Assembly (NCBI GenBank): GCA_013265495.1
Contig: MU057833.1
Coordinates: 40,646-104,645, forward strand
Direction of reading: 5' to 3'
Source of the DNA: Vicugna vicugna
Taxonomy: Eukaryota
Length of the DNA: 64,000 bases
The translations under genes and the position numbers were made by a program. Positions 1 through 64,000 of this stretch are shown piece by piece. Under the pieces are notes generated by a model. The model saw only the letters and a program-made list of their open reading frames with translations, did not search any database and was not told the origin of the DNA. Position 1 is the stretch's first letter. Every line of letters starts with the position of its first letter.

Positions 1-45
1 AGAAAGGAAGGAAGGAAGGAAGAAAGACAGAAAAAGAAAGAAAGA
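1..45 (+). repeat. (GAAG/GAAA)n purine-rich simple repeat
   Basis: agaaaggaaggaaggaaggaagaaagacagaaaaagaaagaaaga at the window start. Confidence 0.85.
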
Positions 46-1879
46 CATTATTCAATTTGTCATAGCTCAAGTAGTTACTGTGGGAAAATCTAGCCACCTC
101 TTTATAATTGGTTGTTCTTAAGTTTCCTTTTCTTGGATGCAAGTGCGTTGACCCTGGCTCAGGTTTCCTGTTGCCTGAGGAGGCTACCACAGCATTAGAG
201 TCAATTTAACACTTCATACAGTGTCTGCAGAATCAGTGCACGCCCTCTCTGATGAGCTGTGTACGCAATGCATCCAGCAGGAGACGTTCGCTGAACTGTT
301 CGGCACAGGACCATCCAGAGTCTGACAGTGAAACAGACCAAGGTTGTTTCGGAAGTTCTGCCTGCCTTTTGAACTACCCCCTCCCTTTTGGAAACTTCTT
401 TCTCAGATACCCTGGGTTTTTCTTCTCTCATATTTGAAACTTAATTTGTCCATTTTCTTACAACTTTGCCTTTTTAAATCAAGTTGTGTGGCTAATAGAC
501 CACGCTATGTCAACTCTAACCTTAGCTCAGACAACCACCCACAGAAAGAAACCCATCAGACAGTTACACAAAGATGTCTTTTAAAGGACTCTAGTTCTCA
601 TTTGAGCAATAAATAGAGACTGCCTTAAATCACGTGTATGATGGAAGAGAAAGGCCACACAACAAAGCTGTATGGGGAGGCCCGCTGGCACAGAGCAACG
701 ATTTTTTTTCATGGCGGCTAGCCAGATATCCTCAAAGTTTGATTCATTTTCTTAGAAAATACTGTAAAGTGTGGGCTCTATTGATGATAATATATGCTAA
801 CAAAATTAATATAAGCACATTGTGCCTTATCTAGGTGAACACTAAAAGTAGGATTTATGCCTGCCCTTAATTTGTTATGGTGGCTTAGAAATTCTTTCAC
901 GTTTAGTCTCTGCTCACATCTCCCAGTTTACCAACCTCATTCCTCGGTCACTTTTCCAGCCACTTCCAACTATTTACACTAATTGCAATTTTTCAAATGT
1001 ATTATTCATTTTCTTACCCTTTGCACATAATATTCTTCTGATTCTTGGAACATCCATGCTTACATCCTATCCTCCTTGAATTCTACTAGTGTGTCTTACC
1101 CGTCTTTGGCCCACAAAGACCAGAGGTATGGCCTCCAACGTGACATCCCAAACGCTGTCTTTTGTATGGTGTATCCATTACCTTATGGTGTTTAACTAAC
1201 TGCTTAGTATTGTTGTTTTAATTTTTACTGTGAACTATTTAAAAAAAGATTCTTATTCATAGTTGTATTTCCAGTGTCTTTTACAAAGAGTTGTTCTTAC
1301 ATATTTCTGGTTTTGTTGAATAAACACTTAGTACAAAGTAAGTTCTAACTTTACAAATGGTTTTTATAGGATGTTTGTTTTAATTATATACAACATTTAG
1401 TATTTTATTATTATTTCTCTTATTTTTCTCATTTATATTTTATCTCTTTGTGGAGAAAACTTACCTTTTATGTTTTTTGAATACCCCATGGATCCTGGGA
1501 TAGCTGGAAACTCATAGGTGGTGTTTAAAATACTGGCTATTTAATTAATTAAACAAACAAAATAATATGCCAGTAAATTAATAAGTATATCCATCAAAAT
1601 GAGTACTTGAAGCTGTTCAGACAAGGTACAGGATAAATGACTAACAATTTAATCATCTGATTAAGTTTTTTTGTTTTTTTTTTTGTACAGTACTTCATTC
1701 TAACGATAAGAGAGAGAGAGATTCTTTGAGCAAAAGACTCACTCTGGGAATTAGATATAATCAGTCACCATGTTATTGGGAAGAGGGGCCTGAAAAAAGT
1801 GAATTTTTAGTGAGAGACAGAAAGCGTGATATGAACAGAAGCCTGTATTTGTGAAGTGGAAAGGAAGTAAAATACAGCA

Positions 1880-2030
1880 CACCCCCGAGAACTGGAGGCC
1901 GGCCAGTCCAAGAGAGGACAAATGGCGCTGCGCCTTTGCTTCGCGTGTCCTATATCCTGGTAGGGGGGCGTTTTTTGTGATTGACTGACAGCTCACGTCC
2001 CTTGTGCTCAGACACGCCCATCTCTTTTAC
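1880..2030 (-). promoter_or_regulatory. Small CpG-enriched promoter-like element
   Basis: The minus strand reads TCAATCA (CCAAT-like), CGCCCCCC, GATATAGG and CGCCATTTG (YY1/Inr-like) in promoter order. A TGACTGACAG decamer lies at ~1982-1991 (+). CpGs are retained in AT-rich surroundings. No downstream exon identified. Confidence 0.3.
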
Positions 2031-2619
2031 AGATATTTTACCCACAATGCACACGGAGAAACCTGTGGGAGGGGTTCAATCTGCAATGTTCATTACATTA
2101 TAACGAACCCTCGGTCAGGTGAAGCTGGGTTCTCTCTACTGCGCAGCTGCAGCATTCAATTCCAGCACGCTTCTCTGCTGGCCTTCATTTAAAGGAAACA
2201 TTTTTGGAGCCCCTTATCCTGAGCACAGGCATACTGTTGTTTTCTTGGTTGCTCCCTCCGTTTCCCCCCTTGCCCAGTGCTCATTTCTATCTAACTGCCC
2301 TACAACCAGAATGATTTTCCATTAGCTAAAGATGGTTTTAGATACTTTTGGTTAACAATACACACAAAAAGAACACAACTGTTGAATATGAATTTTTCTT
2401 GAAGCTTTTGTTTACTTTATTAAAGAAATTATAAATGACAAGTCATGATAAACTCTCATTATGTGTATCTTTAGTGACATTTCTATTCAGAGGAATACAA
2501 ATACAACAATAATAACAATGCTTTATTTAGCATATGATTTTAAACTACCTGTAACTTCATTTCTTTTCATGTTTTACATAAGTAAGTCTGTTAAATACCT
2601 ATATGTATGGAAATAATAT

Positions 2620-3000
2620 TATTTACTGCTCAAAAAATAATAGTGATAATTTAAAAGATCCAAATGATAATAAAGTATTAAATTTCAAAACTTATGAGAT
2701 GCAGCAAGTGTAGTACCTGAGGGAAATAGTTGGCTTTGGGACAGCTACTAAAATAGATTCGGCTGAGATCAAATAAGAGAAAAAAGAGACAGGATTTAAA
2801 AATAAGACATTACTACAAATACAGCAGAAATTAAAGAACTAGAAGAAATTTTGTATAATTTTACAGCAAAATTTTTGAAAAGTTGAGCAAAATGGATAAA
2901 TTCCAGGAAAAAAAAACTTACCAAGAGTTACCCAAGGCAAAGTAGACAGTGTAACTATATATATAATCATTAAAGAAATTGAGTAAGCAGTTTAAAAATC
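2620..3000 (+). mobile_element. Old L1 ORF2 fragment
   Basis: L1-like phrases: aataagacattactacaaatacagcagaaattaaag, aaaatggataaattccaggaaaaa, cattaaagaaattgag. Confidence 0.7.
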
Positions 3001-3381
3001 TCTCTTCTTTCAAAGTAAAGAAAGGATGGTTTTCAGATGGTTTACATTTTCAAAATATGGATCTTCTGGGGGGTGGGATATGTAATTATTTTTAATAAAA
3101 AATTATTTTTCTCCAACAACTGGTTTGCACATGGAGGGCCGTGACCCATGGTCAATTCTCAAATACGGGCAACTGTTTGGACCCGCGGACACCCCCCCAG
3201 GACACATCCACGGCCTCCTCCCTTCCAGGATGACACGAGCGACCAAAGTCTGCATATTTCTTCCAGCTTCCAGTGTTAGAGCCCAAGAAAGCGCCTCCTT
3301 CTGACTGAGGGAGGGTCTTCACATCCTGGAGCGGGGCGTTTCCACTTGGCCCTGCCGGGCAGCAGGCGTGGCCACTCCAGG

Positions 3382-3744
3382 TCACCCCACCTGGCACGTC
3401 TGGATCACTTCCTGCAGGACCCTCACCCCCTCCACGCTCTTGCCTTTCACCGCCATGGCGAGCACTGCGCTGTTTCCAGCTGCTTGAGACACCAACGCCA
3501 CGGAGACGTTCTTGGCGAAGACGTGGATGAGAGGTCCGGCCAGCCGAGGAGACTTCAGTGGCGAGCACGGGCTTGCCGGTGTCACTGGTCACGTTGCTGG
3601 GTTCCAGGGAGACCAGGGGCCCCATTTTCCCGAACTGGGTCCCACTACCAGGATGTGGTTGCTGAAGGCTGTGCAGACCTCCTGGGTTGGGACCCCACAC
3701 ACCACATCAGTCTTCTGTTTTGATACCAATGGTTTGTCCTCCAT
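3382..3744 (-). pseudogene. PSMG3: PSMG3 (proteasome assembly chaperone 3) processed pseudogene, CDS part
   Basis: From the ATG at 3744 the minus strand gives MEDKPLVSKQKTDVVCGVPTQEVCTAFSNHILVV / TQFGKMGPLVSLEPSNVTSDTGKPVLAT / PLIHVFAKNVSVALVSQAAGNSAVLAMAVKGKSVEGVRVLQEVIQTCQVG*. This matches recalled PSMG3 across three frames. It is intronless with at least 2 frameshifts. Outer boundaries are unclear. Confidence 0.93.
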
Positions 3745-3849
3745 GGCTGCATCTGTTCAATGGTAACTTTAGTTCATCAGATAGGCCTTGGGGCTCCAGA
3801 ATATATACCACTTGGGATTAAAACAGAACACTGACCGGGGGTTGGGGCA

Positions 3850-3943
3850 GGGGGGTGCGTATAGCTCAGTGGTAGAGTGCGTGCTTAGCCTGTATGAGGT
3901 CCTGGGTTCAATCCCCAGTACCTCCACTTTAAAAAAAAAAAAA
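3850..3943 (+). mobile_element. tRNA-derived SINE (camelid Vic-1-like)
   Basis: A box tagctcagtggtag, B box ggttcaatccc, then cctccacttt and a poly-A tail. Confidence 0.88.
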
Positions 3944-4039
3944 TGTAGGCCCATTCGAAAGCCTGTCTCTGTTCATCCACACAGGTTTCATTCGCCTGGA
4001 ACTTTCTGGATTCATTAACTACACACACACATATACTCA

Positions 4040-4430
4040 GGCCAGGCAGAGGCGGGTTGTCAAACAGGCTTTTGTCTCTAGAGGTGGGTTGGGAACTGTT
4101 CTCTCCCACGCGCTCGAGTCCCTCGCTGTCCGCATCGGGTGACCCCACACCACCCTGAGGGCTCCCGTTTGAGTCGGGGGTGGGGAAGTAAGCAGGCCCC
4201 CCGGGCAGGTGGCCGCGCCCCCGCCGCCCCTCCTGCCCGCCCTCTGAGGTTGCAGTTTCCGCGTCTGGGGAACCAGGTCCCGCAGGATGAGCAGCAGCCC
4301 CGCCGCGGCGGGCGCGGGGCGGGGGGCGGAGGGCGGCGGGCGTGGGAGGGGCCCCCGGGGCCGCCCGCCCTCCCGCCCGGCTCCGGCCACCCCGCCCGCG
4401 CTCACCGGCCCGCCCGAAATACGGGTCTTG
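4040..4430. promoter_or_regulatory. CpG island directly upstream of the PSMG3 retrocopy
   Basis: Very GC- and CpG-rich with several GGGCGG boxes (4300-4415). It ends abruptly in AT-rich DNA at ~4430. Probably the carried-over 5' region of the PSMG3 transcript (inference). Confidence 0.65.
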
Positions 4431-5689
4431 AAAAACATGGAAAATATCCCATGGAAGCAAAAAAGGAGAATAATTTCCAGCTCACTCTATGAGGACTTTA
4501 TGGCTGGGACATAAAAATCAGAGAAGAAAGTGAAAATAAAGAAATAGTTTACAAAAAAAAAGACTTAGAAAAATAATGAGTAAGGGGACAAACTTATCTT
4601 TGTACAACGCCGTACAATGTAAAGACTACAAATTTTAATGATAGACGCTGAATTTAAAATTATAAACAATTGGAAAGGTTTAAGAAGTGAAAAATAAAGT
4701 TAGCCAAGGCAACAGATTAAAATAAATCTCATGATGGACTGGATCAAAAAAAAAAAACTAGTTTCTGATACATTTACACTCATCAGTGAGTCCCATATAG
4801 TTTCAATTTAAAACATATAAGTAATACACAATTTCTGAATACAGCAAGGTTTCCGTGTCTCAGTCTCTAAAAGCTGTTTTCAGAGAGAAATATTAGTCAC
4901 GTCTCTAATTGCATTTCTAATTACGACTATCCCTAGAATAGAGTTTAGAATTTTAAGAGCCTTGAAGAATTTTAGTCACCAAGTACAGAAGTTATAGTCT
5001 CCTTTTTTATACATAAAATCCACTGTCTTAATTTGCTTCTAATTTATAGAGTTCAGTTAAAACATTAATAAGTAATAATTTTATAAACAAAGAAAAATAA
5101 GAAAAATCAATTAAAAGAACTTTGACATCTAAGCAAAGATAAGCAATTGTTACATCCAAAGTGGAAGAAATGAGCATGGAAATGTCCCAGAGGCTGGGCC
5201 AGATCTATTAATTACATCCCATAACCCTCCAGCCTTATCTAACACAATTAACCTGATTACATACAAGTAGACACAAGTTCATGGAGGTTAAGTTACTTGC
5301 CTAACTTCACCCAGCCTGTTAGTAACAGACACATGATTCAAAAATAAGCACATTTTGGTTTCAAGGTCCGCGCTTATTATTGTACTGTATGATTTATTTA
5401 AACAGTACTAAAAATTTAGATGTTGAGATTGGAAAGAGAGCGTGTTGTAGTATGGTGACACTCACCAAAATTAATAATTGATCATTCTTTGTCTTTTCTC
5501 TAGTGTGTGGTATTAAAATCATATATAGACTAATAAACCTAATGAGTTCTTTAAATGAATTTTTTATTTTTGTATAATTTGGGATTTTCAGAAAAAATTA
5601 TAAAGATAGTACAAGTATTTCTCTTATATGCTTCACTAATTTTTTTTAATTTACATTATTATGATTATTGTTAAATTAAGAAACTAAAA

Positions 5690-7250
5690 AATACAGATAG
5701 AAAAAAGAAACACACACTAACAATATCATAAATGACAGAGGGGATAATACTGTAGACCTCATAGACATTAATGATACTTAGTGGTGAAAAATAAATTCTT
5801 CCCTCTAAGGTGGGGAAAAGGGTAGGAAGCTGACTCCCCCCATTCTTATGTGCAAATTACTAAAATTCCTAGTTAATGCAGTCAGGCAGGAAAAAGAAAG
5901 CACATAGACTGGAAAGCATTTAACTGTCCCTATGTGAAGGTTACATGAATTTTCTCCATACAACATACAAAAGACTCTGAACAAAAATGAACCAAAAACC
6001 CATAAATCTTCTAGAACTTATAAGTGAGTTAGCGAGGTCATAGAATGCAAGGTTAACACACAAAAATCAATTACAATTGTATATACTAGCACTGAACTCC
6101 TGAAGAATAACAACAAAAACATTTACAATAGTGCCACAAGTATCTAAAAACTGAAGTATGAATGTAGCCAAACAAATGTAAAATGCTGAAATCTTCAAAA
6201 AAAAAAAGCTATTTAAAGCAATTAGAGAAAAAGTTTGTAAATTATAATTTCAGCTAAGGACTTCTTCCAGAATATTAAAAAAAATAAACTCTTAAAATTC
6301 AATAATTTTTTTAAAAACTAGTTTTTAAAAATAAGCAAAATATTTGAACAGATACATAACAAGAAATTCATACACATGCAAGTAAGCACTAAAATATGCT
6401 CAGACTCAATAATCATTAGACAAAAGTATGCTGTATAGCACAGGGAAATATACATAAAACGTTATGGTCGCTCACAGAGAAAAAAATATGACAATGAGTG
6501 TGTATATGTCCATGTATGACTGAAAAATTGTGCTGAACACTGGAATTTGACACAACATTGTAAAATGATTATAAATCAATAAAAAATGTTAAAAAAAATA
6601 AATAAAATAAAATAAATTAATTAAAAAATTAAAATATTGATAAAATGAAATTTTAAACCTATTAAAATGGATTTTAAAATGAATAGTACCAAATACTGGT
6701 ATAATTTCAGAGCTGCTGGAACGCCTACATAGCTGATGGGAATGTATATTGGTAGATCCACTTTGGAGTGCAGTCTGGCAGTTTCTTATAACCTTAAACA
6801 ATAGAACCTAATAATCCAATTTGTAGTACTCAAAGTGAAATAAACATTTACCTTTACACACAAAAGATCTTTATGCCAATGTTTATAGACATTTTATTTA
6901 TTATTGCCAAAACTAGAAACAACCCAAATTTTTCTCAACTGTGGAACTGATATATATAATATTTGATAAAATACTACTCAGTAATAAAAGGGATTGAACA
7001 GATACACACGGCAACATAAAATAATTTTAAATGTATAAGCAAAGTAAAGAAACCAGAATAAAAGGCGATGTACTGTATTAATCTATTTACACAGCATCCT
7101 GGAAAGAGCAAAAACTTAAGAAACAAAAAATAGCTCAGTGGCTTCCAAGAGCTGAGTATTAGGGAAGAGAGGGAAGACAAAGAATTCAGTTTTAAAAAAA
7201 AAAGTGACATGGGGGAAGTTTTGCGTGATGGAGTTGTTCCATACTTAACT
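5690..7250 (+). mobile_element. Old L1 ORF2/3' fragments with a nested young L1 3' end (~6422-6630)
   Basis: L1 motifs caaaaatcaattacaattgtatatactagc and ttgccaaaactagaaacaacccaaat. The young 3' end reads ctgtatagcacagggaaata...aatcaataaaaaatgttaaaa. Confidence 0.75.
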
Positions 7251-7254
7251 TTTG

Positions 7255-9005
7255 TTGACCTAAAATTGACAAAATTTCAGTATATTTAAGGCATACGGTG
7301 TGATGATTTTATATACATATATATTGTGAAAAGATTTCTATCAAATTAATGAACATAGTCATCACCTCACATATTTACCTTTTTGTGTGTGAGAACACCT
7401 AAGCTGTAATTTCTTGGCAAATGTCAGTAATATAATACCATATTGTCAACTGTAGTACCAGTAATACATTAGATCTTCAGACCTGATTTATCTTGTAACT
7501 GAAAGTTTGTACTTTTTTTGAGCCTCTGCAAATTCCTTCCACCCTCAACTCCTGGCAACCACCATTCTACTCTCTGTATTTATGTTTTGAGATTCCACGT
7601 ATAAGTGATACCATGAAATTTTTTTTCTCTTTCTGACTTATTTCACTTAGTATAATGCTGTCTAAGTTGATCCACGCTGTTGCAAGTGGCATGATTTCCT
7701 TCTTTTTTAGGACTGAGTAATACATTGGATAGGGAATTGCATCTATAGATGGCTTTGGGTAGTATGGACATTTTAACAATATTATTATCTTCCAGCCCAT
7801 GAACATGGAATATCTTTCTGTTTATTTGTTTCTTTAATTTCTTCCATCAATGTTTGTCTTTACCTCCTTTATAATATTTATTTCTAAGTATTTTATTTTT
7901 TGATCCTATTGTAAATGGGATTATTTCCTTAGGTTTTAATTCTAAGAGTTGCTTATTAATATATAAAAAGCATAAATTATTTTTACTGATTAATTTTTTA
8001 TTCTGTAACTCTAGTGGATTTGTTGATTAACAGATCTTTGCTGAAGTCCTTAGGATTTTCTCTATATAATTTCACGCCATCTGCAAAAAGAGACAATTTT
8101 AATTCTTCCTTTCTGATTTGGATGCCTGTTATTCTTTCTTACACGACTGCTGTGGCTAGGAGTGCTGATCCTGTGGTCAAGAAAAAGTGGTGAGTGTTGC
8201 ATCCTGTATTGTTCCCGATCTTAGAGTAAAGGCTTTCAGCTTTCCATTGTTGGGTATGTGAGCTATGGGCTTGTGACATATGGCTTTTATTTTGTTAAAG
8301 TGCATTCCAAGTACACATAATCAGTTGAAGGTTTTTATCATGAAAGGATGCTGAATTTTGTCAAATGCTTTTTCTGCACCTATTAATTTTACCTTCATTT
8401 TCTTAATGTCATGTGTCACATTTGTTGTTTTGCACATACTGAATGACCCTTGTACCACTGGAATAAATCCAACGTGCTCATGGTGTATGATCATTTTAAT
8501 GTACTGATGAATTCAGTTTGCCAATATTTTGTTGAGGATTTTTGAACCTATGTTTAACAGGATATTGGTCTGTAATTTTCTTTCTTTTCTGATTTTGGCA
8601 TCAAAATAATGCTGGCCTCATAAGATGAATTGGGAAGTGCTCCCACCTCTTCTGCTTCTTAGAAGAGTCTGTAAAAGATTGACATGAATTCTTTTTTAAC
8701 TGTTTTGTAGAATTCAACAGTGAAGTCATTTGGTCCTGGACTTTTCTTTGTTATGAGGTTTTTGATTAATAATTAAATCTTCTTGCTACTAATTGATCTG
8801 TTCAGATTTTCTATTTCTACATGATTCGTTCAGGTAGGTTGTACATTTCTAAGAATTTATCCTTTCCTACTAGGTTATTAACTTGTTGGTGTATAATTCT
8901 TTATAGCAGTTTTTTAATGATCCTTAGTGTTTCTGTGACATCAGTTGTGGTGTCTGATTTTATTACTGATTTTTATAGTTTATTTTATCTTTCTTTTTGT
9001 CTTAG
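7255..9005 (-). mobile_element. L1 3' end plus ORF2 fragment, internally deleted at ~7725
   Basis: The reverse translation KKKEIMPLATAWINLDSIILSEISQKEK is joined directly to upstream ORF2 sequence. Confidence 0.85.
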
Positions 9006-9634
9006 TGTGTAGAAGTTTAATATGAGGTCCAGGAGAGCAGGTTTTTGTTTAGTTCAAGGATATATTTTCAATGTGTAGAAGAATGCTTGGTACATAGTAG
9101 ATCATATATAATGTACACATATATTATACAAATGTTTACTATAAAAAAAGAGAAACTGAGTGAGTTCTAACTCAGATGATAATGATCTTTTCTGCAAAGC
9201 AAGCTATGCAAGCTTTATCAATATGTACATTGTAGAGTCTTGGGTTAGAGAGCTGAAAATATTAAAACAATAGGTTTATCAATATCCCCAACTGGAGGAA
9301 AGGGACAGTAGCTTCGATCTCTATTGCCAGCTAACGTCTAGCCCCTGGGAGTGGCTCTCACAGTATCTGCCTAAGGCACAGTCATGGAAAGAAACTGAAG
9401 CATGACAATTTATATTCCCATTTATTCTTGTCCTGTTTAATGTGTTCTCTATGGTATAAACAGAGTGATCTTTTTAATTGTAATTCTAATTTTACTTCTT
9501 CACTTAAAACTAATTATTTCTCATTTTTCTTAAGCAAAGGCAGTACTCTCCCAGATTGTTGACAAGGACCTACATAGTCTGGCTTTTATGCGCCCTGCAT
9601 AAATTGTCTCCTTCCATACTCAACATTTTATTTA

Positions 9635-10795
9635 TTTTGTTTATTGTGTCCTCTTTCTTTTCTTCTTGATCAGCCTGGCCAGCAGTTTGTCAATTTTGTT
9701 TACTCCTTCAAAAAACCAGCTCCTGGTTTGATTAATTTTTTCTATTTTTTTTTTTATCTATTTTATTTCTTTCCTCCTTGATATTTATTATTTATTTTCT
9801 CTGCTGAATTTGGGATTTGTTTGTTCTTCTTTTCCTAATTCTTTTAAGTGGTGGGTTTGAGCTTGTTCTTATTTTTTGTGTAGGAACCCTACTGCTATGA
9901 ACTTTATCTTAGGGCTGCTTTTGCTGCATCCCATGCAATTTTAGTGGTTGTGTTTTCATTCTCATTTATCTCAAGGTATTTTTTTAATTTCGTTTTTGAT
10001 TTCATCATCGACTCACTGTTTTGGTTTTTTTTCTTTAGTAACATGTTGTTTAGTGTCCATGTAGTCTTTTTTTCTCCCTCATTTTTCATTCTGTAGTTGA
10101 TTCTTATTTTCACACCATTGTGGTCAGAAAATATGCTTGAAATAATTTTCTGTCCTCTTAAATTCGCTGAGGCTTCTTTTGTGTCCAAGTATGTGATCTA
10201 TCCCAGAGAATGTTCCATGTGCATTTGAAAAGAATGTATATTTTGTTTCTGGGGGGATGTAATGTCCTGAAAAATCAATTTAGTCTAACTGCTCTGTTGT
10301 GTAATTTAATATCTCAGTTGCCTTATTGATCTTATGTTGGGAATATCTGTCCAATAATGTGACTGGAGTGTTAAAGTCTCCTACTGTCATTGCATTCCCA
10401 TCAATTTCTCCCTTTTGGTCTGTTAGTATCTGTTTTATACATTTAGGGGTTCCTATATTGGGTGCAAATATGTTAACAAGTGTAATATCCTCATCTTGTA
10501 TTGCTCCTTTGATCATTGTGTAGTGTCCTTTATCTTTTTTATGGTCTTTGTTTTAAAGTCTATTCCATCTGATATGAGTAGTGCTACCCTCACTTTCTCG
10601 TCTCTTCCATTTTGCATGAAACACCGTTTTCCATTCTCCCACTTTTGCGCTATGTGTGTCCTTTACCCTAAAGTGGGTTTCTTGTAGGGAGCGTGCTGTT
10701 CATTTTTGTTTCCTTATCCAATCTGCCATTCTATGTCTTTTGATTGGAACATTTAGTCCATTGACATTTACAGTGATTATTGATAGATGTGTGTT
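9635..10795 (-). mobile_element. L1 ORF2 endonuclease-domain fragment
   Basis: ORF track gives MIKGAIQDEDITLVNIFAPNIGTP...VGDFNTP and IISSIFSDHNGVK. Confidence 0.92.
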
Positions 10796-11914
10796 CAGAC
10801 TCAATATTTTAGAATAATGCTGATAGTCATCTTTAAAAAACATATTGAACTTTTACTAAAATTTTATTAAACTTGTTTCATAAGCTCTTGTTATATGAAT
10901 AAATGGTTTTATTCTTTTCTTTCCCCTCCTGTTACGGGAACAATTGTTTTGGCATAAATACACTGAATAATCAACCAACTAATCAATTTAAAAAAAAAGG
11001 AGAAAGAGGAGACAAGATCAAGGACTTGGGAAAAGAAAGGACTATAGTTACATTCACAAAAGAATGCGAGTAAGGACAAGCTCTGCCCCCCACTTTATTT
11101 CCTCTTCCCCTTGTCTCCTATGAGGAAAAGGAAAATACAGATGCTGCCATAATGTTCAAGACTTTCAAAAATCTAATCAGCTCAATATTTTCTGAAATAA
11201 ACATTTTAATTGAAAAAGTAAATTATTTTGTATTATAAAGATTACTTTGAAAACCAAGTATACACTAATTAAAACTATGATGATTTTTCTATAGTAACAA
11301 ATATGTGTTAAAATTTTATTTCTCCAAGGATTGTCTAAGAATATTAGTAAAAACTTTGTTTAGAAGCAACAGTCAATTAAGGCTCTTACTTTGGGTAGAA
11401 AAATAAACATAAAAGCATTTTATATAGCTATCTCTTCTGAAATAAAACTTAGACAGAACATTGTGGAAAAAATAGAAATAACATTGCAGCGATTTTCACT
11501 TTTTTCTGATTTAGAAAATAGACCAAGAAATGAGGATGATATAGTTTTTCTGCTACCAGATTAAGCCCATTTGACCTACATGTATTTAACCAGTAACCCT
11601 CTCCCAACTTTTTTTTAATACTAATTGCCTCCCTAGGTTCTCATCTATTTTTGATCCACCTGCAGGCTATGGTTGAATTTGTATTCCTAAACCACACACT
11701 CCAAATGTCCTCTCATCTGTACTTCAAGATGCATTGCAGCCTTCTTTATTTCTCAGAGACCACATACTGTGGTCTTGTTTGACAAGTATTGTTTTCTCAC
11801 CTTCTTATTTCATTTCCATAATATCAAAAATCATCCATTTTCACCTTTAACCACAGTTCTTTATTTACTTTCCAACCTAGATAGCAGTGTTTTTCTAACA
11901 TCTTTGACAAAACA

Positions 11915-12150
11915 GAAAAAAAGAAAAGAAAAACAAACAAAAATAAGCACATTTGCAGAGAAATCTGTGCCATCATTAATCATACAAACATATGTATAAT
12001 GGGAAAACCACAGAAGAGGGGAGAGAGAAAGAAGCAGAAAAAATATTGGAAGAACTAATGTTAAAACAGCTCTCAAATTTAATGGAAACATCAATTTACA
12101 TGGTTGAGAAGTTCAAAGATCTCCAAGTAAGATACATGCCTATACAAATA
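11915..12150 (+). mobile_element. Old L1 ORF1 fragment
   Basis: EEGREKEAEKILEELMLKQLSNLMETSI resembles L1 ORF1. Confidence 0.65.
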
Positions 12151-12196
12151 TTAGACTCTTTAGCTTTAAGATTTTAAGTTACTTTTAAGGTTTTTT

Positions 12197-12227
<31 letters not shown>

Positions 12228-14099
12228 GTCTTTTTACGAAAATCATCGCAAAGAAACAGACGTATCCTGGGAGACACTCAGTCTTTGTGTGCCTGTGATA
12301 TCCTCTGTTAGTTATCCATTTTCCCCAGCCCACACACACACACACACACACATTTCGGAGCCTTCTGGCACAGCGTGCTGCATTAATCAGCCAGGATTCA
12401 CTTAAATGTAACTATGCAAGGAAGTCTGCCTTCAGCACAGCTTCATCCCTCTTTGCTACTCACAGTCAGCTACTGCGTTCCTCCTCCTTCAGGGACCCCT
12501 CATTCCCCTGAGTTCCTACTGCGTGTGTGAAGCATCTTGCCCCTGACAGCTCTTTTACTCACATAGGCGTTTTCAAGCCGCTTTCACTCCCGTAAGACTC
12601 TGCTACTCACCAGTTGTTGAAAGGCCAGTCTAACATAGACCAAAAATCTTACCCCTTGGATTTTTTAAAAGCAAACTTATAAATTAACCCATCCCTATGT
12701 ATAGCATTAACATAAATATGAAGGACCCCAGATGTGCACCCTTCTTTGAATATTCTGGGATTGTTTTGTTGGTACCAAAGAATCTGAACACACAACTTAA
12801 AGTGAGGGTGACATCTTTTTCTGAAAACAATCAACTACAAAACTGTCAATCATTTGGGGAAGAATTTAACATTGGACCAGAAAATAAGCATGTAGGGAGG
12901 TGAGATTTAAGACAAAATTTCTTCTTTCAAAATAAAGTTTGATTGAACTAGACACGGGAAGTTTAAGGCTATGATGAAAAGTAGTTAATAAACACTTTTG
13001 AAGACCTGCCTCCTAAGTGTTTATATCTTAACACCAATACTGAATGGATTCATAGTTTACATAAAGGACTGATAGCTTAGCTGCACCCATCATTTATAAT
13101 TATCTCTGAGTTAACTTAGCAGGTCATCTAATATAAATCTATTCTATCTAATTAAGTCTATAGTCAATCATAAGTGTACTTTCAAGTTCTCAAGCCAAAT
13201 TAACTTTGAACCAGAAAAGTAAAGGGAAGGTTTTTAAACTGAGCTTATTAGGGGAAACAATTGTTCTATTAAACATGCTTTTTTTGGATGTACCTAAATT
13301 ATTTGAATTTAGATGTATATCGCATTAGAGGCAAGGCATAATAACGTTATGATAAGTAGGCATAATTTAACATTATTCCTGAGTCAATACTTAATACCTT
13401 CAACTGTACTATAATAATGTTTTCAGGAGCTCTTGGAAAATATAGGCTACGTCTCCATGCAAACAATAGCTGTATAGAGATTTTAAATCCCTTTTGATTG
13501 TTTATTTAACATTCTCTGTCTCCTTTCTTGTTATCAGTTATAATTTTGTTACTCTATGTTCTTTCTTCTTATAACCTATTATAATTCTTCCAATTTTCTG
13601 CATTTTATATTTTTCCATTTTATCTTTCCAACATAAACCTGGTGGCAAATAGTTATAATTGTGTTCAAATCATATCATGAATAAACTTTGAGCCATTGCA
13701 TGAGGTGTGTAATAATTGACACATATTTTGGAACTTTCATTTCTTGTTCACTTGTAAATGTTTCGGATATTCTTTCTTTCCCAGACTTGTTTGCATCCTG
13801 TGTGTTTAAAATTGCTAGATAACTAAATTCCAGTCTGTTATAAGTCTAGATGACGAAAGACTGTTTGCTGCTGGATCATGATTTCATGGCAGATTAGATG
13901 GACTTTGTCATTATTGCTAATAAGGCAAATTTTCACTTCTCTATCATTCTTTGCCTGGTGTATTGGTAGCTGTTACTTTTGCTATGGTCTTTATTCATTG
14001 CTATATTCTCTTGCTCTTTTATAGAAATGCTCAATAGTATTTTACTCTAGTCAGCACTTAAGTCATTAAGATATATTCAGTGAAGTGAGTTTAATTAAT

Positions 14100-15311
14100 T
14101 TTAAGAAAGAAGGAAATACTACCAGAGTAACCACTCCCATCCTTACAACGCTCCTTGTTGCTCTCCTCACCATAGCGCCAGCTCACAGGCACCCCTTACA
14201 CCACAGATGCCATCGCTAAACTTCCTCACGCATCTGACTGTCAGCTCAGCCCAGAGGACTGCAGCTGCGCCTCCCCAGAGGACATACGTCTTTTAGGACT
14301 CCTCGCCTCATTAGGGGACCTGGTGGGGCCAACGGCAAAATATGCTGGTTCCCACTTGCCATCCAGAGTGCAGGGCAGGGCAGGAGCTTCTCTGCTTGAC
14401 AGCGCCAGCTCACAGGCACCCCTCACACCACAGATGCCATCGCTAAACTTCCTCACGCATCTGACTGTCGGCTCAGCCCGTGCGGCTGCGCCTCCCCAGA
14501 GGACATATGTCTTTTAGGACTCCTCGCTTCCTTAGGGGACCTGGTGGGGCCAACGGCAAAATATGCTGGTTCTCACTTGCCATCCAGAGTGCAGGGCAGG
14601 GCAGGAGCTTCTCTGCTTGTCCAAATCAGGGGGAAGCGTGTTTCAACTTTCAGGCAAAGCTAGCCTGTTTTATTGGTACAAGCATCCAGGAAAAAAATTT
14701 TAGCTGGCCTAATGAAACATACCACAATCACACCCTAATGTTTGGTAATCATAGTGGGTGACAGACACCAACCAGACTGCCAATATCCAGTATATGGGAA
14801 AGGTCATTACCTGGTGGAAAAAACCTAGTGACCAAAATAAATAGAACAAAGACTCATAGTGAAAGCATAATAGTAGTTAACAACTCAGAAGACAAGGCCA
14901 GCAGAAGGGTCAGACAGCACTGCAGGCTGATGTTTAATATAGCTAGTATCCACTCCAATTTCTCCCATTTGCAGCTGCTGTGTCAGAATCTGAGATGCCA
15001 AGGGGGAAAGCCTCATGACTTCAGAAAAGTTCAACTGCAAGTGATGATGCATCAGAGATTTCAGTCCATCCTCCCTGAAGATAAAGACGATCAACGCCCA
15101 CTGGGCAGAGCTGCCACCTCCTTCCATTCCCCGCTCACCGTCTCCACCACCGTAAACAACCCTGCGACCCCTACCGCTGACACATGGCAAGGAGATCTGG
15201 GCCCCAGGTGGGGACAAAGCCCACGCTCAGCTTGAAGCAGTCATCAGAGATGAGCCATCAACTCTTTGCGCCTTGAAAGATTGTAAGGGTCCAGACGCCT
15301 CTAGGGGGGAA
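14100..15311 (+). mobile_element. Degenerate ERV1-like internal region (3' end / env tail)
   Basis: Env-tail-like KVQLQVMMHQRFQSILPED, cagcttgaagcagtc motif, and a purine tract AGGGGGAA just before the LTR. The left boundary is uncertain. Confidence 0.55.
14174..14619 (+). repeat. Tandem duplication, 2 x ~225 bp
   Basis: agcgccagctcacaggcacccc...gcttctctgcttg at 14174-14398 and again at 14401-14619, near-identical. Confidence 0.95.
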
Positions 15312-15891
15312 CATTAGAACAGGCACATAGCAGGGAAAGGGGAACTCAGGCCGAACCAGACATCTTGTAAACTAGGGCATTTCTTAGGCAGACAAAGAAA
15401 AGCAGGGACCTCTGGACTGACAGAGAAGCACACATTTTGGGGCGACAAGAGTCCTGGAGGCAGACAAGGAAAAAGTGGGAAAAGGTGGGACTCTCTGGCA
15501 TCCAAATGTCACCTTTTGCTTCTTAGGCCCTTCTTATAATAAAGTCAGTCTTGCACATATGAAGTGCCCATCATGCACTGACACCAGGACACTTCGGATC
15601 CAGACTAAATAAGGACAGAAGCCCCTCCTCCCCTCAGGAAGGTGGAGATGGGATGGAAATCAGAAAACATGACCCCAAATCCCTCTGCTCCCATGACTGT
15701 CCCAGTCACTTACTTTTACACCCTGTGTAGCCGGCTTGCCAAGGACACAGCACGGCCACTTGCCCGAGGCTGCGTGCTCTCTGTCGGAGAGTGTGCCGTT
15801 GCTTAATAAATCTTCAGTTTGCTTTCTTAACCTCTGGGTCTCACCCCTGAATTATTCCTGCAATTATACAAGAACCTACTCTCTGGTAACA
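15312..15891 (+). mobile_element. ERV LTR (3' LTR)
   Basis: Follows the PPT. Starts cattagaac (decayed tgttag), has AATAAA at ~15805 and ends tggtaaca. Confidence 0.75.
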
Positions 15892-17468
15892 GAAACAATC
15901 CGCTTTTAAACTTACATAGGACAAAGTGTTCTGTGAGAAGACAAAAATGTGTGTATGCCTGGCAACAGATGGTCTTGGTAGCATAACTTAATTCTGACTT
16001 TAATGGGAAGTTTTGATTAATTAAAGGATATTTGTTTGGGTAATAAATTATTCCTCTCAATTGCAGGTTCCGGTTTGGAACAGCTTGAGAATCATTTGTC
16101 TTTTCAAAGGAGAGACTCATTAAGATCTGAATTAACTGCCATATGCTAGATTTCTTTGTTTTGAAACGGTAAAAAAAAAGCAATGTATTGCAGGAGATGA
16201 ATGCCCTGGTCAAGGGCTCTGGGGGAAATTACTCAATGTTATTTGAGCACACCTGGGCTCCGTCAGCTGTCTCAGAAGGAAGAATGATCCTGCTGCAGTA
16301 AGGTGACACCCAAGGGCATCCTAGTAAAGAAAGTGGTGCAGTTCCTACAAGGATTATTTTCTCTGGTTGTCTGTTGTGTCAATGATGGACACTGGAAAAT
16401 GGTAAATTAAGCACCAAGTTCTTGGTAGGGTGGTCAGTGATCATCTCCGCCTGCTCCTGAGGATGAGCTGAGCTACAGCTGCCACAATTTAGCATCATTT
16501 TCTTCTACATGTCTTCATACCTGGACCAGATTGCTTACCATTTCGACTAACGAGTTGACACCATTGAAGCCATAAAGGGATATTTGCTGCAAATAAAGAC
16601 AGGCTCAGAAAATGGCAAAATAAGGATGAATTCTCCTAAGGAAGTCTGTGTATATAGCCTTGCCATTCCTAGGGGATGGAGAGATAAAAATTATAGTGTG
16701 GAAAAGAGAATTCAAGCTGACTTCCACATAAAACACATTTCAAGACAGGTAACACAGAACAAAGAGCCTCAAATAACACTAGAGTCTGCAAAAGGAAATA
16801 AAAGGGCAAGAAAGCTATGAGTTTAAAGTATTATGTTTCTACAGTCATTTTCCCAACAATTTTAGCCCATCAAAAATGCTCACACTTTGTCTGTAAAGAC
16901 AGTAACGTTTGTGATGCGCATGACCACTTACCCTGATCTTATTTTGGCCACAATGTAAAGTGTCCCTGACAAATAGCCTGTTTCTTCATGAGCAAAGTTT
17001 GAAAAAGCACTGAACTGCTTCTGTGGTCAGATCCTCCAAGTGCTAACAGATCAGAGGAATCTGAACATCACCAGCCTGGACCTACTGCTCAGACACCAAA
17101 GACAGAAAACAGAGCCTCTGGTGCCAATGCACAGCGCACACAGGAGTGAAATAATTGTCAGTGTTTGTTACTGCGTATTCAGTGCTCACTCGTAAATGAA
17201 CAGTGAAGTACTTTTTCTTTATTAAGTCATTTAATGCCCATGACAACTTTAACAGCTATGTAGTATAATAATCACATAACACAAATGAACAAGTTAATGC
17301 ACAGAGAAGGTAAGCGTCTTTACCAGACAGGCTTGATGTTAACATTGAATAGACAGGTGTTGGGGGGTGAGCATTAGAGATAAGCATATTGACAGTAGAA
17401 AATGTGACAGCTGTTAGCCTCATATAAGGGAGGTGCCTGTAAAAGCCAATAATTATTTTCCATTCCCA

Positions 17469-17980
17469 GAATACTACTCAGCCATAAAGAATGGCAACAT
17501 AATGCCAGTTGCAGCAACATGGATGGACCCGGAGAATGTCATTCTAAGTGAAGTAAGCCAGAAAGAGAAAGAAAATGCCATATGATATCACTCATGTGTG
17601 GAATTTAAAAAAAGAAAAAAGAGACAAATGAACTTACATATAAACCAGAAACAGACTCACAGACACAGAATACACACTTGTGGTTACCAGGGAGGAGAGG
17701 GGTGGGAAGGGATAAAGTGGGAGTTTAAGATTTGCAGATACTGACTGGTATATATAAATAGGTAAACAAGTTCATGCTGTATAGCACAGGGGAATATATT
17801 CAAGATCTTGTAGTAGCTCATGGTGAAAAATATATGAAAATGAATATATGTATACTCATGTATGACTGAAGAATTGTGCTGTACACCAGAAATTAACACA
17901 ACAATGTAATCTGACTATAACTCAATAAAAAAAGAAAATTCTAGAAAGTTCCAGAAAGCAAAATGATAATAATAATAATA
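17469..17980 (+). mobile_element. 5'-truncated L1 with 14-bp TSD
   Basis: L1 3' UTR and A tail. TSD attttccattccca at 17455-17468 and 17981-17994. Confidence 0.92.
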
Positions 17981-18468
17981 ATTTTCCATTCCCATTGTCC
18001 TTGCTCTTCCCATCTTCTTTCCCCTTCCCTTCACAGAGCACGGTTGTTGAAGGGTAATAGCTAGCTCAGTGGTGGTGGGAATGGGGAGAGGAGACATCCT
18101 GAGGCACAATGATACTGTGTCTGCCAGCGTCCAAGGATGCGAGGTGCTGGGCTGGGTGTAAGATACCACACAAAAGCACTTTGGCTGTGTACTCACTACC
18201 ACCTGATTACAAAGCACTCTGTGGCCGCGGAATCTACGCGAAGCATGTTGGCAGCGTAGGGTACATGCTGAAGGGGTTGGGTGCAGATGCAGCAGGTGGC
18301 AGCGATGGAGGAAATGAACAGCACACCTGCAGTGTCAGCTGCACTGAGCAAACAAGTAAATAAATACACTGAAGATATTGAAGGTTTCTCATTAGAGAAA
18401 GCACTTCAAAATATCCGAAGGGTAGAGAGACATCACCCTTGATGTTAGAATCCACTATATGTACCATT

Positions 18469-18630
18469 CATATATATATACATATAATATATATATATAT
18501 CATATATCATATCTAATATATATCATATATCATACATGTATATAATATATGTGTGTAATAAATCATTTATATATCATATGTAGTATATATCATGTATATG
18601 TCATATATGCTATATATGTACTATTATATA
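18469..18630. repeat. AT-rich (TA)n-like low-complexity tract
   Basis: Degenerate tatata/catata run. Confidence 0.85.
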
Positions 18631-18639
18631 AACCATAGT

Positions 18640-19204
18640 TTGATTTTTAAAAGACCTAGAAGTAATGACACCCCACTGGAAATGAACATATCCAGTACTC
18701 AGATCTTGGTTTTAAATACCATTAGGGCTCTTTCGATAAATATTAGAAAAATGTAATACTCTAGGACTGTGACAGGGAAAGGACGAGAAGAGCTTAGGAC
18801 ATCTTGCAGTGGCAGATGCTTAACAAATGTCAGAAACATGTCAAGAAGATACAAGAGTCAGCTTGAAGGGGCTCCCTTCTGGCCAACTGTGGGATGGTTA
18901 GGGTACCAAAATAAATGACAATAGCAACAGATTCAAAACGTTGAATGAAAAAGAAATTATGAGTTCATTCTGCTATAAATACATTATGAACACATTTATA
19001 AGTAGGGGGAAGTGGAAAGCTCTTTTTTATATTAAAATGCCCAAAATAATGTAGAAAATGAGGATGAAAATGGAAAAGTCGGGGGGCGGGCATAGCTCAG
19101 TGGTAGAGTGTGTGCTTAGCATGCATGAGGTCGTGGGTTCAATCCCCAGTCCCGCCAGCAAAAAAATAAATAAATAAACCTAATGACCTCCCTCCGCCAT
19201 CCTG

Positions 19205-19237
<33 letters not shown>

Positions 19238-20050
19238 TGGAAAAGTCACAGTTTGGCAGTCACCATAGTGCTTCCTGTTTCAGATAGGAGTTGACAATGG
19301 AAGTTAAGGTTGATGGGCAGTAGTTGATGGACAACAGGCCATTGGCATACTCTAGGAAAATACTCATCATTGGCAAAAGAAAAATTGTTAATTTATAGTG
19401 GGGCAGAAACTAATGGGACCAAGCATTTATGGTGGACATCATTGCTGGGTCGGGGGAATAGATGGATGTTCTATGCATCTGGTATGAAGCACTAAGAGGA
19501 ACAAACACTCTCTCCCTCTCTCCCTCTCCCTTTCTCTCTCTCTCTCCTTCTCTCTCTCTCTCTCCCCCTCTGCCAAGAAAGCATGGCATGGATCTAATCA
19601 TGAGATACTACTGAACAACTCAGTTAAGGGTCATCCTACAGAACTTAAGGCCTATATATTAAATGTCTAAGATATTAAGGACAAAGAAAGGTTGAGAGAT
19701 TATTGTAGTTTGAAGGAGACTGTATTAATATAGTGATTAAATTAATGAGCATTTCTGAATGAGAACCAAGACCAGAAAGAAAAAAGAGACATAGATGGGT
19801 AGCAATATTTTATTTATTTGAATTCCCTGATTTAGAAGACTGTACGATGGTTAGACAGGAGGGTGTTTCCCTATGTAAATGTAATAAACACTAGAGTATT
19901 TAGAAGTGTTGGAGAGGCTGGCTGTGGAGCAAATGCAGCAGAATAGAATTTTAATCGTTGGGTAACCTGGGTGGAAATAGGAGGTTTTATTTTTTGTACT
20001 GTACTTACTCTTTTAAGTTGAAGTTATTTCAAAATAAACTATTAAAAATA
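18640..20050 (+). mobile_element. Old L1M (L1MC/ME-like) 3' fragments
   Basis: Degenerate L1 3' UTR phrases such as cagatcttggttttaaatacc, ttgaaggagac and gttgaagttatttcaaaataaa. Confidence 0.55.
19081..19232 (+). mobile_element. tRNA-derived SINE (Vic-1-like) with 15-bp TSD
   Basis: A and B boxes and an A tail. TSD gaaaatggaaaagtc at 19066-19080 and 19233-19247. Confidence 0.93.
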
Positions 20051-20439
20051 ATAATGTATATATTATTATATATATATATCCTACCCCCAGACTGTAAATT
20101 TATAATCAGCAAGGGTCATTTTAAGCATACAGGTGAATTTCCCTGTGTGCCTTCATAAAACACTGAGGGACATGACTGCATCAACTCATGCTGAAATTAA
20201 TAATCATAGGAATGATTTTCAGGCTGGAAGTTCAGTTAGAAGGCCAAATATTAGCACTACATTTTTAAAAACTCACTAACCTTTTTTTAATCTCATTTTT
20301 TAAAAGTAAGTTTCAGTTATCTGGAAAATAATTGTGCAGAGTCATTCTTCTTCCAATGATGGTAAATAAATGAAACATCATTGTAATGATTTACGGCACA
20401 GTTCATTTATTGTTTGTACGTCAAGACAACAAATAGGAC

Positions 20440-20518
20440 AGATGTGCTTCTCAAAGTGTGATCCTTGAACCACCTACTGTGTAAGTATTTGGAATGCTTA
20501 TTAAAAATACACCTTTTA
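20440..20518 (+). mobile_element. MER5A-like DNA transposon, left part (continues at 22748-22825)
   Basis: ttctcaaagtgtgatcc...ggaatgcttattaaaaatac continues after the ACTR3 retrocopy as gatccaccccaatattactgaatcagaa. Confidence 0.7.
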
Positions 20519-22740
20519 CTGCTGCTCTCTCGCTGCTGCTTCGGCTTCCTGGCTCCGCCGCCCCCCGACGGAGAGGGCGCCGGCCATGGATGGTCAGGTA
20601 GCTTCTACCTCTTGCCACCCATCCCTGGCCACAACCAGCACGGAGCAGACGGTGGCAGCGGCGGCAGCAGGCGTGGAGGAAGACGGTGGGACGGCTGCCA
20701 GCCTGTGTGGTGGACTGCGGCACCAGGCATACAAAACTAGAGTATGCTGGAAATACAGAACCACAGTTTATCATCCCTGCTTGTACTGCCATTAAGGAGT
20801 CAGCACAAGTGGGCGATCAGGCTCAAAGGAGGGTGATGAAAGGTGCTGACAACCTAGACTTCCTCACTGGGGATGAAGCAGTAGAAAAACCTGCATATGC
20901 AACCAAGTGGCCGACCCGCCGCGGTGTCGTGGGAGATCGGGACTTGATGGAAAGGTCTGCGGAGCAAGTGATCTTTACACATTTAAGGGCAGAACCTGAG
21001 GCCATTATTTTCTCTTGACGGAGCCTCCACTGAGCGCTTCAGGAAACAGGGAGCGCACCGCTGACGTAGCGTGTGAGCCCTTCGGCGCTGCAGGCTTGCC
21101 CTCTGCTGCCCAGGCCGCTCTTGCCGTCGCTGCTTCCGGGGCCCCAGGACAAGGAGGAGAACGGACGCGCACGGGGACGGGGACAGACGGTGGGGACGGT
21201 GGCACTCACGTCTTCCCTGTGGCTGAAGGGTATGTGACTGGCAGCTGTATCGAGCACATTCCAATCGCAGGACAAGACAGCATGTATTTTATTTGGCAGT
21301 TACTGAGAGACCGAGAAGTAGGAATTCCCCCAGAGCAGTCCTTGGAAACTGCTACGGCAGTACAGGAGCGCTGTACTTGTGTCTGCCCAGATTTCGTAAA
21401 AGAATTTGACAAGTATGATACAGACGGATCAAAGTGGATTAAACAGTATACTGGATCAACGCTGTCTCAGAGAAAGAATTTTCCATTGATGTTGGGTAGG
21501 AGAGATTCTTGGGACCTGAAATTCTTTTTCGTCCAGAGTTTGCTAACCCAGACTTTACTCACCCATCTCAGAAGTTGTAGATGGAGTGATTCAGAATTGT
21601 CCTATGATGTCAGACGCCCTCTCTACGAGAGTATTGTCCTCTCTGGAGATTCAACCGTGCTCAGGGACTTTGGATGATGCTTGCAAAGAGATTTGAAAAG
21701 AACTGTAGATGCCAGGCTGAAATTAAATGAGGAATTGGGTGGTGGTAGACTGAAGCCAAAACCTATTGATGAACAAGTCATTACACACCACATGCAGCGA
21801 CATGCTGTTTGGTTTGGAGGATCCACGCCGGCTTCCACGCCTGAGTTCTACCAAGCATGCCACACCAAAAAGGATCATGAAAACTTGGACCTAGCATTTG
21901 TCATCACAATCCGGCGTTTGGAGTCATGTCGTAAAATTGGCTTCATAGTTTTTGGGGTTAGGGAGGTGGGGAAGAAATAATCTTTCTGATTACCTGTTTT
22001 GTCTGGATGGCTGGGTTTGAGGTTTTAAACCTGACTTGAAATAATAAGACCAAACATAATTATACAGGAAGATTTTAATAAGTATATCAACATGTGAATG
22101 TAGAGGAGATCCAAAATGATTAAGTGTTTTTCTTTAGGCTGAATGTTTGACTCTTGTGTGTAACAAAAAGAAGTGGGTTTTAGTTCTTTCTGTGCCCTGG
22201 TATTTTGTATATTATTGAATTATCCAAGATTTGACGGGATTTATCGGTATGTGGATAGCTCTAAAATGCTCGTATTGTACACTTGGAAGTGTGCAGTGCA
22301 AGAGCTTGTTTATATTTCATACTTTTTATACTTTAAGGGGGAAAAAGTCAAAGAAAAACTAGTATTTGAGGGGAAAAAAAGTGACCAAGTAAAGGATAAA
22401 TTCAAAAAATAGCCATGGGACTTGGTGTACACACACACTCACGGGATTCCAGTTATTATGAATTGCTTCCATCCTCCTGTGCCCCCCAATGCTTTTCTCT
22501 GCAAGTGCTCTGGGGACTAAAAAGCTAGTATCCTGGATTAACTGACGCCTGCTAGTGCTTTGTGATTATTCGCATTCTGTTTCTCGCTTCAAAGGAAAAG
22601 TAAAGACAAGACTGTTGGACCATTATTGCAGTTCTGTGGTGCCATTTCTTATTAAAAAATGAATAATTTGATTACCAAAATTGGTATATTTAAAGACTAA
22701 CACCATTCTAATAAAGGCACGAATTTCTTTAAAAAAAAAA
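20519..22740 (+). pseudogene. ACTR3: ACTR3 (Arp3) full-length processed pseudogene
   Basis: [12 protein letters not shown]...[12 protein letters not shown] through ...HTKKD. Former CDS ~20683-21934 with ATG->ACG, several frameshifts and a premature TGA at 21675-21677. It has 5' and 3' UTRs, AATAAA at 22710, poly-A at 22731-22740, and TSD acctttta at 20511-20518 / 22740-22747. Confidence 0.97.
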
Positions 22741-23909
22741 CCTTTTAGATCCACCCCAATATTACTGAATCAGAACCCCTAAAGAGAAGGCTCTGCGTTT
22801 CATGCATATCTGAATTTTAACCAGTGTTGCCTTCAGCCCCAGTTATTTCTTACAGACGTGGAATTCAAAGAATCCTTGTTATGGTGGGCTTACCTACACC
22901 TTGCACTATTAGAAAAGCCGTCAGTCTGTGTATCTTAGATACTTCACTTGTGAGAGCTAGATTAATTTTAATATTCAATGTGTCTATTGATGGCTTCATT
23001 CTGCTGTGAAAGCTAGGTTCTCTGTCCCTCAAAGAGCCCTTCATGCTTCACACTGAGCATTCTTGCTACCTTTGGGGTGAGTCAAGTCCACATTGTAACA
23101 CTTCCTGATAGATGCAGCAAATATTTTCTATTAATTTCCTCAGATAAGGAAGCTGGGATGGATAGAGGCTAAATGACTTGCCTTGGGCTACATATCTCAT
23201 GAGAGGAAGAAATCTAGTCAACAGGTCACTTGCCTCTGAGTATTTTTTTCTGCATGAAACACTGCTCTGAATTTTGGAAATCCAAAATAGATGATCCATA
23301 AATTTGGGGTTTTGTACACCACGATTTGTGGAGATGCAGGCAGGATGTCTATCTCATAATGAGTTATGCCATTCCAACTTCCACCCACTGCAAAATGAAT
23401 TTCTCCCAGGTCCCTCCAGCACAGCAATTTCTCAACTGACTCCAGTAGGAAAGAGTGAAATGGAATTCAACTTGCTATGTAAATCACTCACTTTTCCTTT
23501 TATGTTTGTTTATCCATTGCTAGTCTGTTAGCTTGTTTTTTTCTTTCCAAATCAAGCTAGTAGCCAGGTCCCCTGAACATTTGATTGATTTTATCCAACA
23601 GTATTGAGTGGTGGTCTTCCATCATAGCTTAACCTGCTCATTTCATATAGTCAAGATGGTCAAGACTCTACTGTTTCAACTTTAAAGACTAAAGAACTAA
23701 ACTTCATGGTGGTACCCTTTTGTTGTCCATCATTTGCTGTTCAGTAAGTATCAAATGTTGTTCAGAGATATCAATACATCTTGTAATCACAAAAAAAAAT
23801 GAGTTTCTTGACAATATTTTTTTTTCTTTTTAATTGCTTTTATTCACATTATCGCCTTAAATCCTCATGAAGTACTGATGATACAGGTAAACACACTTTT
23901 TCCAAAATA

Positions 23910-24075
23910 TAGTTGGTTAGGGGTGGGAAGGGATAATCTGGGAGTTTGAGATTTGCAAATATTAACCACTACATATAAAATAGATAAATAATAAGCTTTT
24001 TCTGTATAGCGCAGGGAGCTATATTCAATATCTTGTAGTAACCTACAATGAAAAATAATACAAAAACAAATACAA
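23910..24075 (+). mobile_element. L1 3' UTR fragment
   Basis: gggtgggaagggataatctgggagtttgag...ctgtatagcgcagggagctatattcaatatcttgtag. Confidence 0.8.
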
Positions 24076-25829
24076 GCCAGAGGACAATGAATTTTACCTA
24101 AAACTCTTACACTTCAGAAAATGATTAAAAATCTTTAAAACTAATAATTATGATTGCATTAATGAAGAGTTAAAAAAAAAGTACCTAAAATTTTGAGTTC
24201 AGAAAAAGTTTGCATGTATAACATTAAGAGATACAAGCAACTGATATTAGATGTTTAAGGACGGCAGTGCAGGCCTGCCTACAGACAGTGTTATCATGAA
24301 GGTCAAATGAGCTAATGTACTTGAAATAATGTTTGCTGGCTTGACTGTTTTAATTGTAAGAGCTTCAAGGTACAGACTGAGAGCTTCTTTCACTTCCAGA
24401 GTTTTACTCTGATCTCACATATTTGAAATCCTCAAACACTAGTGTTAAGTTGGCAGGACCCACAGATGCTGCCCTGGGTTAAATGTACTTTCCCTGTGCT
24501 TTCTAACAACTTGCATTTCCTTCATATTAACAAAAAGCAAAGGTCCTGTGAGAAATTTATATTCTCTCAAACCTTACCCTGAATTACTTTAATTCGATAA
24601 TCAGATCAAATCCGTAAGAGAGAGATTAGTGATGAATGCTTGGGGTTATCACCAAAATGGAAAGGGGAAATTTTAGAAAGACTTCTGGTAAGGAGTGAGC
24701 AGTGGGAGAAAAACTGGCGTCTTAAAGGCAAGAGAAAGGAGGCCGGTGATGGTCTGAAAGGGTCTCAGAGTGAGACTGGAGGAGAACGAAGACAGGCTGA
24801 GTGTACAGACTGCACCAAGATCTGTCGTCACCTCTGCTGGGTATTGTGACCTTTAAGTTTCTTTTAACTGAATTAAGGACTAGTTTGAAAACCTGAGCCA
24901 GCTTTCCCAGTTTTGCCTTATTTTCTTGCTTGTAACAAGAAGAAGAACAAAACAGAGAAAGAGAAATAATTAACTGGATTTGTCTGAAATTCTTTATTTT
25001 CATTTACAACCAATACATAGCTAGTGTGCAGCCATAGCTGAGGTGAAAAAGTCAGGTCACCTTATTTTGCGTAACTCAGGAACAAATCTGATACCACAGT
25101 TCTGTTGATTGGGAGGCCAAAATGGGCTTCAGTCTTTCCAGGGATCTCCTGGCGTCTCACTTCCCTGGGATGTCACCCAGCTTCTGGGAGAGGTCAGTAG
25201 CTGCAATGGCAGGACGCCCTGGTACAGAGCCACACAGGCTGCCACAAAGACGGCACCCCCAGGATGCAGGATGGGTAGGCTTATCCGCTGCCATTCCTGG
25301 GCCAACTAAACAGGCTTCAGGGTGCCTTCCCGAGCTGCAGTCAGTCTGTGGGCATTTCTGCCTCCTTAGCTGAGCTGCTGGGAGGGAACGAACGGACTGC
25401 TCCCCACGCCAGCCCTGCTGTGGGCTCCGGACGCTGCTTCCTCATCTAGGGGAACTGATGCCTTCGGGTAATCTCAAGGCAGTCCGTCTGCTCCTGGGAA
25501 ATCTGCAAGGTCTTTGGCTTTTCAAAAGTCTAAACAGATGATTTTAACTTTCTATTTTGCCGTCTGCTTGCCTCTGAGAAAAAGAAATACAAAGTCATGC
25601 CACTGCTGCAAGGCGGGAAATGATCACTCGTGGTGCTTACATATACAAAAACCATAGTTAGACTCTAAATAAATGGATAATAATACCAGAGCCATACACC
25701 AGTAGGTGGAGTGATAATCTATTAAATAACTAGTGGATGAGGTTTGGGGACAAAAATAAAGACTAGACATTACATGGAATCACTCTTTTCCTGGCAAAGT
25801 ATAAAGGATTTGCATGTATTGGCTCAATA

Positions 25830-26010
25830 CACCAAAATAGCCGGTTAAGGGAGTAACGTAATCATGCCCATTTTATAGATGGGCAAACCAAAGTTCAGAC
25901 TGGTTGATTAACTTGCCCTTAGGTCACAGAACATGGAAGCGCAGGTGCTCAGTCAGAACCCAGAGGCTGCCTCCAGAATGTGTTCCTAAAAGTAGAATAC
26001 ACTGCTTTTC
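25830..26010 (-). mobile_element. MIR-like SINE fragment
   Basis: cccattttatagatgggcaaac...taacttgcccttaggtcacag is typical of the MIR core. Confidence 0.6.
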
Positions 26011-27699
26011 TATATCCCTCTCCATCTTCAGTAAAGGAATTTTTCTTCTCTCTTTATTCTGCATCTTATGAAGAGCAGAGAATTAAATTCAACTCTTTAA
26101 GTCCTTCGTCATGATACAATAGAAACAGTCATGACATTGTTCTCCTTTGCTTGTCTCAGACAGCTGGTTTTGTGTGTTTTTGTTGCTGCTGTTGTTTTTA
26201 ATGAGCAACGTCCTTCCATCCTTCCAGGTCTTTTCTCATACAGCTTCTTGTCTCCATATGCTCTACCTTGGTCCTCCTCGCTAATAAGGGGCTTGTTCCA
26301 GTTCACCTTGTTGCCCTGCATTCTGTAAAGCCAGTGTCTTCCCGCTCGACCCTGGGTGAGTGGTCCCACGTGAGTTTTCTCATACTTTTGTTACAGTGGT
26401 TATCACTCTCAATTACTAACATATATAATTGGATGGCTGGTCCCACACAATGTCCACTTCATAAGGCAAAAGATGTCCCATGCCATTATTTCACATCTCA
26501 GTACGTAACACCATCTTAACAAATAATACGTGATTTATGTACGCTTTTTTGAAATAACTGAGCCATTGTTATAGGGATCTGTAGGAAAGAAAAAAACATT
26601 CAGTGTCTCGTGCTGTTGGAATTGTTGAGATTCAAAGGGGTTTTACAGCACATGATTTGAAATTTATTCGCTTCTTATCTTCTTCCAAATAGAAGCAGCT
26701 GCCCCTTAACTTTAAGACAGAAACTCGGTCTGAAGAGCAGCGCTTGCCCTGTTTCTGCAGATGTCTTCAAGGAGAGCGTGTGTGGGGGCAGCTGCCCTGA
26801 GGGTGAAAATTAAAGCTTGGCCTGCTTCACTTCTTACTGTGTTCATGAGGAATCATCTAAGTAAATTTTGTCTCACCAAATAATGATCTCATCTACTTTG
26901 CTAAATACCACCTTTTCCTTAACAGCCCGCTTTCAGAGAATGACTAACTCACAAGGCGGCCAGCGATTAGGGGGCACAGCCCTTCTTCCTTTCTTCAGAC
27001 TACCAGCCTCCTGCCGCAAATTATTTGGAGGAGAAACTTAACCAGGCAGCCCAAACCCCCTTCTCCAGCTCCCTGATGACTTAAAAGGTGCTATTCAAAC
27101 AGGTCTGGCTGAATTTTCCTTTGAATCAGCAAGTGTAGACTAACTCATCGAATGCGAATGCTGGTACAGACTTGCTTTATTTGGCAGCCCCAACTTTCAG
27201 GGCAAACCCCCTCCATTTTCCCTGCAAACGCTGCATGTGATGAGGGGGTGGGCTCATCCCAGAGACACGGCCTTCTGGACGGCTGGGAGCCACGCTGCAC
27301 TTTGGTCAAGTCTCTCACTGCAGGGGTCTGGACAGAGTAGCTACACGCTGAGAATTCTGCAGTTCTCACCAACACAATACCTACTTAGTAGACAATCAGT
27401 AAACTCTTGTTAAATGATTGAATGAACTGCGAGTCCCTCAAAGAGCTTGCTCAGATCACACACAATTGAGAAAAGAACGTTTGGTATAACACAGTCCCCC
27501 AAGGCTTGTCAAGCACCTTACTCCTTCTACTGCCAGCACTGCTAACTCATTTCATTATTATTACACTTGACAGGGAAGAAGAGTGACATATTTAACATGA
27601 TACGCTAAACAAAGTGGGTTTCAGGCCCACCTCTAGTTACTTTATTATTTCAATGTACTATTTCCTACCACACCCGTACCCCACTGTTGGGGAATCTGA

Positions 27700-28020
27700 A
27701 AGTCAAGACACTTCTGGTTGCAGGTATAAAAATCTGACACAAAACAACTTACTGAAAGGAGAATTTATTGAGTGACATTACTGAAGTACGTAGTAAGAGA
27801 ATTAGCCCCAGCTTTGTTGTACTGGGTAATTGGCTGATGTTTGGGGCTGAATTTATTCCCTCTCTCTTTCTCGGTCTTCCCCTGTGTCAGCTTCAGTTCC
27901 AGGTCCCACCTGGTAACAAGGTGACAGGAACAGGTCCAGGTAGTACATCCTCTCAAGTTTATATTTATCAAGAGAAAGTAAATCCACTCTCCCAGAGGCT
28001 CAGACAAAAGCAGTTACATT
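27700..28020. mobile_element. MaLR (MLT1-like) LTR split by the L1 at 28021 (continues ~36620-36840)
   Basis: ttctggttgcagg...aatttattgag before the L1, and gtctctgactgacctgg...tgcatccccaagcca after it. Confidence 0.5.
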
Positions 28021-28141
28021 GGGGCTTTCCAAGATGGCAGAGTACAAAGACCTTGATTTCATCTTCAGTCCTGGGCGCACCAAAATTACAACTATTTACA
28101 GAACCATTATCAGTAAAAAAAAAAAAAAAAAAAAAAAAAAA

Positions 28142-28692
28142 CCATGTCAACTGAAAAATAAAACGCACAACCTAAAAGCTGAGAATTATGTTTCATTTGG
28201 TGGACTTGCTGAGGACCACGGCCAGGAGGCAGCCTCTCAGATAGATCTGAGGGAAGGCTCTGAAGGGGCAAGGAAGGAGTCAGGGTTTACAGGGGTTTAT
28301 GCAAAAACAAGAAACAAAAAACCAGGTAGTAGGAACATCCAAATATCACTGTTAATTAAAATGAAGCAGGGGGAGGGTGTAGCTCAGGGGTAGAGTATGT
28401 GCTTAACAAAAAAAAAAAAAAAAGACCACATCAACTGAAAAATAAAGTGCACAACCTAAAAGCTGAAAATTATGTTTCATTTGGTGGACTTGCTGAGGAT
28501 CAAGGGCAGAAGGCAGCCTCTCAGACAGATCTGAGGGAAGGCTCTGAAGGGGCAAGGAAGGAGTCAGGGTTTACAGGGGTTTACGCAAAAACAAGAAACA
28601 AAAAACCGGGTAGTAGGAACATCCAAATATCACTGTTAATTAAAATGAAGCAGGGGGAGGGTGTAGCTCAGGGGTAGAGTATGTGCTTAACA
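28142..28692 (+). repeat. Tandem duplication, period 284 bp
   Basis: 28142-28408 is repeated at 28426-28692, separated by a poly-A run. Confidence 0.95.
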
Positions 28693-29034
28693 TGCACAAG
28701 GTCCTGGGTTCAATTCTCAGTACCTTCAGATAAATCAATCAATTAATCAATCAATCAATCACCTACTAACCCCCCAAGTAAAGTTTAAAAAAAAAAAGAA
28801 AATCAGATACCTCATTACTTAATTTAGCACTTTTCTATGTATGGGAAGATGCAAGAGTCTGGGCTCACTGAAATCTTTGCTGTGCACCTTCACCATCTAG
28901 GGCCAGTGTCCTGTTTTTCTTCACCCTGAATCCCCTCAGGGAACACAGCTGGGGGCAGCTGCGGTGGTTGATGGCTTGATGGTCACAACATCAACATGTT
29001 TACTAATATGGCAGGTGACCCTTTTTTACCCTCA
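28145..29034 (-). mobile_element. ERV1-like solo LTR inserted in the L1 5' UTR
   Basis: TG...CA termini (tgtcaac...ccctca) and a 4-bp TSD ACCA at 28141-28144 and 29035-29038. Contains a SINE and a tandem duplication. Confidence 0.75.
28653..28800 (+). mobile_element. tRNA-derived SINE (Vic-1-like); truncated head copy at ~28369-28408
   Basis: gggggagggtgtagctcaggggtagagtatgtgcttaacatgcacaaggtcctgggttcaattctcag plus tail. Confidence 0.88.
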
Positions 29035-31821
29035 ACCAGAACCTACAGAAATGATCTTCTCTAACTGATGGCATAGAGAAGAAACCACAACGAGGCAGAC
29101 AGAAGTGGCAGAGTCATGTTGTATTGAAGATTCATACCTGAAGATGGGTGACCAATCAGGGGGAGAATAATTACACTTGCTGGGGTTCTGCCCAGAGGAC
29201 AAGGGGTCTGAACCCCACATCAGGCTTCCTGGCCTGGGGGTCCTGTGCTGGGGAGACCAGCCCTCAGACACTTTAGCTTTGAAGGCCAGTGGGGCTTACT
29301 TTTGGGAGACCCAAATAGAGACTCCACTCTTAAAAGGAGCATACAAAAATCTCACGGGCCCCAGGACCTAGGGCAGAAGCAGTCATTTGAAAGGAGCCTG
29401 AGTCAGAAGCACTGACTATCTCAAAGTGTCTCCCAGAAGCAAAAGGCAGCTGGAGGTCATCTTGGGGAGCCAGACACTAATGGCAGCCATTTTGGGGGCT
29501 CACTGCACCATGTGAACATGTCTGGCAGTCTCCACAAGCTCCTTGGAATCCTCACTATAGCTCATTAGCCTCAGGACCCACCCCTGCCCATGCTCACACA
29601 TGTAGGCACCAGTACGGGGGCTCCTCGGGCACAGCAATGAACTGGAGGGAAAATCAGCCCATCTACCAGCAGAAAGGCTGCCTTAACGACCCCTGAGCCC
29701 ACAGCTAACACTGTGCTCGGCCCTGTCCATCAGAAGGCACAGGACATGGCCCCAAACCACAGTGCGCAGGCACCAGCCTCAGGACCTCCAGGGCCCCAGA
29801 CCTGCCCACCAGCAAGCCTGCTTTAGGCTCAAGACCAGCTTCACTCACTAGTGGGTGGGCATCACCCCCGGGAAACTGTGGCCCTGTAGTCTACAATGGC
29901 AGCACCCAGCTCACCCAGCAGCAGGCCAGCACCAGCTCTAAGACACTTGGGGCAGCTCAACAAGCACCATCACCACCTGGACAACACAAGCTTTGGGACA
30001 CCACGGACAGCACCGCCATCTGTGCCGGGGACCAGCTCCAACCACCAGTGGTCAGACACCAGTTCTGGGACCCAGGGGCCCTGTAGCCAGACTCCAGGGC
30101 CCAGCTTTGCCTGACAGTGGGATGGCACTAATGCAGGACCTGGCTTTACCCACCAGTGGGCAGGCACAGCCCTGGGATCTCCTGGACCCTGACTCCACCC
30201 ACCAGTTGGCCAACACTAGCCCCAGGACTCCCTAAGTTTCCACAGCCAGCTGCCTTATGACCCAGCACCAGCAACCTCCAAACAAGGGAGGGTCTGGCAG
30301 CCAACTGGCCCACAGGCCAGCCACAACTGTGAGACCACTCACAGCCACAGCCCACCACCACAGGAGGGCCCATGAAGCCCACACGGAGGGCACCCCTAGA
30401 GCATCTCTCTCTAGTGGTCAGGGTGGAGTGTGCTGCTGGGACAGACAGGATATCTCTTGCAAAAGGACACCTCTACAAGTTCAGGAAACATAACCAACAT
30501 ACCAGGTACGTAGAAATGAAAATAGCAAATTAGGCTAAACAACGTGACAGAGGAGCATGTTTCAAAGAAGCAACAAGATGAAAACCCCAGAAGAACTAAG
30601 CAAAATGGAGACAGGCAATTTACCTGAGAAAGAGCTCAAGGTAATAATAATAAACATGATCAAAGAACTGGAGAGAAGAATGGACGAACAGAGAGAAAAG
30701 TTGGAAGGTCTTCACCAAGAGTTAGACATAAGGAGAATGACCAAACAGATGAAAAATACAGTAACTGAAAAATACACGAAGGGGAATCAACAGTAGACTA
30801 AATGATTCAGAGACCCTAATCAAGGAGGTGGAAAACAGAATAGTGGAAATCACTGAAGCTGAACATTAAAAAAAGAGAGAATAAAAAGAAGTGAGGACAG
30901 ATTAAGATACCTCTGAGAAAACACCAAGCACACTAACATTCGTATTGCAGGAGTCCCGGAAAGGGAAGAAAGAGAAATGGCAGAGAGAATCCTTGAATAC
31001 ACAATAGCTAAAAAATTCCCTAACGTGGGGGAGGAAAAGGACATCCAGCTCCAGGAAGCAGAGAGTCCCAAAGAAGATCAGCCAAAACAGGACCACATCA
31101 AGACACACTGTGATTAAAATGGAAAGAATTAATGACAAATAGAGCAGCAAGAGAAAAGCAGCTAGTCATGTACACGGGAACTCCTGTAAGAGGGTCTGCT
31201 GACTTTTCAGCAGAAACTTCATGGGCCAGAAGGATGTGGGGCAATATATTTTGAATGATAATAGGGAAAAACCTACAAACAAGAATATGCTACCCAGCAC
31301 GGCTCTCAGCCATATTTGATGGAGAGTCAAAGGTTTTACAGACGAGTAAAAGGTAAAAGATTTCAGCACCACCAAACCAGCTTTAGAAGAAAGGTTAAAG
31401 GATTTGCTCTAAGTGAAAAAGAAAAGACCACAACTAGAAACATTAAAATCACAAAAGGACAAAGTTCATCAGTGAAGACAAATATACAGTAAAGGGAGCA
31501 AAACAGCTGTGTTCAAAGCTGGTAAAAAAGATTAGAAGACAAAAGTAGAGAAGTCATCTATATACACAATAAGCAGTTGAGATGCACCGAGGATTTCAAA
31601 AACAGTGATTATGAGGGAGGGAGATAAAAATGCAGGGTTGTCTCAAAATGTGTTTGAAATTAAGAAATCAGCAACTAAAAAAAGTAGATAGATGATGATG
31701 ATGATGACGATGATGATGATAGACAGACAGACAGACAGAAAGATCGATCATTATATGTCAACCTTATGGTAACCATAAAGGCAAAATCTATACTAGATAC
31801 ACACAAAGAAAGAGAAGGGAG

Positions 31822-32477
31822 ACTAGGAATAGACTTACCATGTGACCCAGGAATCACACTCCTGGGCCTATATCCAGAAGGAACCCTACTTCAGGATGAC
31901 ACTTGCACCCCAATGTTCATAGCCGCACTATTTACAATAGCTAAGACATGGAGACAGCCTAAATGTCCATCAACAGATGACTGGATAAAGAAGAGGTGGT
32001 ATATTTATACAAGGGAATACTATTCAGCCATAAAAACCGACAACATAATGCCATTTGCAGCAGCATGGATGCTCCTGGAGAATGTCATTCTAAGTAAAGT
32101 AAGCCAGAAAGAGAAAGAAAAAAACAAAAGAGATCGCTCATATGTGGAATCTAAAAAAAAAAAAGCATAAATACAAAACAGAAATAGACTCATAGACATA
32201 GAATATAAACTTGTGGTTGCCAAGGGGGTGAGGGGTGGGAAGAGAGAGACTAGGATTTCAGAATTGTAGAATAGATAAACAAGATTATACTGTATAGCAC
32301 AGGGAAATATATACAAGATCTTATGGTGGCTCACAGAGAAAAAAATGTGACAGTGAATATATACATGTTCATGTATAACTGAAAAATTGTGCTCTACACT
32401 GGAATTTGATACAACATTGTAAAATGATTATAAATCAATTAAAAATGTTAAAAATAAAAAAATAATAATAATAAATA
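31822..32477 (+). mobile_element. Young 5'-truncated L1 nested in the older L1
   Basis: Clean ORF2 C-terminus ([32 protein letters not shown]) and tail. 13-bp TSD aaagagaagggag at 31809-31821 and 32478-32490. Confidence 0.93.
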
Positions 32478-35400
32478 AAAGAGAAGGGAGTCCAAAGACA
32501 ACATTTAAGACAGTCACCAAATCGCAATAGAAGAGAACATAAAAAAGAAAATAAATAAATCCAAAACAACCCCAAAACAATTAACAAAATGTCACTAGGT
32601 ACACAGCTATCAATATTTTATACCTAAGTGAGATAATGCTTCAATCAAAAGACACAGAGTGGCTGAATGGTTACAAAAGCAAGACCCATATATACTCTGC
32701 CTACAAAAGAGCAGTTCAAACCTAGAGATACACACAGACTGAAAGTGAGGGGATGGGAAATGTGTTCCAAGCACGGGATGTACAGTGAAAGCTGGGTAAT
32801 GATACTTACATCAGATGGAATAGACTTTCTAACAAGGGCTATAACAAGAGACAAAGAAAGACATTACATAATGATCAAGGGATAAATCAAAGAAGATGCT
32901 ATAACAATTGTAAATATATATACACCTAACTTTGGAAACCTGGATACATAAAGCAAATGTTAACATACATAAGGGGAGAAATCAACAGTAACACAATAAT
33001 AGTAGGGACTTTAACACCCCACTACGTCAATGGACAAGTCATCTTTAACACCCCACTACGTCAATGGACAAGTCATCTAGACAGAAAACCAATGTGGGAA
33101 CACTGGCTATAAATGATAGCTTATACCAGGTGAACTTAATAGAAATATAAAGAACATTTCACCCAAAAGCATCAGAATAGACATTTTTTTCAAGTGCACA
33201 TGAAGCCTTCAGGGTAGATGACATGCTACATCACACAACAAGCCTCAGTAAATTTTAAAAAATCTGAAATCATATCAAGCCTCTTTTCTGACCACAACAC
33301 TTGTAAAACTCAACTGCAAGAAAAAAAACAGCAAAAAACCCAAATACGTGGAGGCCAAACAATATGCTACTAAACAAATAATGGGTCAAAGAGGAAATAA
33401 AAAATACTTAGAGACAAATGAGAACAAAAACACTATGACCCAAAATCTGTGAGAGACAGCAAACACAGTTCTATGAGGGAAGTGCATGGCAATAAAACCT
33501 ACCCCAGGATACAAGAAAAATCTTAAATAAATAACCTAAACTTAACACCAAAAGGAACTAGAAAAAGAAGAACAAACAAAACTCAAAGGTAGTAGAAGGA
33601 AAGAAATCATAAAGGTCAGAGCAGGAATAAATGAAATAGAAGCTTTAAAAAAATAGAAAATATAAATAAAACTAAGGGGTCGTTCTTTGGTTAGATAAAC
33701 AAAATTAGCAGAATTACTAGTGAATAAAGAGAGAGGGCCCACATGAATAAAATTAGAAATGAAAGAAAATTATAACATATGCCAGAAAATGGATAACTTA
33801 GAAGAAATGCATACATTCCTAGAAATGTACAATCTCTCAAGACTGAACCAGGGAGAAGTAGAAGATGGCAACAGACCAATTACCAGTACTGAAATTGAAT
33901 CAGTAATTAAAAAATAAATACTCCAACAAACAAAAGTCCAGGACCAGACGGCTTCACAGGTGAATTCTGCCAAACGTTTAGAGAAGAGTTAACGTCTGTC
34001 CCTATCAAGCTGTCCTCCCCAACTGCATAAAGACCATCTTCACGCCCATTCTACAAGGCCAGCGTCACCCTGATACCAAAACCAGACAAAGACCTCACAC
34101 ACGAACAGAAAAGCACAGGTCAGTATCACTGATGAACGCAGACGCAAAAATCCACAACAGACTATTGGCAAACCGCATTAACAATATATTAAAAGCATCA
34201 TCAAGTGGGATTTATCCCAAAGACGCAAGGATGAGTCAATGGCCACAAATGAATCAACGTGATACACCATATAAACAAATTGAATAAAAACCCTACAATT
34301 ATCTCAATAAACTCAGAAAAAGCTTTTGACATAATTCAACATCCATTTATATTAAAAACTCTCTACAAAGTGGGTACAGAGGGAACATAACTCAACATAA
34401 TAAAGGCCATATTTGGTAAACCCAAAGCTAACATCATCCTCAGTGGTGAACATCTGGAAGCATTTCCTTTAAGATCAGGAACAAGACAAGGATGCCCACT
34501 CTCACCACTTCTGTTCAACGTAGTGATGAAAGTCCTGGCCACGTCAGTCAGAAGTGAGAAATCCAAATTAGAAAGCCAGAAGTAAAGCTGTAACTGTTGG
34601 CAGACAATGCTCTACATAGAAAATTCTAAAGATGCTACTAAACTACTACTATAGCTTATGGATGAATTGGGCAGTGTTGCAGGATACAAAATCAATATAC
34701 AGAAATCTACTGTGTTTCTATCACTAACAACAAGCAGTCAGAGAAATTAAGGAAATGATTCCATTTACCATCACATCAAAGAGAATAAAATACCTAGAAA
34801 TAAATCTAACTAAGGAGGGGAAAGACCTGTACTTGGAAAACTATAAGACACTGATGAAAGAAGATGACGCAAACAAATGCAACGTATCATGTCATGGATT
34901 GGAAGGATTAATATTCTAAATGACCGAACTACCCAAGGCATTCTATAGATTCAATATAATTGCTGTCAAAATACCAATGGCATTTTTCACAAAACTAGAG
35001 CAAATAATTTTAAAATTTGTATGGAAATACAAAAGACCCCAAAAAGCCAAAACAATGAGATAGAACAAAGATGGAGGAATCACGCTTCCTGACTTCAGGG
35101 TATACTACAAAGCTACAGTAATCAAAACAGTATGCTACTGGCACACCAAAAAAACAGTCAACTAGATAAATGGAACAGCATAGAAACCCCAGAAATAAAC
35201 CCACACATTTATGGTCGATTGATCTATGACAAAGGAGGCAAGAATATACAGTGGAGAAAAGATAGTGTCTTCAATAAGTGGTGCTGGGAAAACTGGACAG
35301 CCACATGTAAAAGAATGAAATCAGAACATTATCTATAGCCATTTACAAAAACAAACTCAAAGTGGATTAAAGAGCCAAGTATAAGACCAGAAACCATAAA

Positions 35401-36132
35401 ACTCCTAGAACAAAACCAGGCAGAATGCTGTTTGACATAAATCATATCAATATTATTTTGATCTTTCTCTAAGGCAGAGGAAACAAAAGCAAAAATAAAC
35501 AAATGGGACCTAATTAAATCTAAAAGCTTTTGCGCAGCAAAAACAAACAAAATTGACAAAACTAAAAGACAACTTACAGAATGGGGGAAAATACAATAAG
35601 GGGTTAAAATCCAAAATATACGAAGAGCTCATACAACTACATATTTTTAAAATAATTTCAAAATAGGCAGTAGATCTGAATAGACATTTTCCCAAAGAAG
35701 ACATACAGATGTCCAACAAGCAGATGAGCAGAAGCACATGTCGCCAATCAGAGAAATACAAATCAGAATCGACATGCTGTATCGCCTCACACTGAATGGC
35801 TGTCATCAAAAAGACCACTAATAAAAATGCTGCTGAGGATGGGGGAAAACGGGACCCCTAGTACACACTTGGGGGGATTTTAAATTGATGCAGCCACTAC
35901 GGAAAACAGTATGAAGTTTCCTCTAAAAACTAAAAATAGAAGTACCATATGATCCAGCAATTCCAGAGCTGGGTATATATCTTGAAACAATGAAAACACT
36001 AATCTGAAAAGATACATGCACTGCAATGTTCATAGCAGCGTTATTTACAATAGACAAAGTATGGAAGCAATCTAAGTGTCCATCAACAGATCACTGGATA
36101 AAGAAGATGTGGTGTATATATATATATAAAAT

Positions 36133-36163
<31 letters not shown>

Positions 36164-38149
36164 ATGTAATACTACTCAGTCATAAAAGTGAATTAAATTT
36201 TGCCATTTTCAGCAACATGGATGGACCGGGGAGGATGTCACACTAACTGAAATAAATCAGACAGAGAAAGACAAATACTATATATTTTCACTTATATGTG
36301 GAATCTAAAAAATAAACTAATGAACATAACAAAAAGGAAGTGGACTCACAGATAGAGAGTACAAACTAGTGATACCAACGGGGAGACAAAAAGTGGGAAG
36401 GTCAAGTTAAGGGTAGGCAATTAAGAGGTATAAACTATTATGTACAAAATAAATAAGCTACAGTGACATATTGTACAGCACAGTGAGTATAGTCAATATT
36501 TTATAATAACTATAAAATGAGTATAATCTATAAAATTTGGAATCACTGTGTTGTACACCTGAAACTAATATAATGTTGTAAATCAAACATTACCTCAATA
36601 AAAAGAATAATACTTGCATTGTCTCTGACTGACCTGGTAGGAGCACGTATGCATCCCCAAGCCACCTTGTGTCAGGGAATAGAATGAGATGCTTGGTTCA
36701 TAATCATTGTGCGTTTGTTCCATTACTGGGTCTGGATTAGAGTAACTTGCTAGGAACCACACATCCTGATTATAAGGGAGGGAGGTGGAAAGCCCTAAAC
36801 AGACATGGGAATTCTTTCTCAAAGTGTATGATAGGATGTCTTATAGCTCAAAAATAAAAATAATATAGACTACATTGACTTCTTATTGCATTGTTTGGTA
36901 CCTAGGTTTTGTCTCGCTATCCATATTGAGGGAAGAAATGTTGAATAAACCCATGAGTCAATAAAGGCTTATTGCCTCTGTAATTGTAAATTTATGTGAC
37001 AATAATTTATAGCTATAGTCAAAGGAGAACTCAATCTTTATATAAGATCTTAAATAAAAGAAGTGATTATTTTTAAGGCTGTGAGTAAAAGATGCAGAAC
37101 TTCAAGACCAGTATCTGTTTAATTAAAAGGTGTTACTATTGCAAAGTAATTTGTATTAACTTAATAATATATTTATAAGTAATAGATGCCATGTACATTT
37201 CTCATCTCTCTGCTATAGATGTTTTTGTTTAATTGTTTCAAAAACAAAAATGGCCATGAACTGCTACTTCCATCTTAGAGACAGTGAAAAAAAAGAGAGG
37301 TTATCATTCATTAAGCTCATTAGGGAAGCCATGGGCATCTTGTGGTGTCCTATTTTGTAAGTGATGTTTTCCCCCTGGCATTATCCATATTTCTCTCTGT
37401 GAAAGATCTTGAGGAAGAGAGATGCATGGGTTTATCTGTTAGGATTTCTGACTGCATGGATGCAGGGCTTTGGTTTGACTTGGGACTTCAGTAGAGGGAG
37501 CAGGCATTTATTCTTCTACCCCAGGACATAGAGAGTCGTTCTGTGGAAGAGATAGTATTTCTGAGCCTAATGGCACCTGCCAAAATAGCACATTTTTAAG
37601 CCAGAAAGTAGCTCATTCATCTACCAGAGCCACCTTTATCATTAGAATTCTGCTGCCTCGACTCTGTGCTCTAATGTCAGCATTATTGCTGGCTGTGTCC
37701 TGCAAGCACTGTTCTCTTTAGTGCACAAGGCTTTCTTCAATGCTTTATTCTGGGGACCATTTCCCATTGATTTGTATCCAGGTACATTTATCATGTGACT
37801 CTAGCAGAGCAATTAGATGGCTGAAGTTATTCTGTGTATGAGTACACTATCATTATCACCAGTCAGCATCACCTCCAGACTGACTTCTAAATACTGCTTC
37901 TACATAATCGTCTGGTACATGCTCAATAACACTCATGCAGTTTGAACATCTTTCATTTCCAGCTGTGATTTTGCTCTTAAAATCTCATCAGCTCTTAGAT
38001 CACAATATAGATTTGTATAGTAATGAAATTGCAGCCCAGAAAATAACTTAAATAATTCATACAGTTTGTTCCTGGCTTTAGAATGAATTTCATTTCAAAA
38101 GATTAGATTTCATTTTATTTTCACATATTGTTGGAAGGAATCCTCAGTC

Positions 38150-38590
38150 TTCCTACAGTGCTTGTGGGTATTTATATTGCAAATATGCAAGCACTCTGCT
38201 TCGCTCTCCTGTTGCAGACAGCGTAATTGACTGACAGCTGTGGCTGCTATCACCTGGGTCCCCCACATTTTCACCAAGGTCCTGCTTCCTCTGACTGCTC
38301 CCAGGCGATGACAGAGCACCGTGGGAGCTGGAAGCAAGCCCATCCAGCAGGACATGTTCTCCTCCAACAGGGGGCTTGGGCGTGAGGCTTCTGATCAGCC
38401 TTGCCCAAGCCTTCCTGCGTCAGAGGCTCTTCCCATACCAACCCTTCTCCCCTCTCTCTTCCTCTAGGTGATATATCTACATCAGAGTCTGAAGGCTCTC
38501 TTCTCCCCCTGCTCTGCCCCCCAATGCACCTCTGTCTTGTCTAATCGCACCTTGATGTCTGCTTCTTGAAGGACACAAACTAATGCAATG
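38150..38590 (-). mobile_element. MaLR/ERVL-type LTR
   Basis: Ends ...gtctgcttcttgaaggacacaaactaatgca, resembling an MLT terminus. Confidence 0.55.
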
Positions 38591-38599
38591 GACTTCAGA

Positions 38600-41500
38600 A
38601 AAACCTTCCTTAGCACTAGCAGCCCCAGGACCCTCTGACATCGCAGCCAGGTGCCATAGCAGCTAGCCCTGCCCTTCAGGTTGGAACCAGGCCTGAGAGT
38701 GCCAGACCCTAAAGCCAGTCACGCCAGGACCCGCGGCAGCACAGCATCAGCTGGCAGGCTCTACTCACGGCAGGGCCCGACAACCAGCTGGGCCAGAAGC
38801 CAGCCCTGCTTAGCAGGGCGCTGCCACAACAGAATGGCCCACTCAGTCTACAGAGGGAGCGGCCCTAAAGCGTACAGCTCTGCTGACCAGAAGGGAGTGT
38901 GCCACTGGGCCCCATAGGTCAACTCTTGCATAAGGCACTTTTCAAAGTTCAATAAGTCTAACCAATCCACCTAACACACTGAAACAAGTGCAGAGAATTA
39001 GGAAAGATGAAGCAGCAAAGCAATACATTTCAAATTAAAGCACAAGGTGAAATCCCATAAGAGAACTAAGCAAGGTGGAGATAAGCAAGCTGCCTCATAC
39101 AGGGGTCAAGGCAATGCTCGTGAGGATGCCCAGTGCGCTTGGAGAAGAATGGACAAACACAGCAAGAAGTTTAATGAAGAGTTAAAGAAAGACATAAAGA
39201 AGAACCGCACAGAGTTGAGGAATACAATAACTTAAATTTTAAAAAAAATACACTAGAGGGAATCAGTAGTGGATTAGATAAAACAGAGAAATAGATCCTT
39301 GAACTGGAACACAGAGTTGTGGGAAAGATACAAGATAAGCAGGGGAAAAAAAAGAATTTGAAAAAATGAGGAGTGTTTAAGAGACATCTGGGACAACATC
39401 AAGCATACTAATGTTTGCATTATATGGTCCCAGCAAGAGAACAGAGAGAGAAAGAGTAAAGAAGTCATTTGAAGAGATAACAGCTGAAATTTTCCTAACC
39501 TGGAAAAGAAAACAGACATGGGGGTCTAGGAAGCACAGGGAATCGCAAACAATATGAACCCAAGGAGATCCACAACAAGATGCTCTGTAATTAAAATAAC
39601 ATAAAAATAGATAAAGAAATAATTGTAAAAGCAGCAAGGGGAAAATCACCTAGTTATGTACAAGGGAACTCCCATAAGACTGTCAGCTGACTTTTCAGCA
39701 TAAACCCTGCAAGCTGGCAGGGAGTGGTCCAATATATTTAAAGTGACAAAATGATAAAACCTACAGACAAATATACTATAGCCAGCAAGGCTGTCATTCA
39801 GATTTGAAGACAGAGAAAAAGTTTTACTAACAAGTAAAACCTAAAATAGTTCAGTGCCGCAAAATCAGATTTACAAGAAATATTAAAGGAATTTCTGTAA
39901 GTGGAAAAGAAAGACCAGAACCGGAAATGTGAAAATTAAGAGACGAAAAATTTTAATTGGTAAAGGCAAATATATATAGTAAAGGTAACAGATCAACAAC
40001 TTATAAAGCCAAAAGGAGGGTCAAAAGACAAAGGTAGTAAAATTATCTATATTTACTAATAGTTCACGTAGACACAAACCAAAAGGATATAAAATATAAT
40101 GTCAAAAACAGTAAACAGCTCCACACACACACACACACACAAAACCTACCAGAGCTAATAAAAGAATTCAGCAAGGCAGCAGGATACAAGATTAACATAC
40201 AAAAATAAGTTGCATTTCTTTACACTAACAATGAACTAACAGGAAAAGAAAGTAAAGTAAATCTCTTTTAAAATTGCATACAAAACAATAAAATTCTTAG
40301 GAATAAATCTGACAAAGGAGGTGAAAGACATACATGGAGAACTACAAAACATTGACTAAGGATATTAAAGAGGACTTAAAGAAATGGAAAGCTATCCCAT
40401 ACTCTTGGATTGGAAGAATCACTATCATTAAAATGGTCACACTGCCCAAAGAAATCTACAGATTGAATGCAATCCCTATCAAATTACCCAGGACATTTTT
40501 CACAGAACTAGAACAAATCATCCTAAAATGTATATGGAATCACAAAACACCCAGAATTGCCAAAGCAGTATTGAAGAAAAAGAACAAGCTGGAGGAATAA
40601 CCCTCCCAGACTTCAGACAACACTACAGAGCTACAGTCATCAAAACAGCATGGCGTTGGCATAAAAACAGACACATGGATCAATGGAACAGAATAAAAAG
40701 CCCAGAAATAAACCCAAACTCCTATGGGTTTAATTAATCTATGACAAAGGAGACAAGAATATACAATGGGGAAAAGAAAATCTCTTAATTAAATCATCTT
40801 GGGAAAACTAGACATCTTCATGTAAAAAATAATCAAATTGGGGTACTCTCTGACACCATGAACAAAAATAAATTAAAAACATTATTAAGACAAATGTAGA
40901 CTGAAACCATTAAACTTCTAGAAAAGGCATACAAAACCTTCTTTGGCATCTGTCTTAGTGATTTTTTTTTTTTGGATATGTCTCCTCAGACAAGGCAAAC
41001 AAAAGTAGAAATAAATGAATGAGACTACACCAAACTAAAAAGCTTTTGCCCAGTGAAAAAAACTATCAACAACATGAAAAGGCTGCCTACTGAATGGGAG
41101 AAGACGTTTGCACACAACAAATCTGATAAGGGTTTAATGTACAAAATATAAAAACTCATACAACTCAACATTTAGAAAAAACTATTAAAAAGTGGACAGA
41201 GGACGTGAATTGACATTTTTCCAAAGACACACAGATGATCAACAGGCACTTAGAGAGATGGTTAACATCACTAATCAGGGAAATGCAAATCAAAGCCAGA
41301 ATGAGATATCACCTCACACACGTCATGATTATTTTCAAAAAGACAACAAATGACAAGGGTTGGCAAAAATGTGGAGAAAAGTAAACCCTTATGCAGTGTT
41401 GATGGGAATGTAAATGGGTGCAGCTTCTTTGGAAAACAGTACGGGGAGTCCTCAAAAATTGAGAACAGAATTACTATATGATCCAGCAATTTCAATCCTA

Positions 41501-42130
41501 AGTATTTATCTGAAGAAAACAAAAATTCTAATTCAAAAAGATACATGCATCCCTATGTTTGCTGCATCATTATTTACAACAGCCAAGATATGAAAGCAAC
41601 TTGTGTGCCCATCAATAGATAAAGAAGATGTGGTATATACATACAATGAAATATTACTCAGCCATGAAAAATAATGAACTCCTGCCATTTGGGGCAACAT
41701 TTATAGACCCAGAGGGCATTATGCTGAGTGTAGCATAGTATATTTCATTTGAAACATAAAAAGAAAAATACTGTGTGATCTGACTTATATGGGAAATCTA
41801 AAAAACCAAACAAATGAACCAACATAACAGAAACAGAGTTATAGATACAGAAGACAGATGACTCTCAGAAAGGATGGGGGTAGAGAGGAAAAAAGATACA
41901 GGTGAGGGAGGTTAAGAGGTACAAATTTCTAGTTACAAAATAAGTAAGTCACAGGGGTAAAATAAACTGTGTGGGGAAAATAGTCAATAATCATACACTG
42001 TCTTTGTATAGTGACTGATTAGAACCAGACTTGTCATGGTGATCATTTTGAAATGTATAAAAATACTGAATCACTATGTTGTGTAACGGGAAGTAACACT
42101 GTTAATAGGTCAATTACACTTCAAAAATAG
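38600..42130 (+). mobile_element. L1 with partial 5' UTR, ORF1 and 3' ORF2; most of EN/RT missing at ~40120
   Basis: ORF1-like region at 39000-39900. Jump at the (CA)n at 40122-40140 to ORF2 [29 protein letters not shown]. 3' end attacacttcaaaaa. Confidence 0.9.
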
Positions 42131-42134
42131 ACAA

Positions 42135-42470
42135 TCTTATAGGAAAATAGATCAGATCTGTGGTTACCAGAGGTGGGGATTGGAGGAAGGGAATTAGATG
42201 AAGGCAGTGGAAAGGTACTTTCAGTTTAAGAAAAATAATTACTAGGGATGTAATGTTCACATAATTAATAGAATTAGTGCTGCTGCGTGTTACAGATGAA
42301 AGTTAAGAGAGTAAATCCTAAGAGTTCTCATCACAAGGAATTTTTTTGTTTTTCTTTTGTGTCTTTATGAGATGATCAATGTTCCCTAAAATTATTATGT
42401 ATTTAAGTCAAATCTCTAGGCTGAATACCTTATATTTATACAGTGCTCTATTTCAGTTTCATCTCAGTAA
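42135..42470 (+). mobile_element. Older L1 3' UTR
   Basis: tgtggttaccagaggtgggg...gagtaaatcctaagagttctcatcacaagg. Confidence 0.75.
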
Positions 42471-42954
42471 GTGTCAAGGAGCAACTTTTTAAAAGTTGTT
42501 TTATAATTTTTAAAATAAATATGTGCAGTTTACCATGTGTTACTTAAACTTCAATATAAGGCTATCTTTAAAAGCTGATTCAATTTGATTTATAAAGTCT
42601 ATGGTCACCTTAGCTAGTATATGCCAAAATGTTTCTGTTGAATTGAAATGATGTTTCCTTTTCATGCCACCAAAACCAAAGGCATGAGATTAGATGGATA
42701 AGAAAGAAAAAGACATTTAGAAAAAAGAAAAAGTGTAATAGAGGCACTCAAATTAAAACTCTACTTATTTTAACCACTGAATTTGCCTTTAGTAATGAAA
42801 TTATAGAAGAATTTCTAAAATTCACAGCTGAAATGATTAACTCTGCTTAAATCTCAAATCAACTTCACTTAATGTATTGACTGAAAGTGGATATGATCGA
42901 CTGCTGAGAAGTAATTCATTTTCCTCCAGTTGGTCTCTCTAAGTGTCAATAAAA

Positions 42955-43118
42955 GCACAGGAGACTATATTCAATCTCCTGTAGTAACTTATGGTTAAAA
43001 AGAATATGAAAATGAATATATGCATGTTCTTATGTGACTGAAGTATTTTGCTGCACACCAGAAACCGACACAACATTGTAAACTGACTATACTTCAATGA
43101 AAATATTTTTTTTAAAAA
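42955..43118 (+). mobile_element. Short L1 3' end
   Basis: agcacaggagactatattcaat...cattgtaaactgactatacttcaat. Confidence 0.8.
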
Positions 43119-45566
43119 GCAAATTGACCACCACAGTGATGAAACTTGTTGGGTGTGTCTGTATAGCTAGATGTACAAAAACCCTGTTCTTACTCTGTTA
43201 TATGTGCTCAAACGCTTTACATTATATTTGACTTCACTTCCCTGTCTTCAAAGAGTTACGAGTAATTCACCTATAAAAAACGTTTTTCGATTCCAAAAAA
43301 AGTCTCTGATTTTTTAATCCATATCTACTTGCACCATTTCTGCTTTAGTAAGGCATTCCTTTTCTTTTCTTTTGTTTGTATCCATCTTCCTTCTGTCTTC
43401 CTCCCATTAAAAGTTTTTTCCTAATCTTTTCTTTCTTTTCTGTCCTCTAATGTCTTTTCCGGTTTTGCATATTAATGACCCAAACTTGACAGTTTTTTTT
43501 ATTATAAGTATTCTGTATCTCTCAGAGTAGCCGATTTTTTAGCTAATTAAATTGACAGAAAGGTCTGCATAATTCTTGAAACAAAGCTTTATTAATTAAG
43601 TGAGCCTGAACGAGGAGCTGCAGCATGTGTTTGCAAAGGTGTAGTCTTGTCTTTATTTTAGGAAATCTAACCCTTATGCTACCTGGTAACTATCAAGGAA
43701 AATACGGTCAGAAGTATTAAAACAGTATCTTCAACAAAGTAGGAGTGGCAGGGCCAATTTCACTGAGGGTGTTTTGGCTTATTTTATACACATGATACAT
43801 CTCTCCATGATACCATGTTGTTTGTCATTTGAACCTCTCCACTGAGAATCCCTAACATCAGTCTGGACAGGGCTTTGTCCCTCCTCATTCACACTCTAAT
43901 TCCCAATTTCCTAGAAAAAAATATTTTCCACATTTTCTCACTTCTCTGTTCACTGAGATAAGATCCTAAATTTCAAGAGCTGGTAGGGACATCAAAATAG
44001 TCTAATGCAAATTTCTGATGAGATTCAGCCAAGAAGTTAGTGGTAGATTCATCAGAAGTCACAGGCCTCCATCCTCCCAATAAAAAAGCTTCTATGTTAT
44101 GTTCACCATGCCTTGTCTCACAGAGCTGATGATCTATTAAGGAGACGAGACATAGCTAAGAGAAACAGCTTAGAAGCTTAAGTAAAATAAAGAAAATACT
44201 GTGAAATCTGTGAATGCATTTTATAGATTCAATCATTTGAAATAAAGATTATTAGATTAATTTTTTATTTTTACTTAGTTGATCAAAACAATTATAAGCA
44301 GGGTTTGCTTGCCATAACTTAGTGGAACTTGACTAAGAGCCATAGCATCAATTGGGGGAAAAAAAAAAACAAGGAAGAGGAAGAAAGGGGCTGAAGAGAG
44401 AGAATGAGCTGTGGAGAGCAGTCGGAGCCCACTAATCAGAGCCCAGAGATGCCATAAACTAGTGGGAATGGCGAGCTGTACTCATAACCAGGTGAGGCGC
44501 CTGTATCCGGTTCTCGGTTCAGGCTTGACTGGCAGAGATGCTTCTAATTCTGGGAAGGAAACTACTGGCTCTTGACTTTATTGGTGAATTAGAGGAATTG
44601 CATCCTAGATGTTAACTGCACTTTAGACAAAACAGATAAACGCAGCAGGTCAGTATTTCAGGGCAGGACATGACAGTGCTTAGAACCAGGCTGAGTCACT
44701 CTGCGCATATAGGAGCCGGGGAACTCACCCTAAAATTCCAAACACTCGGCCTATTTGTGCTGGCAAAGTTGCCTGTAGCTGTCTGACATTAGAAAGGAGG
44801 CTCCAGGTTAATCTCTTAACCGTCTGCTAGTAAGCAGGTCTGGAAAGTCAATATATTACCTCTTCACCTTAGGTTATTTTTGTAATGGACACTTTGTAGA
44901 AGCAGATTCCAGTAACACCCCCAAATTTAATACTTTTATAACAATATTTTAAAATTAAAGTAGCCTTGGTCAATTGTAGACACTAAGTTAATGATTAAGG
45001 GGGAAACAGCTCTTATAGCAACCCAGCCAGCAAACAGCAGAGATGCCAGCAGACCTGCCAGCCTGCGCCGGGGATTCTAAAGTCGCAGGCAAGCCAGAAC
45101 GCGACAGGACAGTGCGTTTTACTCAGAGCCTGGAGAGAAGGTGAGGCTTCTGAAGTTCCGCTTTTCTCTGAACATATTAATGTTTTACTTAAAAGATATT
45201 GACTGGTTCCCAGTGGACAAACCATTAAGATTCACAGAGTGGATGAATGAATAAATGAGCGCCAGTGTTCATCATGGGCTATGCGCCATTCCACTTGACG
45301 TGTGGTGACAAGTCGAGTAGACAGCTAGCCTAATTATTTATCCTCTTTCATTAGCAGTTTATATCCCACATACCCCGTCTGGTTTTGCTTGTTGGTCGCT
45401 ACAAGCTTTGGAAAATTAAAAGTATATTTTCATTGAAAAGGAAACATTTTGGGGAACTGCAGACTAGAAAGTTAATCAAGACTTTAAGTTCTATTAAATC
45501 TGATAAGGTAGCTCTCAGTACACACCAGTCCATCTCGTTGAAAATGCAACAGACTGGAGTGTTCCA

Positions 45567-45715
45567 AGTGACTGACAGCTCCATTTGCCAGGCGGACATT
45601 TTGAGTGGCAGTTTCTCTTGCACGATGTCAATTTTGAGTGGCATCTCAACATCAAGAACACCTAATTCAGTGACTGACAGCTCCACATACAAAGAAGGGA
45701 AGTCCGGATGTCTCT
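45567..45715 (+). promoter_or_regulatory. Cluster of repeated TALE (PBX/PKNOX/MEIS)-like and ETS-like motifs
   Basis: agtgactgacagctcca occurs twice (~45567, ~45669), attttgagtggca occurs twice (45598, 45631), and ggaagtccggatgt lies at ~45698. Confidence 0.45.
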
Positions 45716-46159
45716 TCGGAGTTGAGGAGAGGCTGCGGAAGAGACAGCTTCTTTGGGCTTTGGGTCCTCCCCCACCCTTTTTTTCTGTGAACATTTCGCC
45801 ATCACTACTAAAAGAATATAAAATACACACATGTAAACAAGACAGCCCTTGGTTTGTCATAGCCGTGCTTCAGGTCAACGTAAATTTGTGCCGTGCCATA
45901 AAAAAAAAAGTTTGTATCCTCTAAATGATATGAAACACAGTCATTGTAAATCATTGTTGAGATTTTAGCCATGTCTCCTCATTGGCCTTATTGTTGCTTT
46001 AACCCACCAGAGGTAACTGATAAGACTCAATACTTTCTATTGTTCATGTGTGGGGCATACTTTTCACACTATTTAAAAAGAAACATCTTTGACATGAGAT
46101 TTTCGTTTACTGCAAAGCACATGGGGAGGCAATAATGGGGTTACTTAAAATAAGGAGAT

Positions 46160-46720
46160 TAGAGATTCCTCAAAAAACTAAAAACAGACTTACCATATGA
46201 TTCAGCAATCCTACTCCTGGGCATGTATCCAAAGGGAACTCTAATTTGAAAAGATACATGCACCCCAATGTTCACTTTATACAATAGCCAAGACATGGAA
46301 ACAACCTAAATGTCCATCAACAGATGACTGGATAGAGAGACTGTGGTGTATTTATACTGGAATACTACTCAACCATAAAAAGAATAAAATAATGCTACCT
46401 GCAGAAACATGGATGGGCCTACAGATCATCATTCTAAGTGAAGTGAGATAGAAAGAGAAAAAAAATACCATATGATATCACTCATATGTGGAATCTTAAA
46501 GCAAGAAAAAAAGAGGACACTAATGAACTCATCTACAAAACAGAAACAAACTCACAGACACAGTAAACAATCTTATGATTACTAGGGGAAAGAGGGTGGG
46601 AAGGGATACATTTGGGAGTTTGAAATTTGAAAGTATTAACCACCATATATATAAATAGATTTTAATAAATTCTTCTGTATAGCACAGGGAACTATATTCA
46701 ATATATTGTATTAATCGTAA
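46160..46720 (+). mobile_element. L1 3' fragment
   Basis: gacttaccatatgattcagcaatcc...aaagatacatgcaccccaatgttc...ctgtatagcacagggaactatattc. Confidence 0.9.
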
Positions 46721-47328
46721 TTAATTGTATTTATGTATTTCCCACAAAAATGAATGGGAAAGTGGGAAAAGAAAAAAAGATTAGACCCCATGACCTTATT
46801 GTCTCTTTTAACACTAAGAACATGCAGGTTCTCTATCAATCTAGTCCTCTAATAATTTTTAAAACTCTTCGTCAGCAGTTTTCTTGACCCCAACCGCCAT
46901 CCCGTGAAAGGCAAATGACCAGTACTAACATTTCTGCATCACAGACCTTGAAATCACAGCTCTGCGAGGTACGAGCCTTCTGAACAGCCACCAAGCGCTC
47001 GAGCGGGAGAGCGGCGCCCCTGCTGGACGCGACCTTCTGGTTGCTGGCCCAGAGCTCCTTCTAGTATCACTTGTCATTTCAATTCAATTTCCTTCATTGT
47101 AACTGGTGTTACAAATACTTCCCAACTTCGCTCCTTTTCCTGCCGTGGCTTTACTTTCAATGATTCAATCTGCTGGTTGGGTGTTAGCGAGAGCGTCCCT
47201 TTCTCAGGCTCGTAACCTGTGATGGCTTCTCACTGAATAACGAATTGAATGCGTAATTTCTCAGCTTTGTGGAATTCTATAGAATGGTCCCAGATTACCT
47301 TTCCAGGCTTATGTCTATAATAGCCTCC

Positions 47329-47725
47329 CTGTTAGCTTGCCAGGGCTGGGCTGCTGGAACGGAAGACTGCAACCTGGTTGGCTTAAAAAAGAGAAGTTTT
47401 TTTCTTACAGCTCTGGGAGCTAGATGTCAAACTGCCAGCAGGTTTGGTTTCTTCTGGGGCCTGTCTCCTCGATTTGCAGATGGCTGCCTTCCCGCTGTAT
47501 CTGACATGGTCTTTCTTCTGTGCTCATGCATCCCCTGGCGTCTCTTTGTGTGGCTACATAACTCTGGGTCTTCTTCTAAGGACACCAATCAGATTGAATT
47601 GGAGCCCACTCTAAGGCTTCATCTAGCTTTAATCATCTCTATCTCTAAATACAGTTAGACTGTGATCACTCTGGGTTAGGGCTTCAGCATATGAACGAGA
47701 GGGGGCGAACAGTTCAACCTGTGAC
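47329..47725 (-). mobile_element. MLT1-like MaLR LTR
   Basis: ggttggcttaaaaaagagaag...cttacagctctgggagctagatgtc...ggacaccaatcagattgaatt...ttcaacctgtgaca. Confidence 0.8.
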
Positions 47726-49498
47726 ATCCGCTAACCAGATACTATGCTTTAGCTGGAAATGCAGAGTTCCCATTGCCTAAATAAAACCTGTATCTATTTC
47801 CCCACCGTCTCATTTTTGACTTATGTTTGAGATGAGAAACAAGGGCTTACATATGTCTAGTCAACTCATTAATAAAAGAGAAAGCTGGGGTTTTCTGAAA
47901 AGAAAAATCAACTGACCTACCCAACAACTGAGAGCTGGTCAGTAAGTAGCTCTGTTAGGATTGGCTAGAGCCTCACAGACAGGCCGGGGTCTTTGTGCCA
48001 ACAGTAGTTTCCCTCACTTATTCTTCTGGCTCAAATGAGATTCCCAGTCATTTCTTATGGATTGGAACTTTATTTATTCTAAAAACACTCCTTACAAGGA
48101 ATTTCTCAGATAAAGACCTTATAGATTCCCCAGGCTAGAAGTTAACTTTCTCTCTTTAGAATCCTTAAGTCTTCATTTTACAGTATTTCCCGTGTCACAA
48201 TGATCTGTGTGGCGGGTTCACCCTCCCTGCCGGATGTAAACTTCTTAAGCCGTGAACAAACGGGGAAAAGGAGCCGTGTTGATACATGGTAGCGCCTGGC
48301 ATCTTGCTTTGAACATTTGCATAACCACATGCTTGATAAATGTCTATTACATTAGATAATTTTTAAACATCAACACCCCTATTATAAAACTGACTCAAGT
48401 TTTACAAAATACAAAATTAGAGAGAGACAGGAGCAGTTGACAGATATTTCAGATACTCCTTAAGTCAGGAGCATTCAGAGATTTTCTCCATCTCAATACT
48501 TATTATTTTGAATTTTAGTTAGCAACGTGTGTTTGTCCCTCCTCACCAGAAGGCTGTGACAACCTTCAGGACAACTGGGTCTTATTAATGTTTGTATTCC
48601 TAATATTCAGGCTGGCATGTAGCAGAGGCTCTGAAAGTGCAGATGAGTAAATGCAGGAGTGAAAAGGCCCTCCCTCGCACAGGAGTCCAGGATTCAGATG
48701 CGCAGCTTCAAGTTGTAAATGCTTTGTGTTTAAAGACATTGAATAGGTGTATATCCCCATCTAGCGGGAAGAGTACAGCAATGCTATCACCTAGGCCATT
48801 ACACTGCATTTTTCCTGGGCTGCAACTGAAAAGAGAATGTAATTGTCATTGCCTGACAATTACAACAACAATACGCAAAGTTATAGATTCCTAATTCTAT
48901 GATATTTTTAAAACATTTCTTTGATGAAAAACAGTGAAAACTTCTTGGGACTTGGTGAAACCAGGATGCACCAGCCCTCAGGGGGCTCGAATGAATAAAT
49001 GTACAGACATCCTTTCAAATACCGTCCTTCTTGCTAATCTCATTCCTCTGCCCCACCTTTCATGTTAGTAACTCTAGGCAGTGCTCTACCAGCCGACACA
49101 GGCACCCTCAGCTACAGGCAACTTGTATCTAGGCAACCACAGAATTTCTCACTATCTAAACATTGTCTACATTTTTACATATGTGTGTTGAAAAGACTTG
49201 AAACTAGAGTCAATGTTTATCTCTTTATATACTCTCTGGACTGTTTGTGTCTCTGGAATTGAAAACAGGACAGTAGACTCTTAGAAGCACATCTTCCCAT
49301 CAGTGTATTCTCAAAATGGCCTTGAAAGTCGCAGCCCAGCGCTGGTGACCTAGTTCATAGTTACACAAATAATTAAAACATCACATTATTAAGACATATT
49401 TAACTAATGCAATTGTACTGAGTATTATATTTAACTTATAGAGAATTTGATATATAGTCCTGGATTCTGGAAAGCTTTTAATCTATTAAGGGAGCTCG

Positions 49499-51730
49499 TG
49501 TTTTGGGGTTTGGTTTTGTTTTGTTTTGTTTTTCACGTTAGAGGAACTGACTTTATTTGGTTAAAAGCGTCTCCTGTGTAAAGTGAAGAATGCCCCTGCA
49601 GACTGGTTCGGGGAAGGGAGAAGTGCCGAGGGGTGGAGGGGGAAGGTCCGCGCCCCCACAGGTCAGAGCACGGGGTGGGATTGCGTTCTTTGAGCCCAGC
49701 CTCCTGCTCCTCCGTCGGCACAGAGCCCACTTCCTTTCAGCCTGCTCCGGGTGGTCCTCAAGGCCAGAGATCAGGAACTAGGGTACCGGCTAGGGTTAGA
49801 GGTCAGGAGGTCGTAGGTCGCTCTCTGGAGACTGGGGGCAGAGATGGGAGCGCTCCTCAAGGTCAGGGGGCACGGGGCGAGAAGACTCTTCTCCGGACTC
49901 AGCGTTCAGGACTTGGGAGCTGCCCTCAGCCTGCCCCCCTCCCCAGGCCCCCAGGCCCTCTGAACAGAGCTCCTGGTTCCGCTCCTTCCAGCAGCGGAGT
50001 TTCTCCCCAGGCAGCTGGGGGTCCCCGAGTGCCTCCTCCAGGGCCTGCCGCTCCCGCGGCTCCGCCTCGGGCGTGCTCTGCCGCGGTGCGCGCGCTCACT
50101 GGGCTGCGGGTCCCGCTTGCGCTCTGCCGGTGCTCCCGAGTGGAGGGCTGCGGCTGGCCCGGGAGGGCCACGCCACCCTGCCCCAAGCCCCGTACCCTCC
50201 CCTCCAGTGCCCCCTCGCTGCTGCCCTGCGCGGGGGTGGAGGCGGGTGATGCGTCTCTGTGGGGTGGGGGAGGCAGAGCGGGATCCAGCCTCATCGTCAG
50301 CGCCTTCTGCTTCCGCCTGGCTGTATGTAGCAGCCTTCCTCTCGGGGCAGGGGGCCGGCCTGGAGGCTGGTGCTTGGAAGTGCAGGTAATAAGATGGCGC
50401 AGCCACCTGCTCAGATCCGTCAGGGTATGGGCATTGAAGATGAAGGGCTTATACCCTCCATGGGTGAGCTGGAACACGCATTTTTTCTTCTGATCTTGTC
50501 CACTTCCCAGACTGTAGCTGGGACGTTGATGAGGCCCTCTGCCTTCTCATCCTGGGGCTGGCGGTACCGGTCGAGCGTGTGTCCCTTGAGCCCTCATCCG
50601 CGGCGGCGCCAGCGCGGGCCGTGCAGCCCCCCGGCCCCCTGCGGGAGGAGCCAGCCGCCAGGTCAGGCCGGCCCAGCTCCCGGCCGGACCCCCCACCCCC
50701 ACCCCGCGGCTCAGCTGCGTCGCCACGCCTTTTGATTTTTTGTGACTTCTGTCAGGGTGCTCTGGGGCTCGGGAGTGTCTGCTACCCCTGCTGGGAGTGT
50801 GGCTGGGGGTGCAGGCGGGCTGGGCAGGGGCTCCGGGTCAAGGGAAGTCGAGTCTGTCCAGGAAGCGGGGCTGGGCCCAGGACTTGGGTTCGAAGTCAGG
50901 TCGAAGGCAAAGACGTCTTCGGACAGGGCCCTGGGAGCCAGCGGGCCGGAGCCGGCGACGGGCTCACTGGGTGGGAGGAGCTCAGGGCCTGAGGAGGGCT
51001 GGGGCCGGGGGGGGGGTCCTCCGGGAGCGGGACCTCCTTCAGCACAAAGCTGACCCTCCCCGGCTCCCGCAGCAGCTCCCTCACCGCGTGCTTATGGGGC
51101 CAGCCCAGCACCGCCTGCTCGTTGACCTGGGCAGTATCGTCTCCAGGCAGAATCTGTAGTCCGGAGTCGTTGGGGACCTGGGACCCCCTCGAGACACGAA
51201 GTGCAGGCAGTTGCTGGCGGTGTGGATCTCCAGACCCAGAGGATCGTCCAGCGGCAGGCGCTCCAGCCGGCCCTCTGCTCCCGCAGCTCCTCCCGGCTGC
51301 AGCTCGGGACGCTGTGGCACATCCCAGCCACGTGGCTGCAGATCCTCAGGACCTTGCTTTCCTTCTCAGCCGTCGGACAGTCCTGTTGAGCCAGGAGAGG
51401 AGGAAACAGGCCTCTTGCACTAGCTCCACGACCGTACTGAGGACATCTGCAGGGGGCTCGGCGCAGCCCCCCAGGCGACCTTGGGCTAAGCTCTGAAACG
51501 CCTGAATCCTCTCCAGCACCCACTCTGTTAGGCTCTGCAGGTTCTCTGACTGGATCCCGGAGCTCAGGGCCCGGAGCTGCCCCATGCCTGTCGGGATGAG
51601 CTCCTGGTGGCCCAGAGGCCACACAGTTAGAGCCTCCAGGCTTCAGGGGCAGGGCTGGAAAAGGTGCTTGCCAGGCAGCTCCCAGTCCTCAGAGCAACAG
51701 TCCAGCAGGGAATCATCCAGGCCCGGAGCG
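49499..51730 (-). pseudogene. CNKSR1: CNKSR1 processed pseudogene
   Basis: Minus-strand frames give GLDDSL, LGHQEL, ENLQSLTE, VLRICSHVAGMCH, PLGLEIHTASNCLHFVS, GWPHKHAVRELLREP, FQLTHGGYKPFIF and ...LRPPDL* (stop at 49796). These cover the SAM/CRIC/PDZ/PH regions, intronless, with many frameshifts. AATAAA at 49552-49557 and a decayed tail at 49499-49533. Confidence 0.95.
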
Positions 51731-51894
51731 GTGGGGGGTGGTCAGTGTCGGGGGAGTCTGGGGGTGTCAAGGCCTTTACAGTCAGGTCTTCAATCCTGCA
51801 AAGCTCTTGTCCTAATGACAATTCTGAGACCCAGGCTGTATTCTGCCCAGTTTACAGATAACGGCTACTGAGTTGAGAAGTAGGACCGTGTAGG

Positions 51895-52020
51895 GCAGCA
51901 GCTTGCAAAGGACGATCCCCAGACAGCAGCAGCGGCCTCACTGAGAACCTTTTAGAAATACAAATTCTCCACCCACCCTCCGCACCTGCTGAGTCAGACC
52001 TCCAGGAGCTCATGTTTTAA
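51895..52020 (+). mobile_element. MER5A-like fragment
   Basis: cagcagcagcggcctcactgagaaccttttagaaatacaaattctcc...cctgctgagtcaga. Confidence 0.65.
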
Positions 52021-52039
52021 TTCAACAATCTATGTTAGG

Positions 52040-52826
52040 ACAAAAAAAAAAAAAACCCAATCAAAAAATTGCAGAAGACCTAAATAGACATTTCTCCAAA
52101 GAACATATACAGATGGACAATAGGCACCTGAGAAAATGCTCAATGTCACTAATTATCAGAGAAATGCAAATCAAAACTACCGTGAGGTATCACCTCACAC
52201 CAGTCAGAATGGCCATATTTAAGAAGTCTAGAAATAACAAATGTTGGAGAGGATGTGGAGAAAAGGGACTCTTCCTATACTGTGGTGAGAATGTAGTTTG
52301 GTGCAGCCATTATAGGAAACAGTATGAAAGTTCCTTAGAAAACTAGAAATAAACTTACCATATTATCCAGCAGTTCCACTCCTGGGCATAAACCTGGAGA
52401 AAACTCTCATTTGAAAAGATACATGCACCCCAATGTTCATAGCAGAACTATTTGCAGTAGCCAAGACATGGAAGCAACCTAAATGTCTATCAACAGATGA
52501 ATGGAAAAAGAAGATGTGGTAAATATAAATACAAATATATATATATATAAGTATTATATATATGAGGTAAAAAATATATATATATAATGGAATACTACTC
52601 AGCCATAAAATAATGAAGTAATGACCATTGCAGCAACATGGATGGACCAAGAGAGAATCATACTAAGTGAAGTAAGTCAGGAAGAGAAAGAAAGATATTG
52701 TATAATATCATTTATATGTGGAATCTAAAATATGATACAAATAAACTAATTTACAAAACAGAAAAAGACTCACAGACATAGAAAACAAACTTATGTTTAC
52801 CAGGGGGAAAAGGGTGTGGGGAGGGA
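52040..52826 (+). mobile_element. L1 3' ORF2/UTR fragment
   Basis: [47 protein letters not shown]. Confidence 0.92.
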
Positions 52827-52829
52827 CAT

Positions 52830-53300
52830 TCTTCAAGCTGGCATAGCAATAGAAACAATTTAAAACAAGACACAGAAAGTAAAAAGACTGAAAAAAGTAA
52901 GCAGAGCATCACTGAGTTTGGAAAAACTCCAAGCACTTTAATACATGTGTAACTGGAGTTCCCAAAAGAGAGGGAAGAAAAAACATTTGAAGAAATAATG
53001 GCCAAATAATTCTTAAATTTGATGAAAATTCTAAATCCACAGATCCAGAAAGTGCACTGATGCCCTAATGGAGAATGAACAATCCTACAGAAATGCACGG
53101 CATAATAAAGTTGCTCAAAGCTAGTAATAAAGAGAAAAATCTTAGCTGTGTGAGAAAAATTACCTACAGAAGAATAAAAATAAAGCAGTTTTTCATTGAA
53201 AATAATGCAAACAAGAAGTCCATGAAATAATAACTATAAAATACTGGGGGGAAAGCTGAAATTTTAGAATTTTATATTCAGCAAAAATAGCTTTCATAAA
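52830..53300 (+). mobile_element. Old L1 ORF1 fragment
   Basis: aaacatttgaagaaataatggccaaataattcttaaatttgatgaaa...cacagatccagaaag. Confidence 0.75.
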
Positions 53301-54137
53301 TGATACTATAGACTGAATGTTTGCATGTATCTTTCTCAAATTCATATTTTGAAATCCTAGTCCCTCCAATGTGATGGAGTTAGGATGTGGGGCCTTTGGG
53401 AGGTGATGAGGTCATAACAGTGGACTCCTCATGAACAGGATTAGTTCTCCTATTAAAAAAAGAGCTCTAGCTGTCTTTCCACTGTGAAGACACAGCAAAA
53501 GGATGGCTGTTTATGAACCAGGAAGTCGGCTTTTACCAGACACTGAATCCGCTGGAGCCTTGATCTTAGGCTTCCTAAGTCTCTGGAACTGTGAGGAAGA
53601 AAGTTATGTTTATAAGCTGCCTTCATCTATGGTTTTCTGTTACAACGGCCTGAATGGACCAGGAAGTTGGGTACTAATGTAACAAGTACCTAAAAACACG
53701 GACGTGGCTTTAGAATTGAGTAATGGGTATAGGCTGGGAGAGCTTGGAGGTGCATGAGAGAAAAAGTGTACATTGCCATGAAGGAACTAGTTCAGGTGAG
53801 ATTTCAGAGAGAAAAGTGGAGAGCTTTAGAGAAAGCCTCTGTCTTTTCAGAAATATCTAAATAAGCATGAACAGAATGTTGGCAGAAGTAAGACCAGTAG
53901 AGACCATATGATAAGGTCTCAGAGGTGAGAAATACGTTACTGGAAACTGAAGGAAAGGTGATCTTTATTGTAAAGTGACAAGGAATTTGGCTGAATTGTG
54001 CAGATGTTCTAGTGTTTGGTGGAGAGTAGGATTTGTGAGGGATGAAATTGGCTATTTAGTTCCAATTATTTCTAAGCAAAGGGTTAGAGGTGTGGTTTGG
54101 CTCTTGCTAACTGTTTACAGTAAAAAGACAGAATTGA
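53301..54137 (+). mobile_element. MaLR LTR (MLT1A/MST-like, ~53301-53662) plus internal sequence; internal part resumes ~62085-62620
   Basis: tatagactgaatgtttg...ggggcctttgggaggtgatgaggtcat...ccttgatcttaggcttcc, then internal gtacctaaaaacacggacgtggctttagaattg. Confidence 0.82.
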
Positions 54138-55121
54138 GTCAGATCAGGATGACAAAGTAGCAGGACGTGGAACTTACCTCCCCGCACAAACACATCAAAA
54201 CACATCTACATGCGGGATAATTCTCACGGGAAAATAAAAACTGTCAGAAGAAGTCCTATATATAAACAAAGCTGCAAGAAAGTTGTCCTGTGACAGGGTT
54301 GGATGGAAAAATGGCATAAGGTCAGGACCTCCACGACCTGGAGGAATACAGAAAGAAGGGAATGTTTGCATGGGCAGACCCTCAGCCGGAGAAGTGAATG
54401 GGGTGGCCACTGACTGCACATACCAGTCCTGGGGTCCTATGTGGAGGACACAGCCCCCTTGGCTGCTGGGAGTGTCCCTGGGACAGACAGAAGAGCTGGA
54501 GAACTCTAAACTCTACCTGCAAAGAGTGTGCTAGTGCTGGCTTGCCCACAGTCAGGGTCTGCAGGCCAGAAGAGAGTGGCAGGAAATATTCTAAGTCCAG
54601 AAGGAGAAAAGAACTATGACCTAGGACACCCTACACATAAATATTACTATTTAGAATAGAAAGGGAGAGAATTTCTGCCAAGCAAAAGCTGAAGGTACAC
54701 AGCAATATTTCTAAACCTATCCTAAAGTAAATATTGAAGAGGCTTTTCTGAACAGAAAAGAAGAAAATCTGTAGGAAAGGGGAAATCACAAAAGGAAAGG
54801 AAAACGTGTAAGAGGATTAAAGGTGACTTAAATAAGCCAGTACATGGATTAAAAATAATAATTTAAAAACTTATAAAAGAGTTTACAACTACAATTAACA
54901 GTGAATTTATAAGCATGAAATGTACAATAGGACAGCAAAACCACAGAAGGCAGAGGAGGGGGTGTACAAATGCAGACCTTTTAGAAAGGGCTTGAGCTTG
55001 AATGATAATCGGTTTGAAGCAAGTAAACATACCTACGGGTAAACATACTGGAACTCCAATGTTAACCACAAGTCAAAACGCGCAACAGATTCACAAAAAA
55101 CAAGAAGGTAAGCGCTCAAGC

Positions 55122-57873
<2,752 letters not shown>

Positions 57874-58702
57874 CTCAAGCAGACTAACAAAGAAAATCAT
57901 TAAAACACAAAAGTGAAAAAAAGAAGAAATGAACAAAGAACTACAAAAACAACTGGAAAATAAGAATTAAAATGGCACTAAGTATATATGTATCAATAAT
58001 TACTTTAAATGTCATAAATGCTTTCATTAAAAGACACAGAGTGAAATATTGGGTTAAAAAAACTACAGTATGCTGCCTAAGAGAGACTCAGTTCAGGGCA
58101 AAAGATACAAACAGGCTGAATGTGAGGGGCTAAAAAAAGATATTTTGTACAAATAGAAATGGCAAGACAGCAGGGCTAGCAACTCGTATCAGACAAAATA
58201 GACTTTAAAACAAAGCCCATAAAGAAAGACAAAGAAAGTCATTATATGATAATAATAGGATGAATACAAGAAGCGGATATCACTCTTATTAACATATATG
58301 CATCAAAATACAGGAGCACCTAAATATATAAAGCAAATACTAATGCACATAAAGAGGGTAACTGACAATAATACAATAATGGTAAGAGAATTTAACACCC
58401 CACTGACCTCAATGAACAGAATATCGAGACAGAAAATTAATAAGGCAACAGAGGTCCTTAAGTTCAACTGCCCTTAACAGTTGGACTTAACTGATATTTA
58501 CAGGACACTACATCCAAAAATATTAGAAAACACAAAAACACATTCTTTCCAAGTATGCATGGAATGTTCTCTAGGAAAGATCATATACTAGGTCACAAAA
58601 CTACTCTCAATAAATTTAAGAGGATAAAAATTATATCTAGCATCTTTTCTGACCACAGTGGTGTGAAACTAGAAATTAACTACAGAAAGGAAAAATGAGA
58701 AA

Positions 58703-58707
<5 letters not shown>

Positions 58708-58743
<36 letters not shown>
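58708..58743. repeat. (CA)n microsatellite
   Basis: Pure CA run. Similar short runs occur at ~12330, ~36133, ~40122 and ~61642. Confidence 0.9.
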
Positions 58744-58746
<3 letters not shown>

Positions 58747-61700
58747 GACTATAAACAACATGCTACTAAAATAATCAATGATTCAATAATGAAATAAAAA
58801 AACTCAATACAAATAAAAGTGTAAACACAACTTTATGAAATCTATGGGATACAGCAAAAGCTGTATTCCTATTCAAGAAGAAAGTTCATAGTGATACAGG
58901 CCTTCCTCAAAAAACAAGAAAAATTTCAACTAACAACCTAATCTACTGCCTAAAAGAATAAGGAAAAGAAGAATTAAAAAAGCCCATAGCCAGTAGAAGG
59001 AAGGAAATAGAAAATTCAGAGAAGAAATAAATGAAATAGAGATAAAAAACAATAAAAAAGATCAATAAAACTAACAGCTGTTTTTTGAACATATAAACAA
59101 AATTGACAAACCTCAAGCCAGGCTCACCAAGAAGAAAATGGATAGAGCCCAAGTAAGCAAAATAAGAAATTAAAGAGGAAAAATAACAGCTGCTACTGCA
59201 GAAATACAAAAAATAAATCATAAAAGAATACTATGAACACTTATATGTCAACATATTGGACAACCTAGAAGAAATGGACAAATTTCTAGAAACATACAGC
59301 AAAGATTCAGTCAAAATGAAACAGACAATTTGAACAGACCAATCACTGTAAGTGAAGTCAAATCTGAAAAAAAAAAGGAAAGAAAAGAAAAACAAAACGC
59401 CTCCCTTCTCCCTGAAAACAAAAGCCCAGGACCACATGTCTTCACTGGGGAGTTCTACCGAACATTAAAAGAAGAGGTAATACTTATCCTTCTCAAACTA
59501 TTCCAAAAAACTGCAGAAGGAATAGTCTCAAATTCATTCTACAAGGTCACCATTGCCCTGATACACAAACCAGACAAAGACACAACAACAACAATTACAG
59601 GCTAGTGTCTTTGATAAATATAGATGCAAAAATTCTCAACAAAATATTAGAAAACTAAATCCAACAATATAAAAAATAATTATACAGCATAATAAAGTTG
59701 GATTCATTCTAGGGTCACAAGGATGGTTCATCATAGGCAAATCAATGTGATACACCACATTAAAAAAGGAAAGACATAAATCACACGATCATATCAACAG
59801 ATGCAGAAAAAGCATTTGATAAAATTCAACATCCATTCATGATGAAAACTGTCATCAAAGTGGACATAGAGGAAACATATCTCAACATAATAAACTATTC
59901 ATGACAAATCCAGAGGCAACATAATACTCAGCAGCGAGAAGCTCAAAGCCTTCCTGCTAAATTCAGGAAGACGACAAGGAGGCCCACTTCCACTGCTGCC
60001 ACTTAACATAGTGTCAGAAGTCCTAGTCACAGCAATCAGACAAGAAAAAGAAGTTATCCAATTTCGAAGGGAAGAGTTAAAAGCATCACTATTTGTAGAT
60101 GACATGATAATATACATAGGGAACCCTAAAGTCTCTACGTAAAAAACTATTACAATTAGTGAAATAAGTAAGGCAGCAGGATACAAAATTAATTGTTTAA
60201 AAATCTGTTGCATTTTCATGCAGTAAGAATGAAATATCAGAAAGAGAAAGTTTAAAAAAACTCATTTAAAATCATATCAAAAAGTAAAATAAAATACCTA
60301 GGCATAAACTTAACTGAGGAAGTGAAAGATCTATACATTGAAAACTATAAAATGCTGATGTAGGAAATTGAAGATGATTTAGAGAAATGGAAACATATCT
60401 CATGCTTTTGGATTGAAAGAACTGATATCATTTAATGGACATAATACCCAAAGGAATCTACAGATTTATGCAATCCTTATCAAAATAAACATGACATTTT
60501 GTACAGAACTAGAGCAAATAATACTAAAATTGTTACGAGACCACAAAAGACGCAGAATTGCCAAAGAAATTCTGAGAAAAAAAGAACAAAGCTGAGATAT
60601 AACCTGTCTGAATTCAGACAATACTGCAGAGCTACAGTAATCAAAACATTATGGTACTGGCACAAAAACAGACATAGATCAATGGAACAGAATAGAGAGC
60701 CCAGAAATAATCCTGCACATCTACGTTGAATTAATCTGTGCCAATGAAAAAAGACCATACAATGGAGAAAAGACAATCTCTTCAACAAGTGGTGTTGGGA
60801 AAGCTGGACAATAACATGTAAAACAATAAAATTAGAATATTCTCTCATATCATATTTTAAAAAATCAGAATAGTTTAAAGATCTAAGTGGAAGGCATGAT
60901 AGCATAAAACTTCTAGAACAGAACATAGGCAAAACATTCTTTGACATAAACTGTAGCAATAGATTCACAGATCAGTCCTGAAGCAAAAGAAATTAGAGCA
61001 AAAATAAACAAATGACACCTAATCAAATTTTCTTTAAAAATTTGCACAAAAAAGGAAATGATCAACAAAAGAAAAACACAGTCTACAGAGTGGGAGAAAA
61101 TATTTGCACACAATTCACCCAAAAAGTAGTTAATAGCCAAAATATACAAACAGCTCATACAACTCAATATTAAAAAATCCAATCAAAAAATGGACCAGGG
61201 AACTAAATAAATATTTTCTCATAGAAGACACACACAGATGTTTAACAGGCATATGAAAAGATGCTCAACATCACTAATTATTAGAGAAAAGCAAATCAAA
61301 ACCACAGTGAGTTATCATTTCACACTTGTCAGAATGGCTATTATTAAAAAAAATTATAAATAATGCTAGAGAGGATGTGGAGAAAAGGAACCCTTTTACA
61401 CTGTTGATGGGAATGTAAATTGGTGCAGCCACAATGGAGAACTGTATGGAGGTTCCTTAAAAAACTAAAACTAGAAAGACCATATGATCCAGCAATTCCA
61501 CTCCTAGGTACACATCTGGAAAAAATGAAAACTCTAATTTGAAAAGATACATGCACCCTAATGTTCACAGCAGCACTATTTACAATAGCCAAGACACAAA
61601 AGAAACCCAAGTGCTTATCAGCAAGAGATTGGCTTAAGAATACACACACACACACACACACACACATATAATACATACATATATATTCCAGAATGTTACT

Positions 61701-62669
61701 CAGCCATAACAAAGAATGAAATATTGCCTTTGCAGCAACATGAATGAGCCTAGAGAATATTATTAGTGAAATAAGTCAAAAATAAATATCACTTTATGAT
61801 GAATCTAAAAAATAGTACAAACGAATCTGTATGCAATACAGAAACAGACTCACAGACATAGAAAACAAGCCTGTGGTTACCAAAGAGGAGAAGGGAGGAG
61901 GGACAAATTAAGGAGTATGGGATTAACAGATACAAATTACTACACAAGATTGTATAGCACAGGGAATTATACCCAATATCTTGTAATAGCATATAATGGA
62001 ATATAGTCTGCAAAAAAAAATCACTATGCTGTACACCTGAAACTCACCCAATATTATAAATTCACTATGCTTCAATTAAGAAAAGAATTATTAAACAAAA
62101 TGGAACTAAAACTAAAACTAAAAGATTTGGAAAATTCTGCCTATCCATATTGTAAAAAATAAGAAAGCACTGTTCAAAACAGAACAGTAAGGGTGTGGCC
62201 CAGCAACTCTTTGATAAGTTTATTATGAATGTGAGCTGTGGACCTATCAGCCACTTCAATAGAAACCAGATGCTATTCTTCAAAACAAGGAGAAAATGAC
62301 CCCCAAAGGGGATTCATGGATTATCAGGGCTTTCTCTTTAGTTTCAAAAAGGGAAAAATCATTACCTTAATTTTAAGAGGCCAGACAGCTTCCTCCCAAA
62401 GCCCTGGGAGCCCAACTCCGGCCCAGCAAAGTGTAGGGCAGGCCCACGATCACAGGGGTTTGAGAAGGCAGGACTCCTTCCCTAGCAGTCCTGGAGGGCA
62501 GAATGTTGAACCAGAGAAATGTATTCTTGAGGCTTAGTATCTCATAGCTTGCTTTTAGTTTTCACTTACCCATTACTTCTATTTTGGCATGGAAATGTCC
62601 ACCATTGTATTCTGGAAGCATACAGAATATAAGATAGTATTCTTAATGTCTTCACAGAATACTAGCATT

Positions 62670-63155
62670 AAGAAGACATTAAGAACACTGTCAATCAGCT
62701 TGTCCTAATTGACATTTATAGGTTATAGTACCCAACAACAAAATAATTCACTTTAACCAAGCTAGGCCATATCCTAGGCTATAAAACAAATATCAATTAA
62801 TTTAAAATAATTTGTCATAAGAGTATCTCCTCAGAACACAATGGAATTAGGTAAAAATCAATTATAGAAAAAAACCCAAACTGAAAGAATTCAACAAACT
62901 GTGCTGGGAAAACTGGATAAATACCTGCAGAACAATAAAACTGAACCCCTATCTCACACCACTCACAAAAATTAACTCAAAATGCCTCAAAGATGTAAAA
63001 CTTAAGACCTGATACCATAAAATTCCTGGGAAAAAATGTAGAGGAGCAGCTCCTTGACATTGGTCTTGGCAATAATTTTGGATGTGAAGCCCAAAGCACA
63101 AATAACAAACGGACCGCATCAAACTCAAAAGCTTATACACAGCAGAAGAAACAAT
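62670..63155 (+). mobile_element. L1 ORF2 fragments
   Basis: ctaattgacatttatag...tcagaacacaatggaattag, then tgctgggaaaactggata...aattaactcaaaatg. Confidence 0.85.
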
Positions 63156-63169
63156 TTTTTTTTTTAATC

Positions 63170-64000
63170 TTGGGATTTTTCCCTTTTCTCACAAGACTAA
63201 GGCCTCTGCTCAGGGGAACATGTTCCTATTTCTCCCAGATGAATCATCCTTACTCACGTGAAGATCTCCATCGTTCACCCAGGTCTCCCCTACACTTGTG
63301 AGACACATTTCTTTTTCTCTCCTGAGATGCACCTCCTTCTCTAATGAGCAGTGATGCATCCACTCTCTAGAGAATATTCACTTATTCTCTCAAAAGGGGG
63401 TACTCAAAACTTGCAAGATTTGCTCCATTGCTCGTTAGACTAAGCCCACTGCTCTGAGGAACATAGCCCCATTTCTTGCAAGACAAATCTATTTCCTTGC
63501 ATGAAGAACTAGATCCTTCACCAGATTCTCCCCTACTTCACTCCCAAGGCTCACTCCTTTTCTCTTCTTGCACTCGCGAGTGGTGACCCATTCACTCTGC
63601 AAAAATATCCACTTATTCTCTTTAAAAAGTGTCCCCAACTCTCACAAGAGTCACTGTTTTTCTCATGAGACTAAGCCCACTGCTCTAGGGCGCACAGCCC
63701 CATCTCTGGCAAGAGGAACCTATTTTTCACTTGTGTGAAGACCTCCATCACTTACCAGATTCTTCCCTACTTCCCTTGTGAAAGTCATTTTTTTCTTTCC
63801 TGAGAGTGACCCCCTTCTCTTGTGAGCAGTGACCCATTCACTCTCTCAAGAGCATCCCATTATTCTCTAACAAGGCGTTCCCTAACTGTCAAGAGATTTC
63901 TCATTTTCTCACGAGACTAATCCCACTGCTCTGGGGAGCATATTCCATCTCCTGCAAGACAAAGCCTGCATTAAGATATTTCCCTCAAGGAGAAATCATG
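63170..64000. repeat. Diverged tandem repeat (satellite-like), monomer ~231-246 bp, running off the window
   Basis: The anchor actaa(g/t)..c.ctgctc recurs at 63196, 63439, 63670 and 63916, with shared downstream blocks (gtgacccattcactct, cttattctct). Confidence 0.85.

What the first reader, a model, noticed from the sequence alone, without database searches (positions are those of the whole stretch)
20900..21225. Sharp AT->GC hypermutated patch creating a new CpG-rich island inside the ACTR3 retrocopy
Arp3 is very conserved, yet this ~320-bp stretch is heavily altered, almost always towards G/C. Recalled KWPIRHGIVEDWD...[62 protein letters not shown] has become [13 protein letters not shown]...[62 protein letters not shown]. 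The 3' half ([14 protein letters not shown]...) is barely changed. Dead retrocopies normally lose CpG, but this one gained it. Both A->G and T->C occur on the same strand, which argues against ADAR editing. The inferred cause is GC-biased gene conversion at a long-lived recombination hotspot.
Basis: partly seen in the sequence, partly recalled or inferred. Interest (0 to 1): 0.75.

Follow-up and report, generated by a model that had tools for sequence, protein, structure and literature searches.

The report
Dead ACTR3 copy with GC-conversion peak
A broken, intron-less copy of the actin-related gene ACTR3 has a roughly 1-kb peak where A/T bases were replaced by G/C about 16 times faster than normal; this is the expected footprint of GC-biased gene conversion at a recombination hotspot, a known process seen here very clearly.

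Summary
Confirmed against the intact 12-exon parent in the same assembly. In 20900-21225, 63 of 182 A/T sites became G/C, only 1 of 144 G/C sites became A/T, and CpGs rose from 7 to 27; polarised, 48/141 versus 1/104. No closer donor exists. The changes are strand-symmetric, include transversions, ignore codon position and CpG context, and follow the ordinary neighbour spectrum. That excludes editing, protein-level selection and an A/T mutator, and fits gBGC (B about 16, range 10-27). The patch is the top of a ~1-kb peak centred near 21,090, not sharp-edged. Two other retrocopies in the window are also W>S-biased (equilibrium GC 0.68-0.74, against 0.35-0.47 for ACTR3 copies elsewhere), so the effect is partly regional. 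The imported 5'UTR CpGs were not protected, so they are not an evident seed. PRDM9 looks intact, so this is not the canid case. 'Long-lived' has modest support (S>W deficit P=0.03 unpolarised, 0.12 polarised). Recombination and methylation were not measured. Known process; modest interest.

The parts
20519..22730 (+). ACTR3 processed pseudogene (5'UTR, CDS, 3'UTR; no introns)
   Evidence: Colinear with the 12 spliced exons of the parent on G000:C8191
20503..20518 (+). 5' target-site duplication, 14/16 identical to the 3' copy
   Evidence: Sequence; the TT/AAAA L1-endonuclease consensus is recalled
22731..22747 (+). poly(A) remnant (A10) running into the 3' target-site duplication
   Evidence: Sequence
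20519..20729 (+). Imported CpG-rich 5'UTR and first codons of the parent; start codon ATG>ACG at 20683; CpGs decaying
   Evidence: CpG 19 in parent: 10 kept, 9 lost, 6 gained; CpG-site S>W 8/38 vs 4.2 expected
20683..21934 (+). Disabled coding region: five 1-bp deletions (near 20998, 21454, 21560, 21604, 21881) and two stops in the parent frame (21497, 21675)
20900..21225 (.). Core of the W>S peak; new CpG-island-like sequence (63% GC, o/e 0.84)
20730..21680 (.). Whole W>S peak with shoulders (113 W>S, 11 S>W, 8 neutral changes), centre ~21,090
21936..22729 (+). 3'UTR, near-background control (equilibrium GC 0.44 unpolarised, 0.63 polarised)
49537..52009 (-). Second retrocopy (PH-domain gene; CNKSR1-like, name recalled), W>S-biased regional comparator
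   Evidence: Multi-exon parent on C11847; W>S 170/942, S>W 56/1440; weak PH hit below cut-off
55183..57319 (+). Third retrocopy (zf-4CXXC gene; CDCA7-like, name recalled), mildly W>S-biased; 3' end not delimited
   Evidence: Parent on C12403; W>S 105/1090, S>W 48/953; PF10497 in the parent exon

Best explanation
An ACTR3 mRNA was retroposed by L1 machinery and died (shown). A meiotic double-strand-break hotspot then formed in its first coding exons, centred near 21,090 (inferred). Repair of A/T:G/C mismatches in heteroduplex DNA favoured G/C, so ordinary new W>S mutations fixed about 16 times faster than neutral and S>W mutations were held back, with a fall-off over a few hundred bases as conversion tracts would give (pattern shown, cause inferred). 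With no protein constraint every codon position recorded the bias, and CpGs arose as a by-product. The hotspot was probably active for much of the copy's life, or reused repeatedly, in a region whose background gBGC is also raised. My split within this explanation: about 55% PRDM9-independent stable hotspot, 45% one or several PRDM9-directed episodes.
For: W>S 63/182 vs S>W 1/144; polarised 48/141 vs 1/104. Strand symmetry, A>G 22 vs T>C 24, P=0.88. W>S transversions 26 vs W-W 4, control 17 vs 26, P=8e-5. Transition:transversion ratio among W>S same as control, P=0.6. Codon positions 18/50, 23/64, 22/68, with 42 of 63 non-synonymous. No CpG-creating preference (T>C 7/31 before G vs 17/60 otherwise). 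Neighbour-base profile parallels the control copy. Peaked shape. The control retrocopy L022 has no such patch. W>S fold 15.6 (9.6-27); non-CpG S>W 1 vs 5.4 expected, P=0.03, and 5 vs 12.3 over 20819-21618, P=0.017. Neighbouring retrocopies are biased the same way (P=0.003 without the ACTR3 copy).
Against: No recombination, DSB, methylation or allele-frequency data. The S>W deficit weakens when polarised (1 vs 3.7, P=0.12); the hotspot could have been idle for up to ~68% of the copy's life. The neutral clock rests on 16 changes and one control copy. W-W and S-S changes are 2.4-fold higher in the core (6/326 vs 6/793, P=0.12), and a weak WA/TW context preference appears (69/296 vs 44/268, P=0.045), so some extra mutagenesis is possible. 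The imported 5' CpGs decayed (8/38 vs 4.2 expected), against the simple idea that an unmethylated imported island seeded a default hotspot. Four SINE copies on the contig show no bias (8 W>S, 10 S>W, underpowered).
Confidence: 0.9

Rival explanations
1. Selection for a new CpG-rich promoter, enhancer or imprinted region inside the retrocopy, as with PPP1R26P1 in RB1.
For: The core meets a compositional CpG-island definition. Retrocopy CGIs have become promoters (PMC3839921, passages).
Against: 63 fixations with no preference for CpG-creating sites and a smooth 1-kb gradient are not what selection on binding sites gives. In the RB1 case the CGI was inherited from the parent and maintained, not built. 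No host gene was found: 1 of the 138 right-flank ORFs scanned (of 162 listed) had a Pfam hit; ORFs in the window and left flank were not scanned systematically.
Confidence: 0.04
2. A local mutational process acting on A/T (ADAR hyper-editing of the template mRNA, or error-prone polymerase eta-like synthesis).
For: Weak WA/TW preference, P=0.045; slight excess of neutral changes in the core (P=0.12).
Against: T>C equals A>G on one strand, and 17 of 63 are transversions, so not ADAR. An A/T mutator should also give A-T changes: 4 against 26 W>S transversions (P=8e-5 vs control). All 4 control copies show the same direction of WA>SA preference. A mutator does not explain the S>W deficit.
Confidence: 0.03
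3. The patch came from a GC-richer paralogue (ACTR3B-like or another copy) by template switching or ectopic conversion, or the parent itself decayed towards A/T.
For: ACTR3B-like loci exist (63-64% amino-acid identity over one exon). Six core sites are shared with L022 and may be parent-side changes.
Against: A genome search with the core finds only itself and two parent exons at 84% and 79%. 42 of 63 changes alter amino acids, whereas the parent still matches solved Arp3. 48 of the 54 polarisable W>S differences are on the retrocopy branch.
Confidence: 0.02
4. Assembly or sequencing artefact.
For: Fragmentary assembly (12,405 contigs).
Against: Held nearly whole by DNA runs of 6 studies under 4 organism labels; no N in the stretch.
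Confidence: 0.01

Closest known systems
gBGC-generated non-genic CpG islands in dog (Berglund et al. 2015, PMC4350167; abstract and passages seen)
   Same: Extreme local W>S skew creating a new CpG island away from genes.
   Different: Dogs lack PRDM9; this genome has open KRAB, SSXRD, PR/SET and zinc-finger exons. Dog hotspots sit at unmethylated CGIs; here the pre-existing CGI piece decayed and the peak lies ~400 bp from it.
PRDM9-independent ('default') hotspots in placentals with intact PRDM9 (Joseph et al. 2024, PMC11161765; section 8, passages and supplement tables seen)
   Same: Sharp equilibrium-GC peak in a species with full-length PRDM9.
   Different: Those are conserved hypomethylated promoter-like loci orthologous to mouse hotspots, with class-average B of 0.56 (Bos) and 1.85 (Mirounga) in the rows seen; this is one lineage-specific pseudogene locus with B about 16 by a different estimator. 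No Camelus, Vicugna or Lama entry in the 4 supplement files.
Biased substitution hotspots in genes, HARs and mouse Fxy (Berglund, Pollard and Webster 2009, PMC2631073, passages); episodic gBGC in Murinae and ~100-kb gerbil clusters (PMC12290510, passages)
   Same: Sub-kilobase W>S clusters that override codon constraint; regional clusters of several peaks.
   Different: Here the target is neutral DNA, so the rate can be read directly, and divergence is far higher (35-47% of W sites).
PPP1R26P1 retrocopy CGI in RB1 (Kanber et al. 2013, PMC3839921, passages)
   Same: A dead retrocopy with a CpG island.
   Different: That CGI was inherited from the parent exon, lies in a host-gene intron and is an imprinted promoter; this one was built after insertion and has no shown host gene or function.

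Membership tests
Processed pseudogene | Introns of the parent missing | tested here: met
   12 parent exons colinear without introns
Processed pseudogene | poly(A) tail and target-site duplication | tested here: met
   A10 at 22731-22740; 14/16 TSD
Processed pseudogene | Disabled reading frame | tested here: met
   ATG>ACG, five 1-bp deletions, two stops
gBGC tract | W>S excess with S>W deficit | tested here: met
   63/182 vs 1/144; deficit P=0.03 unpolarised, 0.12 polarised
gBGC tract | GC-neutral changes (A-T, C-G) not accelerated | tested here: inconclusive
   6/326 vs 6/793, P=0.12; far below the ~16-fold W>S excess
gBGC tract | Strand-symmetric, transitions and transversions, independent of codon position | tested here: met
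gBGC tract | Peaked, about 1-2 kb wide | tested here: met
   Laplace scale ~185 bp, shoulders over ~1 kb
gBGC tract | Derived W>S alleles at high frequency | not tested
   No allele-level comparison among individuals or species was obtained
gBGC tract | Coincides with measured recombination or DSBs | not testable with these tools
   No map or DMC1 data
Canid-type hotspot (PRDM9 lost) | PRDM9 pseudogenised | tested here: not met
   Eight exons on G000:C4951 read open with GT/AG ends; KRAB, SSXRD, PR and zf-C2H2 Pfam hits. First coding exon not located; the finger array has an assembly gap
PRDM9-independent (default) hotspot | Germline-hypomethylated, promoter-like site | tested here: inconclusive
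   Sequence proxy only: imported 5' CpGs not protected (8/38 vs 4.2 expected); core CpG sites 0/14 S>W, which gBGC alone explains
PRDM9-independent (default) hotspot | Stable over evolutionary time | tested here: inconclusive
   S>W deficit allows up to ~68% idle time; B of ~150 needed if active 10% of the time
PRDM9-directed hotspot | PRDM9 target motif at the centre | not testable with these tools
   Finger array incomplete; past alleles unknown
CpG island | >=200 bp, GC>50%, o/e>0.6 (thresholds recalled) | tested here: met
   326 bp, 63%, 0.84
CpG island | >=500 bp, GC>=55%, o/e>=0.65 (stricter thresholds, recalled) | tested here: not met
   Merged call is 480 bp, 58%, 0.77
CpG island | Unmethylated in germline | not testable with these tools
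   No methylation data
Retrocopy-derived imprinted promoter (RB1 type) | CGI inherited from the parent and placed in a host-gene intron | tested here: not met
   21 of 27 CpGs are new; no host gene found (partial scan)

The most novel reading that the evidence does not exclude
Camelids, although PRDM9 looks intact, run very strong and stable hotspots away from genes that do not need a pre-existing unmethylated CpG island: they start in plain DNA, write their own island by gBGC, and may then be kept by it, a self-reinforcing loop. Camelids were not among the 52 mammals surveyed by Joseph et al.. Dead retrocopies with a conserved parent would serve as dated, neutral recorders of this.
Probability: 0.25. 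Interest if true: 0.6.

Novelty: new member of a known kind. Interest (0 to 1): 0.33.

Why it matters
As it stands, it is a clean neutral-DNA measurement of extreme gBGC (B about 16, 35-47% of A/T sites converted) and a reminder that orphan CpG islands and apparently accelerated sequence can be by-products of recombination. It would matter more if it reflects a lineage-wide use of stable, non-promoter hotspots in a PRDM9-bearing mammal not yet surveyed: that bears on the open questions of what positions PRDM9-independent hotspots and whether gBGC and CpG islands feed each other.

Tried and rejected
The parent mRNA alone shares 0.116 of the words, so they say nothing about transcription of the retrocopy.

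SINE map: 24 copies, only 4 on this contig, no difference from other loci (P=1); underpowered.

Chromosome placement: a LANCL2-like first exon lies just right of the window (name recalled), and alpaca LANCL2 is on the smallest autosome, chr36 (PMC6598621, passages). But the LanC-like exons are on other contigs and this piece is a 70-86% partial duplicate, so placement on chr36 is not supported. An EGFR-family search did not help. TTAGGG/CCCTAA counts stay at 0-4 per 2 kb on the fetched part of the 147-kb contig.

Window 44600-47300 as a further retrocopy: the 40 scored hits were one repeat; no parent seen; its two ORFs have no Pfam hit. The PSMG3-like copy at 3075-4400 has only other copies as comparators, so it was not polarised and was left out of the pooled test. 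L023 (3'UTR only) was left out of the codon-position test.

The bacterial promoter scan is irrelevant here; the repeat search found only chance-level pairs.

Literature: searches found no paper on gBGC peaks in camelid retrocopies. The library lacks most subscription papers, so this is not proof of absence. Lin et al. 2001 (vic-1) was seen only as a reference in SINEBase; the match of the SINE to vic-1, and hence 'camelid', is recalled, not tested against a consensus.

Full report
What is there. Window 20519-22730 is a full-length processed copy of ACTR3. A genome search found the parent on G000:C8191 and four other copies. The parent has 12 exons with GT-AG introns and an intact 418-aa ORF that agrees with solved Arp3 chains over the aligned stretch. 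The copy has a poly(A) remnant, a 14/16 target-site duplication, a lost start codon, five 1-bp deletions and two stops. It is dead as a protein gene.

The observation. Against the parent, 20900-21225 shows W>S at 63 of 182 A/T sites, S>W at 1 of 144 G/C sites, and 6 GC-neutral changes in 326 sites. The 3'UTR shows 23/516, 16/277 and 6/793. GC rises from 44% to 63% and CpG from 7 to 27. With an older ACTR3 retrocopy (L022) as outgroup, 48/141 W>S and 1/104 S>W fall on this copy's branch, 6 sites may be parent-side and 5 are ambiguous. None of 5000 permutations approached the observed cluster. The shape is a peak, not a block: centre ~21,087, scale ~185 bp, with 12-14% W>S shoulders from 20,730 to 21,680. 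L022 has no such patch and shows the usual A/T-ward drift. The sequence is held nearly whole by 11 DNA runs in 6 studies besides the possible source.

Mechanism tests. Donor: a search with the core returned only itself and two parent exons. Editing: A>G 22 and T>C 24 on one strand (P=0.88), plus 17 transversions. Protein selection: rates of 0.36, 0.36 and 0.32 at the three codon positions, with 42 of 63 changes non-synonymous. CpG-specific process: no preference for CpG-creating sites. A/T mutator: W>S transversions 26 against A-T changes 4, control 17 against 26 (P=8e-5); the neighbour-base profile parallels the control. What remains is ordinary mutation with biased fixation, which is gBGC. 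Against this: a weak WA/TW preference (P=0.045), whose direction is shared by all 4 control copies, and a non-significant 2.4-fold rise of neutral changes in the core.

Strength and duration. Using GC-neutral changes as a clock (16 of 2206) and L022 for the spectrum, the core is 15.6-fold over neutral (range 9.6-27), and 21-fold in the central 200 bp. That is B of about 16 averaged over the copy's life. The implied neutral divergence is ~4.3%, roughly 20-40 million years at a recalled rate of 1-2e-9 per site per year; this is rough. If the hotspot had been active for 10% or 4% of that time, B would have to be about 150 or 370. Non-CpG S>W changes are 1 against 5.4 expected (P=0.03), or 1 against 3.7 polarised (P=0.12); over 20819-21618 they are 5 against 12.3 (P=0.017; polarised 4 against 9.2, P=0.049). 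Long or repeated activity is therefore favoured, but up to ~68% idle time is allowed.

What positions it. PRDM9 on G000:C4951 has eight open exons with KRAB, SSXRD, PR/SET and zinc-finger hits; the first coding exon was not located and the finger array has an assembly gap. So this is not the canid case. The obvious idea, that the CpG-rich 5'UTR imported with the mRNA seeded a default hotspot, is not supported: its CpG sites changed 8/38 times against 4.2 expected from the control (polarised 4/21 against 2.2), and the peak lies ~400 bp downstream. Numbers are small, and some of those differences may be parent-side gains. PRDM9-independent and PRDM9-directed origins both stay open.

Regional context. 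Two more retrocopies in the window have parents in the assembly. At codon positions 1+2 of the longest parental ORF recovered, equilibrium GC is 0.74 (34/228 vs 21/405) and 0.68 (33/351 vs 16/358); it is 0.83 for this copy and 0.35, 0.47 and 0.42 for three ACTR3 copies on other contigs. The two neighbours differ from the off-contig set even without the ACTR3 copy (P=0.003). These counts are not polarised by an outgroup, the genes differ, and the copy at 49.5-52 kb has local peaks of its own (24/64 at 50000-50199). Four SINEs gave no signal. The ACTR3 peak is the strongest measured, in a region of raised background bias. The contig could not be placed on a chromosome.

Comparison. gBGC creating non-genic CpG islands is described in dog (PMC4350167, abstract and passages). 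Active PRDM9-independent hotspots in mammals with intact PRDM9 are described in PMC11161765 (section 8, passages, supplement tables), whose 52 species include no camelid by term search. Sub-kilobase W>S clusters are classical (PMC2631073, passages). The RB1 retrocopy island was inherited, not built (PMC3839921, passages). 'Camelid' rests on a recalled SINE match and genome size. Unchecked earlier notes of this scan list similar peaks elsewhere in this genome (8 shown of 33 fitting). They are leads, not support, but they make this locus less singular and the lineage-wide question more worth asking.

Verdict. Observation confirmed; gBGC at a recombination hotspot 0.9; a new member of a known kind; interest 0.33. 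Recombination, methylation, transcription and allele frequencies were not measured.

Noticed in passing
window 49537-52009 (-): Retrocopy of a multi-exon PH-domain gene (CNKSR1-like, name recalled); W>S 170/942 vs S>W 56/1440, CpG 84>136, local peaks near 50.0-50.2 and 50.6 kb.
   Followed up: partly
window 55183-57319 (+): CDCA7-like retrocopy (name recalled; zf-4CXXC in parent), milder W>S bias peaking near 56.0 kb, with a ~77-bp insertion near 56265-56342.
   Followed up: partly
window 3075-4400 (-): PSMG3-like (PAC3) copy carrying a SINE, with paralogues on C1645 and C861; its 5' GC-rich end shows W>S 12/35 and 15/41 against them. Four retrocopies within 55 kb is dense.
   Followed up: partly
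L037:200-1400 (contig 104.8-106.0 kb): Strong CpG island holding a LANCL2-like first exon (name recalled) as a diverged partial duplicate; related pieces on C6935 (twice) and C1196.
   Followed up: partly
L022, inside the C10346 ACTR3 retrocopy: A ~56-bp insertion that looks like the 5' half of a tRNA-Gly (recalled) with a short flanking duplication.
   Followed up: no
window 18040-18340: GC/CpG-richer stretch inside an otherwise AT-rich old L1-like 3' end (label recalled); possibly another W>S peak 2.8 kb left of the ACTR3 peak.
   Followed up: no
window 19083-19158: SINE copy with 3 W>S vs 1 S>W against the local consensus, the nearest SINE to the peak; not significant.
   Followed up: partly
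window 2900-3197 and contig C907:33499-33795: 298-bp stretch duplicated at 99% identity 10 kb upstream; recent duplication or assembly overlap.
   Followed up: no
window 28140-28410 and 28425-28700: Tandem ~275-bp duplication ending in a SINE start.
   Followed up: no
window 14165-14620 and ~14650-15890: Two ~235-bp tandem copies followed by LTR-like sequence (label recalled); seen only.
   Followed up: no
L039:2852-3169 (-): Ubiquitin-conjugating-enzyme match in one open frame, probably another retrocopy.
   Followed up: no
G000:C1699, C9408, C1562, C381: Four loci with ACTR3B-like exon pairs about 3-4 kb apart, suggesting segmental copies of part of that gene.
   Followed up: no
window 46866-47085: Small CpG-rich patch in AT-rich DNA with no parent or repeat match found.
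   Followed up: partly
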